A DNA stretch of 59,390 bases, from positions 1 through 59,390 of the forward strand of contig RDOE01000012.1 of the NCBI GenBank assembly GCA_011364975.1. Reading direction: 5' to 3'. This document shows positions 1 through 59,390 of the stretch, piece by piece. The notes beneath the pieces were generated by a model. It saw only the letters and a list, made by a program, of their open reading frames with translations. It ran no database searches and had not been told where the DNA came from. Position 1 is the stretch's first letter. Each line of letters begins with the position of its first letter. Source of the stretch: Promethearchaeota archaeon. Lineage in GTDB: Archaea; Asgardarchaeota; Lokiarchaeia; Sigyniarchaeales; SOKP01. The position numbers were made by a program, and so were the translations under genes.

Positions 1-1
1 C

Positions 2-271
2 CATCACATCGAAAAGTTAATTATATTAGAAAAATCTGATTCCCTAAATGGGATGTTACCTCCCTTCTCTATGACCATTGCTTCAGCATTATATCCCTTA
101 AAGACACTTTTTAGAAGCTATATTGTAGGATTAGGAGGTAGGGACGTAACCAGAGATGAATTCGATATAGCGAAGAAAAAGATGGAAAAAGTGACTGACA
201 TGAAAGGACAATTATATATGTATCTTGGTGTAAGAGAAACTAAAGAAAAAATACATGGGGTGGAACGATAA
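2..271 (+). CDS. porA: 2-oxoacid (pyruvate):ferredoxin oxidoreductase alpha subunit, C-terminal part (5' end outside the window)
   Basis: Frame is open from base 2 (HHIEKLIILEKSDS...). It contains SYIVGLGGRDV, typical of the PorA C-terminal domain, and directly precedes a beta subunit. Confidence 0.85.
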   Translation, partial: HHIEKLIILEKSDSLNGMLPPFSMTIASALYPLKTLFRSYIVGLGGRDVTRDEFDIAKKKMEKVTDMKGQLYMYLGVRETKEKIHGVER

Positions 272-272
272 T

Positions 273-1361
273 ATGGCACAACCAGAAAGAAATATCATTA
301 AATTTGAAGATATTCTTGCTAGAAAAGAAAAAAGCAACGTACTTTTTCTAAATTATGATAATGAAGCGTTTATGAATACAGGTATTCAGGAGTCTGGTGG
401 AACACCCCCTTTTGCTAGCACAACTACCGGTCCTGGTGGCGAAAAGATACCAGGTAAGATTGGAGTTAAGCAAGATTTAGTTACCCCTTTTGCTTTTTTT
501 GGTACAAAATCACTTTTTCTGGCAACCGTCAATCCAGCATATCCTAATGATTTTATGGGAAAAATAGCTGAAGCTTTAAAAACAAATGGGTCAGCGTTTA
601 TACAAGCATATAGTGATTGTATGCGTGGGTGGAGACATGAAGCAAATGAAGCAATAAAGATTTCAAAATTGGCAACGGATTGTGGATATTGGCCACTATA
701 TACGGTGAGAGTGAAAGATGGCGTTCCAGTTTTTTCTTATTTTAGAGGATTAGACATAGATAAAGATAAATTTGTAGAATATTTAAAATCGATGGGACGA
801 TTTAGGCACCTATTCAAACCCAAATTTATGGAAAAGGAAATAGATGAAATAATCTATTTTACCGAACAGCGTAATAATCGATTAAAGGGATTAATAGAAA
901 CCTTTGGTGCAGAAAAACCAATTGATGTATATAGAGTTAATAGAAAAACTCTAGACCCTCAAGAGCATTTGCTTCCAGGTCATGGATTATGTCCTGGTTG
1001 TGGGGCAGGTATGGTACTCAATCAGATGGCAACTGCTGCGTATGCAGTTGCGGGAAATAATATTATCTACGTTAACAATACGAGCTGTTCAGAGGTGTCT
1101 ACTTCTAAAGATTTTGTTACATCTTGGAGAGTGCCTTGGGTTCATCACTTATTTGAATCAGGTGCCACTATAGCAGATGCGATTAGTACTTCTTATAAAA
1201 TTTTAAAATCTAAGGATGAATTTGACGGAGAAGTGCCTTACCTAATTCACATTGGTGGTGATGGTTCCACTTACGATATCGGATTTCAATTCTTAAAAGC
1301 AGCCCTCATTAGAACGAGTTCCTTTGTTGAAATGAATGAATACCTAACCTCTCAAAAATAA
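273..1361 (+). CDS. porB: 2-oxoacid:ferredoxin oxidoreductase beta subunit, circularly permuted
   Basis: YDNEAFMNTGIQ..TP, SDCMRGW, GYWPLY and GRFRHL come first; GHGLCPGCG, TSCSEV, PWVHHLFE and GGDGSTYDIG come last. ATG 273 follows the porA stop; the track start at 255 overlaps porA. Confidence 0.9.
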   Translation: MAQPERNIIKFEDILARKEKSNVLFLNYDNEAFMNTGIQESGGTPPFASTTTGPGGEKIPGKIGVKQDLVTPFAFFGTKSLFLATVNPAYPNDFMGKIAEALKTNGSAFIQAYSDCMRGWRHEANEAIKISKLATDCGYWPLYTVRVKDGVPVFSYFRGLDIDKDKFVEYLKSMGRFRHLFKPKFMEKEIDEIIYFTEQRNNRLKGLIETFGAEKPIDVYRVNRKTLDPQEHLLPGHGLCPGCGAGMVLNQMATAAYAVAGNNIIYVNNTSCSEVSTSKDFVTSWRVPWVHHLFESGATIADAISTSYKILKSKDEFDGEVPYLIHIGGDGSTYDIGFQFLKAALIRTSSFVEMNEYLTSQK

Positions 1362-1442
1362 TATTACTTTTAAATCTTTTTTATTAGAATTACTATAATC
1401 AAAATCTTATTGGCAATATTTTTTTAACAAGTGTAAATAACA

Positions 1443-2057
1443 TTGAGTTTTGAAAAAATTTATCAAGAATACGTAGATAAATATGGTGAGCGTTCTAACT
1501 TATTTGAAATTATTAAAAAAAAGTTTCAAATTAAATCTGTGCTTTATCCTGGAAGCGCCTTACATCTAACTCCTTCATTCTATTTTCCCATAACGGTCTA
1601 TATAGATACTTACAGTAAAGCAAAACAATTTTTTTCTAAGAAAGGATTAATCGATTTTGTATTGGAAAGGAAAAAATATGAAGATTACCCAATAATCAGA
1701 TTTTATCCTTATGATTATAAAAAACCTATTCCTGAGGACCAAAATAGTTTTAACCTTCTCATCTCCCTATATGCTGGTTTCATATCAAAATATTGTAAAC
1801 GATATCTAAAGGAAGGAGGGATTCTACTTGTGAATAATTCTCATGGTGATGCCAGCATGGCATCAATTGATCCAGAATATGAATTATTCGCAGTAATTAA
1901 TCTAATAAATCGTAGATACTATCTTTCTCAAAAAAATTTGGATAATTATTTTATACCCAAAAAAAGTATTGCGATAACTCCTGAATATCTTGAAAAATGG
2001 CAGAGAGGCATAGGTTATAAAAAATCAGCAAGTCTTTATCTTTTTAAGAAAGTTTAG
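1443..2057 (+). CDS. Conserved hypothetical protein, possible class I SAM-dependent methyltransferase fold
   Basis: 204 aa ORF; VLYPGS, FNLLIS and YLKEGGILLV resemble class I MTase strand motifs. Confidence 0.5.
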   Translation: MSFEKIYQEYVDKYGERSNLFEIIKKKFQIKSVLYPGSALHLTPSFYFPITVYIDTYSKAKQFFSKKGLIDFVLERKKYEDYPIIRFYPYDYKKPIPEDQNSFNLLISLYAGFISKYCKRYLKEGGILLVNNSHGDASMASIDPEYELFAVINLINRRYYLSQKNLDNYFIPKKSIAITPEYLEKWQRGIGYKKSASLYLFKKV

Positions 2058-2114
2058 TTTTTAAGCTTGTTATAAAATTATAATGTATTGTAGTCTAAAA
2101 ACCACTTTAATAGA

Positions 2115-2243
2115 GAAGTACCTTAAGTTATTCATATTGGCGGAGATGGCTCTACATATGATATAGGATTTCAATTCTTAGAAGCAGCTCTCACTCGAAC
2201 AAGCTCTTTTGTAGAAATGAATGAATACCTCTAAGAAAAATAA
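2115..2243 (+). pseudogene. Degenerate duplicate of the porB 3' end (copy of 1230..1361)
   Basis: Translates EVP*VIHIGGDGSTYDIGFQFLEAALTRTSSFVEMNEYL*EK*, versus EVPYLIHIGGDGSTYDIGFQFLKAALIRTSSFVEMNEYLTSQK* in porB. Confidence 0.92.
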
Positions 2244-2285
2244 CCTAATTTTATTTATTTTCATTTATTAACAAAACTAATCATT

Positions 2286-2366
2286 ATAAGTCATTTAAAT
2301 AATCACATATTGATAACAGGCGCTAATTCTGGGATTGGGACTCTATTCTATGTGATATTCCCATAA
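2286..2366 (+). pseudogene. Remnant N-terminus of a short-chain dehydrogenase/reductase
   Basis: Translates ISHLNNHILITGANSGIGTLFYVIFP*; ILITGANSGIG is the SDR TGxxxGIG motif, with a stop shortly after. Confidence 0.65.
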
Positions 2367-2541
2367 AAGTCAAAATTAAAAATGCAATTAATGGGCCATT
2401 CTTGCATATTTTGAAAATTTTTCATTTTTCTGCCATTTAAGATAAAATGGACAAATTTATCCTTAAAAAGATAAAACTATATATAAGAAAATAATAAAAT
2501 ATGACTAATTATCTAAAAAATTAGATTAAAAATATAGGTAT

Positions 2542-3981
2542 TTGTACATGAGTGAAACAGAGTTAGATACTGGATCGAAACATCCTTGGTGGCGTTATGC
2601 TTCAAATAGTTCATTTCAAATTACCGCGACCGTAATTGGTGCCACTCAAGCCATTTATTTATATTACTTTTACTTTAACGTGCTTGGGTTAGAACCGGGG
2701 CTTATTGTCCTTGCCTTAACAATATTTACTATCTATGATGCAATCAACGACCCCATTATCGGATTTCTTGTTGATCGAAATACTCGATTGACCAAGCGAT
2801 GGGGCCGTCGCTTCCCTTGGATTGTAATTGGAATTGTCCCTTGGACACTCTCCCTATTTTTAATATTTACAGCACCTACAGTAAATCCTGCAAATCCTTG
2901 GCCTGTATTTTTTTGGTTATTCGGTTCATTGATTTTAATGGATACATTCGGGACATTAGTTGGAATCAATGTGAGCGCTCTTCGTCCAGATTTATTCCGT
3001 ACTGAAAAGGAAAGACAAAAGCTAACTTGGTGGTGGACTCCACTAGATATGATTGCTCAAGCTCTTGGATTTATACTTCCTCCTCTCTTCATTAATCCAT
3101 CTGCTTTAAAGGCAAGTTATGGTTTAATGGGAACCATGATGTCTATTATTTGCCTTATCAGTGCCGTTCTCTTTTTACCTGGTACGACAGAAACCAAAGT
3201 TGTGAAAGAAAGATATTTTACAGGAAAATATGAATCTTTTAGTTTCTTTTCAGGAATGAAAGAAGTGCTTAAATCAAAAAGTTTTATTGTATTTTTCATA
3301 ACGCTTACAGCATTCAATATGACGATAAATTTATTAATGGGTAATGCTCCTTTTGTTAATACTTTTCTTCTTAGGTATGCCGCTGGGGATGAAATTATTA
3401 TATTTGTTATATTTATGGTGGGTGCTTTTATAGCATTTCCTTTCTGGATACTCTATCTTAAAAAAATTAAAAATAATAAGAAAGTGCTCGCTATAGGCGG
3501 ATTAGCACTTGGAATCACCTTATTTCCATTAAGCTTTTTCCAAACTGAAATAGATTTATATATAATGTTATTTATCCTCGGAGTTGCAATGGGGAGCATG
3601 TGGGCATTCTTTTATACCATCATTCAAGCGAGCGTAATTGATGATTTTGTAGCTTCTACAAGAAAAAATCAGAAAGGAATTCTTCTTGGTGTCTCAACGC
3701 TACTAGGACGGTTAGTTGCCACTCTTGATGAGGGCGTTATGGCTTTGGTACATACTACTACTGGTTTTCCCGCTGGATCAGAAGATTATGCAGGTTTAGT
3801 CACCGCAGTTAATGCAGCTGGAGGAGATGTTAATTTAGTACTTTTGGGAATAAGACTTCTTTTTGGTATTATTCCAAGCATCGTTATAATTGTGGGTACA
3901 TTCGTGTTTTGGAAATATTTCCCTCTAACTCAAGATAAAGTATTAGAGAACAAAAGAATATTGGAAGAACTTGGTTTTTAA
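2542..3981 (+). CDS. MFS transporter, GPH/MelB (MFS_2) family
   Basis: DAINDPIIGFLVDR..WGRRFPW motif and about 12 hydrophobic segments; ATG 2548 is an alternative start. Confidence 0.88.
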   Translation: MYMSETELDTGSKHPWWRYASNSSFQITATVIGATQAIYLYYFYFNVLGLEPGLIVLALTIFTIYDAINDPIIGFLVDRNTRLTKRWGRRFPWIVIGIVPWTLSLFLIFTAPTVNPANPWPVFFWLFGSLILMDTFGTLVGINVSALRPDLFRTEKERQKLTWWWTPLDMIAQALGFILPPLFINPSALKASYGLMGTMMSIICLISAVLFLPGTTETKVVKERYFTGKYESFSFFSGMKEVLKSKSFIVFFITLTAFNMTINLLMGNAPFVNTFLLRYAAGDEIIIFVIFMVGAFIAFPFWILYLKKIKNNKKVLAIGGLALGITLFPLSFFQTEIDLYIMLFILGVAMGSMWAFFYTIIQASVIDDFVASTRKNQKGILLGVSTLLGRLVATLDEGVMALVHTTTGFPAGSEDYAGLVTAVNAAGGDVNLVLLGIRLLFGIIPSIVIIVGTFVFWKYFPLTQDKVLENKRILEELGF

Positions 3982-4004
3982 AAAACTTTTTTTTTAATTT
4001 TTTC
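3982..4004 (+). terminator. Archaeal-type T-tract terminator
   Basis: Two T runs immediately after the MFS stop, between convergent genes. Confidence 0.45.
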
Positions 4005-4058
4005 CTAAGTTTTAAGAAAGTATGTTAAAAAATACAGGAAATATCCCCCCAAAGTCAA

Positions 4059-6209
4059 TTAAGAAGTCTGGTTTGTTAAAAGTGCTATTATTGGAGATAA
4101 TGAGGGGATAACCACTTCAAATTCTATTAATAATCCTGATTTCTTAAACTCTGGTTGAGAATAAAGTTTTTCATGAATTCCATTAAAAATTTCTATTATA
4201 TTGAAATCCAGTTCATATTTGGATAAATCTATAACAATTTTTGTTTTTTTCGCCCTACTTGTTAAATTATATGCTAAAATGACACCGGTTTTATTTTCTT
4301 CACTAACATGAAGATGAATATCATAATTAATACCATAAAATGTTCCTCTAACTAATACGGGTTTTACTTTATGATAAAGAGTCATAGCTTTTTTCAGTGC
4401 TTGATATTTATAGCTCTTACTATCTTTTAATCCCCCAATTCCTATATGTCGTGCAAGAGAAGCATACCACCAAAATTGGAGCATGTTATCATTATCACTA
4501 TTCTCGTTTATATGCAAATAGAGAGGAATAGAGTAGGCTAGGTTATATTCGAATAATTGTGTTGCTCTTCCAGATAATAAATCTTGCATTGGATTCCACA
4601 TGCATTCAAAGCCCCAATTTTCGTCAAAACTATTTGAAAGATTATGTTGATAATATAAAGGATGGCGTGGTTTTACTCCTCTATCATGTGCTTCTATAAG
4701 AATTTTTGGATATCGTTTCTTTACGTTTTGAACTACTTTAATAATGTTTTCTGCATGAGTTTGTCTTCTCATTGGTACTTCATGCCCATGTTCCTTGCTG
4801 AAGCAACCGAGATCGTCTGCCATAAACATTGAAAAGCCTGTAAAATCAAACATAAAAAAATCAATTCCATCTTTTGCTAGTTCTAATATCCTTCGGGTTT
4901 TTTCTTTAATCCAATATTCATTAGCACAAACACAATAAAGGTTAATATAAGGATCAGCAACAACTTTTACACCTTGTTTTGTTCTCAGATAAAATTCATC
5001 AGGTTCATTTTCCCCTTCAAAATTCATCATAAGATGCAATGCTAACTTTAGACCATATTTATCATGAATTGTTTTTGAAAATTCTTTTAATGATCCAAAT
5101 CTCTCCTCATTCCAAATTTCAGAACCAAGTTTAGTATTCCAACCAGGATCTAAATACAAGGATTCAGCTCCAACATCTCGAGCAATTTCAGCTTCTTTAT
5201 ATAATTGTTCTAAGGTATATGGTTTATATTCAGTGCTATCTACAAAAAAACCTGTTTTCTCTGATACCCACCCTAGATTATATAACTCATTCCAGTGAAC
5301 CGGCGGATTATAATAATTCTTGTATTTATGGCCATTTTCTTCAAGATGATTTCTATAAAGATAATACCCCTCTTTATAATCACCTTCATAAACAATATAT
5401 TTTGTAGCACCAAAACTGTATTCTTGATTCACATCCAAAAATGTAGCTAATTCTGGAAAACCCTCATAAAAATAAGTTCCACCAAAAATTATAAACATAT
5501 CTTCAGCGCCTCTCCCCGGTAAAATTTGGGAGTTTCTACTAAATCGAGAAAATTCTATATCTTTTTGATTGTATTTACATATTAGTAACCCACCATTCTC
5601 TTTACCCCAAAGCCACCCTTCTGAACAATATCCCGGCATTTCCACCTCACTTGAGATCCATGGATTATATAAAATATCGTTTACGCTAAACTTTTTCTTT
5701 CTTCTATCTACACTATAATTACTGAACCTACGAGAAGGAATAGAAGTTAATTGGTATTCGTCTAAATCATCGCTCCATCCACTATATTGTCTAAAAATTG
5801 CTTTTTTAAAACCAAAGTTAATGAAGCCGATATTTACTTTCTTATTACCTCGATTGCTTAATGTAATATATTCTCTTAGCCATCGAGAACCTTCTTTCAG
5901 ATTAAATTCATGTGTAATCCAAAGATCGATATCTTCAAATTTTCCCTCAATTATCAGGGATTCATTATCAATAATTGAAATTTTTCTTTCCATCAACCTC
6001 TTGGCTTTGTATTCTTTGCTTATATGTGCTAAATATGCATAACGTATTCCTTTCTTTTTTGAAGTTATTATCCTATAGTGATAATCCTGATCTGAGTAAA
6101 TAATGCCTTTTTTTTTATCAATTAATTTGTATATATATTCTTTATCTTCAACTTTTTGAATTGTTAACTCCCAGTATTCATTCGATAAAACTAACGCAGT
6201 ATTTTTCAA
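4059..6209 (-). CDS. Glycoside hydrolase, GH36/clan-D (alpha-galactosidase-like)
   Basis: PVHWNE, LYLDPGW and GIDFFMFDF match the clan-D barrel motifs (DDGW; xKxD, here MFD); large beta-rich N-terminal region. Confidence 0.65.
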   Translation of the reverse strand: MKNTALVLSNEYWELTIQKVEDKEYIYKLIDKKKGIIYSDQDYHYRIITSKKKGIRYAYLAHISKEYKAKRLMERKISIIDNESLIIEGKFEDIDLWITHEFNLKEGSRWLREYITLSNRGNKKVNIGFINFGFKKAIFRQYSGWSDDLDEYQLTSIPSRRFSNYSVDRRKKKFSVNDILYNPWISSEVEMPGYCSEGWLWGKENGGLLICKYNQKDIEFSRFSRNSQILPGRGAEDMFIIFGGTYFYEGFPELATFLDVNQEYSFGATKYIVYEGDYKEGYYLYRNHLEENGHKYKNYYNPPVHWNELYNLGWVSEKTGFFVDSTEYKPYTLEQLYKEAEIARDVGAESLYLDPGWNTKLGSEIWNEERFGSLKEFSKTIHDKYGLKLALHLMMNFEGENEPDEFYLRTKQGVKVVADPYINLYCVCANEYWIKEKTRRILELAKDGIDFFMFDFTGFSMFMADDLGCFSKEHGHEVPMRRQTHAENIIKVVQNVKKRYPKILIEAHDRGVKPRHPLYYQHNLSNSFDENWGFECMWNPMQDLLSGRATQLFEYNLAYSIPLYLHINENSDNDNMLQFWWYASLARHIGIGGLKDSKSYKYQALKKAMTLYHKVKPVLVRGTFYGINYDIHLHVSEENKTGVILAYNLTSRAKKTKIVIDLSKYELDFNIIEIFNGIHEKLYSQPEFKKSGLLIEFEVVIPSLSPIIALLTNQTS

Positions 6210-6358
6210 ACAGATACCAACTCCTTTTAAATTATAACAATGAATTTATTTTAATTTAGAAATTTTATTCTGTGTTTTAATTAATCAGATATAACCTTCG
6301 ATAATAAAGTTTGGAAGTTAGAAAAATACATTTATTTCTATATAAATTATTATTGGTT

Positions 6359-7135
6359 ATGACAATTTTAATTGAAAAGAATTATCCAACTTTTACAATT
6401 ATTATAGACAATCCAGAAGTTAAAAATGCTGTCGATGGTCAAACCGCTCAAGAACTAGGAGACGCTTTTAATCAATTTGAAAATGATCCCTCTGCATTGG
6501 TTGCAATATTGTGGGGTGCCCATGGAGTATTTTGCTCTGGAGCAAATCTTAAAGCTATAGCTGGGGATAGGGGAAATAAGGTTAGCAAAAAAGGATATGG
6601 TCCAATGGGTCCAACAAGAATGCAATTATCGAAACCTGTTATTGCTGCTATATCCGGATATGCAGTAGCTGGGGGTCTTGAATTAGCCCTATGGTGTGAT
6701 TTACGAATTGCTGAAAAGAATGCTATATTTGGTGTTTTTTCTCGAAGATATGGTGTTCCTTTGATAGATGGCGGAACAGTACGACTACCACGATTAATAG
6801 GTTTAAGTAGAGCTATGGATATGATATTAACTGGAAGACCTGTCAAAGCGGAAGAAGCATTTCATTGGGGCTTAGCAAATAGAATTGTAGAAGATGGCAC
6901 ATCAAAACTGGAAGCTGAGAAATTAGCAAGAGAAATCGCACATTTTCCTCAAATTTGTATGAGAAATGATCGTCTCTCGGTTTATGATCAAGTGGGATTG
7001 CCAATAAATAAAGCAATGATGAAAGAATTTGTTTATGGTTTAAATACTTTAAAATCAGGAGAATTTTTAGAGGGTAGTAAAGCTTTTATTGAGGGATATG
7101 GAAAACATGGGAAATTTAATAACCAATTAAAATAG
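6359..7135 (+). CDS. Enoyl-CoA hydratase/isomerase (crotonase) family protein
   Basis: FCSGANL, KPVIAAISGYAVAGGLELALWCDLR and GVPLIDGGTVRLPRLIG motifs; ATG 6359 preferred to TTG 6311. Confidence 0.9.
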   Translation: MTILIEKNYPTFTIIIDNPEVKNAVDGQTAQELGDAFNQFENDPSALVAILWGAHGVFCSGANLKAIAGDRGNKVSKKGYGPMGPTRMQLSKPVIAAISGYAVAGGLELALWCDLRIAEKNAIFGVFSRRYGVPLIDGGTVRLPRLIGLSRAMDMILTGRPVKAEEAFHWGLANRIVEDGTSKLEAEKLAREIAHFPQICMRNDRLSVYDQVGLPINKAMMKEFVYGLNTLKSGEFLEGSKAFIEGYGKHGKFNNQLK

Positions 7136-7161
7136 CTTATTTTATAAGGATGTGAAAGATC

Positions 7162-7578
7162 ATGTTAATTTTTAAAGAATTTAATATAAGGACTCCCGAA
7201 AGGGAAATTTTAATAGACATTTCTAATGAGGTATCCAAAATTGTGCGTTCTGCTAACATTTCTAATGGAATTTGTCATATTTTTATACCACACACTACCG
7301 CAGGAATAACGATTAATGAAAATGCTGATCCTTCGGTAACGAAGGATATAATTACTTACTTAAATAAATTGATTCCTCAAGGCGGAAGTTTAGGATATAG
7401 ATTTCGCCACGGTGAGGGTAATTCTGACGCCCATATCAAATCCTCCTTAGTTGGTACGTCATTAAGCATCTTTATCCATGAAAAAAGACTAATGTTAGGA
7501 ACATGGCAAGGCATATATTTCTCAGAATTTGATGGTCCCCGCAATAGAAAAGTGTATGTTCAAATCCAAGGAGAATAA
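7162..7578 (+). CDS. yjbQ: YjbQ/UPF0047 family protein
   Basis: PHTTAGITINENADP, HGEGNSDAHIKSSL and LGTWQGIYFSEFDGPR motifs. Confidence 0.92.
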   Translation: MLIFKEFNIRTPEREILIDISNEVSKIVRSANISNGICHIFIPHTTAGITINENADPSVTKDIITYLNKLIPQGGSLGYRFRHGEGNSDAHIKSSLVGTSLSIFIHEKRLMLGTWQGIYFSEFDGPRNRKVYVQIQGE

Positions 7579-7586
7579 TTTAGGTT

Positions 7587-8801
7587 TTAATAACATTTAT
7601 GTACGTAATTATAAGTTATTATAAGAGAAAATCCCATTAATGCTAAAATAAGATAAAATGGAGCAAAAACATTAATTTCTCCTATTGGGCTAATGATCAT
7701 AGGAGCCATAGCACCACAAAAAAAACCAATCGCATTATTGAAGCCTATCCCTGAACCCTTTAATTCTGGTTTAATATCTTCAATAACTTCTAACAATAAG
7801 GTATTTCCCGCAGGATCAAATAAAGCTATCCCTATGCCTATGAACGCGCATAACGTTATAAAAATTATGAGGTTGTAAGCTAACACTTCTATAATAAAAG
7901 GAATACCAAATATTAGTACTATAGACTGGCCAATTATCATCATTTTTCTAGGACCTTGACGATCTAAAACTCTACTAGATACGAATACAAACACAACATA
8001 TAGAGCAACAATACCAATTAAAACATAACTTGTTTGAATTTCATCTAAAAGAAATTGTACTTGGAGAATCCAAATTAAATAAGCTACAATTCCTCCAAAT
8101 AAGAACCATCTCACACAATTTAATAGGACGGACATAATAAATTGATCATTTTTCAATAAAAGCTTGACATTTTCAAGATTCAAAGCCATCTTATTTGTAT
8201 TAACCTCACCATTATTCAAATTTTCACTCTTATTTTCCTTTAATACTATGAATAGAAAAAAAGCAACAATAATTATGAGGAGCCCAGAGATTGAAAAAAT
8301 GCTTCTAAAGCCTAGATAGCTTGAAATATATCCTCCAACAATGATACCTCCAAAGTAACCTATATTCATTGCTAAAGAATAATAGCCCATTCCCTTACCA
8401 TGTTGATCTTTTCCAAAAATATCTCCTATAGTGGCCTGAAGGATGGAAGTATAAGCCCCAATTCCTTGAATTGCTCTAAAAATTATTAATTGAAAGATAT
8501 CTTGTGCAATGAAACATAAAAAAGTTCCTGCAATATAGATACTGATTCCAATAAACACAATTTTCCGTCGACCAAACTTATCTGAAGCAAAAGCATAGGG
8601 AAATTGGAATATTGACTGTGTTACTGAAAAAATACCAATTATTATTCCATAAGAAGTCAACGAACCTGCTAAACTTATAACAAAAGAAGGTAATCCTATG
8701 TCTACAATACTCATCCCAAGACTTCTAAACGCTACCGCCATTAAAACTACAAAAAGAAGGATTTTTACTTGTTTACCGAATGGTTTAATCATAGACATCA
8801 T
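7587..8801 (-). CDS. MFS transporter (DHA1/YajR-like)
   Basis: Motif A SDKFGRRK, RAIQGIGA, about 12 TM segments; AGGAGG RBS upstream. Confidence 0.85.
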   Translation of the reverse strand: MMSMIKPFGKQVKILLFVVLMAVAFRSLGMSIVDIGLPSFVISLAGSLTSYGIIIGIFSVTQSIFQFPYAFASDKFGRRKIVFIGISIYIAGTFLCFIAQDIFQLIIFRAIQGIGAYTSILQATIGDIFGKDQHGKGMGYYSLAMNIGYFGGIIVGGYISSYLGFRSIFSISGLLIIIVAFFLFIVLKENKSENLNNGEVNTNKMALNLENVKLLLKNDQFIMSVLLNCVRWFLFGGIVAYLIWILQVQFLLDEIQTSYVLIGIVALYVVFVFVSSRVLDRQGPRKMMIIGQSIVLIFGIPFIIEVLAYNLIIFITLCAFIGIGIALFDPAGNTLLLEVIEDIKPELKGSGIGFNNAIGFFCGAMAPMIISPIGEINVFAPFYLILALMGFSLIITYNYVHKCY

Positions 8802-8957
8802 ACAATCCTCCTTTATAAACCCTATTTAGTTTGGAAATTAAAAAAGGAATTTAAATTTATTTAACAGCACTGCTTTTTAGTTTTATATCTTTAAATTCTA
8901 GATTAACAAAATATATTTTAATTAATACTTATAGAACTTTTTTCGAGATGAATATGA

Positions 8958-9848
8958 ATGGGTGAATTATTTTATTTATTTGGAGTAATACTTGCGATTT
9001 TGTCAGGTGTTTTGAATAATTATGGAACTGTACTTCAGAAAAAAGTGGTAAATAAATATCGAGAAGACACAAAATTTATGAAAAGCCTTATTAAGAATCC
9101 ATTATGGTTATTCGGATTAATTTTACAAACAATCATTGGGGGGATATTGTTCTTCATCGCTCAGCTTTATATTGGACCAACTCTTATCCCTGGGTTAATG
9201 GGTGCAGGATTAATAGTGTTAGCTATAGGATCAGTAAAAATTGTAGGCGAGGAGTTAAAAAAGTCAGAATTAATTGGAATAATTTTAATGATTTTCGCAA
9301 TTGCTTTAATAGGGCTAAGTAACATGGCTATAGATATAAATGCACAAAATTTTCTTGATTTTGGGCTAGTACTCAGGATTTTTCTTTTTACAGCAATTTT
9401 GTATATATTAGCGGGATTATTTTATGTTATGCAAATAAGAAAAGTTTATCCTGGTATCTCCTTAGCAATATATTCTGGTTTCATGTTTGCTCTTTCAAAT
9501 TTTTGGGTTAGTCCATTGATGGGAGTTCTTTCTGCGATTTTTAGTGGAACTGCTTATCTTATTGAAATAATTCTTTTTATTGTCTCTATCATAATCTTAA
9601 CTTTAACTAATATATTTGGAATCACATCAATTCAAAAGTCATTTAGAGTCGGACAAGCAAGTAATCTAATACCCATTCAGCAGGTGCCTATTCAAATTGC
9701 TCCTGTCTTTTATTTTCTCTCAGTCTATTTACTTCAAATACCAAGTGTGCTATCAATTTTCTTCCTAATAATAGGAATAGGTTTAGTTATTGTAAGCTCT
9801 TTTTTACTTGGGAGGAGACAAACCCAGATTGAGCGACTAGAATTATAA
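8958..9848 (+). CDS. DMT-superfamily membrane transporter (NIPA Mg2+ transporter-like)
   Basis: LAILSGVLNNYGTVLQKK...KNPLWLFGL N-terminus resembles the NIPA family; about 9 TM segments. Confidence 0.6.
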   Translation: MGELFYLFGVILAILSGVLNNYGTVLQKKVVNKYREDTKFMKSLIKNPLWLFGLILQTIIGGILFFIAQLYIGPTLIPGLMGAGLIVLAIGSVKIVGEELKKSELIGIILMIFAIALIGLSNMAIDINAQNFLDFGLVLRIFLFTAILYILAGLFYVMQIRKVYPGISLAIYSGFMFALSNFWVSPLMGVLSAIFSGTAYLIEIILFIVSIIILTLTNIFGITSIQKSFRVGQASNLIPIQQVPIQIAPVFYFLSVYLLQIPSVLSIFFLIIGIGLVIVSSFLLGRRQTQIERLEL

Positions 9849-9878
9849 TTTATAATAATATTATTAGAATATTGAAAA

Positions 9879-10667
9879 ATGGCTAAAATTGTATTCTTCC
9901 AACCTCACCCCGATGATTTAGAGTTTAATTGTGGACATTTAATTCACTTTCTTTCCACAAAAAGCGTAAAGAATCATATCATAAAAATAGCTTCAATTAC
10001 TAAAGGAGAATTTGGACTTCCTGGTTTTAAATATGATAAATTTAAAGGTGACTTTTTAGCAAAAATAAGAACTAAAGAATTATTTTCAGCCCTTTCCATT
10101 CATGGAATATCTCCAAAGGATGTTCACTTTTTCGGTTATTTTGATGGCTTTGTGAAATTTAATCAAGAATTAATAAATAGTATTACTCAATACCTAAATG
10201 AAGAAAAACCTGATATAATTTTTGCTCCCGAAGCTTTGTATTCATGGTACCAGCATAAAGATCATGTAAATACAGGTAAAGCAATATATTACATTATTAA
10301 AAACGAATTAATTGACTTTAAACCGAAATTATACTTTTATGGAACTCTATTTCCTAATTTTAGATTTGGATTTAAATCTGAAGATTTTAAGTTAATAGAT
10401 GATTTACTTTTATGCCATAAAACCCAATTTTGGTTATTAAATAGATTAAAATTAACGTATAAGTTTACAGTTAGAAGAGCCGCTTTAAAATTAAGTGGAT
10501 GGAAATATGCTGAAAAATATCGCAGATTATATTTCTTAAATAAAAATCAAGACAAAAACAACCCTCCCTTTCTAGTTAAACTGTTAACTCATTGGTATAG
10601 TAGCATGCCTTGGTTTAAAGCTCAATATCCAAGAGAACTCTTAAAAAAAATCAATGAGGATATTTAA
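9879..10667 (+). CDS. PIG-L/LmbE family deacetylase
   Basis: PHPDD and HKDH metal motifs, TKGE, final CHKTQ. Confidence 0.88.
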   Translation: MAKIVFFQPHPDDLEFNCGHLIHFLSTKSVKNHIIKIASITKGEFGLPGFKYDKFKGDFLAKIRTKELFSALSIHGISPKDVHFFGYFDGFVKFNQELINSITQYLNEEKPDIIFAPEALYSWYQHKDHVNTGKAIYYIIKNELIDFKPKLYFYGTLFPNFRFGFKSEDFKLIDDLLLCHKTQFWLLNRLKLTYKFTVRRAALKLSGWKYAEKYRRLYFLNKNQDKNNPPFLVKLLTHWYSSMPWFKAQYPRELLKKINEDI

Positions 10668-10720
10668 TTTTATAAAGTAAGAAATCAAATTATAATTAAA
10701 AAAAATAATTAGTGTTAAAA

Positions 10721-11059
10721 ATGGCATCAAAAGAAGAAATTGATAAAGCATTAAATAAATGGGTAAATATGTTAGAAGATCCAAAGGTAGCAGAGGAATT
10801 TGAAGATTATAATAAGACTTTACAATTTGTATTTTCTGATATTGATTATAAGCTTAAAATGATCTTCAAGGATCAGAAAGCAAGGTTAGAGGATGGTTTT
10901 GATGAAAATGCTGAGATGACGTTAGAAATAGAATCAGATAATTTTGTTGGTATTGCGAATGGAAGTGTTGATCCTATGGAGCTATTTATGGAAGGCTCAA
11001 TAATTATTAAAGGGGATATGAATGCAATTCAAAGATTAGAAATATTTATGGACCTTTAA
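10721..11059 (+). CDS. SCP2 (sterol carrier protein 2-like) lipid-binding protein
   Basis: FVGIANGSVDPMELFMEGSIIIKGDM is the SCP2 C-terminal signature. Confidence 0.88.
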   Translation: MASKEEIDKALNKWVNMLEDPKVAEEFEDYNKTLQFVFSDIDYKLKMIFKDQKARLEDGFDENAEMTLEIESDNFVGIANGSVDPMELFMEGSIIIKGDMNAIQRLEIFMDL

Positions 11060-11113
11060 GATTTTTTTGTAAATTCTTTAAAGTTATTAACGATCATAAA
11101 GCAAGGTAATAAA

Positions 11114-12250
11114 ATGGAAGATTTTGTTAAATTTGGGATAATAGGAGTGGGCGCAGTATGGAGATATCATAAAATCGGCACCAAAAATAACTCAAAAATA
11201 AAATTCGTGTCTGCTTATGATATTGATGAAAGTAAATTACGCAATGCTGAAAAATACTCGCAATTAAAAACATATACTACTTTAGATGAGTTTTTTAAAA
11301 GTGATATCGAAGCAGTACTTATTTTAGTACCCCATTATTTACATAAAGATATGGTAATTGCATCTGCTGAAGCTGGAAAGCATATTTTATGTGAAAAACC
11401 AATGGCTCCTAGTTTAGAGGAATGTGATGAGATGATTAAAGCAACAAAGAAAGCTGGAGTTAAATTTATGATTGCTGAAAATCATAGATTTCTTCCCGCT
11501 CATCAACTTATTAAACAAATGCTTGAGAAAGGATTCATTGGAGATGTCATGCTTGGAAGAACATATGAGGGTGCGTATTGTGCGCCTAACGAATTCTTAG
11601 ATCCTGATTGGTGGCATTTCTGTTATGATAAAGGAGGTGGTGGAGTTGTGGCAGATCAAGGTGTGCATAAATTTACTATGTTAAATTGGTTCCTTGGTGA
11701 AGTAGATTCTGCACAATGTTGGTTAGGAAAAACAATGAATTCACCTCCTAATAAAGGAGAAGATACAGCAATAATCTTATTACATTATAAATGTGGTGCT
11801 ATGATAACAGTTGATCTTTCTTCCACTACAGTACATCCCCTTACTAACAGAACTGAACTCCATGGAACTAAGGGTACAATTCTTGAAGATCATTCCTGGA
11901 CAGACCCTATAAAAGTATTTTCGACTCATCCAGAAGCTGAAATAAAAGGAGAGTTCTACAGCCCAAAAGTTGAGCATGGATCATATCCTGCTTATTATAA
12001 AATATCAATGGGTAAAGAAGATGATTATTTTGCTAGCTGTATCTTAGAAGATAAAATGCCAGAATTTACTCCAGAACAAGCAAGAGAAGGAGTAGCTGTT
12101 GTACTTCTATCATATTTATCCGCAAAAAAAGGATCTATGGCAAATATGGAAGAATTAGTGAAAGTATATAAAACTAGCGGGACTAAGTCTATTTTAGATG
12201 GATTAGAAGGAATAGTTCAAAAAAATTATAAATTTTTGAATTGGAATTGA
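11114..12250 (+). CDS. Gfo/Idh/MocA family oxidoreductase
   Basis: GIIGVG, AGKHILCEKPMA and GGGVVADQGVH motifs. Confidence 0.92.
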   Translation: MEDFVKFGIIGVGAVWRYHKIGTKNNSKIKFVSAYDIDESKLRNAEKYSQLKTYTTLDEFFKSDIEAVLILVPHYLHKDMVIASAEAGKHILCEKPMAPSLEECDEMIKATKKAGVKFMIAENHRFLPAHQLIKQMLEKGFIGDVMLGRTYEGAYCAPNEFLDPDWWHFCYDKGGGGVVADQGVHKFTMLNWFLGEVDSAQCWLGKTMNSPPNKGEDTAIILLHYKCGAMITVDLSSTTVHPLTNRTELHGTKGTILEDHSWTDPIKVFSTHPEAEIKGEFYSPKVEHGSYPAYYKISMGKEDDYFASCILEDKMPEFTPEQAREGVAVVLLSYLSAKKGSMANMEELVKVYKTSGTKSILDGLEGIVQKNYKFLNWN

Positions 12251-12292
12251 ATCGCAAAAGCTTCATTTTTCTTTTCTTTTATTTGATTTTCT

Positions 12293-14218
12293 TTAATCTT
12301 TTCTAGTAATCTTAATTTGATGTTTTCCACTCTTATCAGTTCGTATAAAGATAATCTGTTCATAATGATTTTCATCATAATTTCCCTCAGATAGATTTAT
12401 TTCAAATCCATGTGGATATTGAATTTTTGGAAGATATAGAATTGTTGGGGCCCCAATGGATTTGTCCGCTTCGAATTCAAAAATGAATTCCCCTCCCTTT
12501 CTTTTAAATTCCATCTTTAAAGGCGTTCCAGCACAAGCTATTAAATGAGGCCTACAAAACCCTTCAATCGCTCGTCCTCCACTATTAATATCTTCTGGAT
12601 TGAGCCGTTGATCTGCGCTAAAAATAGAAAGATCTTCTAAATTCCATTGATCGCCCCATTGATTGGTATTGTCCGCAGTATAATTCCATTGTGTTGCATG
12701 CAGTAAGTTAGCATCTAACGCATTATAATACATTGATAATGCTTTAATATGACTTTTCCAAGCGATTTCTGGTTCGGTTTTAAACTTATGATATGCTTCT
12801 TTATTATTAAGATTATATGGGAGCCCAAATTCTCCAATTAAGGTTGGGATTCCGTTTTGAATTGTCTTAGAGAATTCTTTTATAATGCTTAATTGTTTAA
12901 TGAATAGATTTTGAACATTGTTTTTTCCAATAACGGGTTTATTTGAAATGGTATCAAAATTGGCTTTTAACATCGGTTTTTGGGTTCCCAACGTTGCAAC
13001 ATCATACCAATGACCAGCATTTACAATATTTGATGGAAAATCTAATTCAAAACTCTCCCCCTTCATCAATTTTTCGGCGGGACCTTCAAAAAACATAATG
13101 GTATCTGGAATAACACTCCTAATGATTTTAGTATAATTATTTATGAAAGGAGAAAGAAAATCTTGATGAAAAATAACGTTTTTACCATTTATTTGAGTAA
13201 AGTGATCATTATTCAATATAACAGGTTCATTTTCCTCATTTAAATCCCATACTCCTTCCTTTTTCCAGATATCTTCATAACCGTCAAGCCAACAAGATAC
13301 CTTGTTTTTATTGATAATATCTTTACGCGTTTCTCTTATCCCAAATCTTTTTATTTCTCGATATCCAACGGTTCGTGGATATCCAGACCCTGTTAACATA
13401 GCGTCAATAGGAGTAAAGGCATATCCTAATACTTCTGAAAAACCTTCTATGTTGCTTCCATCTACTTTTAATTCTATCCATCCTTGATTTGGTTCATTTA
13501 ATGTATCAAATCCAATTATATAAGGATTATCCTTGATTCTTAAAGCCACTTGCTTAATTGCATTCAGATAATGATCTTGAAGGTAATCTTGAGTAGGAAT
13601 TCCATCTATTTTAGAAGATGGCGCAAACTTTTTAGATCCAAAAAATAAGGTCCACATTGTCCCGTTAGCAAACTTTAATGAATTTCCAACCCAATGCATT
13701 GGAGGATAAGAATTAGGATCAAGAGGGTCAAATCGATATTGCATTACCAATGCAGCTTCTGATAGATTAAACTTGGAATAATCAAGACCTACTTTTTCAA
13801 ATGTCCATCCAGGAGCACCATCTCCGCCAGTCATTCTGCTCCATACATCTTGATGAGGATCGATGAAGGCGTAAAGTTTAAATTCACCTGCAATTTTAAG
13901 GATTTCTTCAATGTAATCTAAAAATTCTTTATCATACTTTCCTGGTCCGGAATGTTCTATTGCTTCCCAAGTAATTAAAAATCGCAAACAATTAAATCCC
14001 CAGTGTTTGATTCTTTTAAAATGAAGTTCTGCTTCCTTGATAGGAAATGGACGCCCTATAAAGGAAACAACTCTATGATCTGTAAAATTAGTTTTGATAT
14101 GGGTTGCACCATTAGGTTTAAATGGTACTTTTGAGTTTCCTCCAAGGTTTACTCCTCTTAATAATACTTTTCGTCCGTATTCATCAACAAACCATTCATT
14201 CTTGACTTTTAACAACAT
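12293..14218 (-). CDS. GH5 glycoside hydrolase resembling endoglycoceramidase-related / steryl-beta-glucosidase enzymes (GH5_12-like), with C-terminal beta-sandwich
   Basis: GVNLGGNSKVP, SFIGRPFP, TWEAIEHSGPGKYD and DPHQDVWSR..GGDGAPGWT; acid/base NEP, nucleophile IGEFG, QWNYTADN. Confidence 0.85.
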   Translation of the reverse strand: MLLKVKNEWFVDEYGRKVLLRGVNLGGNSKVPFKPNGATHIKTNFTDHRVVSFIGRPFPIKEAELHFKRIKHWGFNCLRFLITWEAIEHSGPGKYDKEFLDYIEEILKIAGEFKLYAFIDPHQDVWSRMTGGDGAPGWTFEKVGLDYSKFNLSEAALVMQYRFDPLDPNSYPPMHWVGNSLKFANGTMWTLFFGSKKFAPSSKIDGIPTQDYLQDHYLNAIKQVALRIKDNPYIIGFDTLNEPNQGWIELKVDGSNIEGFSEVLGYAFTPIDAMLTGSGYPRTVGYREIKRFGIRETRKDIINKNKVSCWLDGYEDIWKKEGVWDLNEENEPVILNNDHFTQINGKNVIFHQDFLSPFINNYTKIIRSVIPDTIMFFEGPAEKLMKGESFELDFPSNIVNAGHWYDVATLGTQKPMLKANFDTISNKPVIGKNNVQNLFIKQLSIIKEFSKTIQNGIPTLIGEFGLPYNLNNKEAYHKFKTEPEIAWKSHIKALSMYYNALDANLLHATQWNYTADNTNQWGDQWNLEDLSIFSADQRLNPEDINSGGRAIEGFCRPHLIACAGTPLKMEFKRKGGEFIFEFEADKSIGAPTILYLPKIQYPHGFEINLSEGNYDENHYEQIIFIRTDKSGKHQIKITRKD

Positions 14219-14307
14219 TTTATTAAAGTGAAAGATTGTTATAAATAAGATAATTTAGATTCTTTGTTAAGACTTATAAATTATTGTAATAGAATTAGGA
14301 GATACTA

Positions 14308-15378
14308 ATGGAACTGGGATATAATTCTTTATCAAAATTGATGAAGATAAATAAGCATGTAAAGAGGAGAAGAATTTCCAGTTATGATATAACTGGGGGA
14401 AATATGGATAATATTCAGTTAAAACCAAATGAAATTTATCAACTATGCAATATTCAAGGAGCAGGGATAATAAAACATATATGGATGACAATTGCATCGT
14501 CTGATCCGAATTATCTTAGAAAATTAGTTCTTCGAATATGGTGGGATAACGAAGAAAATCCTTCAGTAGAAGTTCCTATAGGCGATTTTTTCGGGATTGG
14601 TCATGGCAAGACTATTAATTTCTGGAGTTTACCTTTTTCTAATGGGCCTAATGACGGTAAAGGTTTTAATTGTTTTTTTCCGATGCCTTTTTCAAAAAAT
14701 GCAAAGATTCAAGTACAAAACGATTCAGATACATTAACTGTATTATATTTTTATATTGATTATGAAGAACATATAAGTATTCCTCAAGAGTTTGGCAGAT
14801 TTCATGCAATTTGGAATCGACAAAATCGCTGTAAAGGAAAAGCCTATGGAACAGGAAAAAAAGTGGAACATTTCATCAAAAAAAATAAAACCCATGATGA
14901 AGATTATGTTATTCTCGAAGCAACAGGTGAAGGCCATTATGTAGGCTGCCATCTAGATATTCATAATCTTATGACTCCTGATAATACTTCAAAGATGGAT
15001 TTATGGTGGCCAGGTGAGGGTGATGACTATATAGAGATTGACGATGGTGAGAGTATATTATATGGCACAGGCACTGAAGATTACTTTTGTATGGCTTGGT
15101 GTCCAAATCAATTTTATTGTTCTCCTTACTTTGGGGTTATACTCCCTGGTGGAAAAAATTGGAGTGGAAAAATCTCATATTATCGCTATCATATAGAAGA
15201 TCCTATATATTTTCATAAAAATATAAAAGTGAAAATAGAACATGGACATGCAAATCAGAGATCGGATGATTATTCTTCAACTGCTTATTGGTATCAGTTA
15301 GAACCACATAAAAAGTACCCAGAATTACTCTCTGTAGCTGAAAGAATACCACGTGAAGAACCTAAAGAAATAAGTTAA
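14308..15378 (+). CDS. DUF2961 / GH172 family glycoside hydrolase
   Basis: GAGIIKHIWMT, PSVEVPIGDFFG, WWPGEGDD, GTGTEDYF and YRYHIEDPI motifs. Confidence 0.9.
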   Translation: MELGYNSLSKLMKINKHVKRRRISSYDITGGNMDNIQLKPNEIYQLCNIQGAGIIKHIWMTIASSDPNYLRKLVLRIWWDNEENPSVEVPIGDFFGIGHGKTINFWSLPFSNGPNDGKGFNCFFPMPFSKNAKIQVQNDSDTLTVLYFYIDYEEHISIPQEFGRFHAIWNRQNRCKGKAYGTGKKVEHFIKKNKTHDEDYVILEATGEGHYVGCHLDIHNLMTPDNTSKMDLWWPGEGDDYIEIDDGESILYGTGTEDYFCMAWCPNQFYCSPYFGVILPGGKNWSGKISYYRYHIEDPIYFHKNIKVKIEHGHANQRSDDYSSTAYWYQLEPHKKYPELLSVAERIPREEPKEIS

Positions 15379-15413
15379 AACTTATCATAATAATAAGTTT
15401 CAAAATGATTTAG

Positions 15414-16574
15414 ATGGTATTAAATAAAAGACAACGAGTTTTCAAAGCTCTTGAGTTAGATGGAGAACCTGATATGGTTCCAATAAATGTATTTGGTTTT
15501 GAACAAACTGGGACTTCATTCCAAGCGTATAAAAACTCAAATGAACATGAAAAAAATAAGACTTGGGTACAACCAAAATCATCCAAAGTCAAGTATTTTG
15601 TTACAGAACAACGATTTTGGAATGTTGACATTTTTGCTATGGACCCATTTGGGTATAATAAAGTGAAGTTTAGAACTAAGAAAGCCCCTCCTGAATATCC
15701 CGACTGTTATATCGACACTTTAGATGGAAGAATTTATAAAATTGTGGAACAAGTGAATACTGGATTATCATACAGATGGTATATTGGAGGTTATTACACA
15801 AGTCCTGAAATTTTGCATTCTTTTTGGGACAGATATGGAAAACCCTCGGAATTATTAAATGATAAAATTAATTATTCACCACAAATCTGGCAAGATTTTG
15901 TCGAAGCAGTCTCACCCTACTTTTATCCTATGGTCAGCATGCCTATTAATCCTACGGAATCATTATTCAATGGGCTTTCTCTTCTTCGCTTAGCATATTA
16001 CATGCGAAAAGATCGATCTTTCATTCATGAAGTTATGGGAGAATATGCAAAGACTAATATTGAAATTATTAAAAGACTTGCTGAATCTGGTGTAGACATT
16101 GTATTCTTTGGAGATGATTTTGGATATAAAGGAAACCCGATTTTTTCTCTAAAAGATTTTCGAGAATTAATCCTCCCCTACCACAAAATGATGTATGACG
16201 TATGTAAGAAAAATGGAATGTTAATAGTTCTTCATTCATGTGGTAAGATAGATCAATTTTTACCTGATTTAATCGATGTTGGACTTAATTGTATTCAATC
16301 TTTAGAAGTTACGGCAGGAGTTGATTTGGTGGGTTTAAAGGAGAGCTTAGGTGATCGTTTATGCTTTATGGGAGGTTTAGATTCTTCGGGAGTTTTGACA
16401 TTTGGATCGCCCCAAAATGTTGAAGCTGATGTGAAGAGGTGTCTAAAAGCGGCAGGTTATGGTGGGGGTTATATCATCGGACCCAGTCATGATATTTTAA
16501 ATATGCCTTGGGAAAATATACTAGCAATGAGAGCGGCTATAGAAAAATACAGAAAATATCCATTGAAATTCTGA
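15414..16574 (+). CDS. Uroporphyrinogen decarboxylase / MtaA-CmuA-like family protein
   Basis: RQRVFKAL..PDMVP, GDDFG, LHSCG, FMGGLD and GGGYIIGPSH motifs. Confidence 0.85.
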   Translation: MVLNKRQRVFKALELDGEPDMVPINVFGFEQTGTSFQAYKNSNEHEKNKTWVQPKSSKVKYFVTEQRFWNVDIFAMDPFGYNKVKFRTKKAPPEYPDCYIDTLDGRIYKIVEQVNTGLSYRWYIGGYYTSPEILHSFWDRYGKPSELLNDKINYSPQIWQDFVEAVSPYFYPMVSMPINPTESLFNGLSLLRLAYYMRKDRSFIHEVMGEYAKTNIEIIKRLAESGVDIVFFGDDFGYKGNPIFSLKDFRELILPYHKMMYDVCKKNGMLIVLHSCGKIDQFLPDLIDVGLNCIQSLEVTAGVDLVGLKESLGDRLCFMGGLDSSGVLTFGSPQNVEADVKRCLKAAGYGGGYIIGPSHDILNMPWENILAMRAAIEKYRKYPLKF

Positions 16575-16615
16575 AATGTTGTAAATAATAAAAATAAAAT
16601 AATAGAATTGAGAAT

Positions 16616-17992
16616 TTATTGAAATTCTTTTTCTTTTAATTCAAGCTTATCCAATCGTTCTTGGTGAAGGTTTTTGAGTATTTCTTGCTGTTCTGTGAAC
16701 TTCCTATAATTAAGAGGGAATAGGCTGAAAACATATAAAGCAAGTGCGCCTCCAATTACTGGAACTAAGGACACTAGGGCTCTGAGTCCTATTTCTGCCG
16801 AGGGCGGTTGAATTGTGGCCTCGGGGTCGAATCCAGTTAAAAATTGCACTATTATAAGTGTTAAACCAGATAAGACCATGGATAACCTTGCAACAAATGT
16901 TAATACCCCCATAAATGTAGCTTCTCGACGTTTATTTGTCTTTAGTTCATCAGAATCGATTGCTGCGCTAATAGAAGGCTCTGTCATTATCATACCACCA
17001 GATCCAAAACCAGGTAATAAAGTGAGAACTACTAACAGTATAAAATCATTAACAAGAAACAAAGGCCAAATACCTATAACAAAAATTCCTATAGCAAGCA
17101 TTAATCCATACTTTGGACCTTTCTTCGCATAAATCCAGCGCCAAAACGGGATACTGGTGATAGTTCCTAAAGCAACTCCAATTGCTGCAAACCCAACCAT
17201 GCTCTCGTCCATCTTGAGGATAAAAAAAGCATATAAAGGCAATACTGTTAATGTTAGTCCCGAAAGAAAGTCAATTAATGTATAAGTTAATGTAATGATT
17301 AAAAAGGGTTTGTTTGTGAATGTTTCTTTAAAAGCAGCAAATATGGGTAGTGGTTCATCGATTTGAAATTCTTTTCTTTCTCTTGTTCCTAAAAGTGATA
17401 AATACATGGTAATTGGTATTAACGAACCAAATATAATTCCCACTAAAGGCCAACCAATTGAATCTGCTAAGAGAGGGGGTATCAATATTCCTATCATTCC
17501 CGAGAAGAATGCAAGAAAATCTTTTAAAGCTACTACGGAAGCTCGTTCTTTCTCGGTTTCATACATCTCAGTATAAAGAGCAGACCAAGCAGTCATCGTT
17601 AAAGTAAAGCCAAAATCGAACAAAAAAAGCATAATAAACCCATGTAAAAATATCCCTATTTGGTCATTCCAAGGAACCCACCATAAAAATATAAATCCGA
17701 TCGTAAAAGGAACCGTACCAATAACAATATAAGGAATTCTTCTACCCCATTTTTTCCATTTCCATTTATCCATATAATATCCTATTAGTGGATCATTAAC
17801 AGCATTCCATATACCGTATAAGAGTAGTAATAATCCCGCCGATCCTAAATCCAATCCTTCCTTTAGAGTATAAAAGAATATTAAAAATGACTGAATCATG
17901 CTATAATGTAAAGAAGATGGAATTGCGGCTAGTGAATACAAAAAATGGCCACTAAAAGAATGAATCCTATCGTTTTCTCTCAAAAAGATCAC
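16616..17992 (-). CDS. MFS transporter, GPH/MelB (MFS_2) family
   Basis: WNAVNDPLIGYYMD..WGRRIPY and DELKTNKRREATF motifs. Confidence 0.88.
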   Translation of the reverse strand: MIFLRENDRIHSFSGHFLYSLAAIPSSLHYSMIQSFLIFFYTLKEGLDLGSAGLLLLLYGIWNAVNDPLIGYYMDKWKWKKWGRRIPYIVIGTVPFTIGFIFLWWVPWNDQIGIFLHGFIMLFLFDFGFTLTMTAWSALYTEMYETEKERASVVALKDFLAFFSGMIGILIPPLLADSIGWPLVGIIFGSLIPITMYLSLLGTRERKEFQIDEPLPIFAAFKETFTNKPFLIITLTYTLIDFLSGLTLTVLPLYAFFILKMDESMVGFAAIGVALGTITSIPFWRWIYAKKGPKYGLMLAIGIFVIGIWPLFLVNDFILLVVLTLLPGFGSGGMIMTEPSISAAIDSDELKTNKRREATFMGVLTFVARLSMVLSGLTLIIVQFLTGFDPEATIQPPSAEIGLRALVSLVPVIGGALALYVFSLFPLNYRKFTEQQEILKNLHQERLDKLELKEKEFQ

Positions 17993-18098
17993 TTTTTTAA
18001 GTTTATATAAAATTTTTAATAAGAAGATTTTTGATGAGGTTATATTTTAATATATCCTTTCTGATAACTCATTTTGTTCATTTCAAAAAATAAATCCT

Positions 18099-19526
18099 TT
18101 AAACGAGCCTTTCTCGTTTCCAATCAGAATTATCACTAGTCTGTAAATACCAACGCAATAATCTCTCTTTCAAATCTGTTATGGTTGTGAGATAATCTTT
18201 ATCATCAATTAAATTTAAAATTTCATCTGGATCATTTTGTAGGTTATAAAATTCTTCCCTCCCCTTGCTTCGAATAATTAATTTCCACTTATTTGTTCTA
18301 ATCATAACTGAACGCGCCACAGTTGTTCGATCTTCTTTAGGTATGTTAGTTTTATCAAAATAGATCCCAATATATGGTGTTTGAGGGCTGTTTATAACCG
18401 GTTCAAAACATTGAGGTTCTCTAGGATCATAACCCCCCTCAGCAAAAACAGCATTTCGAAGAAAATCTACTTCCGCTTTTAATAAAGGAAATAATGATTT
18501 ACCAAAATGCGTATATTTGGTTTTAACTTGGGCAATATCTAAAATTGTAGGAAAAAGATCTACATTTTCTATTAATTCATGAAAAATTTTATCCTTGATA
18601 TTTACATTTGGTATTTTCATGATTAATGGAATATTTATTAGACAGTCTTGGAATGCATTTGGCCACTTTTCCGTTAAACCATAATCTCCTACATAATCAC
18701 CATGGTCAGCAAAAAATAAGATAGCTGTATTCTCATATTCTCCTACCTTTTTTAAATTATTAACAACTTGGCCATATTGGTGGTCAACCTTAGTAATCAT
18801 ACCATAATAGGTCGCTATTATCTCTTTAAAATCTTCTTTCTTCAACTTATTTAATCCATAATGCTCATAAATTAAGTTCATAAATTTTGGTTTATCTTCT
18901 AGTCTCGGAGGTATTGGATCAGGTATATTTGCTCGATTATACATCGAGAAATATGGTTCTTCAACAGTATATGGCGGATGGGGGAAACTGAGAGCAATGA
19001 TTAAACAAAATGGTTTTTGAACTTCAGAATTTATGTATCTAATCGCTTCTTGAATAACATAATAATCCAAATCTTTTGCTTCCTCTACTGTTCTTTCTCC
19101 AAAATAAAAACTTTTTCTCAAATAATGATCTTCAGTGTAAGGATTTTCCTTTAGCTTTGATGTAAATTTGAGAGGAATTCTATTTGTGACACTAACTTTA
19201 AAAGCTTCTTTTGAAAACGTATCATTTCTTCCAAAATAAACAACATTATACCCCCTTTTCTTCAATAACCTTAGTAAATTCTCTTCATGGGGCTGAATTA
19301 AATAATATAAACTTCTATGACCACTTGAATGGATATATTGTCCCGTGAATGTTGCAATCCTGGAAGGAACACATACTGGGTTAACAGTAAAACAATTAGT
19401 AAATGCGAAACCATCCTTTGCTAAAGAGTCAAGATTTGGGGTTTTAATTAAGGGATTTCTTCTTCCATTTAATGAGATACAATCTCCACGCATCTCATCT
19501 GCTATAAAAATTACAATATTTGGCAA
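18099..19526 (-). CDS. Formylglycine-dependent sulfatase (choline-sulfatase-like)
   Basis: PNIVIFIADE, CVPSR (CxPxR), PHPPY and ADHGD; the true start may be ATT 19547 or ATA 19544. Confidence 0.92.
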   Translation of the reverse strand: MPNIVIFIADEMRGDCISLNGRRNPLIKTPNLDSLAKDGFAFTNCFTVNPVCVPSRIATFTGQYIHSSGHRSLYYLIQPHEENLLRLLKKRGYNVVYFGRNDTFSKEAFKVSVTNRIPLKFTSKLKENPYTEDHYLRKSFYFGERTVEEAKDLDYYVIQEAIRYINSEVQKPFCLIIALSFPHPPYTVEEPYFSMYNRANIPDPIPPRLEDKPKFMNLIYEHYGLNKLKKEDFKEIIATYYGMITKVDHQYGQVVNNLKKVGEYENTAILFFADHGDYVGDYGLTEKWPNAFQDCLINIPLIMKIPNVNIKDKIFHELIENVDLFPTILDIAQVKTKYTHFGKSLFPLLKAEVDFLRNAVFAEGGYDPREPQCFEPVINSPQTPYIGIYFDKTNIPKEDRTTVARSVMIRTNKWKLIIRSKGREEFYNLQNDPDEILNLIDDKDYLTTITDLKERLLRWYLQTSDNSDWKRERLV

Positions 19527-19736
19527 AAGATTCGAGTTTTCTATAATTTAACCACCTATCTCTTATTTTGCAATGATAATAATATGATATTAATCCTTTT
19601 TATGAAATTTGCATGCTGGGTCATGTCTACCAACAAACAAAGATAAAACTTATAATCTTACTTTTTAAAATAATAAATTATTATTAGCAATAAATTATTC
19701 TTACCTTTAAATTAAGTATACTAATTACTATAAAAA

Positions 19737-20927
19737 ATGAAGGGAATGAATTCAAAACAAAGAGTGAATATAACACTTAATCATAGGGAACCAGACAAAG
19801 TTCCTCTGGATTTGGGAGGAAATCAATCGAGTATTCATCTTAAAGCATATAAAAATTTACTAGCATATTTAGAAATTGATGATAAAAGTATTAAATTTGC
19901 AGATTTTGTCCAACAGATTGCAGATCCTTGTGAAGCAGTTTTAGAGAGGTTTAATATTGATATACGTTATATTCGTCCTCAAGGTGGCATGATAAGAGTA
20001 GAGGATATGGAACCCCAATATGAGGGAAAATATGTTGGTGTATATGATCAATTTGGAGTATTTTGGGGAAATGATGCTGAAAAAAATATCGACGATATAT
20101 TGTACTATGATCCGGTTATTTATCCTTTTGCCGAGTTTTCAACCGTACAAGAGATTGAAAATTATAATTGGCCTGATGGCAAGGATAAATCCCCATTTAA
20201 AGGTTTGCGTGAAATAGCTAAAAAACTTTACGAAACAACTAATTATGCCCTTTCTGGACACCCTTCTGGTTGCGTATACGAATATTGTACATTTTTATTT
20301 TCCTTTACCAAAACACTAAGATACTTAAAAACAAAACCTGAATTAATCATAGCTGCAATGAAAAATTTATTGAACTATTGGATCGATTACAATGTAACAT
20401 TTTTAGATGAAGTTGGAGAATATCTTGATGTTGTGTGTATTAACGGAGATTTAGCCGAACAAGCGGGCCCAATTATGAACTTAAAGATATATGAGAACAT
20501 GATAAAACCGATAGAAAGGCAATTATCGACAAAAGTTCATGAATTGACAGATGCAAAAATCAATTACCATTGTTGCGGCTCAATTCCTTTATTTATACCC
20601 CATTTTGCAGAAATAGGGTATGATGTTGTCAATCCAGTCCAGATTTCTGCGTATGATATGGAACCCTGTTCTCTTAAAAAAAGGTTTGGAAATTTGATAA
20701 CATTTTGGGGTGGATTATGTAATACACAAAAAACATTACCTTTTGGAAATTCAGAGTCTATTAGAGAAGAAGTTAGAAGAAATCTCGCCTGTTTTAAGCC
20801 TGGGGGCGGATTTATAGCATCTAATATTCATAACATAACAGCGGAAGTACCTCCTCAAAATATTGTATCAATGTTTGATGCTGCAAATGAATTTAGGGAT
20901 TATCAAAATAATGGCAAGATTGATTAA
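19737..20927 (+). CDS. Uroporphyrinogen decarboxylase / MtaA-CmuA-like family protein
   Basis: HREPDKVPLDLGG, YHCCG, NPVQ, FWGG and GGGFIASNIHNI motifs. Confidence 0.88.
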   Translation: MKGMNSKQRVNITLNHREPDKVPLDLGGNQSSIHLKAYKNLLAYLEIDDKSIKFADFVQQIADPCEAVLERFNIDIRYIRPQGGMIRVEDMEPQYEGKYVGVYDQFGVFWGNDAEKNIDDILYYDPVIYPFAEFSTVQEIENYNWPDGKDKSPFKGLREIAKKLYETTNYALSGHPSGCVYEYCTFLFSFTKTLRYLKTKPELIIAAMKNLLNYWIDYNVTFLDEVGEYLDVVCINGDLAEQAGPIMNLKIYENMIKPIERQLSTKVHELTDAKINYHCCGSIPLFIPHFAEIGYDVVNPVQISAYDMEPCSLKKRFGNLITFWGGLCNTQKTLPFGNSESIREEVRRNLACFKPGGGFIASNIHNITAEVPPQNIVSMFDAANEFRDYQNNGKID

Positions 20928-20929
20928 AA

Positions 20930-21760
20930 ATGATCGCCCATGAATTTAAAATATTTGATGCTCACCTTCACTCTTATGGCTTATTTTTAGATAGTAATAA
21001 AAGTATAATTGAATATCTGGATGCGCATAACGTTGAGAAAGCAATTATAACTACTATTAATCGAGCTGCCAAAATCTCACCACAAATGGATGATATCGAC
21101 ACTAATCAATTAAAGACTTACAAGATGATTCCAAAGGGCCAATTGAATCATGACGATGTAATAGAAATATGTAATCAAGCTCCCAAAAGATTCTATCCAT
21201 TTTTTTGGTTTAATCCAAATATGGATTCTCAAAATGAAGAAGAAAGTTATAAAATACTTGAAGAGCATTTTAAGAAGGGTTTTTGTGGGATTAAATTACA
21301 ACCATCAATAAACTTAATTAAAATCCCTCGAGATATCTTGAAACTTATAGACTTTATGCAAGAATATAATAAAGAATATCCTATTTTTATTCATTTATCT
21401 CCAAAATTTTCATTTTTTAGCGGAACAAGTATTAAGGATTTTAGCATATTGGCAACTAAATATCCTGATCTAACAATTATCCTCGGACATGCTGCACTCT
21501 CAATGGAATTAGCAATTGATATTGGTTTAAACTTGAAAAAGTATAAAAATATTATATTTGAGACCTCTTGTTCAATTCCACTCGGAATTTTAAGCTTAAT
21601 TCGTAATGTTGGTCATAAACGTTTAATTTTTGGTTCAGATGCTCCAACCACAAATCCTCTTCAATTGGAGATAGATAAAATTTTATGTTTGCCCATTTCG
21701 AAAACTCAGAAAGAAGATATATTTTACAATAATGTTTATGAATTTATGAATAAATTCTGA
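20930..21760 (+). CDS. Amidohydrolase family (Amidohydro_2) metal-dependent hydrolase
   Basis: DAHLH, GIKLQP, IILGHA and LIFGSDAP motifs. Confidence 0.88.
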   Translation: MIAHEFKIFDAHLHSYGLFLDSNKSIIEYLDAHNVEKAIITTINRAAKISPQMDDIDTNQLKTYKMIPKGQLNHDDVIEICNQAPKRFYPFFWFNPNMDSQNEEESYKILEEHFKKGFCGIKLQPSINLIKIPRDILKLIDFMQEYNKEYPIFIHLSPKFSFFSGTSIKDFSILATKYPDLTIILGHAALSMELAIDIGLNLKKYKNIIFETSCSIPLGILSLIRNVGHKRLIFGSDAPTTNPLQLEIDKILCLPISKTQKEDIFYNNVYEFMNKF

Positions 21761-21977
21761 ATTATTGCGCTCTATCTTCTGACTTAATTATTTTTTCTTA
21801 GGATTTTTTATCCTATATCTTCTCAATATTAACCAATTAATTATAATCCATTGTAAAATTATTATTAGATTATTTATTTCTAAAGCTGTGTTTTATTTTT
21901 GTTTTAATAATATCCTTTTTAAAAGTAGTAATGCAATTTTAAATTATACAAAACTAAAAGAGATAAAGTTTGTTAGC

Positions 21978-22532
21978 GTGAACAATTTTAGGAAAGATCC
22001 ATATTATAATGAAAATGATAACTGGGATGTCATCGAAATTTCAAAAGTAAACGACAAAATTATTAAACGACTACTAAATTATTTAAAATCCGAAATATCT
22101 GAAAATTTCTTCATTTCATTTGAAAGCTTACTAAAACTGGGAAATAAAATACCTAAAACAACAATAAATAGTATTCTTGATGAATTAGATAAGTCTGATG
22201 ACTTTAAGAAGGAAATTTTCAAATTTATTTTAGATTTTACACAAAATTCCACAGTAGAATATCATTTGCTTCCCCAACTATACAACCCTGACTTTATACT
22301 TCGAGCTCGAGCAATAATGAAAATTGAAGTTAATAATGATAAGAGGTATATCAAGTTCTTATTACCTCTCTTAGAAGATCCAGATGATTCGGTTCGGTAT
22401 AAAACCATGAAATTTTTATCTAAATTTAAAGATAATTCTACTATATATAAGCATTTAAAAGCACATCTTGAAAAAGAGCTTAATCCTATAATTTTTGATA
22501 CCCTTAAGGAAAAATTAGAAGATGGGCTTTAA
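21978..22532 (+). CDS. HEAT-repeat (PBS lyase-like) protein
   Basis: LYNPDFILRARAI and LLPLLEDPDDSVRYKT repeats; GTG 21978 preferred to the track start at 21888. Confidence 0.7.
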   Translation: MNNFRKDPYYNENDNWDVIEISKVNDKIIKRLLNYLKSEISENFFISFESLLKLGNKIPKTTINSILDELDKSDDFKKEIFKFILDFTQNSTVEYHLLPQLYNPDFILRARAIMKIEVNNDKRYIKFLLPLLEDPDDSVRYKTMKFLSKFKDNSTIYKHLKAHLEKELNPIIFDTLKEKLEDGL

Positions 22533-22789
22533 AGCTAAAAAATAGGTTGATCTTTAATCTCTTTTTTAGAAAATTATCTTTTTGTTGCTGTTCCTTAACA
22601 CAACTAGAAAGAATAAAAATTTATCAAAAAGTAAAGAATTAAAAAAGACATTTTTAATTATTAATATATACAAAGTAAGTCATATCAGTGAAAATTTTGC
22701 TATTAAGCCAAAATTATCAGATTTTAAAATATTAAAAGCAAAAATATAATTTTAATTGAGGTTGGGGTAACAAATCAATATTTAAAAAA

Positions 22790-22794
22790 AGGTG
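22790..22794 (+). promoter_or_regulatory. Shine-Dalgarno-like AGGTG upstream of the Rab-like GTPase
   Basis: GGTG at 22791-22794 lies 7 nt before in-frame ATT 22802; the same GGTG precedes ATG 23337 and ATG 27854. Confidence 0.6.
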
Positions 22795-22801
22795 TTAAAG
22801 A

Positions 22802-23332
22802 ATTTCATCATATGATTACACGTTTAAAATATTATTACTTGGAGATGCTTCTGTAGGAAAAACATCATTTACCAAAAGATATTGTTATAATATATTTAAT
22901 CCTTCTGAGCGTCTTACAATCGGAGTAGATTTCCACGTTAAAACAATTGATTTAAATGACAAAAAGGTAAAGTTACAAATCTGGGACGTTGGAGGGGAAG
23001 AACGCTTTAGATTTTTATTGCCCACCTACTGTTTAGGAGCAAATGCAGCCTTTTTATTATATGATATTACACGACCACAAACCCTAGATAATATTGCTGA
23101 ATGGACTAATATTGTCCGTCAAAAGGGTGGTCCTATTCCTATAATGCTAGTAGGTTCAAAATTGGATCTTACTGATACCCAAAGACAAATTACTAGAGAA
23201 TATGGTATTCAGGTTGCTGAAAAAAATGAATTAGCATCATTTGCAGAAATATCAAGCAAAACTGGACAAAATGTCAATAAAACATTTGAGGTTCTCACAG
23301 AACTAACGTTAAAACGAACTGAAAGTAGGTGA
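22802..23332 (+). CDS. Rab-like small GTPase (Ras superfamily), 176 aa, probable ATT start
   Basis: Frame is open upstream of the track ORF (23018): (I)SSYDYTFKILLLGDASVGKTS...TIGVDF...KLQIWDVGGEERFRFLLPTYCLGA..LLYDIT..GSKLD..EISSK. Confidence 0.93.
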   Translation: MSSYDYTFKILLLGDASVGKTSFTKRYCYNIFNPSERLTIGVDFHVKTIDLNDKKVKLQIWDVGGEERFRFLLPTYCLGANAAFLLYDITRPQTLDNIAEWTNIVRQKGGPIPIMLVGSKLDLTDTQRQITREYGIQVAEKNELASFAEISSKTGQNVNKTFEVLTELTLKRTESR

Positions 23333-23336
23333 TTTC

Positions 23337-24299
23337 ATGGAAGACACTGAATTTTTAGCACTTAGCTCTCTATTTGATGCGATTGGGGTAATAGAAAAAG
23401 GTATAGAAAGAATCTATCACTATTTACTAATCAATAAAAGAATTGACAATTTAAAAGAAGTTGCTTCAAAATATAGTCTTACCCTTAAACGTGGTTATAA
23501 AATTTGTTCAGTTTTAAATGATTTAGGCTTGATACAAATCTATGATAGACCCATGAAAATTCATCTCGCTAATCCCCCAGATTCAATCTGGCAAGCTATT
23601 GTTAATGATAGAATCGATAAATTATCACTGGAATTTCAAGAAAAAAAAGAGCGAGCAGAAAATGCTTTAGTGGATTTTATTAAGCAATATCAACTTGAAG
23701 AACCTACAACCCAAGAATTCGTTGAATTTATTAATTATAATCTAAACAATTTTGATGATACTTATTATTCTTTTATGGCTAAAAACCAGTGTAAAATTGC
23801 GTTAGGTATTAGATATGAAAACGAATTAACAACAATCTTTAAAAAGCATGGCTTTCAGAACATACCCGAAAATTTAAGAGAATCTATGAAGACGGGAATG
23901 ATTAAAGTAAAGGATAATGTTAAAAATGTTGATCTAAAGGTTATATTTAACGCAGAATTAATTAAAGAATTATTAATTAGTAAAGAATTTGAACTCCTTT
24001 CGAATCACGTAGCCTCTTTTAATTTTAAATTTGGTAATTTAGATGTTCACGTAACATACGATGATTTTAGTAATTTTAGCCTTACAGATAATGAATTAAT
24101 ACAACCTAGTTTTGATCCCACAAATAGGTTGATTGGAGCTTATATTTCTCGTAATAAAAATATCTATCAAATCTTTAACGATAAATTTAACGAGTTATAT
24201 GCAAAAGGGATTTCTGTTTCACAATTTTTAAATGAACAAGAAGAAATTCCAATAGATAGCATAACCGAAACACAAGTTTTCACATTATGCTTATTATAA
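23337..24299 (+). CDS. TrmB-like transcriptional regulator (N-terminal wHTH, coiled coil, C-terminal effector domain)
   Basis: IYHYLL...KEVASK...YKICSVLNDLGLI..RPMK...PP resembles the TrmB wHTH; starts 4 nt after the GTPase stop with an AGGTGA RBS. Confidence 0.6.
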   Translation: MEDTEFLALSSLFDAIGVIEKGIERIYHYLLINKRIDNLKEVASKYSLTLKRGYKICSVLNDLGLIQIYDRPMKIHLANPPDSIWQAIVNDRIDKLSLEFQEKKERAENALVDFIKQYQLEEPTTQEFVEFINYNLNNFDDTYYSFMAKNQCKIALGIRYENELTTIFKKHGFQNIPENLRESMKTGMIKVKDNVKNVDLKVIFNAELIKELLISKEFELLSNHVASFNFKFGNLDVHVTYDDFSNFSLTDNELIQPSFDPTNRLIGAYISRNKNIYQIFNDKFNELYAKGISVSQFLNEQEEIPIDSITETQVFTLCLL

Positions 24300-24336
24300 A
24301 AGCTAAATAAAATAAAAAAATAAAAGTTAGGAAAAG

Positions 24337-25869
24337 CTAATTTTCGTCTCTCTTCCTTTGCATAGCAATTCTGAACTTTTCTAGTTGCTTTCTGGGAGTT
24401 ACTGTTGGCCTGTCATAAGGTTTAAGCTTGGATTTAATACCAAAAAGGTATTTAGCTATATCCTTTAGACGTTCTGTATCGTAGCGCATCATCATGGTAA
24501 TGGTTTCCATCTGTGGGCTTCCACCACCATGAATACCTGCAACTTGCATTAGGCCACCTAATTCAGAAACTGCAATTGTTTCAATACCTCTGAAACATTT
24601 ATATATATTTTCGGGTTTTACTCTTGGATTACGCTGTAAGTACTTCATGGCGAGATCTCCAACATCTTCATTAAAGAAAGATCCCTCAAAAGGTAAAGTT
24701 GCTATAATTCCACCTGAAAGATCTGCTAATATTTTATATTCTTCGAAAATCATTTCGCCTGCCAATCTTCTCCCTGCGTTTGTTAAAATTTCATCTGGTA
24801 CTTGAGTTCCAGAAGGTGCTTTCTCCGAATGTTTTGCACTCGACTCTCCAGCCGCAAACACTAATTCTGCAGTACCGATTAAATGAGAAATTTTATCTTG
24901 AGCATGACTAGCCTTCTCTATCCCATTATATTCTGCAACTAAAGCTGCTGCACTAGCGAGGACTTCGGACATAGCTGGTTTACAACCAGTATAACTATGT
25001 CGATGATAATGAGCAAACATCAGTGCAAGAAATCCTGCATAGGGTGTCTGTCTCGGGTCTCCATGACCATTTAAAAAGACTCTCTCTTTAGGTACAAAAA
25101 CATCATCAAAAATTATAAAGGTTTCACAATCCCCTAATTTTGAAGAGGGAGAATCAATTACCTTGCTTTCACGAATCCATGCCGGTCTTGTGAGTAATTT
25201 CACTCCATCCCAATCTGCCGGCAAAGCAAAAGCAACCGCATAATCTTTATCTTCTGGCCCCATATATCTACAAGGGACTGCGATAAATTCATCGGCATAT
25301 GGAGTATTCGTTATATTTATTTTACATCCTCTTACTACAATACCATCTTCTCGTGTTTCTATGACTCTTAAATATTGATCTGGGTCTTCTTGTTCATGTG
25401 GTCTCTTTAAACGGTCTCCTTTCGCATCGGTTTGAGCACAGCTAGCTACTAAATCATTTTCTTGGAAATATTCCATATACCTTTTAAATCGTTCATAATG
25501 ATCTGTTCCTAGAGCTTGGTCCATTTCATATGTTATAACAGATAAAGCATTTAATGAATCAATTCCCATACATCTTTGAATGCAGCCACCTACACGATGG
25601 CATAATTGCCTTGTCATTTTTTGCTTTTTTAGAAGGTCTTCTTCACTTTGGTGAATATGAGTAAATCTGTTAATTTTCTTTCCAGTTAAATGGCTTGTTG
25701 CTGTACATAAATCTTCCCAATCTGGATCGTGAGCTTTATCAAACGTCTCTTTGATAATTCCCATACCCCCTTTAATTCTCCAGTCATCTCGTCCAACTTT
25801 TTCGTCCCCGATATAAATATTTGGTTTCATTTTTTTCAGGTTTTCAACATATTGTTCATATGTTCGCAA
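24337..25869 (-). CDS. 4-hydroxybutyryl-CoA dehydratase / HpaB family protein (AbfD paralogue)
   Basis: SHLTGKKINRFTH, CIQRC, QTDAKGDR, HRHSYTGCK and HGGGSPQ motifs. Confidence 0.88.
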   Translation of the reverse strand: MRTYEQYVENLKKMKPNIYIGDEKVGRDDWRIKGGMGIIKETFDKAHDPDWEDLCTATSHLTGKKINRFTHIHQSEEDLLKKQKMTRQLCHRVGGCIQRCMGIDSLNALSVITYEMDQALGTDHYERFKRYMEYFQENDLVASCAQTDAKGDRLKRPHEQEDPDQYLRVIETREDGIVVRGCKINITNTPYADEFIAVPCRYMGPEDKDYAVAFALPADWDGVKLLTRPAWIRESKVIDSPSSKLGDCETFIIFDDVFVPKERVFLNGHGDPRQTPYAGFLALMFAHYHRHSYTGCKPAMSEVLASAAALVAEYNGIEKASHAQDKISHLIGTAELVFAAGESSAKHSEKAPSGTQVPDEILTNAGRRLAGEMIFEEYKILADLSGGIIATLPFEGSFFNEDVGDLAMKYLQRNPRVKPENIYKCFRGIETIAVSELGGLMQVAGIHGGGSPQMETITMMMRYDTERLKDIAKYLFGIKSKLKPYDRPTVTPRKQLEKFRIAMQRKRDEN

Positions 25870-26080
25870 TCATATCACTTCTCTATTTTCTTGTATTGTA
25901 TAGATATTTTAATTATATTCGTTTAAGCAGAATTAAAACTCATTTAAGAAGTTAATTCTAATCAAACTATTGTTTATGTGCTATATATCAATTAACAAGG
26001 TTATAATGATATAAGAAAAGGAAAAAAAATTAATAAAAAAAAGGGTAATTATATTAAGACCTTCTAATTAAAAAGATCAA

Positions 26081-26530
26081 TTAATCATATCTCTTTCTTG
26101 TAAATACGAGCCAGAAGAATCCTACTATTCCAAGAATAAATGCAACGATAATTACGTAGTTTGGCCAATATCCTGCATCAAAACTCCCTAAATTAGTTAA
26201 CCAGCCGATTATTGGGCTAACGCTAGTCACAGCCATAATGCTTAATACGACTAATCCTTGTCCCATCGCCCATTCTTGCTCACCAAACATTCCGATACCA
26301 GAAACAATTGCCCAGAAGCCCAAAACTCCTTGAATCAATCCTTGGGTACCAAAAAAAGTGAGTGCAGCTTGTAGATCCGGATCAGTAGCAAAATCAGCTA
26401 ACCATGATGGTACCACAATTCCTGCCCATGCTAAAAAGGACATCACTGCGGTAAAGATAAAGACAATGCCAATTAAGATCATTAAAATATTTAATAATTC
26501 ATTCGAATCTTTCTTTTTAGTTTCGCTCAT
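26081..26530 (-). CDS. Hypothetical 4-TM membrane protein
   Basis: Four hydrophobic segments; ATG 26530 has an AGGT upstream. Confidence 0.65.
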   Translation of the reverse strand: MSETKKKDSNELLNILMILIGIVFIFTAVMSFLAWAGIVVPSWLADFATDPDLQAALTFFGTQGLIQGVLGFWAIVSGIGMFGEQEWAMGQGLVVLSIMAVTSVSPIIGWLTNLGSFDAGYWPNYVIIVAFILGIVGFFWLVFTRKRYD

Positions 26531-26770
26531 TTTTCTAAACCTTTTTAACATTTAATTTAATATTAAATGTTGAGAGTAATATAAACTACCAATTATAAAA
26601 ACTTTATTCATTTAGATTATTATACGTGAATAATCAATAATCTTTTCATTCCATATATTTCAGAATGCAATTGAAATTCGAAAAAAAGGATTTCAATTTT
26701 ATAAGGTAAAATTATTTATCGATTCAAAACTAGTTTGTTTTAATCATAGATATAATCATCTACTTTAGAA

Positions 26771-27757
26771 ATGAATAAATCCCTCACACCGGAAGGAATT
26801 TATAACGGTGTATTAAAGGGAGATATAAGCAAAAATCTAGCACAAGATCAGTTACTTTCATTGATCGAAGGAAGTAATGACCCACAAATTCGTTCAAAAG
26901 CCATAGATATAATTAAAAGTTTGAATTATCGCGAAATTGAAATTTTTAAAATCATAGAAAACTCTTTACTTTCCGATGAGAGCGCTTTTGTCCGAAATTC
27001 CGCTGCTAAGTTAATTTTTAACCTATTTCGAGAACAAGCAATTAATTCTTTAGTGTGGGTTGCAAAAAGTGAAGTATCGCCTTTAATCCTTAGTACAATT
27101 TTTAATTTGATAGGTAATAGTAATGAATCAGCCATTAAGCCCATAATTATAGAATTAAATAAAGTTCTAGAAAAAATCTCTTTAAAATTAGGGATAACAC
27201 AAGGTGAAGCTAGATTTATACTTGATCTCGAAGCTCAATTCGTTTTGGTTGACCAAAATTCTACATTCGAGTTTGGATCTTATTCGCATTATATTAAGAT
27301 TCATGATTTCCGTTACAATCGAAATTGGCTTGAAATTCATGATAAACATATAACGTCATTGACTCTGAACATCCATAATTGGTTATACGTTAAAAAAAAC
27401 CTTGAATACATGAACTCTTTTCACAAGCTCACCTATCCAGAAATATATCTTGAGATTTTAAAAGAAAATAGCATTTGGGCGCTTGATAATTTTTCCATCC
27501 CCGAATCAATAGATTGTTTGCAGAACCTTAAATTGTTAAATTTAAGTAGGAATGGATTGGTGAGTTTACCCAGATCTATAGGACATCTAAAAAAACTTCA
27601 AATTTTGGATCTATCTTATAATAATCTAATAAGACTCCCAAAGTTAATCCTCTCATTAAAAGAATTAAGAGTGCTAAATATTTCTTATAATAAGATTGAA
27701 ACCTTTTCTAAGGAGTTTAATAGATTTCTAAACTCATTAGAGAAATTTACAATTTAG
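26771..27757 (+). CDS. HEAT-repeat plus leucine-rich-repeat protein
   Basis: N-terminal HEAT-like units (SNDPQIRSKAI, SDESAFVRNSAA); C-terminal LRRs (LKLLNLSRNGLVSLPRSIG, LQILDLSYNNL, LRVLNISYNKI). Confidence 0.85.
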   Translation: MNKSLTPEGIYNGVLKGDISKNLAQDQLLSLIEGSNDPQIRSKAIDIIKSLNYREIEIFKIIENSLLSDESAFVRNSAAKLIFNLFREQAINSLVWVAKSEVSPLILSTIFNLIGNSNESAIKPIIIELNKVLEKISLKLGITQGEARFILDLEAQFVLVDQNSTFEFGSYSHYIKIHDFRYNRNWLEIHDKHITSLTLNIHNWLYVKKNLEYMNSFHKLTYPEIYLEILKENSIWALDNFSIPESIDCLQNLKLLNLSRNGLVSLPRSIGHLKKLQILDLSYNNLIRLPKLILSLKELRVLNISYNKIETFSKEFNRFLNSLEKFTI

Positions 27758-27853
27758 TCAAGTTTTTATATTAAGAGGTCAATTCAGTTAATTATATAAA
27801 TAATTTCGTCTAAGATTTATATCAATGATTTTTAAGTCAGATAGGTGCAAATA

Positions 27854-29566
27854 ATGAGTGATGAAAAGAAAAAGATTAACGGTGGAGATGTTTTAGTTAA
27901 ATGCTTACTTAAAGAAAATGTAAAATATCTATTTGGAATTCCAGGTGGTCAATTCTTAAACATGTATGATGCAATTAACAATTGGGGGCGAGAAGCAGGA
28001 ATTGAGACTATATTATTTAGACATGAAGCTGCAGCAGCCCATGCAGCTGATGCGTGGGCACGAGTAACAAACACACCTGGTATTTGTTTTGGAACCGTTG
28101 GACCAGGTGCAACAAATTTGATTTCTGGAGTAGGCGCCGCTTGGGCTGATAATATACCAATGATTACGATTGTACCTCAAGTTAATTCAGAATTCCAAGA
28201 CTCTTTTACTTTACAAGGGAGTCTAGATCAGATTACAATGTATAAACCCATAACCAAATATCAAAAAAGCATACGAAAGCTCAAAGAAATTCCAGATGCC
28301 GTTCGTAAAGCATTTAGAGAAGCGTTGGGAGGTCGTCCTCAGCCAGTGCTACTAGAAATATTTGAAGATGCTTTTCTCGAAGAAATTGAGGAAGATAGTC
28401 TAATACTTCTAAATAAAGAGAATTATCGTGCCATTGAAAAACCAGTTGTTAAGGAAGAAATAATAGAAAAAGCCTTGGAGTTAATACTCAACGCAAAAAA
28501 ACCCTTAATAGTCTCTGGGGGAGGAGTTTCAAGATCTGAAGCATGGAACGAATTAGAGGAATTTATTGATTACTTACAATTACCTGTAATAACATCAGGG
28601 AGTGGGATGGGAACAATACCAGAAAAATCCCAATACCTTTTTGGAGCAGGAGTTGCAGGTATGGGTTTGAAAGTAATTCCTGAAGCGGATGTAGTTCTTG
28701 CCCTTGGATGTAAATTTTCTTGGACAATGGGCCACGGAGCTGAACCATTTTGGAAAGATTCTCAGACATTAATCCAAGTTGATATTGATCCTTCAATTAT
28801 TGGTCGTGCCAAACCAGTAACTTTGGGCATTATTGGTGATTGTAAGCAGTTTTTAACTCAAATCCTTGAAAAAGCAAAAAAGAAAGACAGGATTCAAAGT
28901 AGAGCATGGTTAGAAGAACTAAAAATAACTCGTCAAACTAATATAGAAAAACTAAATAAGAAATTATTAAAAGATAAAATTCCAATCCCCCCTAAGAGAC
29001 TAATCAAAGATATATTTGAATCTATGGATGAAGATGCTATTTTAATTCTTGATGGTGGAGATATATCAGTATCTGCTGCAGAGCAAGTTTATGACTACAA
29101 TCTACGAAAACCACTTTCTACCCTGGCAGCTACTGGAATGGGTCAATTAGGTACTGCTGTACCTTATGGAATTGGTGCTAAGCTAGCCAAACCAAACAAA
29201 CAAGTGGTTGCTATTGCAGGAGATGGCGCATTTATGATAAATATTCAAGATTTGGAAACCGCTGTTAGATTGAAATTAAAAAATCTGGTATATGTTGTCG
29301 CAAATAACGATGCATGGGGGATGATAAAGTCAGGGCAAAAATTGTTTAAGGGGAAACGTTATATAGATGTAGATCTTCCAGCTTTTGACTATGCCAAATG
29401 CGCTGAAAGTTTTGGTTGCTATGGAGAGGTGGTGACTGATCCTAATGAAATTAAGCCTGCTTTTGAAAGAGCAAAAAACTCTGGTAAGCCAGCGGTATTA
29501 GACGTTAAAATTGACTTCGAGACTCCCGATACCACAAAACTCATGGGTGCTATGGGGATTCTATAA
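27854..29566 (+). CDS. TPP-dependent enzyme, acetolactate synthase large subunit / 2-hydroxyacyl-CoA lyase-like
   Basis: FRHE, GPGATN, and the TPP motif GDGAF...NNDAWG; GGTG RBS 6 nt before ATG 27854. Confidence 0.88.
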   Translation: MSDEKKKINGGDVLVKCLLKENVKYLFGIPGGQFLNMYDAINNWGREAGIETILFRHEAAAAHAADAWARVTNTPGICFGTVGPGATNLISGVGAAWADNIPMITIVPQVNSEFQDSFTLQGSLDQITMYKPITKYQKSIRKLKEIPDAVRKAFREALGGRPQPVLLEIFEDAFLEEIEEDSLILLNKENYRAIEKPVVKEEIIEKALELILNAKKPLIVSGGGVSRSEAWNELEEFIDYLQLPVITSGSGMGTIPEKSQYLFGAGVAGMGLKVIPEADVVLALGCKFSWTMGHGAEPFWKDSQTLIQVDIDPSIIGRAKPVTLGIIGDCKQFLTQILEKAKKKDRIQSRAWLEELKITRQTNIEKLNKKLLKDKIPIPPKRLIKDIFESMDEDAILILDGGDISVSAAEQVYDYNLRKPLSTLAATGMGQLGTAVPYGIGAKLAKPNKQVVAIAGDGAFMINIQDLETAVRLKLKNLVYVVANNDAWGMIKSGQKLFKGKRYIDVDLPAFDYAKCAESFGCYGEVVTDPNEIKPAFERAKNSGKPAVLDVKIDFETPDTTKLMGAMGIL

Positions 29567-29616
29567 TTCATGACACACCTAAATCAGTTTTTTAGATAAA
29601 AAGAGGTTTAATTGAA

Positions 29617-30636
29617 TTGAAAGCGGCTGTTTTTGAAGGTAAAGAAACCATTACGATTAAAGATGGCTTTGAAAAGCCAAAAATAGCGTCTGATGAAGTT
29701 TTAATTAAAGTCAAAAAAGTAGGAATTTGCGGTACTGATGTAGGTTCTTATGAATCTGGTGGACCTTATTTTCCCAATAAAATTATTGGCCATGAATTTT
29801 CAGGTGATATTGTTGAAGTTGGTGAAAGTGTAAAGAAGATTAAAATTGGAATGAGAGTAACTGTAAATCCTCAAATTCCTTGTTTTGAATGTTACTATTG
29901 CCTTCACAATCTTGAAAATATGTGTAAAATAAAAAACTTTGCTTATGGGACCACAGAAAATGGAGCGATGAGAGAGTTTATCAATGTAAAGGCGGAAAGG
30001 GTACACCTATTACCTGATAATGTAACTTATGATGAGGGTGCTTCTGTTGAACCTCTTTCAGTTGCAATATATGCTGTAGAGCAATCTGGATTTCATTTAG
30101 GTCAAAACGCAGTAGTTATTGGTGCTGGTCCAATTGGTTTATTTGTTATTCAAGTGTTAAGAGCTGCAGGAGCAAATCAAATTTTGGTTCTTGAGCCTGT
30201 TGAAACAAAGCAAAAAATTGCATTGCATCTAGGGGCTGATAAAGCTTTTTTACCAAAGGAATGGAATAAAATTGTAAGATACTTAGATAAGCTTGGGCCA
30301 GATCATATATATGATTGCGTTGGACTCTCTGAAACCTTTTCTACATCCTTACAAATGGTAAAGATGGGTGGTAAAATAACCCTTATAGGATTGCATTCAA
30401 GCAAATTTGAAATTAATAATATCTTTGCCATGGCACTAAATAATATCTCTGTTCGAGGAATATATGGCTATAATCAAGACATTTTCACGACAGCAATTAA
30501 CTTATTTGCTCAAAAAAAAATAAAAGTCGACCCATTAATTACAAATCGTATAAAACTTGAGAATGTCCCTGATATGTTTAAGATTTTAGGTCATCCACCC
30601 CATAATGAGTTAAAGGTTTTTGTCGAATTTGATTAA
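29617..30636 (+). CDS. Zn-dependent medium-chain alcohol/polyol dehydrogenase
   Basis: GICGTD, GHEFSG, CFECYYC...C and GAGPIG motifs. Confidence 0.92.
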   Translation: MKAAVFEGKETITIKDGFEKPKIASDEVLIKVKKVGICGTDVGSYESGGPYFPNKIIGHEFSGDIVEVGESVKKIKIGMRVTVNPQIPCFECYYCLHNLENMCKIKNFAYGTTENGAMREFINVKAERVHLLPDNVTYDEGASVEPLSVAIYAVEQSGFHLGQNAVVIGAGPIGLFVIQVLRAAGANQILVLEPVETKQKIALHLGADKAFLPKEWNKIVRYLDKLGPDHIYDCVGLSETFSTSLQMVKMGGKITLIGLHSSKFEINNIFAMALNNISVRGIYGYNQDIFTTAINLFAQKKIKVDPLITNRIKLENVPDMFKILGHPPHNELKVFVEFD

Positions 30637-30835
30637 AAATCTAAAATTTTTTTTATTTTTTCTGCTATTTTTTTAAGAATTATTACGATTTTGTGCTATA
30701 ATGAGGTTAAACTAAAAAATCATTTACTCTAAAAATAATAAATTGGATTTAATTTATTAATGGAAATTTCTAAACCTATTTTAGGAATATATTCTAATAG
30801 TTAATTAAAAATTATTAATATTAAGAGTTGATATT

Positions 30836-32116
30836 GTGAGTAATAAAAAAGGCCAGGTTCAATGCATTAATGATGAGATTCTTGAAAAGCTCTCATTAAA
30901 AAATCGTAATAAATTTCTAAATTATAATTTGATGAGCTATTTAAAGCCAGAACATTTAAATTTTCTCAAAAAAACCCAAAAATTTTTCGAGCGATTCGAA
31001 AAGAACCGCAATATAAATCATTCGGAAGACTTTTATGATTGGATACCGGAATTGGGGAAAGAAGGTTTAGTTACTAGAGTTCATAAATTTGATAATTTAG
31101 GCTTTAACTTTGAACCCTATGGGATGACAGCAGAATTTATGAGGATTCTTGCTACGGACTTTTTTGATCCTCAACTTGCGATGGGTGGGGGAGCTACAGT
31201 TTTAGCAATTAATCCTATATTATTTCATCATGAAGATGAGGAAGTAAGGCTAAAGGCTTTAAAGGAAATGATTTCTGGGGAAAAAGTAGGGTGTATATGT
31301 ATTACTGAGCCAGAAAGAGGTTCAGATGCTGTTCATATGTTAACTAAATGTGAAGAGCAACCCGATGGAAGTTTTCTAGTAAATGGGGAAAAAATTTATC
31401 AAACGAGTGGACCAAAAGCAGGTTGGGCGGTGGTATATGCTGTAACAGAAGAAAATAATGGAAATACAATGGCACAATTTTTAGTAGATACGTCCTGGGA
31501 GGGATGGAAAGCAGAACGTATAAATATACCATGGACTCCTCGAATATTTATAGGAAAAGAGACGTTTACTAACTTGAGAATCCCAAAAGAATATATTTTA
31601 GGTAAACCCGGTGAAGGTAGGTCCCATTTATTTGAAGGTCTTAACATGGAACGATTAGGGATAGTGTGCTTAAATGTAGCAGAAGCATGGAATGCAATTT
31701 CCCACGCGGCGATATATGCAAATATGAGAAAACAATTTGATCAGGAAATCTTAAAATATCAAGGAGTAGGATTTCCATTATCTGATTTATGGGCTGAAAC
31801 AATGAGCCTAACGTTAGCCACTCTCAACATTTTTGGCATGATAGATGATAAGATGGAACAACTTGGGACTTTACCAAAAGAATTTAATCTAGCTTTAATG
31901 GCTACAGCATCACAATTAAAATGTATAAGTGCAAAGTTAAGCGAAAGAACCGCCTATGAATGTGCAAACCTTATGGGAGGTGCAGGAGTATGTGATAATA
32001 CTCTGATGCATGATTTGCTTGGAGTGACAAGAATACAAGAAATTGGTGGCGGTACTAGGCAAGTACAACAATATATAATGAGTTTAACATTGAGACAAAT
32101 TTTCAAACTCCTATAA
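30836..32116 (+). CDS. Acyl-CoA dehydrogenase
   Basis: CITEPERGSD, NGEKIY, RKQFDQ and QEIGGGTRQVQ motifs. Confidence 0.9.
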   Translation: MSNKKGQVQCINDEILEKLSLKNRNKFLNYNLMSYLKPEHLNFLKKTQKFFERFEKNRNINHSEDFYDWIPELGKEGLVTRVHKFDNLGFNFEPYGMTAEFMRILATDFFDPQLAMGGGATVLAINPILFHHEDEEVRLKALKEMISGEKVGCICITEPERGSDAVHMLTKCEEQPDGSFLVNGEKIYQTSGPKAGWAVVYAVTEENNGNTMAQFLVDTSWEGWKAERINIPWTPRIFIGKETFTNLRIPKEYILGKPGEGRSHLFEGLNMERLGIVCLNVAEAWNAISHAAIYANMRKQFDQEILKYQGVGFPLSDLWAETMSLTLATLNIFGMIDDKMEQLGTLPKEFNLALMATASQLKCISAKLSERTAYECANLMGGAGVCDNTLMHDLLGVTRIQEIGGGTRQVQQYIMSLTLRQIFKLL

Positions 32117-32376
32117 GATAGAACTACTTCATTAAATTCTAATATTTTCTTTCTAATTTTTAACCTGCTTCTCCTTAATTCTCACTATTAATGATTTAAT
32201 AATACGGTCATTTAATTTACCTAGTAATAATTTTAATTACAAAATATTACATTTATTTATCTTTTATAAGGATTTAATTGGTTAGAATAAAGAAGTTCTT
32301 AATTCAAACTGAAGATTCCTAGGATTTTTTGTATAAAATTACAAAGTTGGAGAATGATAAAAAAGAGATCAAAATT

Positions 32377-33957
32377 ATGAAGATACTTGTTTTAGATGAC
32401 TTACACCAAGCTGGAATTGATGTTTTTATGCGAGAGGGATTTCAAATTGATTCGAAAAGTAAAATTAACACGACAGAACTAACTGAACTTATTAACAACT
32501 ATGATGCGATTGTTGTGCGGGGTGCTACGAAAATAAGCTCCGAAATATTAAACTTAGCATCGCGTTTAAAGGTTATTGGTCGCGCAGGTTCTGGCGTTGA
32601 TAATATCAATATAATAGCCGCAACAAAGAAAGGTGTGGTTGTAATGAACACCCCAGGTGGTAACACAATAACAACTGCGGAACATGCCCTTGCTTTGATG
32701 TTTTCTCTTGCTCGTCAAGTCCCCCAAGCTTCAGCTTCTATGAAGGATGGAAAATGGGAAAAAAGTTTCTTTATAGGAACTGAACTTACAAATAAAATAT
32801 TAGGTATTATTGGATTAGGTAATATTGGCAAGATTGTTGCTGAAAGAGCAATAGGGCTCAAAATGGTTGTGTTGGCTTACGATCCTTATATCTCTAAAGA
32901 GGATGCTATTAAATTTGGAGTTGAATTAGTCTCTTTAGACGAAATTTATGCACGATGTGATTTCATAACATATCATACCCCACTTACGCCAGAAACTAGA
33001 GGAATAATAAACATCCAAGCTATAAATAAAATGAAAAAAGGAGTTTTCCTTATTAATTGTGCTCGAGGGGAACTCATCAATGAATCAGATCTTTTAGCAG
33101 CACTAGAATCTAACCATGTTAAGGGTGTTGCTCTTGATGTCTTCTCTATGGAACCTCCCCCACGTGATCTACCCTTACTAAAGCATCCCAATGTTATCCT
33201 AACACCTCACTTAGGTGCATCTACGATTGAAGCTCAAGAAAAAGTGGCAATATTGATTGCTGAACAAATAAGTGATTTCTTAAAATATGGTACTATCCGT
33301 AACTCCGTTAATTTTCCACCCATTACATCTGAAATGCTTCCAATTTTACGTCCTTATCTCACACTTTGTGAACGACTAGGCTCCTTTCGAGGACAATTGT
33401 TATCCAGTCCACTCAAAGAGCTCCGAATAGAATATTTGGGCGAAGTATCTAAACTTATGACTGAACCATTGACCATTTCTGTATTAAAAGGACTTCTTCA
33501 GCATCAAACTGAAGATGTTAACCTAGTTAATGCGAGGATGGTTGCTGAAGAACGCGGAATTAAAGTGAGTGAAACCAAAACTACAAAAACCGAAAATTAT
33601 ACAAGCTTAATTCGTGTAATATCAATACTCAATAATGAAGAAGCCTCAATCTCTGGTGTAATTTTTGGGAATAATCCGAAAGTTATTAAAGTCAATCATT
33701 TTCCGATCGAAGCAGATCTTTCAGGAGGAATCCTGATGTTAGAGAATCTAGATGTTCCAGGTGTAATAGGACGTGTAGGGACTTTTTTAGGTGACAAGGG
33801 AATCAATATCGCTAGTTTTCAATTAGGTCGCAATAAACCAGGAGGAACTGCAATTTCACTCATAAATGTAGACAATATCGTATCTGACAAAGTAATTACT
33901 GAGCTTGTAATGCTGCCTAATGTTAATTTCGCTAAATATCTGATTTTTCCATCATAA
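32377..33957 (+). CDS. serA: D-3-phosphoglycerate dehydrogenase, type I (with ASB and ACT domains)
   Basis: RAGSGVDN, GLGNIG, NCARG, PHLGAST..AQ and ACT motif NLDVPGVIG; ATG 32377. Confidence 0.93.
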   Translation: MKILVLDDLHQAGIDVFMREGFQIDSKSKINTTELTELINNYDAIVVRGATKISSEILNLASRLKVIGRAGSGVDNINIIAATKKGVVVMNTPGGNTITTAEHALALMFSLARQVPQASASMKDGKWEKSFFIGTELTNKILGIIGLGNIGKIVAERAIGLKMVVLAYDPYISKEDAIKFGVELVSLDEIYARCDFITYHTPLTPETRGIINIQAINKMKKGVFLINCARGELINESDLLAALESNHVKGVALDVFSMEPPPRDLPLLKHPNVILTPHLGASTIEAQEKVAILIAEQISDFLKYGTIRNSVNFPPITSEMLPILRPYLTLCERLGSFRGQLLSSPLKELRIEYLGEVSKLMTEPLTISVLKGLLQHQTEDVNLVNARMVAEERGIKVSETKTTKTENYTSLIRVISILNNEEASISGVIFGNNPKVIKVNHFPIEADLSGGILMLENLDVPGVIGRVGTFLGDKGINIASFQLGRNKPGGTAISLINVDNIVSDKVITELVMLPNVNFAKYLIFPS

Positions 33958-34110
33958 TTTTTCGCTTATTAAATATAATTTTGTTCATACCTATAATATT
34001 CTTTAATAAGAAACAATTTACTTGTTAAACCAATAATAAAGCAAGTATCCTTTTAAGTAATCTCATTTAATTTGTAAGTAATAAAGTGATTTAGAAATTG
34101 ATGAATCGTA

Positions 34111-35016
34111 ATGAAAAATCTCAACAATAAAAATTGCTTCATTACTGGAGCAGCTAATGGAATAGGTAAATCCTTTGCATTGGCATTAGCACGTGAAGGG
34201 ATGAATTTATTTATTACTGATATTGATTTAGAAAGCCTCGAAAGAGTAAAAAATGAGATTGAAGATCTTGGTGCTACAGTTTATTCTGGTTTGTGTGATG
34301 TTACTCGAATAGATCATTTTAAATCTATTTCGAACGAATTTTTTTCAAAATTAGGACACATTGATTTATTACTAAATAATGCAGGAATTGCTATTGGAGG
34401 CAGCATTTTAGACATTACTTTAGATGATTGGAAACAAGTCCTTGATGTTAATTTGTGGAGCGTTATTCATTCACTGGAAGTTTTTCTACCAAAAATGCTA
34501 GAAAGGAGATCAGGACATATAGTTAACGTTGCTTCGGGAGCTGGTATTGTGGGATCAACCGAACCCCTCCCCTATGTTACTTCAAAATTCGCAGTCGTAG
34601 GCTTATCTGAAACGTTATTTGGTCAACTTAATTCTTACGGGATTAAGGTATCAGTAATCGTTCCTACCTATATTAGAACCACTATCTTCGATAAAGCGAA
34701 AATCAAATATTCAAAAGAGCTTATTAATGATGTTGGTCAAGAAAAATTAAATGAAATTTCTCGAGATTTATTAAAAGACATGCAAAGCAAAGCAATGCTT
34801 CCTGATAGGGCAGTAAAAAAATATATTAAAGGAATTAAAGAAGATCAGCTTTATATTTATGATACAAAAGCAATGCTAGGAATCCTTACTTTGAAGGGCA
34901 CTAATCCCCACCAATATGAAACTTTTTTAAAGGAAAATAGCAAAAATTCAGAAAAGACAACCCGCGCTCACTATTTAAAATATGGTATTGATATAGAAAA
35001 ATATAGAATAGGTTAA
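34111..35016 (+). CDS. Short-chain dehydrogenase/reductase
   Basis: TGAANGIG, NNAG and YVTSK motifs. Confidence 0.92.
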   Translation: MKNLNNKNCFITGAANGIGKSFALALAREGMNLFITDIDLESLERVKNEIEDLGATVYSGLCDVTRIDHFKSISNEFFSKLGHIDLLLNNAGIAIGGSILDITLDDWKQVLDVNLWSVIHSLEVFLPKMLERRSGHIVNVASGAGIVGSTEPLPYVTSKFAVVGLSETLFGQLNSYGIKVSVIVPTYIRTTIFDKAKIKYSKELINDVGQEKLNEISRDLLKDMQSKAMLPDRAVKKYIKGIKEDQLYIYDTKAMLGILTLKGTNPHQYETFLKENSKNSEKTTRAHYLKYGIDIEKYRIG

Positions 35017-35022
35017 CCAAAA

Positions 35023-35850
35023 ATGAATATAGAGGATTTTGAAGATATAATTTATGAAAAGGAAGAAAATGGGATTTGTACTATTACCTTTAATAGACCA
35101 GAAAGGAGAAATGCACTATCATATATTACCTTTTTAGAGATTGATACAGTTTTAGAGGATATGGAAAAAGATAAGAATGCTCGGGTTTTAATTATGACAG
35201 GATGCGAGGAAGCTAAGGCGTTCTCTTCGGGAGGGTATTTTAATATTAAAATGCTTACAGATATTCCGGATGATATCAAAAATGAAATTGATCTCATGGA
35301 TATTGCACAGAAACGATTGTGTATGAAATTATGGGATTTCTCAAAACCAGTTATTGCTGCAATTAACGGATTAGCTGTAGGTGCGGGAATTACCATGCCA
35401 CTTGCAGGAGCTGATTTAATATACATGGCGGATGATCCTGATACCTGGTTAGGGTTTTATTTTGTTAAACGAGGTATTGGACCCGAATTTGCACTTTCTT
35501 TTCTTTTACCAATCTATGTAGGGTTTCAAAAAGCAAAAGAGATTCTTTACTTTGGCGATAAAATTTATGCAAAAGAAGCAGAAAGGTTAGGAATCATTAA
35601 CAAAGCTATAGCTACTAAAGAATTACTCTCTTATACGAGAGAGCAAGCATTAAGACTTATTCCCCCTAAAGGACCAAGTATGTCATTAAAATTGATGAAA
35701 AAAACAATGCATCATTATTTTAGAGACATACTTTCAAAAACTTTAGATTTAGAAAATGAGAGTCTACAAGCGTTGTTTAAAACAAGTGATTTTAGAGAAT
35801 CAACAAAAGCATTAGGTCAAAAAAGAGAACCTGTTTTTAAAGGAAAATAA
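35023..35850 (+). CDS. Enoyl-CoA hydratase/isomerase family protein
   Basis: NRPERRNAL, KPVIAAINGLAVGAG and C-terminal KREPVFKGK. Confidence 0.9.
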   Translation: MNIEDFEDIIYEKEENGICTITFNRPERRNALSYITFLEIDTVLEDMEKDKNARVLIMTGCEEAKAFSSGGYFNIKMLTDIPDDIKNEIDLMDIAQKRLCMKLWDFSKPVIAAINGLAVGAGITMPLAGADLIYMADDPDTWLGFYFVKRGIGPEFALSFLLPIYVGFQKAKEILYFGDKIYAKEAERLGIINKAIATKELLSYTREQALRLIPPKGPSMSLKLMKKTMHHYFRDILSKTLDLENESLQALFKTSDFRESTKALGQKREPVFKGK

Positions 35851-35956
35851 CTTTTTTTAATAAAAAATTAATAATAACCCTTTTTTATGGTTTTGATCCT
35901 CATATATTATAGTTGATTTTGTATAGCTAACTAAAACTTACAAATGGAAAATAAAA

Positions 35957-37477
35957 TTGCTTAATGATGAAATTGGTTTTGACAATAATAAGTACTTAAG
36001 AGAGCAATCTAATAGTATAATGGACAGAACAGCTCAATTTGGAAATAAATTATACTTAGAATTTGGTGGAAAATTGATCTCTGATTATCATGCTGCCCGT
36101 ACTCTGCCTGGATTCGACCCAAATGTAAAGTTAAAACTTTTAAAACTCCTTGAAGATAAAATTGAGGTTATTGTATGTATATATTCCGGGGATATTGAAA
36201 GGAAGAAAATTCGTGCAGATTTTGGGATTTCTTATGATTCTGATGCGATGAAACTAATTGATGAACTTCGTGAGGGGGGAATTAATGTAATTGCTGTTGT
36301 TGTAACGCGTTTTAAGGGACAACCGGTAGTAAAACAATTTATGAACAAATTAGAACGTCGTAATATAAGTGTATATACCCATTATCCAATTAAAGGATAT
36401 CCTACTAATATTGATCGAATCGTGAGCGAAGAAGGATACGGTGCTAATGAATATATTGAAACAACTAAACCAATTATCATTGTAACTGGACCTGGACCAG
36501 GTAGTGGCAAAATGGCAACTTGTCTTTCTCAAATCTATCACGAACATTTAAGAGGATTAGTCGCAGGTTATGCTAAGTTTGAAACATTTCCAATTTGGAA
36601 TTTACCATTAAAGCATCCTGTAAATTTGGCTTATGAGTCCGCTACAGCTGATTTAGGAGATTTTAATCAAGTAGATCCCTTTCATCTCGAGGCCTATAAT
36701 ATACCTGCGATAAATTATAATAGAGATATTGAAATTTTTCCAGTACTCAAGAAAATTATGTCTAGGATTATGGGTACTAAATTAATATATAAATCTCCCA
36801 CAGATATGGGTGTAAACCAAGCAGGTTTTGCGATTACCAATGATGAAGTAGTGCAACAAGCAGCTAAACAAGAATTAATCCGGAGATACTTTCGATATAG
36901 TTGTGAATATGCTATTGGTATTGCAGATAAAAAAACAGTGCAGAGAGCTGAATTATTAATGAAAGAATTAAACCTCACACCATTAGATCGAAAAGTAGTA
37001 GAAGAAGCTCATCAAGCATCCATGCTTGCCCAAAAAAAAGGCAAAGGTAATGAAGGAGTTTTCGCAGGAGCGGCTTTAGAATTAAGAGATGGTACCATAA
37101 TTACTGGTAATAATTCCCCACTCATGCATGCGGCTTCTAGCTTAATATTAAATGCAATTAAAGAATTAGCTCGTATCCCCGATAATATTCATTTATTATC
37201 TCCAAATATATTAGAAGCAATAAGTAATTTGAAATCAGAAATTTTCAATCAAAAAAGATTGAGCCTCAATCTTGAAGAAACCCTTATAGCTTTAAGTATT
37301 AGTGCTGATTTCAATCCTTCTGCCAAAGTAGCAATGGAAAAACTGAAGGATCTTAGAGGTTGTGAAATGCATTCAACTCATATACCTACTCCTGGTGATG
37401 AAGCTGGATTAAGAAGATTGGGGCTCAATATAACTTCTGAACCTCATTTTTCATCAAAAAGTTTGTTTATTTCCTAA
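35957..37477 (+). CDS. DUF1846 / UPF0371 family P-loop protein
   Basis: KLYLEFGGKL, GPGPGSGKMATCLSQ, YAKFETFPIWN, NYNRD and YKSPTDMGVN motifs. Confidence 0.88.
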   Translation: MLNDEIGFDNNKYLREQSNSIMDRTAQFGNKLYLEFGGKLISDYHAARTLPGFDPNVKLKLLKLLEDKIEVIVCIYSGDIERKKIRADFGISYDSDAMKLIDELREGGINVIAVVVTRFKGQPVVKQFMNKLERRNISVYTHYPIKGYPTNIDRIVSEEGYGANEYIETTKPIIIVTGPGPGSGKMATCLSQIYHEHLRGLVAGYAKFETFPIWNLPLKHPVNLAYESATADLGDFNQVDPFHLEAYNIPAINYNRDIEIFPVLKKIMSRIMGTKLIYKSPTDMGVNQAGFAITNDEVVQQAAKQELIRRYFRYSCEYAIGIADKKTVQRAELLMKELNLTPLDRKVVEEAHQASMLAQKKGKGNEGVFAGAALELRDGTIITGNNSPLMHAASSLILNAIKELARIPDNIHLLSPNILEAISNLKSEIFNQKRLSLNLEETLIALSISADFNPSAKVAMEKLKDLRGCEMHSTHIPTPGDEAGLRRLGLNITSEPHFSSKSLFIS

Positions 37478-37588
37478 TTAAGGTATAAACTTATTTCTCG
37501 AAATCCTTATTAAATGTGGTTTATATTTAATATTTTTATTATGAAAAAAGTATAGGAAAATAATATCTAATAAAGGTCGGCTAGAAAT

Positions 37589-39268
37589 ATGACTACTAAA
37601 TGTAAATACTGCTTTGTAACTGGCGGAGTTATGTCAGGAATAGGAAAAGGAGTAGTAACAGCCTGTATTGGTAAGGTTTTACAATTTAGAGGATTTAAAG
37701 TTTCGGTAGTTAAAATTGATCCTTATTTGAATGTAGATCCAGGAACATTAAACCCAATCGAGCATGGAGAATGCTTTATTACTGAGGATGTATGGGAGTT
37801 TAAGCCAGTTTTTGAATCTAATGAACGTTCCTATAGAATCTCGGAAATTGATCAAGATTTTGGAACTTATAGTAGAATTTTAGGTATTGAAATGCATCCT
37901 TCTCATAACATAACATCTGGCCAAATCTACCTTTCTACTATATTAAGTGAAAGAAAAGGTAAATTTTTAGGAAAAACCGTCCAATTAATACCTCACGTTA
38001 CAGATATAATTAAAAAACGGTTATTTGAAATTTCTGAAAAGGAAGAATTGGACGTATTATTAATTGAATGCGGAGGAACTGTAGGTGATTTAGAATCAAG
38101 TATCTTTTTAGAAGCGTTTCGTCAAATTAAATTAGAATACCCTAAGCACACTGCTTTTGTTCATGTGACTTTAGTACCCTATTCAAAAGCTGTTGGCCAA
38201 CAAAAATCAAAACCTACACAACATTCCGTAAAGATGCTTCAAAGTCTTGGATTACAACCAGATATTATAATTGGTCGAAGTGAAGTTCCTTTAGCAAAAG
38301 ATATTAAACGAAAAATTTCATTATATTCAAACGTTCCGGAAAAAGCAGTGATATCAAATCCAGATTTAGAAGTTGTATATGAGCTTCCTATCCTTTTTGA
38401 AGAACAAGGTTTAGGAGATATTATCTGTGAATTAATTGATTTGAAGGCAAAGCTAGTATCTTACAATGAAGTAACCAATTATTCTGAATGGGTAAAAATG
38501 GTCAAAATGTATAAAGAGGCTAACGAAAGTGTTAGAATTGGAATGCCTGGAAAATACTTTAACATTTCTGACTCCTATATCTCGATTAATGAAGCTTTAG
38601 AGCATGCTGGTGCTCATTTAGGGCAAAAAGTTGATTTAAAGATGATTAATATTACTGAAGATACAAATATTACAGAGGAATTAAGGGATTGTGATGGCAT
38701 ACTGTTAACACCAGGCTTTGGTGAAAGAGCAGTAGAAGGAATGATTCTCGCAGCTGAATTTGCAATGGAAAATAAAGTGCCTTTCCTGGGAATTTGTTTT
38801 GGAGCGCAACTTTTTTTCGCAGGTTTTTGTCGAAAATATTTAGGGTTAAAGGGCGCAAATTCTACTGAGATTGATCCAATAACACCTTATCCTGTTGTTG
38901 ATTTGTTAGAAAGCCAAAAATTAATTGATGAAATGGGAGGCACTATGCGACTGGGTTCTCAAAAAATCATTGTGGAAAAGAATTCAAAATTATTTAAAGC
39001 CTATAAGCAAACAGAGATTAAAGAAAGATTTAGGCATCGTTACCATATTAAAGAGCGATTCATTACAAAGGAGGCAATAGAAAAAGGATTACTAATTTCA
39101 AGCAGAGATCAAACCGGACAAATTATAAACAGTATAGAGTTAGATAGGAATGATCATTGGATGGTTGGAACGCAATTTCATCCAGAATTTAAATCGAGGC
39201 CTTATAAACCTTCCCCTGTCTATTATGATTTTATAAAAGAATGTATTAAATTTAAAAAACAACAGTAA
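37589..39268 (+). CDS. pyrG: CTP synthase
   Basis: TGGVMSGIGKG, KIDPYLNVDPGT, GKTVQLIPH and KPTQHSV; glutaminase GICFG and QFHPEF. Confidence 0.97.
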   Translation: MTTKCKYCFVTGGVMSGIGKGVVTACIGKVLQFRGFKVSVVKIDPYLNVDPGTLNPIEHGECFITEDVWEFKPVFESNERSYRISEIDQDFGTYSRILGIEMHPSHNITSGQIYLSTILSERKGKFLGKTVQLIPHVTDIIKKRLFEISEKEELDVLLIECGGTVGDLESSIFLEAFRQIKLEYPKHTAFVHVTLVPYSKAVGQQKSKPTQHSVKMLQSLGLQPDIIIGRSEVPLAKDIKRKISLYSNVPEKAVISNPDLEVVYELPILFEEQGLGDIICELIDLKAKLVSYNEVTNYSEWVKMVKMYKEANESVRIGMPGKYFNISDSYISINEALEHAGAHLGQKVDLKMINITEDTNITEELRDCDGILLTPGFGERAVEGMILAAEFAMENKVPFLGICFGAQLFFAGFCRKYLGLKGANSTEIDPITPYPVVDLLESQKLIDEMGGTMRLGSQKIIVEKNSKLFKAYKQTEIKERFRHRYHIKERFITKEAIEKGLLISSRDQTGQIINSIELDRNDHWMVGTQFHPEFKSRPYKPSPVYYDFIKECIKFKKQQ

Positions 39269-39464
39269 TTCATTTACTTCTTATTTAAATATCTAAAAAA
39301 TTTAGAATTTTCGAAGGATTAACTTTTATTAAAATATAATTCTTTCTTTTAAAGGGTAATCCATAAGTAATAAGAAAATAGTTAACAAATATTAGAGTCA
39401 TTTTTAATAATTTATCGTATTTCTATTACATAATTAAATATAAAAAGTAAAAATACTGATTAAA

Positions 39465-40910
39465 ATGCCATTAAAAACCCCAGAAGAATATTTGGAAAGT
39501 ATTAAACGCCCTGTAAATCTGTACATGTTCGGAGAAAAAGTTAAAGAATTTTGGAATCACCCGATTATCAAGCCTTCAATAAATACAGTAATGAAAATCT
39601 ATGAACTTGCTCAAAATGAACAATATAAAGACATCATGACGACAACATCTCATTTAACGGGTGAAATAATAAATAGATTTACCCATATTCATCAATCAAC
39701 TGATGACTTAATTAAAAAAGTAAAGATGCAAAGATTATTAGGGCAACATACTGCATGTTGTTTTCAAAGATGCGTTGGATTTGATGCGGCGAATGCGTTA
39801 TATAGTGTCACCTTTGAAATGGATAAAAAATGTGGAACTAATTATCATGATCGGTTTAAGAAATATTGGATTGAGGTTCAAAACCAAGATCTGATGGTAG
39901 ATGGCGCTATGACCGATACAAAAGGAGATAGAAGTAAAAGACCCGCAGAGCAGCCAGATCCTGATGCATATTTGCATATTGTCGATGAAAATGATGATGG
40001 AATAGTAGTTAGAGGAGCCAAAGTGCATCAAACAGGTTATCTCAATTCTCATCGTGCAATCATCATGCCCACTCTTGCTCTTAGACCTGGTGAGGAAAAT
40101 TACGCTGTAAGTTTTGGAATTGATACAAATGCAAAAGGAATCACTATGATATATGGACGGCAATCGTGTGATACACGGAAAATTGAAGAAGGAAAATTAG
40201 ATATTGGAAATTTCATGTTTGGTGGTCAAGAAATTTTCGTTGTTTTTGAAGATGTGTTTGTTCCAAAAAAAAATATTTTTATGAAAGGGGAAGTTGAATT
40301 TTCTGGAGAATTAGTCAATAGATTTGCTGGATTTCATCGACAGTCTTATGGTGGATGTAAAGTAGGAGTAGGAGATGTTTTAATAGGTGCCACAGCCTTA
40401 ATAGCAGAATATAATGGGGCAGATAAAGCATCCCACGTTAAAGACAAATTAGTTGAGATGACACATCTAAATGAAACATTATATAGTTGCGGTATTGCTT
40501 GTAGTTCCTTAGGTTTTCAGCGTGATGCAGGAAATTATGAAATGGATATGCTCTTAGCTAATGTTTGTAAACAGAATGTAACACGTTTTCCTTATGAGAT
40601 AGGGAGACTAGCAGAAGATCTTGCAGGAGGAATCATCTGTACTATGCCTTCTGAACTAGATATGAAATCGGAGGAAATTGGCCCATTAGTTGAAAAATAT
40701 CTCAGTACATGTGAAGGAATTTGCGCTGAAGATAGATATAAGGTTTTGAGATTTATTGAAAACCTTACTATGGGTGTAGCTTCTGTTAGTTATAGAACAG
40801 AGTCTATGCATGGAGCAGGCTCGCCTCAAGCTCAGAGGATAATGATTTCTCGTCAAGCTAATTTAGAGGAAAAGAAGAAACTAGTTAAAAAAATCCTTAA
40901 AATTGAATAA
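39465..40910 (+). CDS. abfD: 4-hydroxybutyryl-CoA dehydratase
   Basis: CFQRCVG, MTDTKGDRS, HRQSYGGCKVGVGD and ESMHGAGSPQAQR motifs. Confidence 0.9.
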   Translation: MPLKTPEEYLESIKRPVNLYMFGEKVKEFWNHPIIKPSINTVMKIYELAQNEQYKDIMTTTSHLTGEIINRFTHIHQSTDDLIKKVKMQRLLGQHTACCFQRCVGFDAANALYSVTFEMDKKCGTNYHDRFKKYWIEVQNQDLMVDGAMTDTKGDRSKRPAEQPDPDAYLHIVDENDDGIVVRGAKVHQTGYLNSHRAIIMPTLALRPGEENYAVSFGIDTNAKGITMIYGRQSCDTRKIEEGKLDIGNFMFGGQEIFVVFEDVFVPKKNIFMKGEVEFSGELVNRFAGFHRQSYGGCKVGVGDVLIGATALIAEYNGADKASHVKDKLVEMTHLNETLYSCGIACSSLGFQRDAGNYEMDMLLANVCKQNVTRFPYEIGRLAEDLAGGIICTMPSELDMKSEEIGPLVEKYLSTCEGICAEDRYKVLRFIENLTMGVASVSYRTESMHGAGSPQAQRIMISRQANLEEKKKLVKKILKIE

Positions 40911-41152
40911 TCCATTTTTTTTGATTAAATCTCTAAATAAAATTAATATATTATATTCATGCAAAATAGTGACCTATTTTTTTTTGAAATGACCTTAATT
41001 AAGTTTAAAATTTACTATTGAATAAATTTAGAAAATTGTCGTATGATATCTTAGAATTATCAACACTTTAACAGCTTAATAAATATTCTTAAAAAAAGTT
41101 ATATAATATCTTTATTTTAAGGATTAAAAAGAAGAAGAATATATTTTGTCTT

Positions 41153-42286
41153 ATGCTTTATAAGAAAGAAAGACCCGCTGTTTTAATATTTAAGGACGGT
41201 CGCTATTTTGAAGGGATCGGTTTTGGAGCGACCAAACAAGTAGAGGGAGAGATAGTTTTTACAACGATTACGGGAGCAGGATATAATGAAACGCTAACAG
41301 ATCCTTCTTATCAAGGTCAGATTGTTGTTATGACTCATCCTCTTGTTGGTAATTATGGAGTTCCAGCTTGGGAAAAAGATAAATATGGGATACATAAATA
41401 TTTTGAATCAGATTCAATAAAAGTTAGTGGGTTCGTAGTTAATGAATGTTGTAAAAATCCCAGCCATTTTGAAAGTGCAAAAACCTTAAATGAGTTCCTT
41501 TTAGAAGAAAATGTTCCTGGAATTGAATGGATTGACACTCGAGCAATTACTAAGATACTAAGAGAAGAAGGCGTTAAACTTGGGATATTGAAGGTATATA
41601 ATCCTGGGGACAGGCCTAATATCGAAAAATTAAAGGAAAAAGCAAAAGATGTTGAGGATCCTAATCTTCGACACCTAGCGAGTGAGGTATCGACAAAAGA
41701 AGTTAAAAGGTTATTACCATCTGATCCTAAAGGACGCGTTGTATTGATTGATTTGGGTGTAAAAAATAATATTTTACGGAATTTACTCCAACGACAAATC
41801 GAGATAATAATGGTTCCCTATGATTTTTCTTACGAGCAAATCATGAAATTCAAGCCAAATGGGGTTTTTATTTCCAATGGACCTGGTGATCCAGCAATAT
41901 ATGAAAAAGCAATCATTACTTCTAAAAAATTGATTGAAAACTCAATCCCTACAATGGGTATCTGTTTAGGGAATCAAATAATTGCTTTAGCTGCGGGAGG
42001 TACATCTTACAAGTTAAAATATGGTCACCGAGGTGGAAATAAGACAGTTATAAACCCTGAAACCAGACAATGTTATATTACTTCTCAAAATCACGGATTT
42101 TGTGTGAAAAGGTTTGAAGAAGAAGGATTTAAGGAATTTTTAATCAACATTGATGATAATTCAAATGAAGGGATTATCCATAAGGAAAAGCCTATCTTTG
42201 CGGTACAATTTCATCCTGAAGCATCTCCTGGACCTTTAGACTCTCTTTACTTATTTGATAAATTTTTAAATTATATGGGGTTATGA
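41153..42286 (+). CDS. carA: Carbamoyl-phosphate synthase small subunit
   Basis: LTDPSY, SNGPGDP, GICLG, SQNHG and QFHPEASPGP motifs. Confidence 0.97.
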   Translation: MLYKKERPAVLIFKDGRYFEGIGFGATKQVEGEIVFTTITGAGYNETLTDPSYQGQIVVMTHPLVGNYGVPAWEKDKYGIHKYFESDSIKVSGFVVNECCKNPSHFESAKTLNEFLLEENVPGIEWIDTRAITKILREEGVKLGILKVYNPGDRPNIEKLKEKAKDVEDPNLRHLASEVSTKEVKRLLPSDPKGRVVLIDLGVKNNILRNLLQRQIEIIMVPYDFSYEQIMKFKPNGVFISNGPGDPAIYEKAIITSKKLIENSIPTMGICLGNQIIALAAGGTSYKLKYGHRGGNKTVINPETRQCYITSQNHGFCVKRFEEEGFKEFLINIDDNSNEGIIHKEKPIFAVQFHPEASPGPLDSLYLFDKFLNYMGL

Positions 42287-45200
42287 TAATGCCATTAGAT
42301 AATACTGTTAAAAAAGCATTAGTTTTAGGTTCCGGAGGAATCCGTATTGGTCAAGCAGGAGAATTTGACTATTCAGGAAGTCAGGTATTAAAAGCTTTAA
42401 AAGAAGAAGGAATATATACCATTTTAATAAATCCGAATATTGCAACTATCCAAACGGACCCTGAATTATCTGATAGAGTCTATTTATTACCCGTGAATGT
42501 AAAATATGTCGAAGAAGTAATCAAAAAAGAAAAACCTGATGGCATTTTACTTGCTTTTGGTGGTCAAACTGCTTTAAATGTTGGAGTAGAGTTAAAAGAA
42601 CTAGGAATATTAGAAAAGTATAATCTCAGAGTTCTTGGTACCCCCATAGAAGCAATAGAGGCTACGGAGGATCGAGATTTATTTGTTCAAGCTATGAATA
42701 AGGCTAATGCAAAAGTTTGTCGTAGTAAGGCTGTTAATACTTACAAAGATGCAATTACCGTTGCTGAAAACTTTGGATTTCCATTAATGATTAGAGTCGC
42801 TTATACATTAGGTGGAAGAGGCTCAGGAATTGTTGATAATATGAAAGATTTTGAAAAGATGGCTAGAAAAGGATTAGCTCAATCACGAATAAATCAAATT
42901 TTAATTGAAGAATCGGTATGGGGATGGAAAGAAGTCGAATATGAAGTGGTCAGAGATGCTTTAGATAATTGTTTTATTAATTGTAACATGGAAAATTTTG
43001 ATCCCGTCGGTATTCATACAGGAGAAAGTATTGTTGTAGCACCAAGTCAAACCCTTACAAATCAAGAATACCATATGTTACGCTCTGCCTCAATCCGAGT
43101 AATAAGAAGTCTTGGAATAATCGGAGAGTGCAATATTCAATATGCTCTACATCCTTATTCAAAAGAATTTAGGGTAATCGAAGTAAATGCAAGACTCTCA
43201 CGCTCTTCAGCATTAGCCTCAAAAGCTACAGGCTATCCTTTAGCTTATATTGCAGCCAAACTAGCTATAGGATATAATTTACCAGAGCTTAAAAATAAAA
43301 TTACGGGGATCACAACAGCCTGTTTTGAACCAGCATTAGATTATTTAGTTCTTAAAATTCCAAGATGGGATTTAACAAAATTCCAGAAAGTGGATCGCCG
43401 AATAGGAAGTCAGATGAAATCGGTAGGCGAAGTGATGGCAATAGGAAGAACCTTTGAAGAAGTACTCCAAAAAGCAGTTAGGATGTTAGATATAGGGATG
43501 AAAGGATTAGTTACAAATGATTTAGCTCCGATTCAAGATATTAACGAATTGAAATATGAACTAAGAAATCCTACTGATCAACGCCTTTTCAGACTTGCTG
43601 AAGCGATAAAGAGAGAGATCTCTATTGATGAAATTTATAGGTTATCCAGAGTAGATAAATGGTTCTTATATAAATTAAAAAATATTGTGGATATTGAACG
43701 ACAGTTACAGGATATTAAATTATTAGAGACTGATGACAATGAAAAGAAATACTGGCTAATTCGAGCCAAGCGATTTGGGTTTTCTGATGGCCAATTAGCA
43801 AAGTTAATCGGAGTTAATACAATATTTATTCGACAGATGCGAAGAAGATTAGAGATTCAACCATATGTCAAACGCATTGATACATTAGCCGCAGAATGGC
43901 CTGCTATTACAAATTATCTTTACCTTACTTATAGTGCATCAGAACATGATATTGATTTTAATCAAGAAAATAAAAATGGATTGAAAAAAGTAATTGTCCT
44001 TGGGAGCGGAACTTATAGAATTGGGGCTTCAGTAGAATTTGATTGGGGGTCTGTAAATTGTTTATGGGGTTTGAAAAATCTAGGTGTAGACCAAGCAATA
44101 ATGATCAATTATAATCCTGAAACAGTTTCAACAGATTATGATATTTCGGATAAATTGTACTTCGAAGAGCTCTCAGGAGAAAGAGTGCTCGATATATGTG
44201 AACTTGAGAACGCTTTTGGGGTGGTAGTTTCTGCAGGAGGACAAATCGCTCAAAATCTTGCCTCAAAATTTGCAAAATATTCTGAATTTTTCCGTAAAAC
44301 TGGAATAAACATTTTGGGAACACATGGTAATAGGATTGATATGGCAGAGGATCGCGCAAAATTCAGTGCGTTGCTAGACCAACTCGAAATAAAGCAACCT
44401 CAATGGAAAATGTTAACTACTAATAAAGAGGCATTAGAATTTGCAAAAGAAGTAGAATATCCTGTATTGGTAAGACCATCTTATGTTTTAAGTGGGGTAG
44501 CTATGAGAGTATCATATGACGAATCAACACTTAAAGATACTCTTGATCTAGCTGCTACTATTTCGAAAGAGTATCCTGTAGTGATTACAAAATTTTTTAC
44601 GAATGCTCGTGAAGTGGAATGCGATGGTGTTTGTGACGGTGAGAATGTATTGATTGGAGCTATTGTTGAGCACATAGAGAATGCAGGAGTACATTCTGGT
44701 GATGCTAATATGGTAATACCTCCTCAAACGTTATCTAATGGAGTTATTGAAATAATTGAGAGTTATACCAAGAAGATTGCCTTAGCATTAAAGATCAAGG
44801 GTCCTTTTAATATACAGTACTTAGTGCAAGAGGAGGATGTATTTGTTATTGAGTGTAATTTACGTTCAAGTAGAAGTATGCCTTATGTTTCCAAAGCAAG
44901 AGGAATAAATTTGATGCGGCTCGCTGCCGAAATTATTATGGGAAAATTAATTCCTGAAAAACTATTGAATTTATCTTATGGTAATTATGTAGCAATTAAA
45001 ACTCCTATGTTTTCCTTTATGAGGCTTGATAAGGCAGATCCTATATTGGGAGTCGAGATGGCTTCAACAGGAGAGATTGGAGTCATTGGTGATAATTTTT
45101 CTGAAGCCCTTATAAAAGCTTTGGAAGCTGCTGAGCAAGAAATTCCTATTGAAGGGGGAAATATTCTGATTTCAGTAGGGGGAGAAGAATTGAAAGAAAG

Positions 45201-45600
45201 AATTATTCCTTTAGCAAAAAAGGTAAAGAATTTAGGATTTACTATTTTTGCAACTGAGGATACTAAAAAAACTTTTAATTATAATGGCATTGAAGCCGTA
45301 AAACTCTATAAAGTACATGAATCCGGTATGGAACCCAATATTATGAGTTGTTTACAAAATGGGCATATTGACATGGTTATTAATATCCCTATACCAACTA
45401 CAATTGAAGAAAAATTTAAAACGATTATGGAAGATGAATATCAAATTCGAAGAATGGCAGTAGACTTTAATATTCCAGTGATTACTAATCTACAGTTAGC
45501 AGAAGCTATAATCAATGCAATAGAATATATAAGATATAAGAATCCCTCAATTAAAGCTTTAAATGACTACCATAGAACATTAAAAACTACTTATTGGTAA
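42283..45600 (+). CDS. carB: Carbamoyl-phosphate synthase large subunit
   Basis: IGQAGEFDYSG, two ATP-grasp halves (EVNARLSRSS; ECNLRSSRS), NPETVSTDYD and a C-terminal MGS domain. Confidence 0.97.
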   Translation: MIMPLDNTVKKALVLGSGGIRIGQAGEFDYSGSQVLKALKEEGIYTILINPNIATIQTDPELSDRVYLLPVNVKYVEEVIKKEKPDGILLAFGGQTALNVGVELKELGILEKYNLRVLGTPIEAIEATEDRDLFVQAMNKANAKVCRSKAVNTYKDAITVAENFGFPLMIRVAYTLGGRGSGIVDNMKDFEKMARKGLAQSRINQILIEESVWGWKEVEYEVVRDALDNCFINCNMENFDPVGIHTGESIVVAPSQTLTNQEYHMLRSASIRVIRSLGIIGECNIQYALHPYSKEFRVIEVNARLSRSSALASKATGYPLAYIAAKLAIGYNLPELKNKITGITTACFEPALDYLVLKIPRWDLTKFQKVDRRIGSQMKSVGEVMAIGRTFEEVLQKAVRMLDIGMKGLVTNDLAPIQDINELKYELRNPTDQRLFRLAEAIKREISIDEIYRLSRVDKWFLYKLKNIVDIERQLQDIKLLETDDNEKKYWLIRAKRFGFSDGQLAKLIGVNTIFIRQMRRRLEIQPYVKRIDTLAAEWPAITNYLYLTYSASEHDIDFNQENKNGLKKVIVLGSGTYRIGASVEFDWGSVNCLWGLKNLGVDQAIMINYNPETVSTDYDISDKLYFEELSGERVLDICELENAFGVVVSAGGQIAQNLASKFAKYSEFFRKTGINILGTHGNRIDMAEDRAKFSALLDQLEIKQPQWKMLTTNKEALEFAKEVEYPVLVRPSYVLSGVAMRVSYDESTLKDTLDLAATISKEYPVVITKFFTNAREVECDGVCDGENVLIGAIVEHIENAGVHSGDANMVIPPQTLSNGVIEIIESYTKKIALALKIKGPFNIQYLVQEEDVFVIECNLRSSRSMPYVSKARGINLMRLAAEIIMGKLIPEKLLNLSYGNYVAIKTPMFSFMRLDKADPILGVEMASTGEIGVIGDNFSEALIKALEAAEQEIPIEGGNILISVGGEELKERIIPLAKKVKNLGFTIFATEDTKKTFNYNGIEAVKLYKVHESGMEPNIMSCLQNGHIDMVINIPIPTTIEEKFKTIMEDEYQIRRMAVDFNIPVITNLQLAEAIINAIEYIRYKNPSIKALNDYHRTLKTTYW

Positions 45601-45621
45601 TTATTTTCCAATATCTAAAAC

Positions 45622-45639
45622 TAAAATAAAAAAAAAAAA
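45622..45639 (-). terminator. T-tract terminator of the PAP2 gene
   Basis: Long A run on + (T run on -) directly after the stop at 45640. Confidence 0.45.
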
Positions 45640-46626
45640 TTAGCTTTTTCGGTTAATTTTTACAAAAATCCATGGAACTAATCCTACAAGTATAAAGGAA
45701 AGTATTAAGTACTGTAAAAAGTCCATTATCTGAGATTCAGGAAATAAACGACTCAAACCTAAGTAAAGAATTAAGGTAATAACGAGTCCGATTACTACAT
45801 TTATAATTCTTTGCATATTAGTTAAATTTCTAGGCTCATACTTAATTTTCTCAGTTTCAAAGACATATCCTAATGCTAAACCCATCATTGCACCAGTAAT
45901 CATTCCATAATCAACAGTTGAAGTTGGAAATATTAAGATCAGAATAACAAAAAGAGCTATTGGAATTATTACAGATAACACTATTTTAACAATCCAAGAA
46001 AGGCTAGCTACTTTTGGAGATATCTTTGGTTCTAATAGTATAAAAAAGATTAACCATAAGAATCCAAATGTTAATCCTCCCCAAACATCTTGTACATCAT
46101 GCACTCCGATAATTACTCTTGAACTTGCGATAACATACACTAGGATAGTGAAAATCCAGAATAAGATTTTATTTTTTTTCTGGTATGCTTCATAAGCTAA
46201 GTAGCCCCAAGTCGCAACAGCTTGTTGAGAATGTCCTGAGGGAAAACCAAATCCCTCCTCAACTGGTTCACTATCACGTATATTAGTATAGGGTCTAGGA
46301 TCTTGAAAAATGTCTTTTATAACCGAATTTATTAAATATGATCCAAATAACGAAAACGCTAAGTTTTTCCCGAGTTTCTTATCATACGTATACCAAACTA
46401 CAACAATTAGTAAAATGTATATAAGTGTGTCTCCTAATTCGGAAATCAATGAAAAAATTGTATAGGTTATACTACTATCATAAAAGAATTCATTAAACCA
46501 AATATTTAACCCCGAAAGTAATAATACCAGTCCAACTATAAACGTTATCGCCGCAAGAATTAAAATCTTAAGAATCAGATTTATATCTACTTGAGTTTCT
46601 TCATTCATTTTTGTTTCTTCGTTCAT
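45640..46626 (-). CDS. PAP2 family membrane phosphatase
   Basis: KDIFQDPRP, FPSGH and SRVIIGVHDVQD match PAP2 motifs C1-C3. Confidence 0.92.
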   Translation of the reverse strand: MNEETKMNEETQVDINLILKILILAAITFIVGLVLLLSGLNIWFNEFFYDSSITYTIFSLISELGDTLIYILLIVVVWYTYDKKLGKNLAFSLFGSYLINSVIKDIFQDPRPYTNIRDSEPVEEGFGFPSGHSQQAVATWGYLAYEAYQKKNKILFWIFTILVYVIASSRVIIGVHDVQDVWGGLTFGFLWLIFFILLEPKISPKVASLSWIVKIVLSVIIPIALFVILILIFPTSTVDYGMITGAMMGLALGYVFETEKIKYEPRNLTNMQRIINVVIGLVITLILYLGLSRLFPESQIMDFLQYLILSFILVGLVPWIFVKINRKS

Positions 46627-46630
46627 TTTT
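46595..46630. repeat. 18-bp tandem duplication spanning the PAP2 start codon
   Basis: gtttcttcattcattttt / gtttcttcgttcattttt (1 mismatch), encoding MNEETK-MNEETQ. Confidence 0.8.
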
Positions 46631-46871
46631 CACACATTTTTAAAATATGTTTACAACTTTTTTAGTTGTATATTCAAATATGGATCATGTTATATTTATA
46701 GCTTTACACTAATCCTACAAGTACACCTACTAAAATTACTAGTACTACTACTAGGTTTACTAGCACAAATTGAGTTTGCTTAACCATAACTGTTTTATTA
46801 ATAGAAAGTTTGAAAAAGTTTAAATCACTACTAAAAAGAATAGTTTAAAACAGCATTTTTGGTGTTGATTA

Positions 46872-47153
46872 ATTTACTACCGTGGATATATCTTAATTCG
46901 CTTGAAAATTATCGGGACTCAGTGGAAAATAGTTGAAAAGCTGAAAAAATTTCATCCTGAAGGAGACCAAGATTGGAAAATTACCTATACCTCTCCTACC
47001 TACGGTGGTTGGGATTTAATTATTGAATGTGCCTTTAATAATCTCGAAGACTTGGATAAAATTGTTTCATTTTGTAGATTCGATAATGAATTAAAGGATT
47101 GGATTGAAGCTACAACCACGTTAATAAGTATAAGAAAGAATTATAATCTTTAG
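46872..47153 (+). CDS. Lrp/AsnC ligand-binding (RAM)-like small protein, 93 aa, probable ATT start
   Basis: (I)YYRGYILIRLKIIG...TYGGWDLIIE...IEATTTLI fits the RAM ferredoxin-like pattern; the track start TTG 46902 cuts off strand 1. Confidence 0.7.
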   Translation: MYYRGYILIRLKIIGTQWKIVEKLKKFHPEGDQDWKITYTSPTYGGWDLIIECAFNNLEDLDKIVSFCRFDNELKDWIEATTTLISIRKNYNL

Positions 47154-48151
47154 ATTAGATTATTGATTATTATTTCTGAAATATCAGAAGAATATTCACC
47201 TGTTCTTCTAATACTCTCTGTTATAAAATCAATTTCAACTATATTTTCAGACTCAGGTGTTTTTTTAATTGAATTACAAAGAATCATCAATTGATTCACA
47301 GATTCAATATTTTCATTAGCTAATAAGGAATCTTTTTTTAACCAAGCATCCAAACTCATATTCAGCATATCTAACGAAAATCTACTTGCTTTAGTAATAC
47401 TTTCATATATATCTTTATCAATTTTCTCGTAATTTATATCACATACATTTTTAGCAATTTTAACGGCGTGATCTCCGATCCTTTCAAGAAATTTGCTAAT
47501 TAATTGAAAATTACTTGCATCCTCTAATGTTATATTTAATTTTTGGCACAATATAATGTCTCTTAATACAATATGAGATTGGCGTTCTACCAACCAATTA
47601 AGTTTATCAACCTGATCATCCCTTTCAATAACTTTTTGAGCTAAATCTACATTCCCTGTTTCTAAGGCTTTAACAGCTTCTTCATGCATATCTTGAACAA
47701 GAATGTACATCCGCTTAATGGTTTTTTCAAAAGGCATTTCCTTGGGATTTAGTAAATCCTTTATTAGGATATAATTATTAGTCTCTTCAATTATTTCTGA
47801 GCCAATAGTAATATTAATAAAACTTTCTATCGTTTCTCTAATAATTGGTTTAATTTTATTACCTGAAACAGTTATTTTAATCACCTTGTATCCCATAATG
47901 TATGCTCCGACTAATAATCTAAATAAATAATTAGGATCTTTTATCTCATCGACATCAAAATGCTTTTCTTTTTCGTATTGTTCAGAATCTATATATGGAG
48001 TTATGAGTAAGTTACCATCAGGTTGGGAAAGAATTCCTACAGTATCTTGTTTTTCAATTCCATGTTTTTCAACCCATTCTTTAGGAAGACTGATAATATA
48101 TGAAGATCCTCCTGTTTTTTGTACTTTTCTTGTTTCTATATTAAATGACAT
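47150..48151 (-). CDS. phoU: Archaeal phosphate uptake regulator (AbrB-type N-terminus plus PhoU domains)
   Basis: ETRKVQKTGGSSYIISLPKEW, RDDQVDKL, LERIGDHA and RRTGEYSSDISE motifs. Confidence 0.92.
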   Translation of the reverse strand: MSFNIETRKVQKTGGSSYIISLPKEWVEKHGIEKQDTVGILSQPDGNLLITPYIDSEQYEKEKHFDVDEIKDPNYLFRLLVGAYIMGYKVIKITVSGNKIKPIIRETIESFINITIGSEIIEETNNYILIKDLLNPKEMPFEKTIKRMYILVQDMHEEAVKALETGNVDLAQKVIERDDQVDKLNWLVERQSHIVLRDIILCQKLNITLEDASNFQLISKFLERIGDHAVKIAKNVCDINYEKIDKDIYESITKASRFSLDMLNMSLDAWLKKDSLLANENIESVNQLMILCNSIKKTPESENIVEIDFITESIRRTGEYSSDISEIIINNLI

Positions 48152-48341
48152 TTTTTGATTCCTCTAATCTTAAGGATATATGATTTACTTTTAATATATA
48201 ATATAAAGAGAACTATAAGATAAATATTATATATAGTGCGTCTATAAAATATATAGATATCTCTTATAACCAAATAATTGATATCTCAAAGCCTCTAAAA
48301 AATAATTTAAGAACCAATTAATTATATATTTTTTTATGTAA

Positions 48342-49658
48342 TTAATTGGATGGTTTAATACCCTTTATGGATTTCTTTTTAACTATGATTATAACAGAAA
48401 AGACAACAATCCCAATAATACCAATTTGGTATCCTGAGATTGGATTATTGGATGAATTAGTGTTCTTATTATTATAGTAAAAGAAAGAATGCATAATATC
48501 AAAGATTTTAGTATTATCTATTAAAGAATTATTTTCTAATTGGCTTGATATCGGATTAAATATAAATACTGGAACATCTGCAGCTGTATGAGATGTGGTT
48601 GACCATGAAACACTAATATTATTAGCTCGTTCGATTCTAAGCATTTTTTTCTGTTCATAAGAGTCAAAAACAGATGGTAAAGTATCATCTAAGGTATTAT
48701 CAAAAATTTTTAATCCACCAGTTTCGTGATCTGCGGTAACTATTAGTAATGTATTATCACTTTGAATACTATAATTAATTGCATAATCTATGGCTGAATT
48801 GAATTCGATTGTTTCTAATGCAACATCTACTTTATTATTAGCATGGGCTGCATGGTCTATCTTCCCTCCTTCTATCATTAAGAAAAAACCATTTGGGTTT
48901 TTAGATAATTGTTCTATCGCTTTTTTCGTCATATTATAAAGAGATGGAGTTAATAATGGATCTCTGCTTATTTCATAAGGCAGATGATCTCCTGCAAATA
49001 ACCCGATTATTTTGGTTGAATTGCTTTCCATTAAAGCTGTATTATTTTGAATATAAGCATATCCGTTCAATTCTAAATCGCCTATTTGCGTAGAATTAAA
49101 ATATGATTTTCCCCCTCCTAATATAATATCAACTGATGATTTTTCAACAATTTGCGTAACAATTTCAGAAGTTGAAGATCGTGAAGGAACATGTGTCATG
49201 AATGCTGCAGGTGTTGCGTGAGTTATTGATGTAGTAGTTACAATACCGGTGGCTTTACCTAAATTTTGGGCAATTTCCAGAATAGTTTCTAAAATTACAA
49301 AATTTGGCAAAACTGATAACATACCATTATTTGTTTTACTTCCCGTTGCCATAGCTGTTGCTGCAGCTGCAGAATCAGTCACCAAATTATCCTCACTAAA
49401 TGTTGTAACATTGCTTTTATACTGTAAAGCTTCCATGCAAAATGAATTAATCTTTCCATTTTCCACTAAACCTGCAAGTTTGATATGTTCGTAGCCCATC
49501 CCATCTCCAATCATCAGAATAATACTTAGATTTGGACTAGTACTGTGCAAGTAAAAACTGCTCCAGTTATCAAACTTTTTACATATATTAAAACTAATCA
49601 ATGAAAAAGATAAAATGCAGATTACAAAAATTCCATAAAATTGATTCTTTGTTCTCAT
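48342..49658 (-). CDS. phoA: Alkaline phosphatase, exported, with C-terminal membrane anchor
   Basis: IGDGMG, TDSAAAATA, HATPAAF, EGGKIDHAAH and TADHETGG; N-terminal signal-like stretch; ISGY-TM-KKK tail. Confidence 0.92.
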   Translation of the reverse strand: MRTKNQFYGIFVICILSFSLISFNICKKFDNWSSFYLHSTSPNLSIILMIGDGMGYEHIKLAGLVENGKINSFCMEALQYKSNVTTFSEDNLVTDSAAAATAMATGSKTNNGMLSVLPNFVILETILEIAQNLGKATGIVTTTSITHATPAAFMTHVPSRSSTSEIVTQIVEKSSVDIILGGGKSYFNSTQIGDLELNGYAYIQNNTALMESNSTKIIGLFAGDHLPYEISRDPLLTPSLYNMTKKAIEQLSKNPNGFFLMIEGGKIDHAAHANNKVDVALETIEFNSAIDYAINYSIQSDNTLLIVTADHETGGLKIFDNTLDDTLPSVFDSYEQKKMLRIERANNISVSWSTTSHTAADVPVFIFNPISSQLENNSLIDNTKIFDIMHSFFYYNNKNTNSSNNPISGYQIGIIGIVVFSVIIIVKKKSIKGIKPSN

Positions 49659-49807
49659 TTTAAATCAAAATGATGTTATCTTTGAATAGTAAAAACAAAT
49701 TTATATTTCTAAGTACATGAAATTAAGTGTTAGTAGAATAAAGTGTAAAATATTTATGGTTACAAACCTTTTATTTGTCGATTTAAATAAGATTATACTT
49801 CCTTCTC

Positions 49808-50824
49808 ATGAACATTTTAAAGTATATTACAAGGCGATTAATTGCTTCGGTACCAGTTTTGTTTGGGGTTCTGACCATTACATTTCTTCTTTCTAGATTA
49901 ATGCCGGGGGATCCTGTATTGGCAGTTCTACCAGATCGATTCGACCCTGAAGATTATATTCGCGCATATAGAGAACTTGGTTTACATTTACCAATAGTTA
50001 ACCAATATTTTATTTACATTGGTCGATTATTTATGGGAGATTGGGGAGTTTCACATGTCCTAACTCAAGGTCAACCTGTATGGGATGTAATAATGGAGAG
50101 GTTTCCAAGAACTTTTGATATAGCTGTTGCGGCTATCGTTATAGCGGCTTTTGTAGGCTTAAAAACAGGTGTAATTTCAGCCACTAATCGTAATAAATGG
50201 AAAGATACTGTTGTTCGGGGATTAACACTTATTGGAGTTTCTATACCTGTATTTTGGCTTGGATTAATATTACAATTCTTTTTATCATATAGGCTTCGAC
50301 TTTTCCCTACTGCGAACTACAAAACTCCTGGAATTGGTAATCCTCCAATAATTACATATAATCGAATCATTGATTCATTATTATCGGGTCAAACTTATCT
50401 AATAACTGATTACTTACACCACTTAATATTGCCTGTTTTTTGCTTATCATTCATTACATTAGCTTCGATTACAAGACAAACCCGTTCTAGCATGCTAGAA
50501 GTATTAGAGCAGGATTATATTCGGACTGCTCGAGCAAAAGGATGCAAAGAGCGAGACGTCATAAACATTCATGCTCGTAAAAATGCTATGATTCCTTCAA
50601 TAACAGTGATTGGTTTAAATTTTGGAGGGCTTTTATCAGGAGCAGTACTCACAGAAACAACATTTAATTTACATGGGTTGGGAGAGGCTCTAATTAGCGC
50701 GATTCAATTCACAGATTATTGGTTATTAAATGCAGTAGTGTTTATATCAACCTTAACATTCATATTGATTAATCTTTCAGTAGATTTAATTTACGGAATG
50801 CTCGATCCAAGGATAAGATACTAA
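49808..50824 (+). CDS. Dipeptide/oligopeptide ABC permease (DppB/OppB family)
   Basis: MPGDP, SIPVFWLG, RSSMLEVLEQDYIRTARAKG and DPRIRY motifs. Confidence 0.92.
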   Translation: MNILKYITRRLIASVPVLFGVLTITFLLSRLMPGDPVLAVLPDRFDPEDYIRAYRELGLHLPIVNQYFIYIGRLFMGDWGVSHVLTQGQPVWDVIMERFPRTFDIAVAAIVIAAFVGLKTGVISATNRNKWKDTVVRGLTLIGVSIPVFWLGLILQFFLSYRLRLFPTANYKTPGIGNPPIITYNRIIDSLLSGQTYLITDYLHHLILPVFCLSFITLASITRQTRSSMLEVLEQDYIRTARAKGCKERDVINIHARKNAMIPSITVIGLNFGGLLSGAVLTETTFNLHGLGEALISAIQFTDYWLLNAVVFISTLTFILINLSVDLIYGMLDPRIRY

Positions 50825-50964
50825 CTATCTTTAATTTCTTTTTGATTATATTGATCAAGAAAATAGAAATTTCATCTTATTGTTTAAACTAATTAAAGAT
50901 ATGTTTATATAATAAAAATGTAACTTTCTTCTTATACTTCTTAACTCTTTTAAATCCACTTATA

Positions 50965-51159
50965 ATGAAAAATCGTACTATTAAATGCCCTAGATGCAAT
51001 CGTACAGATGTTATTGATTATGGCGAAATTATAGAGTGTACTAATTGCAACTTAGAGTTTCATAAAAAAGATGTGCTAAATCTTAATCAGGATGAGATTT
51101 TAGCGATCTCTGAAAAAATGGCATTTATGAAAAGTATAAAAAATAATCAAACAAAATAA
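50965..51159 (+). CDS. Small zinc-ribbon protein
   Basis: CPRC...CTNC, 64 aa. Confidence 0.65.
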   Translation: MKNRTIKCPRCNRTDVIDYGEIIECTNCNLEFHKKDVLNLNQDEILAISEKMAFMKSIKNNQTK

Positions 51160-51178
51160 GATATTTAAGATTGTCTAA

Positions 51179-52840
51179 TTAAAATTCCTTTTCAATGTCT
51201 ATCCGTTTTAAAACTGGATACCTTCTTCCTATTCCAAATGCACTTTCACTTACTTTAATTGTCTGTACTAACTGATGTCGTTTATATTCTGAATTTAAAT
51301 ATAGACTCCGTACTTTTTTTATTACCTCAGAACTTATTCCCCTCTTTTTAAGATGCTCAAGCTCAGAACCGATACCATGAGTTATTATTTCTTCTAAAAT
51401 TTGATCAAGAATTTCATATTCAGGGATCGAATCGCTATCTTTTTGATTTTCGCGTAATTCTGCTGAAGGTAGACGGTTAATAATAGATTGAGGGATAATT
51501 TTCCTTTTTTTATTAATAAAATTACACAATTCATATATTTGGACTTTATAGAGATCTCCTGGAATATTTTTGCCTCCATTCGTATCTCCATATAATGTAC
51601 AATAACCTACCCCAAGTTCAGACTTATTACCTGTTGAAACTAATAACCAATTAAATTTATTGGAATAATACATTAATATTGTTGCTCTAATTCTAGCTTG
51701 TAGATTTTCATCTGCTATATCAAAGGTATATTTCCCTAAATTTTCTCTTAAAGAAGATTCATAAGCAGAAAATAGATTATCAATTGGATGAATAATAAAT
51801 TTAATACCAATATTTTCACACAATTTTCTGGCATCGTCAATACTTTGTTTAGAAGTAAATCTCGTTGGCATCATAATTGCTGTTACATTTTCAGAACCTA
51901 AAGAGGATGCACAAATATATGCTGTAAATGCTGAATCGATGCCCCCACTTAAACCTAATACAACTCCTTTAAAAACGCCAGTTTTATGAAAATAATCATA
52001 TAAATTCAATTTTAAAGCATTCAAGACATCTTCTCGCCAATCAAAATCTGTACTAATATTGATTTTATCACTAGAATTATCTAATGAGAAAGGTACTTCT
52101 GAAATATCTTCCTGAAAAGCTTTCGCTATAAAAGTAATCTCTCCATGTTTATTAGTAAGAAAACTTCGTCCATCATATACTATCTCATCAAGTCCACCCA
52201 CCATATTTAAATAAATTATTGGTGTTGAGAAATTCCTTGATTTTTCAATTATTATTTTTTTTCTTAAATTAAATTTAGTAATGTAATAGGGCGAAGCATT
52301 AATCACAATTAACATTTCTGCTCCATTTTCGACTAAATTTTTAGCTACCTTAATTTCATAATCATTATCCCATAAATCTTCACAGATTAAGATTCCTAAT
52401 TTATAACCTTTAACTTCAATAGGGTTAAAATCGTTATCATACGAGAAATACCTCCTCTCATCAAATACATCATAATTTGGCAATAAACGTTTATTTATTA
52501 TCGCTTTAATTTTATTATTTTCAATTATTAAAGCAGAATTAAAGAAAGGATGAACTTTTTCAGATATTGTTTCTGGTTCTGTAAAAGTACCAAGAATAAT
52601 TGTTGATTTGGTCTTCAACTTGCTAATTCTATCTATAGATTCCTTGTTTTTACGCCTGATTAAAGGATCGTGGATATGGTCCATCAATGGATATCCAACA
52701 AGAGACATTTCTGGAAAGATAATTATATCAGAATTCTGATGGTCGTTTATTATACTGCAAATCTTATTTGTGTTATACTCTAAATCCCCCACTATTGGAT
52801 TTATTTGAGCAAGTACTATATTTAAATCCTTCTTAGTCAT
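51179..52840 (-). CDS. nadE: Glutamine-dependent NAD+ synthetase
   Basis: Nitrilase-type domain (FPE, KRLLPNYDVFDE, ICEDLW) plus GLSGGIDS, ENLQARIR, TGNKSE and PSAELR. Confidence 0.95.
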   Translation of the reverse strand: MTKKDLNIVLAQINPIVGDLEYNTNKICSIINDHQNSDIIIFPEMSLVGYPLMDHIHDPLIRRKNKESIDRISKLKTKSTIILGTFTEPETISEKVHPFFNSALIIENNKIKAIINKRLLPNYDVFDERRYFSYDNDFNPIEVKGYKLGILICEDLWDNDYEIKVAKNLVENGAEMLIVINASPYYITKFNLRKKIIIEKSRNFSTPIIYLNMVGGLDEIVYDGRSFLTNKHGEITFIAKAFQEDISEVPFSLDNSSDKINISTDFDWREDVLNALKLNLYDYFHKTGVFKGVVLGLSGGIDSAFTAYICASSLGSENVTAIMMPTRFTSKQSIDDARKLCENIGIKFIIHPIDNLFSAYESSLRENLGKYTFDIADENLQARIRATILMYYSNKFNWLLVSTGNKSELGVGYCTLYGDTNGGKNIPGDLYKVQIYELCNFINKKRKIIPQSIINRLPSAELRENQKDSDSIPEYEILDQILEEIITHGIGSELEHLKKRGISSEVIKKVRSLYLNSEYKRHQLVQTIKVSESAFGIGRRYPVLKRIDIEKEF

Positions 52841-53037
52841 TGTAATTTCAACTTTTATCTAATTCGGGTTATTATAAGTTATCTACTAATTCCTATATTT
52901 TTTATGGATGGAAAGTAAATTTTTAGTAATTTATAATATAAAGCTATAAAGTCTATTAACTACCTTTTTTTTATCTAATTATTAACCAAACATATACAAA
53001 TAAGATTATCAAGAATACAATGAATGAGGTTCTTTAA

Positions 53038-54870
53038 TTGTCTAAACACACTAATTCTAAACAGACAAACCAGATTATGGAATTTTCTCCTGGTAGAGAC
53101 TTTTTTGAACTATCTCGAAAAAAGGGAGTACGTCACTGGATATTTTCGCACATTTTTCACGGAACTAATAAAATATTTATTTTTGTAGTTTTTTTTACTA
53201 CGGTTCTTGCTTCAATTTTATCTTCAAGTATTTCAGTTTCTATTGGAAATGCAGTACAACAATTTTTAAATGCAGACATCGGAAGTCTAATTTATTTTAC
53301 GATTACAATTTTAATTCTCGGGTTAATGACTCCCATATTAAGACTTTTAAATTATGGCTTAAGAGAAGTTTTAGCACAAAGACTTGAACGTGATACAAGG
53401 AAAGAATTCTATGGAATCTTATTAGGGAAGAGCCAATCTTTCCATGATAAACAACAAATTGGAGATCTCATGGCGAGAGCAACTGATGATGTAAGAATGC
53501 TAAATTTCCTTATAAGCCCTGCTGTATCCCTAATTTTTGAGTCCTTTACATCGCTGATAATACCGATTATATTCATTTTACTCTTTTATCCTATCCAATT
53601 GGTTTTTGAACCGATCATTTTTACGATTCTATTTTTGTTCTCAATAAGAAGATACAACAGAAAGTTATCTCCAGTTACTGGAGATTTAAGAATGAATTTT
53701 GGTATGATTAATGCTACTTTAAATGAAGCACTTTCCGGTATTGAAGTAGTGAAAGGTTCTACTCAAGAAAGTTATGAATTAGATAAATACTTAACTTTTG
53801 CAAAAAAATATAGAGATGCTTATGTAAACCAAGGCAAAATTCAAGCTAAATATATGCCAATTTTATTTTTAGGTTTAACTATAACGATTGGCTTAGCTCA
53901 TTCTCTTATACTATTTGACTTAGGTCTTATAAATATTGGTCAAATTATTTCTTATATTGGGTTATTGGATTTACTGTATTTCTCAACTTTTATTTCAATA
54001 TTTGTTTTTGCCATAATAAAGCTTGCGGGAAGCAGTGCTAAGCGATTACTTGAATTGATGAACCAAGAATCGGAGATCGATGAAAATCCTAATGGAACCC
54101 AAAAAGAAATATTAGGTTCTATAAAATTTGAAAATGTTTCTTTTAATTATCCTGGTACCAAAAATTTAGTTTTAAAAGATATAACATTTGAAGTGAAACC
54201 TGGACAAACAGTTGCGGTTGTAGGAACCACAGGTTCCGGTAAGACGACATTAACTAAACTTATTTCTAGATTATATGATGTATCAGAGGGGAAGATACTT
54301 GTTGATGGTCAAGATATAAGGGATTATGCGTTAAAGTCACTTAGAGCTCAAATATCATATATAGAACAAGACGTATTCCTCTTTTCCTTTTCAGTGTTTG
54401 AAAATATTAATTTTGGACGATTAGGAACAAAAGAAAATGTTATAGACGCCGCAAAGCAAGCTCAAGCTCATGAATTCATAAGTGAACTACCAGAAGGTTA
54501 TGAATCTAAAATTGGGGAAAGAGGTGTTCTATTAAGTGGAGGTGAACGACAACGAATAGCAATTGCGCGAGCCTTTCTCGCTGATCCAAGAATTCTTATT
54601 TTAGATGACTCCACATCTGCAATTGATTCAAATACCGAAGATAAAATACAGTACGCTATCAAAAATGTTTTACGAAATAGAACAACTATTTTAATTACAC
54701 ATCGATTAAGTCAGATTAGATGGGCTGACTTGATTATTGTTTTAAAAGATGGTAAAATAGAAGCTAAAGGAGATCATCAAGAACTTCTACGGACTTCAGA
54801 AGAATACCGGAAAATTTTTATTAAGAAATTTGATCTTGATGAACAAGAATTATTGAGAGGTGTAGTGTAG
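53038..54870 (+). CDS. ABC exporter half (TMD+NBD), degenerate Walker B
   Basis: GTTGSGKT, LSGGERQR, ILILDDSTS and THR motifs. Confidence 0.93.
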   Translation: MSKHTNSKQTNQIMEFSPGRDFFELSRKKGVRHWIFSHIFHGTNKIFIFVVFFTTVLASILSSSISVSIGNAVQQFLNADIGSLIYFTITILILGLMTPILRLLNYGLREVLAQRLERDTRKEFYGILLGKSQSFHDKQQIGDLMARATDDVRMLNFLISPAVSLIFESFTSLIIPIIFILLFYPIQLVFEPIIFTILFLFSIRRYNRKLSPVTGDLRMNFGMINATLNEALSGIEVVKGSTQESYELDKYLTFAKKYRDAYVNQGKIQAKYMPILFLGLTITIGLAHSLILFDLGLINIGQIISYIGLLDLLYFSTFISIFVFAIIKLAGSSAKRLLELMNQESEIDENPNGTQKEILGSIKFENVSFNYPGTKNLVLKDITFEVKPGQTVAVVGTTGSGKTTLTKLISRLYDVSEGKILVDGQDIRDYALKSLRAQISYIEQDVFLFSFSVFENINFGRLGTKENVIDAAKQAQAHEFISELPEGYESKIGERGVLLSGGERQRIAIARAFLADPRILILDDSTSAIDSNTEDKIQYAIKNVLRNRTTILITHRLSQIRWADLIIVLKDGKIEAKGDHQELLRTSEEYRKIFIKKFDLDEQELLRGVV

Positions 54871-54871
54871 A

Positions 54872-56677
54872 ATGTGGGTTGGACTTGAAGCTGAAGAATA
54901 TGATCGTGAGATAAGAGATAGAACATTGCTAAAAAGAATTTTTGATTATTTTAGACCTTATAAGAATTATATGTTCATTGTAGTCGGTCTTCTCATTTTA
55001 TCATCGCTTTCTAATTCCTTTGTTCCTTTAATTACATCTATTGCGATTAATAACTTGGCGGTTAGCCCCAATTTATTTAGCTTTATAATTTTAATTGGTT
55101 TGATTTTTATCCTGAACATTATAACTTATGTTTTTAATTATTTCAGGTATATTTACGCAGCTAGAGCTATAGGCAATGTGGAATTAGATCTAAGAAAAAA
55201 TGCAACCGAATCTGTGCTAGAACATGATCTCTCTTTTTTTGATAAAAATCCCGTGGGAAAAATTGTAAGTAGAATTAATACGGATAGCCGTGATTTTGCT
55301 CAAACCGTTGATCTGACTATAGAGGTGGCCTCAAACTTTATTGTGATGATCATTTTGATCATTTTATTGTTTTTTTTCAATGTTATTCTTACTTCCGCAA
55401 TTCTAATAATGATTCCTCTTTTCTTCATTATTGCATTCTTTTATCGAAAATTTGCAAGAAAAATGACGCTTTTTGGCCAAAGAGCCTTAGCTTCGGTAAA
55501 TGCTTATGTGAAAGAGAGCTTTTCAGGCATACAAATTGCGAAAACGTTTAGACAAGAACCTAAATTATATAAACAATTTAATGATGTCAATATTCAATCA
55601 TATAAAGTGAATTTAAAAAGAGCACTTATTCTAAACGCGATTTTTCCAACTTTATCAATTATACAAGGGACAGTTTTAACAGTATTAGTTTATTACGGAG
55701 GAAATTTTCTAATTTTTGGAGTATTCAATGCAGGAGAATTTAATTTCTTCTTCCAGAGTTTATCTTTTCTATTTTTTCCTTTACTTACCATTGCTTCGTT
55801 TTGGCCACAATTTCAATCGGGTTTATCTGCTTCAGAAAGAATTTTTGCTATAATAGACACTCCACCCGTAGTTGTCCAAAATGATAATATTGAGCCTTTT
55901 AAATTACGAGGAGAGATTGAATTTAAAAATTTAATTTTTCAGTATGACGAGAATAAAAGAGTTTTCGACAATTTTTCCCTAAAAATAAATCCGGGAGAAT
56001 CCATTGCACTTGTGGGACATACAGGTGCGGGTAAATCCAGTATTGCGAAATTAATAGCAAGATTTTATGAATATCAAGGTGGAGACATTCTAATTGATGG
56101 AATTAGCATTCGTAATTATAATTTAAAAAATTATCGTGAACAAATAGGACTAATACCTCAAACTCCGTTCTTATGGTCCGATACTGTCGAAAAAAACATT
56201 AGTTACGGTTGTAGTGAAGTTAGCTGTGATGATGTTACAGTTGCCTTAGATAGAACTGGGGGCTCTGACTGGGTAAATAGTTTACCAGAAGGACTGCAAA
56301 CCAACGTAGGTGAACGAGGTGCATTACTTTCCATGGGTCAGAGACAATTGGTTGTGTTTGCTCGTGTGTTATTACAAAATCCATCTATTCTGATATTAGA
56401 TGAAGCCACGGCTTCGGTCGATCCCTTTACTGAAACAAAAATACAAGATGCAATGGAAAAAACAATGCAAGGACGAACCTCTATAATCATTGCCCATCGA
56501 TTATGGACTGTACGACATGTGGATCGAATAGTAGTGTTAGATCATGGAAAAATAGTAGAGCAAGGAAATCATGATCAGTTAATGAAGCAAGGAGGGACAT
56601 ACGCTAAACTCTATGATACGTACTTTAGGCACCAATCTCTTAAATACATCGAGGAAATGGGCAAAATCGTAAATTAA
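54872..56677 (+). CDS. ABC exporter half (TMD+NBD), degenerate signature
   Basis: GHTGAGKS, LSMGQRQ, ILILDEAT and AHR motifs. Confidence 0.93.
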   Translation: MWVGLEAEEYDREIRDRTLLKRIFDYFRPYKNYMFIVVGLLILSSLSNSFVPLITSIAINNLAVSPNLFSFIILIGLIFILNIITYVFNYFRYIYAARAIGNVELDLRKNATESVLEHDLSFFDKNPVGKIVSRINTDSRDFAQTVDLTIEVASNFIVMIILIILLFFFNVILTSAILIMIPLFFIIAFFYRKFARKMTLFGQRALASVNAYVKESFSGIQIAKTFRQEPKLYKQFNDVNIQSYKVNLKRALILNAIFPTLSIIQGTVLTVLVYYGGNFLIFGVFNAGEFNFFFQSLSFLFFPLLTIASFWPQFQSGLSASERIFAIIDTPPVVVQNDNIEPFKLRGEIEFKNLIFQYDENKRVFDNFSLKINPGESIALVGHTGAGKSSIAKLIARFYEYQGGDILIDGISIRNYNLKNYREQIGLIPQTPFLWSDTVEKNISYGCSEVSCDDVTVALDRTGGSDWVNSLPEGLQTNVGERGALLSMGQRQLVVFARVLLQNPSILILDEATASVDPFTETKIQDAMEKTMQGRTSIIIAHRLWTVRHVDRIVVLDHGKIVEQGNHDQLMKQGGTYAKLYDTYFRHQSLKYIEEMGKIVN

Positions 56678-56779
56678 TCGCTCATTAAATAAACTTAAAG
56701 TTTGCACTATTAACACTGCAATTAACGTCTAATAACTATATTATAATAATAGGTTAAAAAAAATAAATCAGTATTAATT

Positions 56780-57106
56780 TTATTCTTGAGAAGGAGCTTC
56801 CATCCCTAAGACTTTATATGCTTCAGTAACATCGAAATATAATTCAATTTCATATCTATATCCTTCCAAATCGGTATATTCTTGGTATAGCTTTACAAGG
56901 CGGGACATAAAGTCTTCTACTTTCCCTTTTTTTGCTTCACCTACAGCGAAAACTTTCATTCCTTCTAATGTTGCCCTTACTCCTATTATAAGGACTTTTC
57001 CAATAGATGGATCCGTAGGATACTTTCGTATCAATTCCATATTTTTCTTTGCAACCTCACTAGATTTCGCATGAGGGAAAATTATTGTTGCTACAACTAA
57101 CACCAT
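56780..57106 (-). CDS. Hypothetical small alpha/beta protein
   Basis: Clean ORF with GGAAGTGA RBS before ATG 57106; no family recognised. Confidence 0.65.
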   Translation of the reverse strand: MVLVVATIIFPHAKSSEVAKKNMELIRKYPTDPSIGKVLIIGVRATLEGMKVFAVGEAKKGKVEDFMSRLVKLYQEYTDLEGYRYEIELYFDVTEAYKVLGMEAPSQE

Positions 57107-57230
57107 TATCTTCACTTCCTATTTTTCAATTATTTTGGATTTGTGGTAAGAAATATTATAATACCCAAATATTTATATTTAACATTTCTGTAAATAATAA
57201 AAATGTATAAAAAAAGTGCATAAAAAAGAG

Positions 57231-58589
57231 TTATAATCGAGTAATATACCTATTTCTTTCCCATTCACTAACTACTAATCTATAGGCGTCATTTTCTTCT
57301 AATTTAGCGTAGTAGAAATTTTTAAACGGTTCCTCTCCAAAAACTTCTTTCATAAATTCGGAATTCTTAAACTCATTTAGAGCTTCCTTTAAACTTCCTG
57401 GCAAAGAATTAATTCCTTCCTTTTCCATTTCTTTTGAAGTTAAATGGTATACATTCCTATCTGTCGGTTCAAATAGTTCTATTTCATCAGATAACATCCC
57501 ATATAACCCTGTTGATAAAAGGACTGCGAATTGAAGATATGGATTTCCTGCAGGATCAGGACATCGTATTTCACATCGTGCTGCACTCGACTTTTTATGA
57601 AAATCAGGAACTCTTATAAGAGGAGATCGATTTCGAAAACCCCACGCAATATATACTGGCGCTTCATACCCGGGAACTAATCGTTTATATGAATTTGGCC
57701 AACTACTCAAAACTGCACACATCGCGCTTGCATGCGTTAATTGACCGGCAATCCATTTCTTCATAAGAAGTGAAATATTATTTGGATCGGCTTCATCGTA
57801 GAATACATTTTTACCATCTTTCCATAAACTTTGATGACAATGCATTCCGGACCCATTTATGCCTTCGAAAGGTTTTGGCATAAAGGTAGCGGTCATATTG
57901 TGTTGAGCTGCAACAGTTTTGATAATTGTTTTAATTGTAATTGTATTATCTGCACTATTAACCGCTTCATCATACCGGAAATCTACTTCATGTTGTCCAT
58001 AAGCAACTTCGTGATGAAGCGCCTCAATTTTAATCCCCATTGCATCGCAATATTGCGCAATAACATAACGCATTTTCTCGTTAATATCATATGGATCATA
58101 ATCAAAATACCCTCTCATATCTGAGGGCTCATATGAAGCTAACTTGTGCTCTTGATCCAAGATAAAAAATTCCATTTCTGGAGCACAATAATACTTTAAT
58201 CCATGTTGCTCTGCTTTCTTTACCGCTTTTTGAAGAATATATCGCGGATCACCTTCGTATCGCGATCCATCCGGTTTATAAATATCGCAAATAACTCTTG
58301 CCACCCGATTATTGTTTGTTCTCCACGGCAGTAAGTAAAATGTACTCGGATCCGGAAGGGCAACCTTATCTGATTCTTCAATAGCGCCATATCCCGTTAT
58401 CGAGCTCCCATCAAAATTCTCCCCTTCCTGAAAAAAATCCTCAATCCGCTTCGCATTAATTTCAAAGGACTTAATTATCCCATGAATATCAGTAAATTGA
58501 AGGTAGATAAATTTAATATCATTCTCCTTTACCTTCTCTATTACCGCCTCGCACAGCTTCTTCCTATTTGGATCATTCTTTTCTATCAT
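57231..58589 (-). CDS. glnA: Glutamine synthetase type I
   Basis: FDGSSI, HHEVAYGQHE, FMPKP..NGSGMHCHQS, SYKRLVPGYEAP and RCPDPAGNPY; ATG 58589 preferred to TTG 58637. Confidence 0.96.
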   Translation of the reverse strand: MIEKNDPNRKKLCEAVIEKVKENDIKFIYLQFTDIHGIIKSFEINAKRIEDFFQEGENFDGSSITGYGAIEESDKVALPDPSTFYLLPWRTNNNRVARVICDIYKPDGSRYEGDPRYILQKAVKKAEQHGLKYYCAPEMEFFILDQEHKLASYEPSDMRGYFDYDPYDINEKMRYVIAQYCDAMGIKIEALHHEVAYGQHEVDFRYDEAVNSADNTITIKTIIKTVAAQHNMTATFMPKPFEGINGSGMHCHQSLWKDGKNVFYDEADPNNISLLMKKWIAGQLTHASAMCAVLSSWPNSYKRLVPGYEAPVYIAWGFRNRSPLIRVPDFHKKSSAARCEIRCPDPAGNPYLQFAVLLSTGLYGMLSDEIELFEPTDRNVYHLTSKEMEKEGINSLPGSLKEALNEFKNSEFMKEVFGEEPFKNFYYAKLEENDAYRLVVSEWERNRYITRL

Positions 58590-58666
58590 AATTTTCCCAT
58601 TTCCTAATTTAACCTTCTTAACTTTACCATCATACAATTAAAAAATATTGAAAATTCATCCAACAC

Positions 58667-59083
58667 TCATTCATACACGAGATATAAATTTAATTTCTTA
58701 TCAAAACTAAGGACTTCGTCCAATTCTAAGGCTTCCACTGTATTATAATTTATAAGTGGACGTTCTACATGACCCCTCTGCTTCTTTTTTAAGCCCACAT
58801 TCCAGCTATAGTAGGTCGCTTGCCCTATTTTAAACTCAAATAACTCGACCGCAGTTTTTTGAGGGATTTTGTCGATACTCCTCCTCCCAAATGCACAATT
58901 AGGTTGGTCTAAAAACATCGCACAATTCCATTTTTCTCCAAAAGTCGTACCTTTTAGTACTGATTGGCTGTAAGCTGCATAATCCTCGCACTCCTTACAA
59001 ATCTTGCTTTCATAATCGTACTCTTTCCCGCATATTGGACATTCTAACCTCATCTTTAATCTCATATCCGAATAATTTGTCAA
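58667..59083 (-). CDS. Hypothetical protein with N-terminal zinc ribbon
   Basis: CPICG...CKEC; lies directly upstream of glnA on the same strand. Confidence 0.6.
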   Translation of the reverse strand: MTNYSDMRLKMRLECPICGKEYDYESKICKECEDYAAYSQSVLKGTTFGEKWNCAMFLDQPNCAFGRRSIDKIPQKTAVELFEFKIGQATYYSWNVGLKKKQRGHVERPLINYNTVEALELDEVLSFDKKLNLYLVYE

Positions 59084-59390
59084 CTTTTAAGTTGGGTTCA
59101 AAACCCGAATCTTTTTTTATAATTAAAATTGGGATAATAAAAATATAAACTTTGCGCGTAATTGTTAGTGCATTTATAAAGGAGGTGACAAAAAATACAG
59201 TTTATTAAAATTTTCTGCAGTTGTTGGTATAAGAAAATTCATAAAACTAAAGAAAATCTTTTAAATAAGAGATGAATTTAGCTTAAAATGGAGTAAAAAG
59301 CCCAAATATGATGAAATAGAGCGTAAAAGTCAATTAAAAACGACAAGAGCGGTGATTCTGCTTCTTAAACATGTGAGGATCTACTGCGTG

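Follow-up and report, generated by a model that had tools for sequence, protein, structure and literature searches.

A PorB-type beta subunit with exchanged halves encoded in an Asgard archaeal genome

The open reading frame at positions 273 to 1361 (forward strand) of the window, i.e. the whole stretch of 59,390 nucleotides of a Promethearchaeota archaeon analysed here, encodes a PorB-type beta subunit whose two halves are exchanged. The gene product (OFOR domain VI, PP domain; 362 amino acids plus stop codon) is very probably a circularly permuted, TPP- and [4Fe-4S]-binding beta subunit of a POR/VOR-type OFOR, a reading that includes the mechanism, the partner subunits and the single origin proposed below. 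To our knowledge, swapped halves are unusual for the OFOR family.

Exchanged order of the two halves

The canonical order of motifs (CxxC, C, GDG..N, C..GW, WPLY) can be read directly from the two canonical PorB paralogs of the same genome. BLASTP against the first of these paralogs aligned residues 16–180 of the permuted beta to positions 115–273 (E 4e-22) and residues 227–352 to positions 7–123 (E 3e-10); the second paralog likewise gave two non-collinear matches. When profiles of 55 family members and 50 canonical betas were compared with hhalign, residues 18–210 were matched to canonical positions 137–328 (E 7e-50) and residues 222–352 to positions 13–143 (E 7e-33). The non-collinearity is far beyond chance. 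The original prediction had expected two non-collinear matches and had named a collinear alignment to an ordinary PorB as the result that would speak against it; both BLASTP and hhalign returned the two matches, and no collinear alignment was found. The NCBIfam PorB model NF008819 matched residues 20–191 at profile positions 118–290 (of 300) and gave 210.3 bits in two stretches (cut-off 405), a shortfall which the swapped order would produce. No collinear family match above a cut-off was obtained, and the match to Pfam TPP_enzyme_C covers profile positions 68–150 only.

The correct start of the permuted beta is the ATG at 273, with the stop codon of the upstream alpha gene (269–271) ending one base before, and the start position is matched by other family members. 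The chain opens with a new N-terminal segment (residues 1–17, positions 273–323) that has no hhalign match to the canonical beta and is predicted by AF2 to form a short strand (residues 6–10) and a helix (11–15). It is followed by the canonical C-terminal two thirds (residues 18–210, positions 324–902), containing a strand, the motif NYDNEAFMNTG (residues 27–37; Y28 at base 354) with the putative Mg-ligand N30 (360–362), the fourth cluster cysteine C116 (618–620, within SDCMRGW), WPLY (residues 140–143) and the C-terminal helices. From here, the reading frame stays open from the old C-terminus to the old N-terminus across about 11 unaligned residues (211–221, FGAEKPIDVYR; positions 903–935), which form the gap between the hhalign hits and fall inside the linker previously named as joining the old termini. 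Within this junction, Y220 is invariant and G212 nearly invariant in the family alignment; residues 212–221 are predicted as a strand, and the 10-residue blocks over 201–230 have a mean pLDDT of 93–94 in AF2. The canonical N-terminal third (residues 222–352, positions 936–1328) carries GHGLCPGCG (from base 978) with C240 (990–992) and C243 (999–1001) of the CxxC motif, TSCSEV with C272 (1086–1088), GGDGSTYDIG (from base 1254) with D330 (1260–1262), and the helix after GDG. A new C-terminal tail without hhalign match to the canonical beta (residues 353–362 plus stop codon, positions 1329–1361) ends the chain. Each motif was thus located where it had been claimed to be.

The chain is cut past the helix that follows GDG and before the strand carrying the Asn, which splits the motif: N30 is found close to the N-terminus and D330 close to the C-terminus, in reversed order and 300 residues apart. 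The earlier claim that the chain is opened inside the GDG..N TPP/Mg motif is borne out by the hhalign boundaries and the motif positions. In canonical OFORs, Gly-Asp-Gly and an Asn 28 residues past its Asp bind Mg2+, according to the part of PMC5020499 available here; the canonical spacing is also seen in the two paralogs of the genome. Seven canonical columns (137–143) are matched by both chain ends (residues 18–24 and 346–352), and apart from these, each homologous segment is present as a single copy in the hhalign comparison.

Operon partners, predicted fold and subunit assembly

The permuted beta is the last gene of an operon with the conserved order gamma-delta fusion, alpha, permuted beta. 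The three genes were found together in loci with enough upstream DNA, and the operon is present in four out of five distant genomes. According to Pfam and NCBIfam, the domain content resembles that of PorB/VorB operons (POR_N and PFOR_II in alpha, a POR domain in gamma and two [4Fe-4S] clusters in delta), whereas the fusion of gamma and delta in one gene sets it apart from these systems. The alpha subunit of the operon retains the invariant E71-S72-E73. In the window, only the 3' end of the alpha gene (OFOR domains I and II; 89 codons plus stop) is present at positions 2–271 of the forward strand, truncated where the contig begins (base 1). This fragment is 84% identical to residues 321–408 of the 409-amino acid alpha of locus L042 and matches profile positions 313–386 (of 387) of NCBIfam PorA_Arch. 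A search with the L042 alpha did not recover the remainder of alpha or the gamma-delta gene anywhere else in the source assembly. The PorA_Arch score of alpha is 299.6 (cut-off 550), and none of the subunits reached an equivalog cut-off of the NCBIfam HMMs; the family is therefore divergent and no substrate can be assigned. Downstream of the permuted beta, the genes vary between loci, and an assignment of the substrate was dropped for both reasons. The ORF at 1443–2057 has no Pfam or NCBIfam match. On its 3' side, outside the enzyme, it is adjoined by a degenerate direct repeat of the 3' end of the permuted beta (positions 2078–2230, forward strand; a copy of 1193–1345 with 78% nucleotide identity and stops), which is a trace of rearrangement at this end of the gene.

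An AF2 model computed from permuted sequences only, with templates excluded, reached a pLDDT of 81 and a pTM of 0.86, with pLDDT values below 50 at residues 35–64 (the TPP/substrate loop) and 275–280. The best Foldseek and VIA matches of the model are all OFOR domain VI (Z 10–12). Residues 19–211 were aligned by VIA-align to residues 980–1170 of the PFOR 2c3y_B (Z 12.1), and residues 235–361 to residues 7–274 of 5b46_B (Z 4.2, rmsd 2.3, 108 aligned). Both aligners are sequential and returned one half each time (TM 0.31–0.38 by query length), each half of the confident model being aligned with its counterpart in solved domain VI chains. Given these half-length alignments, we infer that the whole fold is that of domain VI.

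For the complex of alpha and permuted beta, a score of 0.81 (median of three runs) was predicted, compared to 0.00 for the best control; of 80 solved complexes, 58 attained the score mark applied, as did 2 of 110 mismatched pairs. Contacts agreed to at least 93% between the runs, and the partner pLDDT was at least 85 (86–87). The predicted interface with alpha comprises residues 262–358, including the tail residues 355 and 357–358. Since similar complexes are already solved, the score may partly reflect likeness. The permuted beta is thus encoded with alpha and the gamma and delta modules and is predicted to bind alpha.

Alternatively, the N-terminal segment of one chain might pair with the C-terminal segment of another in a domain-swapped dimer or oligomer, or the subunit might bind alpha but have a changed role, for instance in the electron path or the quaternary structure. 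OFOR protomers form dimers, with domain VI and its C-terminal extension in the dimer interface, as stated in the available part of PMC5020499; in the permuted beta, the old C-terminal helices lie mid-chain, the new tail is predicted at the alpha interface, and the clade has a long stem branch (1.27). This arrangement is nevertheless unlikely, as the monomer is modelled as one compact fold (pTM 0.86), the heterodimer model shows a PYR/PP-type interface with a partner pLDDT of 86–87, and the catalytic ligands are all conserved.

Conservation, selection and occurrence

In all 55 family members used for conservation (53–88% identical to the query), N27-Y28-D29-N30-E31, G329-D330-G331, C116, C240, C243 and C272 are invariant. 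The Mg2+/TPP motif (GDG plus Asn) is hence kept in reversed order, and the four cysteines corresponding to CxxC, C and C..GW (C240, C243, C272 and C116), all of which had been expected to be kept, are the putative ligands of the proximal [4Fe-4S] cluster. Intact genes were found in 76 of 81 cases (80 loci plus the window), with lengths of 361–366 codons. Across the 76 intact genes, pN was 0.110 and pS 0.726 (saturated), giving an overall pN/pS of 0.15. Values between 0.12 and 0.26 were obtained in every partition, the new termini (0.26 for residues 1–24; 0.19 for residues 346–362) and the junction included. The permuted beta is under purifying selection and not decaying. It is a real and probably active variant of the OFOR beta: the original prediction had called the enzyme probably functional, and purifying selection, the conserved operon and the predicted alpha binding support this at the same strength. 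A hint of transcription came from a single 208-nt contig of one RNA library with a small word share, for which DNA carry-over is possible; this is too little for claiming expression.

That the gene is a decaying remnant of a tandem porB duplication, i.e. a pseudogene or a protein without catalytic role, is already very unlikely. Partial duplicates of the 3' end at the locus, the lack of the gene in certain complete genomes of this genus and the HMM scores under the family cut-offs are in line with such a remnant. Against it stand the 76 intact genes with a length kept within 5 codons, the low pN/pS despite saturated synonymous sites, the invariance of all Mg, TPP-motif and cluster ligands in the 55 members, and the retention of the operon with alpha and gamma-delta, where no other beta was seen in the ORFs that were read.

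Among 400 genomes of the phylum, 131 were found to carry the same gene of 359–366 amino acids (E ≤ 1e-60), 130 of them in one class, with a single match outside. By family, it is found in 107 of 134 (f1), 1 of 1 (f2), 12 of 14 (f3), 4 of 4 (f4), 1 of 3 (f5), 2 of 2 (f6) and 2 of 2 (f7) genomes. Five of the genomes carrying it consist of a single contig (G135, G138, G143, G189 and G279). At the search threshold, some genomes of the same genus lack the gene although they are complete (e.g. G267 and G270, completeness 100), and it is therefore dispensable. The same order and length recur in over 100 protein clusters drawn from five data sources. In an exhaustive HMMER search of 1.84 billion cluster representatives, the full-length P0122, the junction-spanning P0123 (257 amino acids) and short fragments were collinear with the permuted beta among the best 150 of 1359 matches, the remaining ones of these 150 matching in two stretches; beta-beta tandems or longer fused intermediates were not seen among them, in a search that covered all lengths. 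The junctions are crossed by independent Logan contigs (X2, 1–2231; X4, 464–1879; X9, 464–1391) from runs of three studies, with 0–7 differences and no joints. Both the presence of the swapped order in other Asgard genomes and the integrity of the sequence around bases 880–980, where a misassembly had been considered, are thereby settled in favour of the permuted gene, which is no assembly artefact. A chimeric contig, in which pieces of two porB paralogs were wrongly joined near a contig end, has already been refuted: the alpha gene is indeed interrupted by the contig end at which the window opens, two canonical porAB paralogs could mislead an assembler and the degenerate repeat lies 885 bp downstream, but the order and length are the same in the 131 genomes (several of them single-contig) and the protein clusters, the independent contigs span the region, and both halves are just 28–35% identical to the genome's own paralogs and therefore cannot be pieces of them.

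Relation to known enzymes, proposed mechanism and origin

The closest comparison is with the PorB/VorB-type betas of four-subunit archaeal OFORs (NCBIfam NF008819 for PorB, and NF008818; 9bt4_C of the Methanosarcina acetivorans PFOR). The permuted beta shares with them the same two sequence blocks (28–41% identity), the GDG...N Mg/TPP residues, the four cluster cysteines and WPLY, and they provide its best structural matches. Unlike these betas (about 290–330 amino acids), the 362-residue permuted beta has swapped blocks, so that the motif reads N...GDG, new segments of 17 residues at the N-terminus and 10 residues at the C-terminus, CMRGW instead of C(P)PGW, and whole-protein HMM scores of about half the family cut-offs. 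The second-best family score (186 bits) was obtained with the oxalate oxidoreductase beta of Moorella thermoacetica (5c4i_C/5exe_C; NF045792), which gave Z values of about 10 in Foldseek/VIA and shares the domain VI fold and cofactors, as predicted for the permuted beta. It has the canonical order, however, and the score is far under the cut-off of 590 bits; neither family scores nor structure matches gave a sign of oxalate as substrate. The best VIA Z value (12.2; rmsd 3.3, 180 aligned) was found with domain VI of single-chain PFORs (Desulfovibrio africanus 1b0p, Moorella thermoacetica 6cin), where all domains are part of one chain of 1,200 amino acids in canonical order, while the permuted beta is a separate, internally permuted chain.

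In canonical OFORs, domain VI houses the proximal cluster and TPP is located between it and domain I, as described in the available part of PMC5020499. The permuted chain begins at the beta-strand leading into the putative Mg-ligand Asn (N30 of NYDNE), continues through the canonical C-terminal part, the 11-residue junction and the canonical N-terminal part, and ends just past the helix after GDG (D330). Its three-dimensional fold would be that of an ordinary domain VI. The cut would be situated in the helix-to-strand loop on the side of the sheet facing away from the cofactor, so that D330 and N30 would continue to come together at the Mg2+-diphosphate site. The four cysteines would remain ligands of the proximal cluster. 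Together with the alpha from the gene directly upstream and the gamma-delta fusion with its two further [4Fe-4S] clusters, the permuted beta would form a complex that oxidatively decarboxylates a 2-oxoacid to the acyl-CoA and reduces ferredoxin.

In a quick tree, the permuted sequences group in a single clade (SH-aLRT 100, stem 1.27; 27 of 65 inner forks open, with the backbone not settled), and the canonical paralogs of the genome are not their closest relatives. The gene probably arose once, in an ancestor of one Asgard class. The likely route is a tandem duplication of a canonical beta with in-frame fusion, after which the first copy lost its 5' part and the second its 3' part. Direct evidence for this duplication-truncation route is thin, the seven canonical columns at both ends being its possible remaining trace. 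Beyond these columns, no relics of the duplicated segments were found, as alternative hhalign alignments stopped at two hits (best probability for a further one 0.4). Residues 1–17 as a relic of the GDG strand/helix and the tail 353–362 as one of YDNE..NTG were considered and found no hhalign support.

Work by Duggleby 2006, Costelloe 2008 and Vogel & Pleiss 2014 is said to describe different orders of the whole PYR and PP domains in transketolase and the decarboxylases. As in these ThDP enzymes, an altered chain connectivity would be tolerated with the PYR/PP cofactor site kept; unlike in the whole-domain permutations, the cut lies inside the PP domain, between the halves of the signature motif. 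We know of few natural cases in which a circular permutation interrupts a signature cofactor motif and yet is under strong selection. A full-text literature search of open articles yielded no description of a swapped order in an OFOR beta, in agreement with the original prediction. The further-reaching reading, in which a natural circular permutation within a PP domain is seen here for the first time among ThDP enzymes, the enzyme is active and the permutation, fixed once in the ancestor of a whole Asgard class, is non-neutral, is tentative and in our estimation slightly less probable than its opposite. In that reading, the Mg2+ site would be built from both chain ends. The permutation would place a new conserved tail on the alpha interface and bury the old dimer-contacting C-terminus mid-chain, by which this lineage-specific OFOR could come to differ in its assembly, its partner or the range of its substrates. 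More than 100 diverged sequences, canonical paralogs encoded by the same genomes and solved canonical structures make the family a ready test case for the re-threading of a Rossmann-like cofactor domain, and the permuted order is a clean, synapomorphy-like lineage marker of one Asgard class.

OFORs are central to the amino-acid and organic-acid fermentation proposed for these Asgard archaea. Given the 'hypothetical' names and HMM scores of about half the cut-offs, metabolic reconstructions of these Asgard archaea can miss one OFOR or leave it incomplete. As a result of the swapped order, databases label the protein hypothetical: in the protein-cluster listing, 28 of 28 NCBI-named rows read 'hypothetical protein', and all 15 JGI-named rows read POR beta.

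Segment order of the beta subunit

The window opens with the 3' part of an alpha-subunit gene of a 2-oxoacid:ferredoxin oxidoreductase (OFOR; positions 2 to 271, forward strand), a 5'-open frame for the last 89 residues, base 1 being the contig end. Its product shares 84% identity with residues 321 to 408 of the 409-aa alpha subunit of locus L042 and aligns with the last part of the NCBIfam PorA_Arch profile. One base past the alpha stop, an ATG at position 273 starts the beta-subunit gene (273 to 1361, forward strand; 362 codons). All motifs of the original prediction are located in its translation where they had been placed, namely NYDNEAFMNTG (residues 27 to 37), SDCMRGW (containing C116), WPLY (140 to 143), GHGLCPGCG (C240 and C243), TSCSEV (C272) and GGDGSTYDIG (D330). 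The same genome harbors two complete canonical porA-porB pairs on contigs C144 (locus L002, beta subunit of 299 aa) and C158 (L004, 311 aa), both PorB-type proteins reading CxxC, C, GDG-28-N, C-PGW, WPLY; the permuted enzyme is one among several OFOR paralogs of this genome. Weaker alpha-like matches are found on contigs C184, C149 and C85.

For a PorB circularly permuted by opening of the chain inside the GDG..N motif and joining of the old termini, two non-collinear alignments to canonical PorB were expected, and both were obtained at significant levels by BLASTP. Residues 16 to 180 aligned to 115 to 273 (E 4e-22) and residues 227 to 352 to 7 to 123 (E 3e-10) of one paralog of the genome, and an equivalent pair of alignments was found with the second. 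The NCBIfam PorB model NF008819 matched in two stretches (residues 20 to 191 on profile positions 118 to 290 of 300; 210 bits versus a cut-off of 405), while Pfam TPP_enzyme_C matched with the second half of its profile only (68 to 150). In a profile-profile comparison of 55 members of the permuted family with 50 canonical beta subunits, residues 18 to 210 matched canonical columns 137 to 328 (E 7e-50) and residues 222 to 352 columns 13 to 143 (E 7e-33), with no match beyond these two. Since the two matches begin and end there, the cut is placed in canonical columns 137 to 143 (ERGxDFL), the turn between the post-GDG helix and the strand bearing the Mg-ligand Asn; as the matches overlap in these seven columns, both termini of the permuted protein carry them. 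The gap between the matches assigns the junction of old C-terminus and old N-terminus to residues 211 to 221. In the solved OFORs described in PMC5020499, the Mg2+ next to the diphosphate of TPP is bound by Gly-Asp-Gly and an Asn 28 residues past its Asp; the cofactor is located between domains I and VI, the latter of which (corresponding to the beta subunit) also houses the proximal cluster.

The AlphaFold2 model (55-sequence alignment, no templates) reached a mean pLDDT of 81 and a pTM of 0.86, with low confidence only at residues 275 to 280 and 35 to 64, the TPP/substrate loop. This loop is normally ordered against alpha and cofactor. Foldseek returned 22 matches to the model at E<=0.001, and the 13 entries listed were all OFOR beta or PFOR chains, led by 9bt4_C, 5exe_C, 5c4i_C, 7plm, 6cin-6ciq and 1b0p. 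Their TM values were low (0.31 to 0.38 by query length), as should be the case when a permuted chain is aligned sequentially. With VIA-align, the first segment was aligned at Z 10.1 to 12.2 (e.g. model residues 19 to 211 on 980 to 1170 of PFOR 2c3y_B) and the second in separate alignments of lower Z (e.g. 235 to 361 on 7 to 274 of 5b46_B; Z 4.2, rmsd 2.3, 108 aligned residues).

Assembly soundness, distribution and conservation

The permuted order is not an assembly artefact. A misassembly at the junction is contradicted by independently assembled contigs from runs of three studies, which span it without joints (window positions 1 to 2231 with 7 differences, 464 to 1879 with 1, and 464 to 1391 with 0). 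Moreover, the two halves share just 28–35% identity with the canonical paralogs of the genome and are therefore not mis-joined pieces of them. The gene is also present in five single-contig genomes (G135, G138, G143, G189 and G279).

Searched by word index, a set of 5.8 billion proteins gave 243 matches, the best 120 of which were mostly 359 to 368 aa long (query coverage 96–100%, identity 54–89%) and drawn from NCBI, JGI, ENA and Logan assemblies. A scan with one genome per species revealed a relative in 134 species genomes; the best 80 were retained as loci, including one complete chromosome (L042). Asgard genomes had been proposed as the place to look for the same order, and when 400 genomes of the phylum were searched in six frames, 131 gave a match at E<=1e-60. 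By family (f1 to f7, all of the window's class), the gene was found in 107/134, 1/1, 12/14, 4/4, 1/3, 2/2 and 2/2 genomes. The sole match outside the class among the 400 genomes (G075; 86% identity, query residues 1 to 266 only) comes from a genome with 8% contamination and is read as contamination, apparently mis-binning. A contig titled as a Nanopelagicaceae bacterium MAG (L045) carries an Asgard alpha, the permuted beta and part of a gamma-delta gene at 77–85% identity, which likewise looks like mis-binning. Proteins with 83–86% identity are filed under several different Asgard phylum names in record titles. Three otherwise full-length matches contain one in-frame TGA each (G163:C1:39240-40355, G274:C195:2920-4041 and G273:C59:6175-7026), the first two being 30 to 36 bases beyond the usual length.

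Residues N27, Y28, D29, N30, E31, G329, D330 and G331 as well as cysteines C116, C240, C243 and C272 are invariant in all 55 family members (53–88% identity to the query). Intact frames of 361 to 366 codons were found in 76 of the 81 genes (80 loci and the window); the five genes left out of the selection set were L058 and L073 (backward frame extension met stops 5' of the correct start codon), L080 and L081 (truncated or fused) and one further row. For 400 random pairs of genes, pN was 0.110 versus a saturated pS of 0.726. The ratio was 0.12 for residues 25 to 200 and 0.14 for 233 to 345, and low values for residues 1 to 24 (0.26), the junction region (201 to 232; 0.23) and the tail (346 to 362; 0.19) imply that constraint extends to the new termini and the junction. 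In L080 (1148 to 3229; G258:C34), alpha residues 1 to 319 and beta residues 19 to 361 share one open frame of 715 aa, either a gene-fusing deletion or an assembly error.

Partner subunits and putative function

On the complete chromosome, three closely packed genes encode a gamma-delta fusion (332 aa; Pfam POR domain and two Fer4 motifs; TIGR02175 PorC_KorC, 148 bits versus a cut-off of 81), alpha (409 aa; POR_N and PFOR_II; PorA_Arch, 299.6 bits, under the cut-off of 550) and, last, the permuted beta. According to tblastn, alpha lies immediately 5' of beta, and gamma-delta before alpha, at loci with enough upstream DNA, apart from wider gaps between alpha and beta in L084 (1.4 kb) and between gamma-delta and alpha in L028 and L044 (about 2.4 kb). 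The operon is kept in four of five distant genomes (G135, G138, G143 and G128). In the single-contig genome G279 it is split, beta being encoded alone at about 1.50 Mb of C1 (L098, 6064 to 7113), some 0.54 Mb away from the genes for gamma-delta and alpha at about 2.05 Mb (L099, 3926 to 6127). In the window's assembly, neither the gamma-delta gene nor the missing part of alpha was found. An E71-S72-E73 motif is invariant in alpha, which we take, by analogy, to be the motif with the TPP-activating Glu of canonical alpha subunits.

For alpha and beta of L042, complex prediction gave a median score of 0.81 over three runs, versus 0.00 for the best control. Among solved complexes, 58 of 80 attain this score, as do 2 of 110 mismatched pairs. 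These counts hold only roughly because own alignments were used for the prediction, and the pass may partly reflect likeness to solved complexes of the same kind. The runs shared at least 93% of contacts, with partner pLDDT of at least 85. The predicted interface comprises residues 262 to 358 of beta, i.e. the old N-terminal segment and tail residues 347, 355 and 357–358, and residues 37 to 108 and 206 to 228 of alpha.

At the level of residues and operon the protein has the features of an OFOR beta subunit; it does not follow a collinear model because the segment order is swapped, the very point of interest. It is real and conserved, and very likely a functional enzyme subunit whose mode of action is most probably that of a PorB/VorB-type beta subunit. 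The best-scoring models for alpha, beta and gamma are POR-type, and the equivalog threshold was reached for none of beta, alpha and gamma-delta. Among ThDP enzymes, rearrangements of whole domains are known. Neither a permuted OFOR beta subunit nor a circular permutation within the ThDP PP domain was found in full-text searches of open-access articles. The arrangement matters to specialists in protein evolution and OFORs and has a practical effect on the annotation of Asgard metabolism: among the best 120 of the 243 matches, all 28 named by NCBI are 'hypothetical protein' and all 15 named by JGI are POR beta subunits.

Origin and the 3' end of the gene

Among the matches listed from 1.84 billion cluster representatives, only P0122 (365 aa, a single stretch of 6 to 359), P0123 (257 aa, spanning the junction) and short fragments were collinear with the query; the remaining ones (best 150 of 1359) all aligned in two stretches, and no beta-beta intermediate was among them. 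The closest canonical relatives listed were an 852-aa protein of Altiarchaeales MAGs and PorB of Bathyarchaeia (39–46% identity). In a quick tree with segments reset to canonical order, 16 permuted sequences formed one clade (SH-aLRT 100, stem 1.27) on an unresolved backbone. The gene may have arisen once, from a tandem duplicate that was fused in frame and truncated at either end. Such an origin would fit the seven-column overlap and the way in which the old C-terminus reads without a break into the old N-terminus; further relics of a duplication were not found in the profile-profile comparison.

The 3' end of the gene (1193 to 1345) recurs 885 bp downstream as a degenerate direct repeat (2078 to 2230; 153 nt, 78% identity, the copy with stops). 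Second copies are also found in L062 (6147 to 6302), L081 (3596 to 3946, an intact 116-aa ORF) and L076 (10151 to 10227). In these other genomes the copy lies 1 to 2.8 kb downstream of an intact beta gene and the intervening genes differ; the 3' end seems to be a site of repeated insertion or duplication. In the window, the two copies bracket an ORF of 204 aa (1443 to 2057, forward strand) with no match in Pfam or NCBIfam, homologs of which (54–58% identity) are encoded on the opposite strand, 1 to 5 kb downstream, in L008, L009, L047 and L059.

Follow-up and report, generated by a model that had tools for sequence, protein, structure and literature searches.

A Rab-like GTPase gene of a Promethearchaeota archaeon with a conserved AUU codon as its probable translation start

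A gene without a conventional start codon

How is a small GTPase produced from a gene that has no conventional start codon ahead of its nucleotide-binding motifs? The locus that raises this question lies in a 59,390-nt stretch of a Promethearchaeota genome (the whole stretch is termed the window), and its features are collected in Table 1. The original prediction described an intact Rab-like GTPase lacking any ATG, GTG or TTG before a TTG located after G3, with GGTG 7 nt ahead of an ATT, and proposed that translation begins at this ATT. Coordinates, motifs and spacing were all confirmed. After the TAA that closes the frame, the codons are AGA (nt 22799), ATT, and then TCA TCA TAT GAT TAC ACG TTT AAA. 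The TTG at nt 23018 is the sole in-frame ATG, GTG or TTG before codon 80, and it was rejected as a start because initiation there would delete G1–G3. Between GGTG (nt 22791–22794) and ATT there are 7 nt. With Shine-Dalgarno (SD) words defined as sub-words of GGAGGTGAT, the consensus of the 16S 3' end applied to this genome, the AGGTG core is a predicted ribosome-binding site at a functional spacing from the ATT (aligned gap 5); the aligned gap between SD 5-mers and ATG starts peaks genome-wide at 3–6, with a range of 3–9.

Table 1. Features of the GTPase locus and its immediate neighbours (positions are those of the window)
Feature	Position (nt)	Strand	Remarks
HEAT-repeat protein gene, upstream	21783–22532	+	Pfam HEAT_2
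SD core AGGTG of the GTPase gene	22790–22794	+	complementary to the 16S 3' end consensus
In-frame TAA closing the frame 5' of the GTPase gene	22796–22798	+	
Intact stop-to-stop ORF	22799–23332	+	177 codons
CDS, 176-aa Ras-superfamily Rab-like small GTPase	22802–23332	+	includes the TGA stop (23330–23332)
ATT, probable start codon	22802–22804	+	predicted to be read as Met by the initiator tRNA
Out-of-frame ATG (22812) plus T-TTA-AAA (22823–22829)	22812–22829	+	frameshift alternative of the original prediction, rejected
G1/P-loop GDASVGKT	22841–22864	+	from translation; 5' of every canonical in-frame start
G3 DVGGE	22985–22999	+	from translation; sequence WDVGGEE
First canonical in-frame start, TTG	23018–23020	+	codon 73 counted from AGA; after G3
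Downstream partner gene	23327–24299	+	ATG at 23337, 320 aa; SD AGGTGAT (23327–23333) overlaps the GTPase stop

The explanation that best fits the comparative data given below (orthologous start codons, SD conservation and dN/dS) is that the gene is functional, encodes a Rab-like small GTPase and is very probably translated from the SD-placed AUU. In such a mechanism a short mRNA leader would carry the AGGUG, which would pair with the 3' end of 16S rRNA and so bring the AUU into the P site, at the distance typical of AUG in this organism. Initiator Met-tRNA would then accept AUU even though the third position is mismatched, and the protein would begin MSSYDYTFKILLLG....

The expectation that standard gene callers would truncate such a gene held for part of the databases. 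Records labelled jgi and lgn start at a TTG just before the P-loop (164–166 aa), whereas the database record for the window, like the NCBI records of orthologues, begins at the ATT, which in the window record is given as M (MSSYDY..., 176 aa). A search of the window against Rfam gave no family above the gathering score, and a promoter and terminator scan of the window, whose bacterial-type model says little about an archaeon, found sites no commoner than in shuffled sequence and no terminators.

The encoded protein and neighbouring genes

Counted from the ATT, residues 9–167 match the Pfam Ras family (PF00071; E about 1.5e-44 to 1.6e-44; score 151.8 bits, cut-off 21.6; profile positions 1–158 of 162). 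The match begins immediately ahead of the P-loop strand, and no canonical start lies 5' of this N-terminal domain (first residue 9–10). Proteins of the Ras superfamily carry the motifs G1 (GxxxxGK[ST]), G3 (DxxG) and G4 ([NT]KxD); the present sequence has GDASVGKT, DVGG and, as a variant of G4, SKLD. The G3 of Ras and Rab proteins includes the catalytic Gln (WDTAGQE), and Rabs of the eukaryotic type have a C-terminal Cys motif for geranylgeranylation. In the present protein this Gln is replaced by Glu, and the last 90 residues are free of Cys; the C-terminal sequence ...EVLTELTLKRTESR finishes with TLKRTESR and offers no cysteine for prenylation. Switch I contains the word IGVDF, which we take to be a Rab motif. 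The Ras-family G domain and IGVDF are features in common with Asgard Rab-like and other Ras-superfamily small GTPases, while the lack of a C-terminal Cys, the Glu of DVGGE and the SKLD form of G4 differ from what is generally expected of that group. The genome has 48 Ras-like matches, this one among them, and orthologues bear the NCBI name 'Rab family GTPase'.

The HEAT-repeat gene is found upstream of the GTPase in all 21 orthologous loci, and is separated from the GTPase start in the window by about 265 nt of non-coding DNA. Directly 3' of the GTPase is the partner gene, present in 20 of the 21 loci and full length in 18. It matched no Pfam family; a TrmB-like match was seen, and is given as a lead only.

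Integrity of the gene

Orthologues with 80–88% identity occur in 21 same-genus genomes. Compared with five orthologues that also have ATT, the window gene shows dN values of 0.08–0.10 and dS values that are at least 1.6 or undefined (saturated), with proteins 86–88% identical (dN/dS estimates for six further orthologues, L045–L050, are unreliable and were left out, as codons were compared without gaps and fall out of register past an indel). The N-terminal YD[YF]TFK is kept among orthologues via synonymous changes. The GTPase gene is under purifying selection.

Two readings that the original prediction had set against itself can be judged from these data. One is that the gene was recently inactivated, having lost its ATG and ceased to be translated, for which the absence of a canonical start is the argument. 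Against this, ATT is common to species with saturated synonymous sites and strongly conserved proteins, internal stops are lacking, the SD is conserved, and the downstream gene keeps both its synteny and an SD that overlaps the GTPase stop. Such a pseudogene is very unlikely. The other is that a normal ATG appears as ATT through a mistake in sequencing or assembly, or through a variant private to this strain. A single base change would restore ATG, which is the codon present in 5 of 22 orthologues, but contigs from four runs of four studies span nt 22746–22944 with no difference listed from nt 22689 to 22995, and hence none at nt 22802–22804 (these are DNA contigs, and one of the runs may be the source sample). 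Moreover, the same position is occupied by ATT in 11 other species of the 22-locus set and at 21 loci of a wider set. The probability of an error or private variant is close to nil.

Start codons and SD sequences of orthologues

Alignment of orthologous start codons, a check that had been proposed with the original prediction, gave ATT at 12 of 22 same-genus loci, ATG at 5, GTG and ATA at 2 each, and another codon at 1. ATT thus occupies the same aligned position as the canonical start codons of orthologues. None of the 12 ATT loci has a canonical in-frame codon before codon 11, and the first one falls in strand beta-1 or beyond. A wider set of 80 loci, 77 of which were analysed, had ATG 38, ATT 21, ATA 6, ATC 1, TTG 3, GTG 2 and other codons 6, i.e. 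28 AUH (ATT, ATA or ATC) against 43 canonical starts; the two sets share species, and counts in both are not phylogenetically independent.

GGTG is kept 7–8 nt 5' of the start codon in 18 of the 22 orthologues. In the wider set it occurs within 20 nt upstream at every AUH locus (28/28), compared with 4/38 ATG loci and 1/5 GTG or TTG loci, so that the presence of an SD goes with a weak start codon. In the two ATA orthologues of the 22-locus set and their relatives, an in-frame GTG lies inside the SD, three codons upstream, and translation could start there instead. A tandem ATA ATT occurs in some orthologues. Taken together, the interchange of ATT, ATA, ATG and GTG with retention of the SD, and the enrichment of near-cognate codons at SD spacing (see below), exceed chance.

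The same alignments bear on the second route into the GTPase frame that had been suggested at the outset, in which translation begins at the out-of-frame ATG and a programmed -1 slip on T-TTA-AAA yields MITRLKILLLG.... The window contains both elements, but neither is conserved among ATT-start orthologues: the ATG is lost (TAC GAT in L038), and the slippery run is replaced by TTC AAA in L034 and L038. In addition, the codons 5' of the heptamer are kept as SxYD[YF]TF in the GTPase frame, with synonymous changes that scramble the other frame, and ATG 22812 lies at an aligned SD gap of 15, beyond the range of real starts. This frameshift is extremely unlikely.

Near-cognate starts across the genome

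The original prediction regarded AUU starts as rare, and this did not hold for the present genome. Genome-wide scans covered one whole genome, a 200-contig bin with an estimated contamination of 6%. The count of GGTG followed by ATT or ATA that had been recommended was uninformative in its simple form, since raw counts of GGTGA-Nx-codon over the whole genome gave no signal and were swamped by coding occurrences; a signal did appear when in-frame codons 5' of the first canonical start were considered. Upstream of long ORFs without a canonical start, ATT, ATA, ATC and CTG are enriched at normal SD spacing. ATT and ATA together make up 15/27 codons at gap 4, 32/78 at gap 5 and 15/95 at gap 6, and with ATC included the counts are 84/321 at gaps 3–7 against 141/1112 at gaps 10–24 (OR 2.44, p 2.7e-8). 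For CTG the corresponding counts are 8/321 and 4/1112 (p 0.0012). Two clean scrambled-SD controls showed no enrichment (OR 1.06 and 1.16). The other two of the four scrambles, GAGTGGTGA and AGTGGAGGT, showed partial enrichment, and were not counted as controls because they have true SD 5-mers inside.

Among 53 filtered candidate genes, a Pfam domain extends N-terminally beyond the first canonical start in 24 (3 of them marginal); Pfam speaks against one candidate (L082), gives no hit for 13 and is uninformative for 15. A test independent of the SD gave a similar picture: among 102 ORFs in which Walker A is N-terminal, 10 lack any canonical start ahead of this motif, and 8 of these 10 carry ATT, ATA, CTG or ACG at an SD gap of 4–5. 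To judge from these sequences, about 50 or more genes of this genome appear to use AUU, AUA, AUC or CUG as start codon. A second near-cognate candidate in the window, a sulfatase gene (nt 18102–19547, minus strand) with ATT/ATA after AGGTGG, is not convincing because a canonical start is found 7 codons further on and the Pfam match starts at residue 9.

The genome-wide data also allow a different mode of initiation to be weighed, namely that the ATT of the GTPase gene is used without SD positioning, on a leaderless or near-leaderless mRNA with GGTG in a promoter-proximal or other role, or that an adjacent non-AUG codon is the start. AT-rich, TATA-like words are present 25–60 nt upstream, a 5-mer SD at gap 3–7 precedes only 183 of 2406 first-ATG ORFs in the genome, and the tandem ATA ATT of some orthologues would suit an adjacent codon. 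The genome-wide near-cognate enrichment, however, is specific to SD gaps of 4–6, GGTG distinguishes AUH from ATG orthologues, and most of the Walker-A genes lacking a canonical start have a near-cognate codon at the same spacing. Initiation of this kind is unlikely, and SD-placed initiation at the AUU is the reading followed here.

Only 10–15 tRNAs were found in the genome by aragorn, probably owing to introns, and within this incomplete set there was no sign of a special initiator tRNA for AUU or AUA. An intron-bearing tRNA-Met(CAT) resembles an ordinary initiator in having A1 and GGG in the anticodon stem; blastn revealed no second copy.

Other genes of the genus show the same kind of exchange. 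The start codon of the GPN GTPase is ATT in 14, ATA in 1, ATG in 5 and TTT in 3 of 23 genus loci, compared with ATG in 6 and GTG in 1 of 7 loci from other genera; a TTG is present at codon 2 in 2 of the 15 AUH loci, and at -3 in 1. For succinyl-CoA synthetase beta, the 16 genus loci have ATA (10), ATT (4), GTA (1) and ATG (1), with a TTG two codons downstream in 7 of the 14 AUH loci. The CTG at the putative start of ETF-beta is found only in this genome among 22 genus loci, and could therefore be a recent lesion. In this genus of Promethearchaeota (Asgard), AUU, AUA and AUC, and in some cases CUG, placed behind a strong SD would then serve dozens of genes as ordinary start codons that are stable in evolution and that change places with AUG, GUG and UUG at a given position from one species to the next.

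Initiation factor aIF1

The gene for the initiation factor aIF1 (SUI1) has ATT as start codon in all 15 full-length copies of the genus, with no canonical start before the zinc knuckle. Translation from this ATT would give the N-terminus (M)KDDEICPICSFPK; the NCBI records begin at MKDD..., and many database copies are fragments of 69–91 aa. Start codons elsewhere are ATA (genomes g5 and g10), TTG (g2 and g9), GTG (g11) and ATG (g4 and g8). In Sulfolobus solfataricus, according to PMC4705826, aIF1 makes the 30S complex reject AUU, so the genus aIF1 gene begins with a codon that, in S. solfataricus, its own product discriminates against.

A tentative interpretation, which we consider possible though somewhat less than even in probability, is that aIF1 translated from AUU limits its own level, and that the resulting relaxed stringency lets several percent of genes use SD-anchored AUU, AUA, AUC or CUG, forming an aIF1-tuned regulon. 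Self-limited aIF1 would tolerate near-cognate starts anchored by an SD, and AUU-started genes such as the GTPase would have a reduced, aIF1-dependent translation. An alignment of aIF1 proteins (15 from the genus, 14 others) showed no obvious loss of conserved motifs or blocks in the genus, and because of this the case for feedback consists of the start codon and the analogy with other systems. If this is true, aIF1 would join bacterial IF3 (AUU) and eukaryotic eIF1 (poor context) as the third independent example of an initiation-fidelity factor that controls itself by a weak start of its own. The interpretation would also mean that, in the closest archaeal relatives of eukaryotes, aIF1 abundance sets a translational regulon that includes Rab-, Rag- and GPN-type GTPases, proteasome alpha, an RNA polymerase subunit and an ATP synthase subunit.

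Significance and comparison with known systems

AUG, GUG and UUG are the start codons listed in archaeal translation reviews (PMC7531240, PMC4705826), and literature searches found no description of the near-cognate pattern reported here. The ATT starts themselves are already called in NCBI records. Going by sequence comparison, a whole Asgard genus appears to use AUU and AUA routinely, given a strong SD. Prodigal-type calls shorten or miss such genes, and surveys of Asgard gene content and eukaryotic signature proteins can be biased because of these losses. Initiation may be a step at which housekeeping genes with weak starts, small GTPases among them, are regulated together. With the AUU start of aIF1, the feedback loops of IF3 and eIF1 gain a candidate archaeal counterpart that can be put directly to the test; this start also bears on the evolution of start-codon stringency on the line leading to eukaryotes.

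The closest parallel is infC of E. coli, which encodes IF3 and has an AUU start behind an SD, conserved across species and used in translational autocontrol; IF3 rejects AUU and governs how such starts are used (Butler et al. 1987, cited in PMC4705826). The GTPase gene likewise has AUU behind an SD, and aIF1, the functional analogue of IF3, has ATT in 15/15 genus orthologues. The present gene differs in being an archaeal GTPase rather than a fidelity factor, and AUU, AUA and AUC starts number tens per genome here, not a handful; furthermore, the fold of aIF1 is unrelated to that of IF3, and its autoregulation is putative. Eukaryotic eIF1 is autoregulated through the poor context of its own start, and its level controls near-cognate initiation, low levels of the factor favouring suboptimal starts (PMC6237735, PMC4705826). 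aIF1 is the homologue of eIF1, and a weak initiation signal on its own mRNA would similarly give negative feedback, but eukaryotes employ AUG in a poor Kozak context together with scanning, whereas the archaeal case involves AUU and an SD without scanning. Unusually many non-canonical start codons were detected by N-terminal proteomics in Deinococcus deserti (PMC2830850). As in the Asgard genus, the use of non-canonical starts exceeds expectation there, and such starts escape gene callers; D. deserti is a bacterium with proteomic evidence, while the evidence for the Asgard genus is comparative and statistical.

Start codon of the Rab-like GTPase

The GTPase ORF has only one in-frame ATG, GTG or TTG within its first 80 codons, TTG 23018, and this lies 3' of both G1 (GDASVGKT) and G3 (DVGGE). 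All of the sequence elements listed in the original prediction of probable AUU initiation are present (nt ~22785–22831, ...AAAAAGGTGTTAA AGA ATT TCA TCA TAT GAT TAC ACG TTT AAA ATA...), including an out-of-frame ATG at nt 22812 and the heptamer T-TTA-AAA. The case for an AUU start in this gene is built on comparative and statistical sequence data. The main features are listed below.

Coordinates of the GTPase start region, its downstream neighbour and the aIF1 genes
Feature	Position	Strand	Remark
GGTG of GTPase Shine-Dalgarno (SD)	22791-22794	+	7 nt before the ATT
In-frame stop TAA upstream of GTPase	22796-22798	+	sequence
GTPase stop-to-stop frame	22799-23332	+	177 codons
ATT, candidate GTPase start codon	22802-22804	+	sequence
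G3 of GTPase	22985-22999	+	DVGGE
320-aa protein gene	23337-24299	+	immediately 3' of GTPase; SD overlaps GTPase stop
aIF1/SUI1 gene	host genome (G000) contig C38:7743-7958; locus L173:1462-1791	-	no ATG/GTG/TTG before zinc knuckle
aIF1 orthologue loci	L166-L168, L170-L172, L180-L184, L186, L188, L190		

The ATT is not a sequencing error, as contigs from four runs of four studies (one of which may be the source sample) cover the start region, and the differences listed are only at nt 22688 and from nt 22996 onwards. Orthologues with 80–88% identity occur in 21 other genomes of the genus, and alignment of the 22 loci at the DNA level bore out the proposed start, with ATT as the most frequent homologous codon (start codon table). 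None of the 12 ATT loci has a canonical in-frame codon before codon 11 (the earliest are codons 18, 38, 73 and 73 in four of them), which puts the first one within the strand leading into the P-loop or beyond it; GGTG is found 7–8 nt ahead of the start position in 18 of the 22 loci. Compared with five ATT-start orthologues, the GTPase shows dN of 0.08–0.10 and dS of at least 1.6 or undefined from saturation, and the peptide xSYD[YF]TFK that immediately follows the start is preserved via synonymous changes (TAT/TAC, GAT/GAC, ACN, TTT/TTC). Across species, therefore, the ATT state has been kept under purifying selection, and a pseudogene was rejected on these grounds.

Initiation at ATG 22812 followed by a -1 slip on T-TTA-AAA would also enter the GTPase frame, and both elements of this alternative exist in the window, but the orthologues do not uphold such a reading. 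The ATG is there only because Tyr-Asp is written TAT GAT; an ATT-start orthologue (L038) has TAC GAT instead. In several orthologues the slippery run is altered (TTC AAA replaces TTT AAA), and the codons ahead of the heptamer are kept in the GTPase frame. The aligned SD gap of ATG 22812 is 15, compared with 3–9 for real ATG starts in the host genome. The frameshift thus fails, and the start at ATT 22802 is retained.

A wider scan of species-representative genomes, which overlaps the 22-locus set, returned 80 loci, 77 of them analysable. When GGTG was sought up to 20 nt upstream of the start, it was found at 28/28 ATT, ATA or ATC loci, 4/38 ATG loci and 1/5 GTG or TTG loci, a contrast among related loci and so not a formal test. 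Its retention at the former is as would be expected if strong SD anchoring compensates for a weak codon. Lower-identity relatives in two other genera show ATA (L054) and ATC (L059) behind SD-like words, so that the near-cognate habit is concentrated in the genus, yet not exclusive to it.

Codons at the homologous start position
Gene and set	Loci	Codons
GTPase, genus, aligned	22	ATT 12, ATG 5, GTG 2, ATA 2, other 1 (L035; ATT ATT just upstream)
GTPase, wider set	77	ATG 38, ATT 21, ATA 6, TTG 3, GTG 2, ATC 1, other 6
GPN GTPase, genus	23	ATT 14, ATG 5, TTT 3, ATA 1
GPN GTPase, other genera	7	ATG 6, GTG 1
Succinyl-CoA synthetase beta, genus	16	ATA 10, ATT 4, GTA 1, ATG 1
Succinyl-CoA synthetase beta, other genera	2	ATG, GTG
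ETF-beta, genus	22	TTG 12, ATG 8, GTG 1; CTG in host genome only

The GTPase protein and its neighbours

The product matches Pfam Ras (PF00071) from residue 10 with E 1.6e-44, shows further matches to Roc, Arf and Gtr1/RagA, and is a Rab-like GTPase of the Ras superfamily; the host genome has 48 Ras-like matches. Ras and Rab proteins are expected to carry a catalytic Gln in G3 and a prenylation cysteine. This protein has no prenylation cysteine, and its G3 has Glu at the catalytic position, a residue kept in the orthologues seen, which suggests that GTP hydrolysis is chemically unusual or depends on a partner. A HEAT-repeat gene lies upstream at 21/21 orthologous loci, and the 320-aa protein gene downstream at 20/21 (full length in 18). 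A Pfam search assigned the 320-aa protein to no family; its nearest neighbours by language-model features are TrmB-type wHTH regulators (scores 0.90–0.91, to be taken as a lead only), and it may be a GTPase-coupled regulator.

Candidate near-cognate starts across the genome

The host genome (3.74 Mb in 200 contigs, G+C ~30%, estimated completeness 99% and contamination 6%) yielded 3742 stop-to-stop ORFs of 100 codons or more. An SD was defined as any 5-mer of GGAGGTGAT, and the aligned gap was measured from where the aligned 9-mer ends up to the start codon. First-ATG ORFs (n=2406) have an SD gap peak at 3–6 (47, 29, 38 and 53 ORFs, respectively). The in-frame codons that follow the upstream stop and precede the first canonical start were then examined, leaving out SDs within 12 nt of the canonical start. 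ATT and ATA together accounted for 15/27 codons at gap 4, 32/78 at gap 5 and 15/95 at gap 6, against ~13–15% at gaps 10–24. With ATC included, the counts were 84/321 at gaps 3–7 versus 141/1112 at gaps 10–24 (OR 2.44, p 2.7e-8); the corresponding values were 8/321 and 4/1112 for CTG (p 0.0012), and 5/321 and 6/1112 for ACG (p 0.076). In the same test, OR was 1.06 and 1.16 for two clean SD scrambles, while two further scrambles, partly enriched, were discounted because they contain true SD words. By rough arithmetic from the SD-gap counts, the near-cognate excess is ~50, beside 251 first canonical starts with an SD at gap 3–7 (ATG 183, TTG 57, GTG 11).

Four filters (gap 3–7; no more than 12 codons past the stop; 10 or more codons ahead of any canonical start; length of 120 codons or more) left 53 candidate genes (L060–L112; ATT 28, ATA 14, CTG 5, ATC 4, ACG 2). 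In 24 of these, three of them marginal, the Pfam match starts ahead of the first canonical start (ATT 11, ATA 7, ATC 3, CTG 2, ACG 1). One candidate is contradicted (L082, domain beginning past the ATG of codon 14), no match was obtained for 13, and 15 are uninformative. The Pfam-backed genes include two Gtr1/RagA-like GTPases, a GPN-loop GTPase, DJ-1/PfpI and succinyl-CoA synthetase beta (all ATT); TatD, CinA, ATP synthase subunit D and a MinD/ParA-type ATPase (ATA); an FAD oxidoreductase (ATC); a Rad50/SMC-like ATPase (ACG); and proteasome alpha and Rpb7/RpoE. An SD-independent test supports the proposed genome-wide use of such codons: a Walker A motif falls within the first 60 codons of 102 ORFs, in 10 of which no canonical start precedes it, and eight of these 10 have ATT (5), ATA, CTG or ACG at SD gap 4–5. 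Within the window, a sulfatase gene (nt 18102–19547, minus strand; Pfam Sulfatase E 6e-47), in which TAA ATT ATA comes after AGGTGG, could be another near-cognate start, but it is not a convincing one, since there is a canonical start 7 codons in and the domain begins at residue 9.

In other genes followed across species, some of the ATT, ATA or ATC loci have a nearby canonical codon. For the GPN GTPase, TTG is at codon 2 in two such loci and at -3 in one; for succinyl-CoA synthetase beta, TTG lies two codons downstream in 7/14, and the other seven have no canonical option before codon 18. The CTG start of ETF-beta may be recent. Three GPN loci (L207, L213, L214) have TTT, and one succinyl-CoA synthetase beta locus (L125) GTA, where relatives carry ATT, ATA or ATG. 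At these four the sole near-cognates are 1–2 codons upstream, where the SD spacing seems too short; in the TTT loci this is an ATT two codons upstream, with awkwardly short spacing.

The aIF1 gene

SUI1/aIF1 (PF01253), the factor rejecting AUU in other archaea, was sought in the host genome to check whether it is missing. It is present, but the gene encoding it lacks a canonical start. All 15 full-length aIF1 genes of the genus read ...AAAGGTTGTGA NNN NNN NNN ATT AAA GAx GAx..., with an invariant ATT four codons after TGA as the apparent start; no ATG, GTG or TTG occurs before codon 18, which is past the CxxC zinc knuckle (codon 9). Elsewhere in the order, other genera have as their homologous start ATA (two loci in g5, and one in g10 where a GTG precedes it by three codons), TTG (g2 and g9, five loci), GTG (g11) or ATG (g4 and g8, three loci). 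Alignment of the aIF1 proteins of the genus with the others revealed no obvious defect, and the single initiator-like tRNA found in the host genome is ordinary-looking. Aragorn found 10–15 tRNAs in total, introns probably being the reason for so few; run without the intron option it made one tRNA-Pyl(CTA) call, absent from the intron-aware run. Two genomes of the genus (G005, L162; G007, L165) have a second, divergent aIF1 copy (~60% identity), with GAGGTGA and, 7 nt later, ATT AAA GA., the GTG within the SD being in frame. These copies could be paralogues or binning contaminants.

According to passages of PMC4705826, aIF1 of S. solfataricus makes the 30S complex reject AUU mRNA, and bacterial IF3 and eukaryotic eIF1 are described, in parts of PMC6237735 and PMC4705826, as each regulating itself via its own weak start. 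Together with the ATT on aIF1, this forms the basis for proposing a self-limiting aIF1: in this genus the factor would limit its own level, and might thereby set a stringency that admits SD-anchored AUU and AUA starts.

Comparison with known systems

Searches of openly available full texts turned up no account of an AUU start on aIF1, nor of AUU or AUA being frequently used for initiation in archaea, Asgard or otherwise. The ATT starts are already called by the NCBI pipeline in GTPase and aIF1 records; the latter begin at MKDD..., i.e. at the ATT, under the protein name YciH, and many jgi, ena and lgn aIF1 records are fragments of 69–91 aa. Near-cognate starts and autoregulation through AUU are known in bacteria.

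Follow-up and report, generated by a model that had tools for sequence, protein, structure and literature searches.

The window analysed here is a stretch of 59,390 nucleotides with a GC content of 32%, located on contig C33 of a Lokiarchaeial genome of 3.74 Mb (200 contigs, 30.6% GC). From position 46861 its plus strand reads GGTG TTGATTA ATT TAC TAC CGT GGA TAT ATC TTA ATT CGC TTG, an interval that contains the beginning of a gene for a small RAM-like protein (Table 1). The GGTG (46861-64), the TGA (46866-68), the ATT (46872) and the TTG (46902) all lie where the original prediction had put them. The reading frame is open for 13 codons 5' of the TGA. The sole version of this gene with a canonical start in the list of open reading frames runs from TTG 46902 to 47153 and encodes 83 aa, and no Shine-Dalgarno (SD) motif was seen in the sequence before this TTG.

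The window also harbours a gene for a Ras-family small GTPase, and the two sites have the predicted GGTG-N7-ATT geometry in common, with the spacers TTGATTA before ATT 46872 and TTAAAGA before ATT 22802. In the GTPase gene the GGTG occupies 22791-94, the Ras P-loop LLGDASVGKTS lies 12 codons after the ATT, and the match to the Pfam Ras family (E 1.5e-44) begins at residue 9 counted from the ATT, with the next in-frame ATG, GTG or TTG being 72 codons downstream.

Table 1. Location of the features discussed, in window coordinates unless a contig is named
Feature	Location	Strand	Basis or remark
SD GGTGT of the small GTPase gene	22791..22795	+	read in sequence
TAA stop, in frame, of the GTPase site	22796..22798	+	
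Ras-family small GTPase gene from ATT, 176 codons + stop	22802..23332	+	Pfam, orthologues
SD GGTGT of the RAM-like gene	46861..46865	+	7 nt 5' of ATT; pairs with CACC of the 16S 3' end
TGA stop, in frame, closes the frame 5' of ATT	46866..46868	+	read in sequence
Probable ATT initiation codon (near-cognate AUU)	46872..46874	+	orthologue alignment
CDS read from ATT, 93-aa stand-alone RAM-like protein, stop TAG included	46872..47153	+	conservation, fold
TTG, codon 11 (Leu), first canonical start, pick of a standard gene caller	46902..46904	+	very probably not the real start
Only SUI1/aIF1 gene of the source genome	C38:7704-8033	minus	genome search
Single initiator-like tRNA, CAU anticodon	C170:15971-16103	minus	

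Start of the RAM-like gene

A six-frame protein search of 41 genomes, including the source genome, recovered the RAM-like protein in 24/24 other genomes of the same genus and in 7/16 genomes from the other families of the order. The start was aligned at 20 orthologous loci, i.e., that of the source genome and 19 others, and the codon aligned with ATT 46872 is ATT in 18 of them, ATC in one (L013) and ATG in one (L019), a count which, like the other locus counts across relatives given here, overstates independence through shared ancestry. A GGTG stands 7 nt before the start in the window and 8 nt before it in 18 relatives, amounting to 19/19 non-ATG loci, and is missing only in the single ATG locus. 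The DNA alignment of the leader (18 loci) shows divergent sequence apart from this motif, with its GGT unchanged throughout and its last G conserved to at least 90%.

The reading 5' of the ATT is not conserved among these loci, so coding constraint starts at the ATT codon. The preceding codon may be TTA, CTA, CAG, AAG, AGA, AGG or a stop, and the in-frame stop on the 5' side is TAA, TAG or TGA at a variable distance, with a TAG adjoining the ATT in five loci. An alternative in which the ATT is an internal isoleucine codon would place the start further 5', either through read-through of TGA 46866 as selenocysteine or at another codon, e.g., TTA 46869. The 13 open codons 5' of the TGA favour such a reading, but with its upstream stop, stop distance and preceding codon all varying among the relatives it is highly improbable. 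The orthologue stops led us to reject the TGA as a selenocysteine codon: the site is not conserved as one, given that the stops of relatives vary between TAA, TAG and TGA and a TAG directly precedes the ATT in five. The interval from stop to ATT is free of in-frame canonical starts in 15/20 loci; in the other 5/20 an in-frame TTG or GTG lies 1-10 codons 5' of the ATT, and a canonical start is possible there.

On the 3' side, codons 2-10 are conserved at the protein level, seven of them changing only synonymously (TAC/TAT, CGN, TTA/TTG/CTN) and two changing between Ile and Val. This region would be an untranslated leader if translation began at TTG 46902, or at a codon-8 TTG in some relatives, to give the 83-aa product. 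Such a start is what a standard caller lists, TTG 46902 being the first canonical one, and 8/20 loci have a TTG at codon 11 and eight have one at codon 8. However, codon 11 is TTA (four loci), CTT (five) or CTA (three) in the remaining 12/20, none of which is a start, and in six loci the next canonical start is only found 40-50 codons downstream. Moreover, codons 2-10 stand behind an ATG elsewhere: a paralogue in the source genome (C193) reads ATG TAT TAC CGA, i.e., M-YYRGYIL, with ATG in the ATT column, and in homologues outside the genus up to 5 residues stand between the M and YYRGYIL, placing their ATG up to 5 codons 5' of the column. Together with the lack of a preceding SD, this makes the TTG start very unlikely; when put to the orthologues, it was not upheld.

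The predicted structure points the same way. An AlphaFold2 model of the protein read from the ATT (pLDDT 90.7, pTM 0.80) has a b-a-b-b-a-b fold with the elements E2-11, H17-25, E35-42, E48-55, H58-70 and E78-85, and a start at TTG 46902 would remove strand 1 (residues 2-11) of this confident model. The best Foldseek matches are the stand-alone RAM proteins 2cvi (2cvi_A, E 1.3e-4, TM 0.72) and 2e1a (2e1a_A, TM 0.77), along with the Lrp/AsnC regulators 1ri7, 2cyy and 2cg4, over a TM range of 0.64-0.77, and a family profile search also matches 2cvi_A (E 0.0018). The RAM-domain assignment made earlier from the sequence is borne out in fold by Foldseek on the model but not by Pfam, where AsnC_trans_reg (PF01037) scores the 93-aa protein at 13.5 bits (E 0.07), under the cut-off of 25. 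The product is RAM-like by its modelled fold, which falls short of proven family membership. What it shares with the RAM proteins 2cvi (PHS023) and 2e1a (FFRP-DM1) and with the ligand domains of Lrp/AsnC regulators is the ferredoxin-like b-a-b-b-a-b fold, along with a similar size (93 aa, compared with 75-83 aa for stand-alone archaeal RAM proteins), and it lacks an HTH domain, as do the stand-alone RAM proteins. It differs in an additional short helix at 72-77 and in missing the PF01037 threshold. The motifs YYRGYIL, PxYGxWD and TTT are conserved and specific to this Lokiarchaeial family.

With a single-genome MAG of 6% estimated contamination as the source, one might suspect a fault of sequencing or assembly, or a pseudogene in decay whose ATG is gone. 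The chance of this is negligible: the ATT recurs in 18 assemblies that are independent of one another, the frame is unbroken, 24/24 genomes of the same genus conserve the protein and the model is confident. The earlier argument against a sequencing error is upheld by the recurrence of the codon. ATT 46872, as originally proposed, is the only start that fits both the orthologues and the fold, in which residues 2-11 form strand 1. We consider it very likely, on comparative sequence grounds, that this ATT is the translation initiation codon of the 93-residue stand-alone RAM-like protein.

The GTPase start behaves in the same way, with ATT, ATG, GTG and ATA interchanging in a single aligned column. 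Its alignment comprised 27 orthologous loci out of 31 genomes searched, in which the start is ATT in 16, ATG in six, ATA in three and GTG in two, and a GGTG lies 6-7 nt before it in 24/27 loci, the three loci without GGTG all being ATG. When the RAM-like and GTPase sets are pooled, GGTG is found 6-8 nt upstream of 40/40 non-ATG starts and 3/7 ATG starts (Fisher p 2e-4, a significance that is overstated as relatives are not independent). A similar pattern is seen in the paralogue clade of the RAM-like gene, where 4/4 ATT/ATC loci have the GGTG 6-7 nt upstream and none of the seven loci with ATG in the column has it at this distance (in L084 it lies 10 nt upstream). Retention of the SD precisely at weak start codons suggests a split between SD-independent AUG starts and SD-dependent near-cognate starts. 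The 16S rRNA of the source genome is assembled only at positions 4-828, so the 3' end was taken from two genomes of the same genus, in which it is GGATCACCTCCT, complementary to GGTGAT. The optimum SD spacing for ATG starts in the source genome is 5-8. Two reviews call SD sequences rare in Lokiarchaea (PMC7531240, PMC12993045).

Near-cognate starts across the genome

Genome-wide enrichment was assessed on 3742 stop-to-stop ORFs of at least 100 codons, using the codons that follow the upstream stop and precede the first canonical start. The SD criterion was a 5-mer of AGGAGGTGATC, with spacing counted from the last G of GGTG. A strict test required zero in-frame canonical codons upstream, and a lenient test ignored a GTG within the GGTG. 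Raw triplet counts after every GGTG were dropped, as most GGTG lie inside genes and these counts reflect codon periodicity only.

In the strict test at spacing 6-7, ATT, ATA and ATC together were found behind an SD in 68/4769 cases, against 138/26513 for other triplets (OR 2.8, p 1e-10). The enrichment was the same at spacing 7 only (48/4769 against 97/26513, OR 2.8, p 6e-8), rose when the next canonical start was at least 11 codons away (46/2118 against 55/12486 at spacing 6-7, OR 5.0, p 6e-14) and was also present in the lenient test (84/4823 against 153/26706 at spacing 6-7, OR 3.1, p 1e-14). ATT alone, under the strict test at spacing 7, gave 22/2262 compared with 97/26513 for the other non-start triplets (OR 2.7, p 1e-4), showing that ATT is more frequent behind an SD than chance allows across the genome. 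By codon, the strict counts at spacing 6-7 were 33/2262 for ATT and 29/1817 for ATA. ATC alone was weakly enriched (strict p 0.07-0.2), CTG was enriched on small numbers (4/144, OR 5.5) and the second-position variants ACG, AAG and AGG were unenriched at spacing 6-7. The original prediction of a systematic AUU initiation is upheld as regards the enrichment and needs widening as regards the codon, since AUA is used equally and AUC and CUG more weakly.

Over background, the strict test yields an excess of approximately 43 genes and the lenient one of approximately 56, both lower bounds as only 5-mer SDs and two spacings were counted. Before background subtraction, the strict counts at spacing 6-7 are 68 for the three near-cognate codons and 123 for ATG, TTG and GTG together. 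At spacing 6 the GTG inside the GGTG is in frame, giving 13/70 candidates a canonical alternative 3 codons upstream. Candidates with such a GTG-in-SD alternative include Kae1, TFIIB and enoyl-CoA hydratase.

A sister-family control, 1.2 Mb of the closed genome G032 (family f2, 31% GC), showed no enrichment of ATT (7/588, OR 1.3) or ATA (3/387, OR 0.9). In the same control ATC was enriched (7/211, OR 3.8, p 0.004), and the three codons pooled gave 17/1186 (OR 1.6, p 0.06).

Protein domains offered a further check. In 20/20 hand-picked candidates the first downstream canonical start comes too late for the Pfam domain, which begins ahead of it at profile positions 1-12. The candidates carry ATP-grasp_2, Aminotran_5, CTP_transf_like, GCV_T, two Gtr1_RagA, CbiA, two ABC_tran, FAD_oxidored, Proteasome_A_N, Aldedh, metallo-beta-lactamase, CinA, GFO_IDH_MocA, ECH_1, the TFIIB zinc ribbon, a GPN-loop ATPase, DJ-1 and TsaD; in the TsaD, ECH_1 and TFIIB cases the SD motif itself includes a GTG in frame, 3 codons upstream, that may be the start. 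An unselected set held all 70 ORFs whose ATT, ATA or ATC has spacing 6-7 and is followed by the next canonical start at a distance of 4 or more codons; 50 had a Pfam match, 26 of these need an upstream start, and 21 of the 26 are without a canonical alternative. The control set, 33 ORFs with AAT, TAT, TTA, AAA or TTT at the same spacing, gave 17 with a match and six that need an upstream start, and is not clean: in four of the six an ATT, ATA or ATC lies in frame within 3 codons, which leaves L288 and L300 unexplained. The original prediction had linked the habit to regulatory genes, but it is not confined to them, as the Pfam-confirmed near-cognate genes are mostly ordinary enzymes and ATPases, with a proteasome subunit and some regulators and GTPases.

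Kae1/TsaD was compared at 30 loci across the order. ATT or ATA stands behind an SD in several loci of the genus and in genus g12, and four loci in genera g1 and g13 (L094, L105, L112, L113) have zero canonical in-frame starts. The four family-f2 loci start at ATG, and the Kae1 gene of the source genome is ambiguous, with an in-frame GTG inside the SD. From these comparisons of sequence we hold, with good confidence, that a near-cognate start habit is likely to run through the lineage, i.e., the genus and at least parts of its Lokiarchaeial family.

The aIF1 gene and a possible mechanism

The original prediction had also directed attention to the initiation factors. After an in-frame TGA, the aIF1 gene (Table 1) reads AAT AAG AGT ATT AAA GAC GAC GAG ATT TGT CCG, and its frame lacks ATG, GTG and TTG up to the zinc knuckle and through most of the protein. 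The comparison drew on 30 loci from 46 genomes of the order. Among them, the 15 orthologues with identities of 85% or more (genera g1, g12 and g16) all have a stop, 2-3 codons and then ATT (ATC in two), and they share the conserved leader AAAGGTTGTGA, with GTGA 10 nt before the ATT. An ATT after the stop is also found in 3/6 of the more distant f1 loci, genera g13 and g15 share this arrangement, and genus g14 is ambiguous, its stronger SD containing a GTG in frame. The family-f2 codon is GTG, TTG or ATG at six loci and ATA, without a canonical start, at two (g5). Most of the orthologues examined in the family thus appear to start at ATT, an assignment that is less secure than that of the RAM-like gene, the SD being only GTGA and the spacing a long 10 nt.

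The source genome contains one initiator-like tRNA (Table 1), identified by its CAU anticodon, an A1:U72 pair and a GGG/CCC anticodon stem and carrying two introns, and no NAU initiator tRNA was seen in the incomplete tRNA set (10-15 by ARAGORN, 21 by Rfam). In the mechanism we propose, the GGUG(U) of a short leader would pair with the CACC near the 16S rRNA 3' end and set the P site 7 nt downstream, where the initiator Met-tRNA (anticodon CAU) would take AUU with a third-position mismatch. The first residue of the protein would probably be Met, and output from AUU would probably lie under that from AUG. AUU or AUA would be the start codon of at least about 40-55 genes of the source genome, and AUC or CUG that of a few, in every case with a well-spaced SD in front; the set spans the Ras-like GTPase at 22802 and many housekeeping genes.

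For a layer of translational control, as was originally suggested, the single pointer is the apparent ATT start of aIF1 in this family. It is documented that aIF1 destabilises initiation complexes on non-AUG mRNA (PMC6237735), and eukaryotic eIF1 represses its own start in poor AUG context (Ivanov et al. 2010, as cited in PMC6237735). An aIF1 that rejects non-AUG starts and is itself initiated at AUU invites the logic of a negative feedback like that of infC or eIF1, which could keep proofreading permissive for near-cognate starts. A regulatory layer of this kind is plausible but unproven, and we offer it tentatively, as a possibility on the unlikely side. With the same reserve, the feedback might fix a permissive set-point of proofreading, making the at least 40 SD-dependent AUU/AUA genes a stringency-responsive regulon. 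The membership of this regulon, equally doubtful, would take in small GTPases, RAM and HTH regulators, the proteasome alpha subunit and metabolic enzymes.

The ATT and ATA starts may also be real but neutral, in that AT mutation pressure decays ATG, a strong SD tolerates the outcome and aIF1 is no feedback device. The GC content of 30.6% fits AT mutation pressure, the GTPase start drifts between ATT, ATA, ATG and GTG within the genus, and the near-cognate genes are functionally diverse. However, the sister-family genome, at an equal GC content (31%), is without ATT/ATA enrichment, the ATT is kept in 18/20 RAM-like loci while adjacent third positions change freely, and the ATT/ATC of aIF1 is kept in 15/15 close orthologues along with a conserved leader. 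We regard neutral drift as a realistic explanation, if one that falls somewhat short of an even chance.

Relation to known systems

In E. coli, infC, encoding IF3, has an AUU start with translational autorepression, and pcnB also has an AUU start. NCBI genetic code table 11 lists ATT, ATC and ATA as rare starts. SD-led AUU initiation is thus already known, and what is described here is a lineage-wide variant of near-cognate initiation. As in infC and pcnB, an SD-led AUU would be read by the initiator tRNA and the weak codon would limit output. The differences are that this is an archaeon, whose factors are of the eukaryote type (aIF1 instead of IF3), that dozens of genes rather than two or three are concerned and that AUA is used as often as AUU. 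The likeness to infC extends to a factor that rejects weak codons being made from one, an arrangement which the aIF1 gene appears to have likewise, although autorepression is known for infC whereas the feedback of aIF1 is only proposed. It is precisely the minor starts of table 11 that are used here, but what is a rare exception in annotated prokaryotes accounts here for a measurable share of the SD-led starts.

Neither ATT, ATA or ATC starts in Asgard archaea nor a non-AUG aIF1 gene was reported in the main texts of the freely accessible articles searched. Against this literature, what appears to be new is that an archaeal lineage has such starts at this density, that AUA is used as much and that aIF1 has an AUU start. 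In practice, gene callers limited to ATG, GTG and TTG would truncate or overlook roughly 1-2% of the genes of these Asgard genomes, among them eukaryote-like small GTPases that lose their P-loop, and inventories of eukaryotic signature proteins would be distorted.

With eIF1 the likeness is one of orthology, aIF1 being the eIF1 orthologue with a fidelity role (PMC6237735), and its own initiation site would be weak in this family. Unlike eIF1, the weakness of aIF1 lies in the codon and the SD, not in Kozak context, and initiation would be SD-guided, not scanning. An AUU-started aIF1 in an Asgard family would be a testable archaeal analogue of IF3 and eIF1 autoregulation and would bear on the origin of start-site stringency control. 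If true, a regulon set by aIF1 would parallel, among prokaryotes and in the archaea most closely related to eukaryotes, the near-cognate initiation controlled by eIF1.

Initiation factor aIF1 and an ORF in the window

The sole aIF1/SUI1 gene of the genome contains no in-frame ATG, GTG or TTG and starts at an ATT that is preceded by a TGA stop. Ahead of this ATT lies a conserved leader, AAAGGTTGTGA, with its GTGA 10 nt upstream. The same arrangement is kept in every one of the 15 orthologues that are at least 85% identical, with ATC instead of ATT in two of them. For most sister-family genomes the aIF1 start is GTG, TTG or ATG. Read by eye, there also appears to be an out-of-frame mini-ORF, GTG AAA AAA GAG TAT TAA, whose 3' end overlaps the ATT.

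Within the window, the long minus-strand ORF, whose product looks sulfatase-like by its N-terminus, has an ATT and an ATA immediately 3' of a stop, with AGGTGG 5 and 8 nt upstream of them, respectively, and its first canonical start (ATG, GTG or TTG) is 6-7 codons downstream.

Locations of the features discussed (G000, the genome under study; G032, closed sister-family genome; C, contig; L, locus)
Feature	Location	Strand	Remark
aIF1/SUI1 gene	G000:C38:7704-8033	minus	loci L121/L122
Long ORF, ~481 codons	window, about 19544-19547	minus	N-terminus IIENSNLLPNIVIFIADEMRGD
Class-I aminoacyl-tRNA synthetase gene	G000:C113, L285	minus	tRNA-synt_1 from residue 11
Actin-family ORF	G000:C142, near contig end, L296	minus	profile match
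Initiator-like tRNA-Met (CAU)	G000:C170:15971-16103	minus	
1192-codon ORF	G032:C1, about 1,566,379 (within loci L180)	plus	

Synthetase gene, actin-family ORF and tRNAs

In the aminoacyl-tRNA synthetase gene, no canonical start occurs over the 58 codons following AAGAGGTG; TTA stands at the ideal spacing from the Shine-Dalgarno (SD) motif, and the SD is followed after 1 nt by an ATT and after 16 nt by an ATA. The actin-family ORF starts 8 codons past a TAG and matches profile positions 58-401 only; its N-terminal part is absent, split off, or located past a stop that is recoded or an error.

The genome is rated 99% complete but gave just 21 tRNA matches, so many of its tRNAs are probably intron-rich or unassembled; the initiator-like tRNA-Met has two apparent introns. 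A tRNA-Pyl with anticodon CTA was called by ARAGORN.

Other codons behind Shine-Dalgarno motifs

Genome-wide, among ORFs with no in-frame canonical codon upstream, SD-led CTG was enriched at spacing 5-9 (9/144, OR 4.3, p = 5e-4), which suggests that CUG occasionally serves as a start codon. ACG, AAG and AGG showed no enrichment behind SD motifs at spacing 6-7 in the same genome. Among SD-led isoleucine codons of the sister-family genome G032, enrichment was limited to ATC (7/211, OR 3.8); there, the 1192-codon ORF, whose N-terminal sequence resembles that of RNA polymerase subunit A', carries AAAGGTG 7 nt ahead of an ATC, with the next canonical start 26 codons off.
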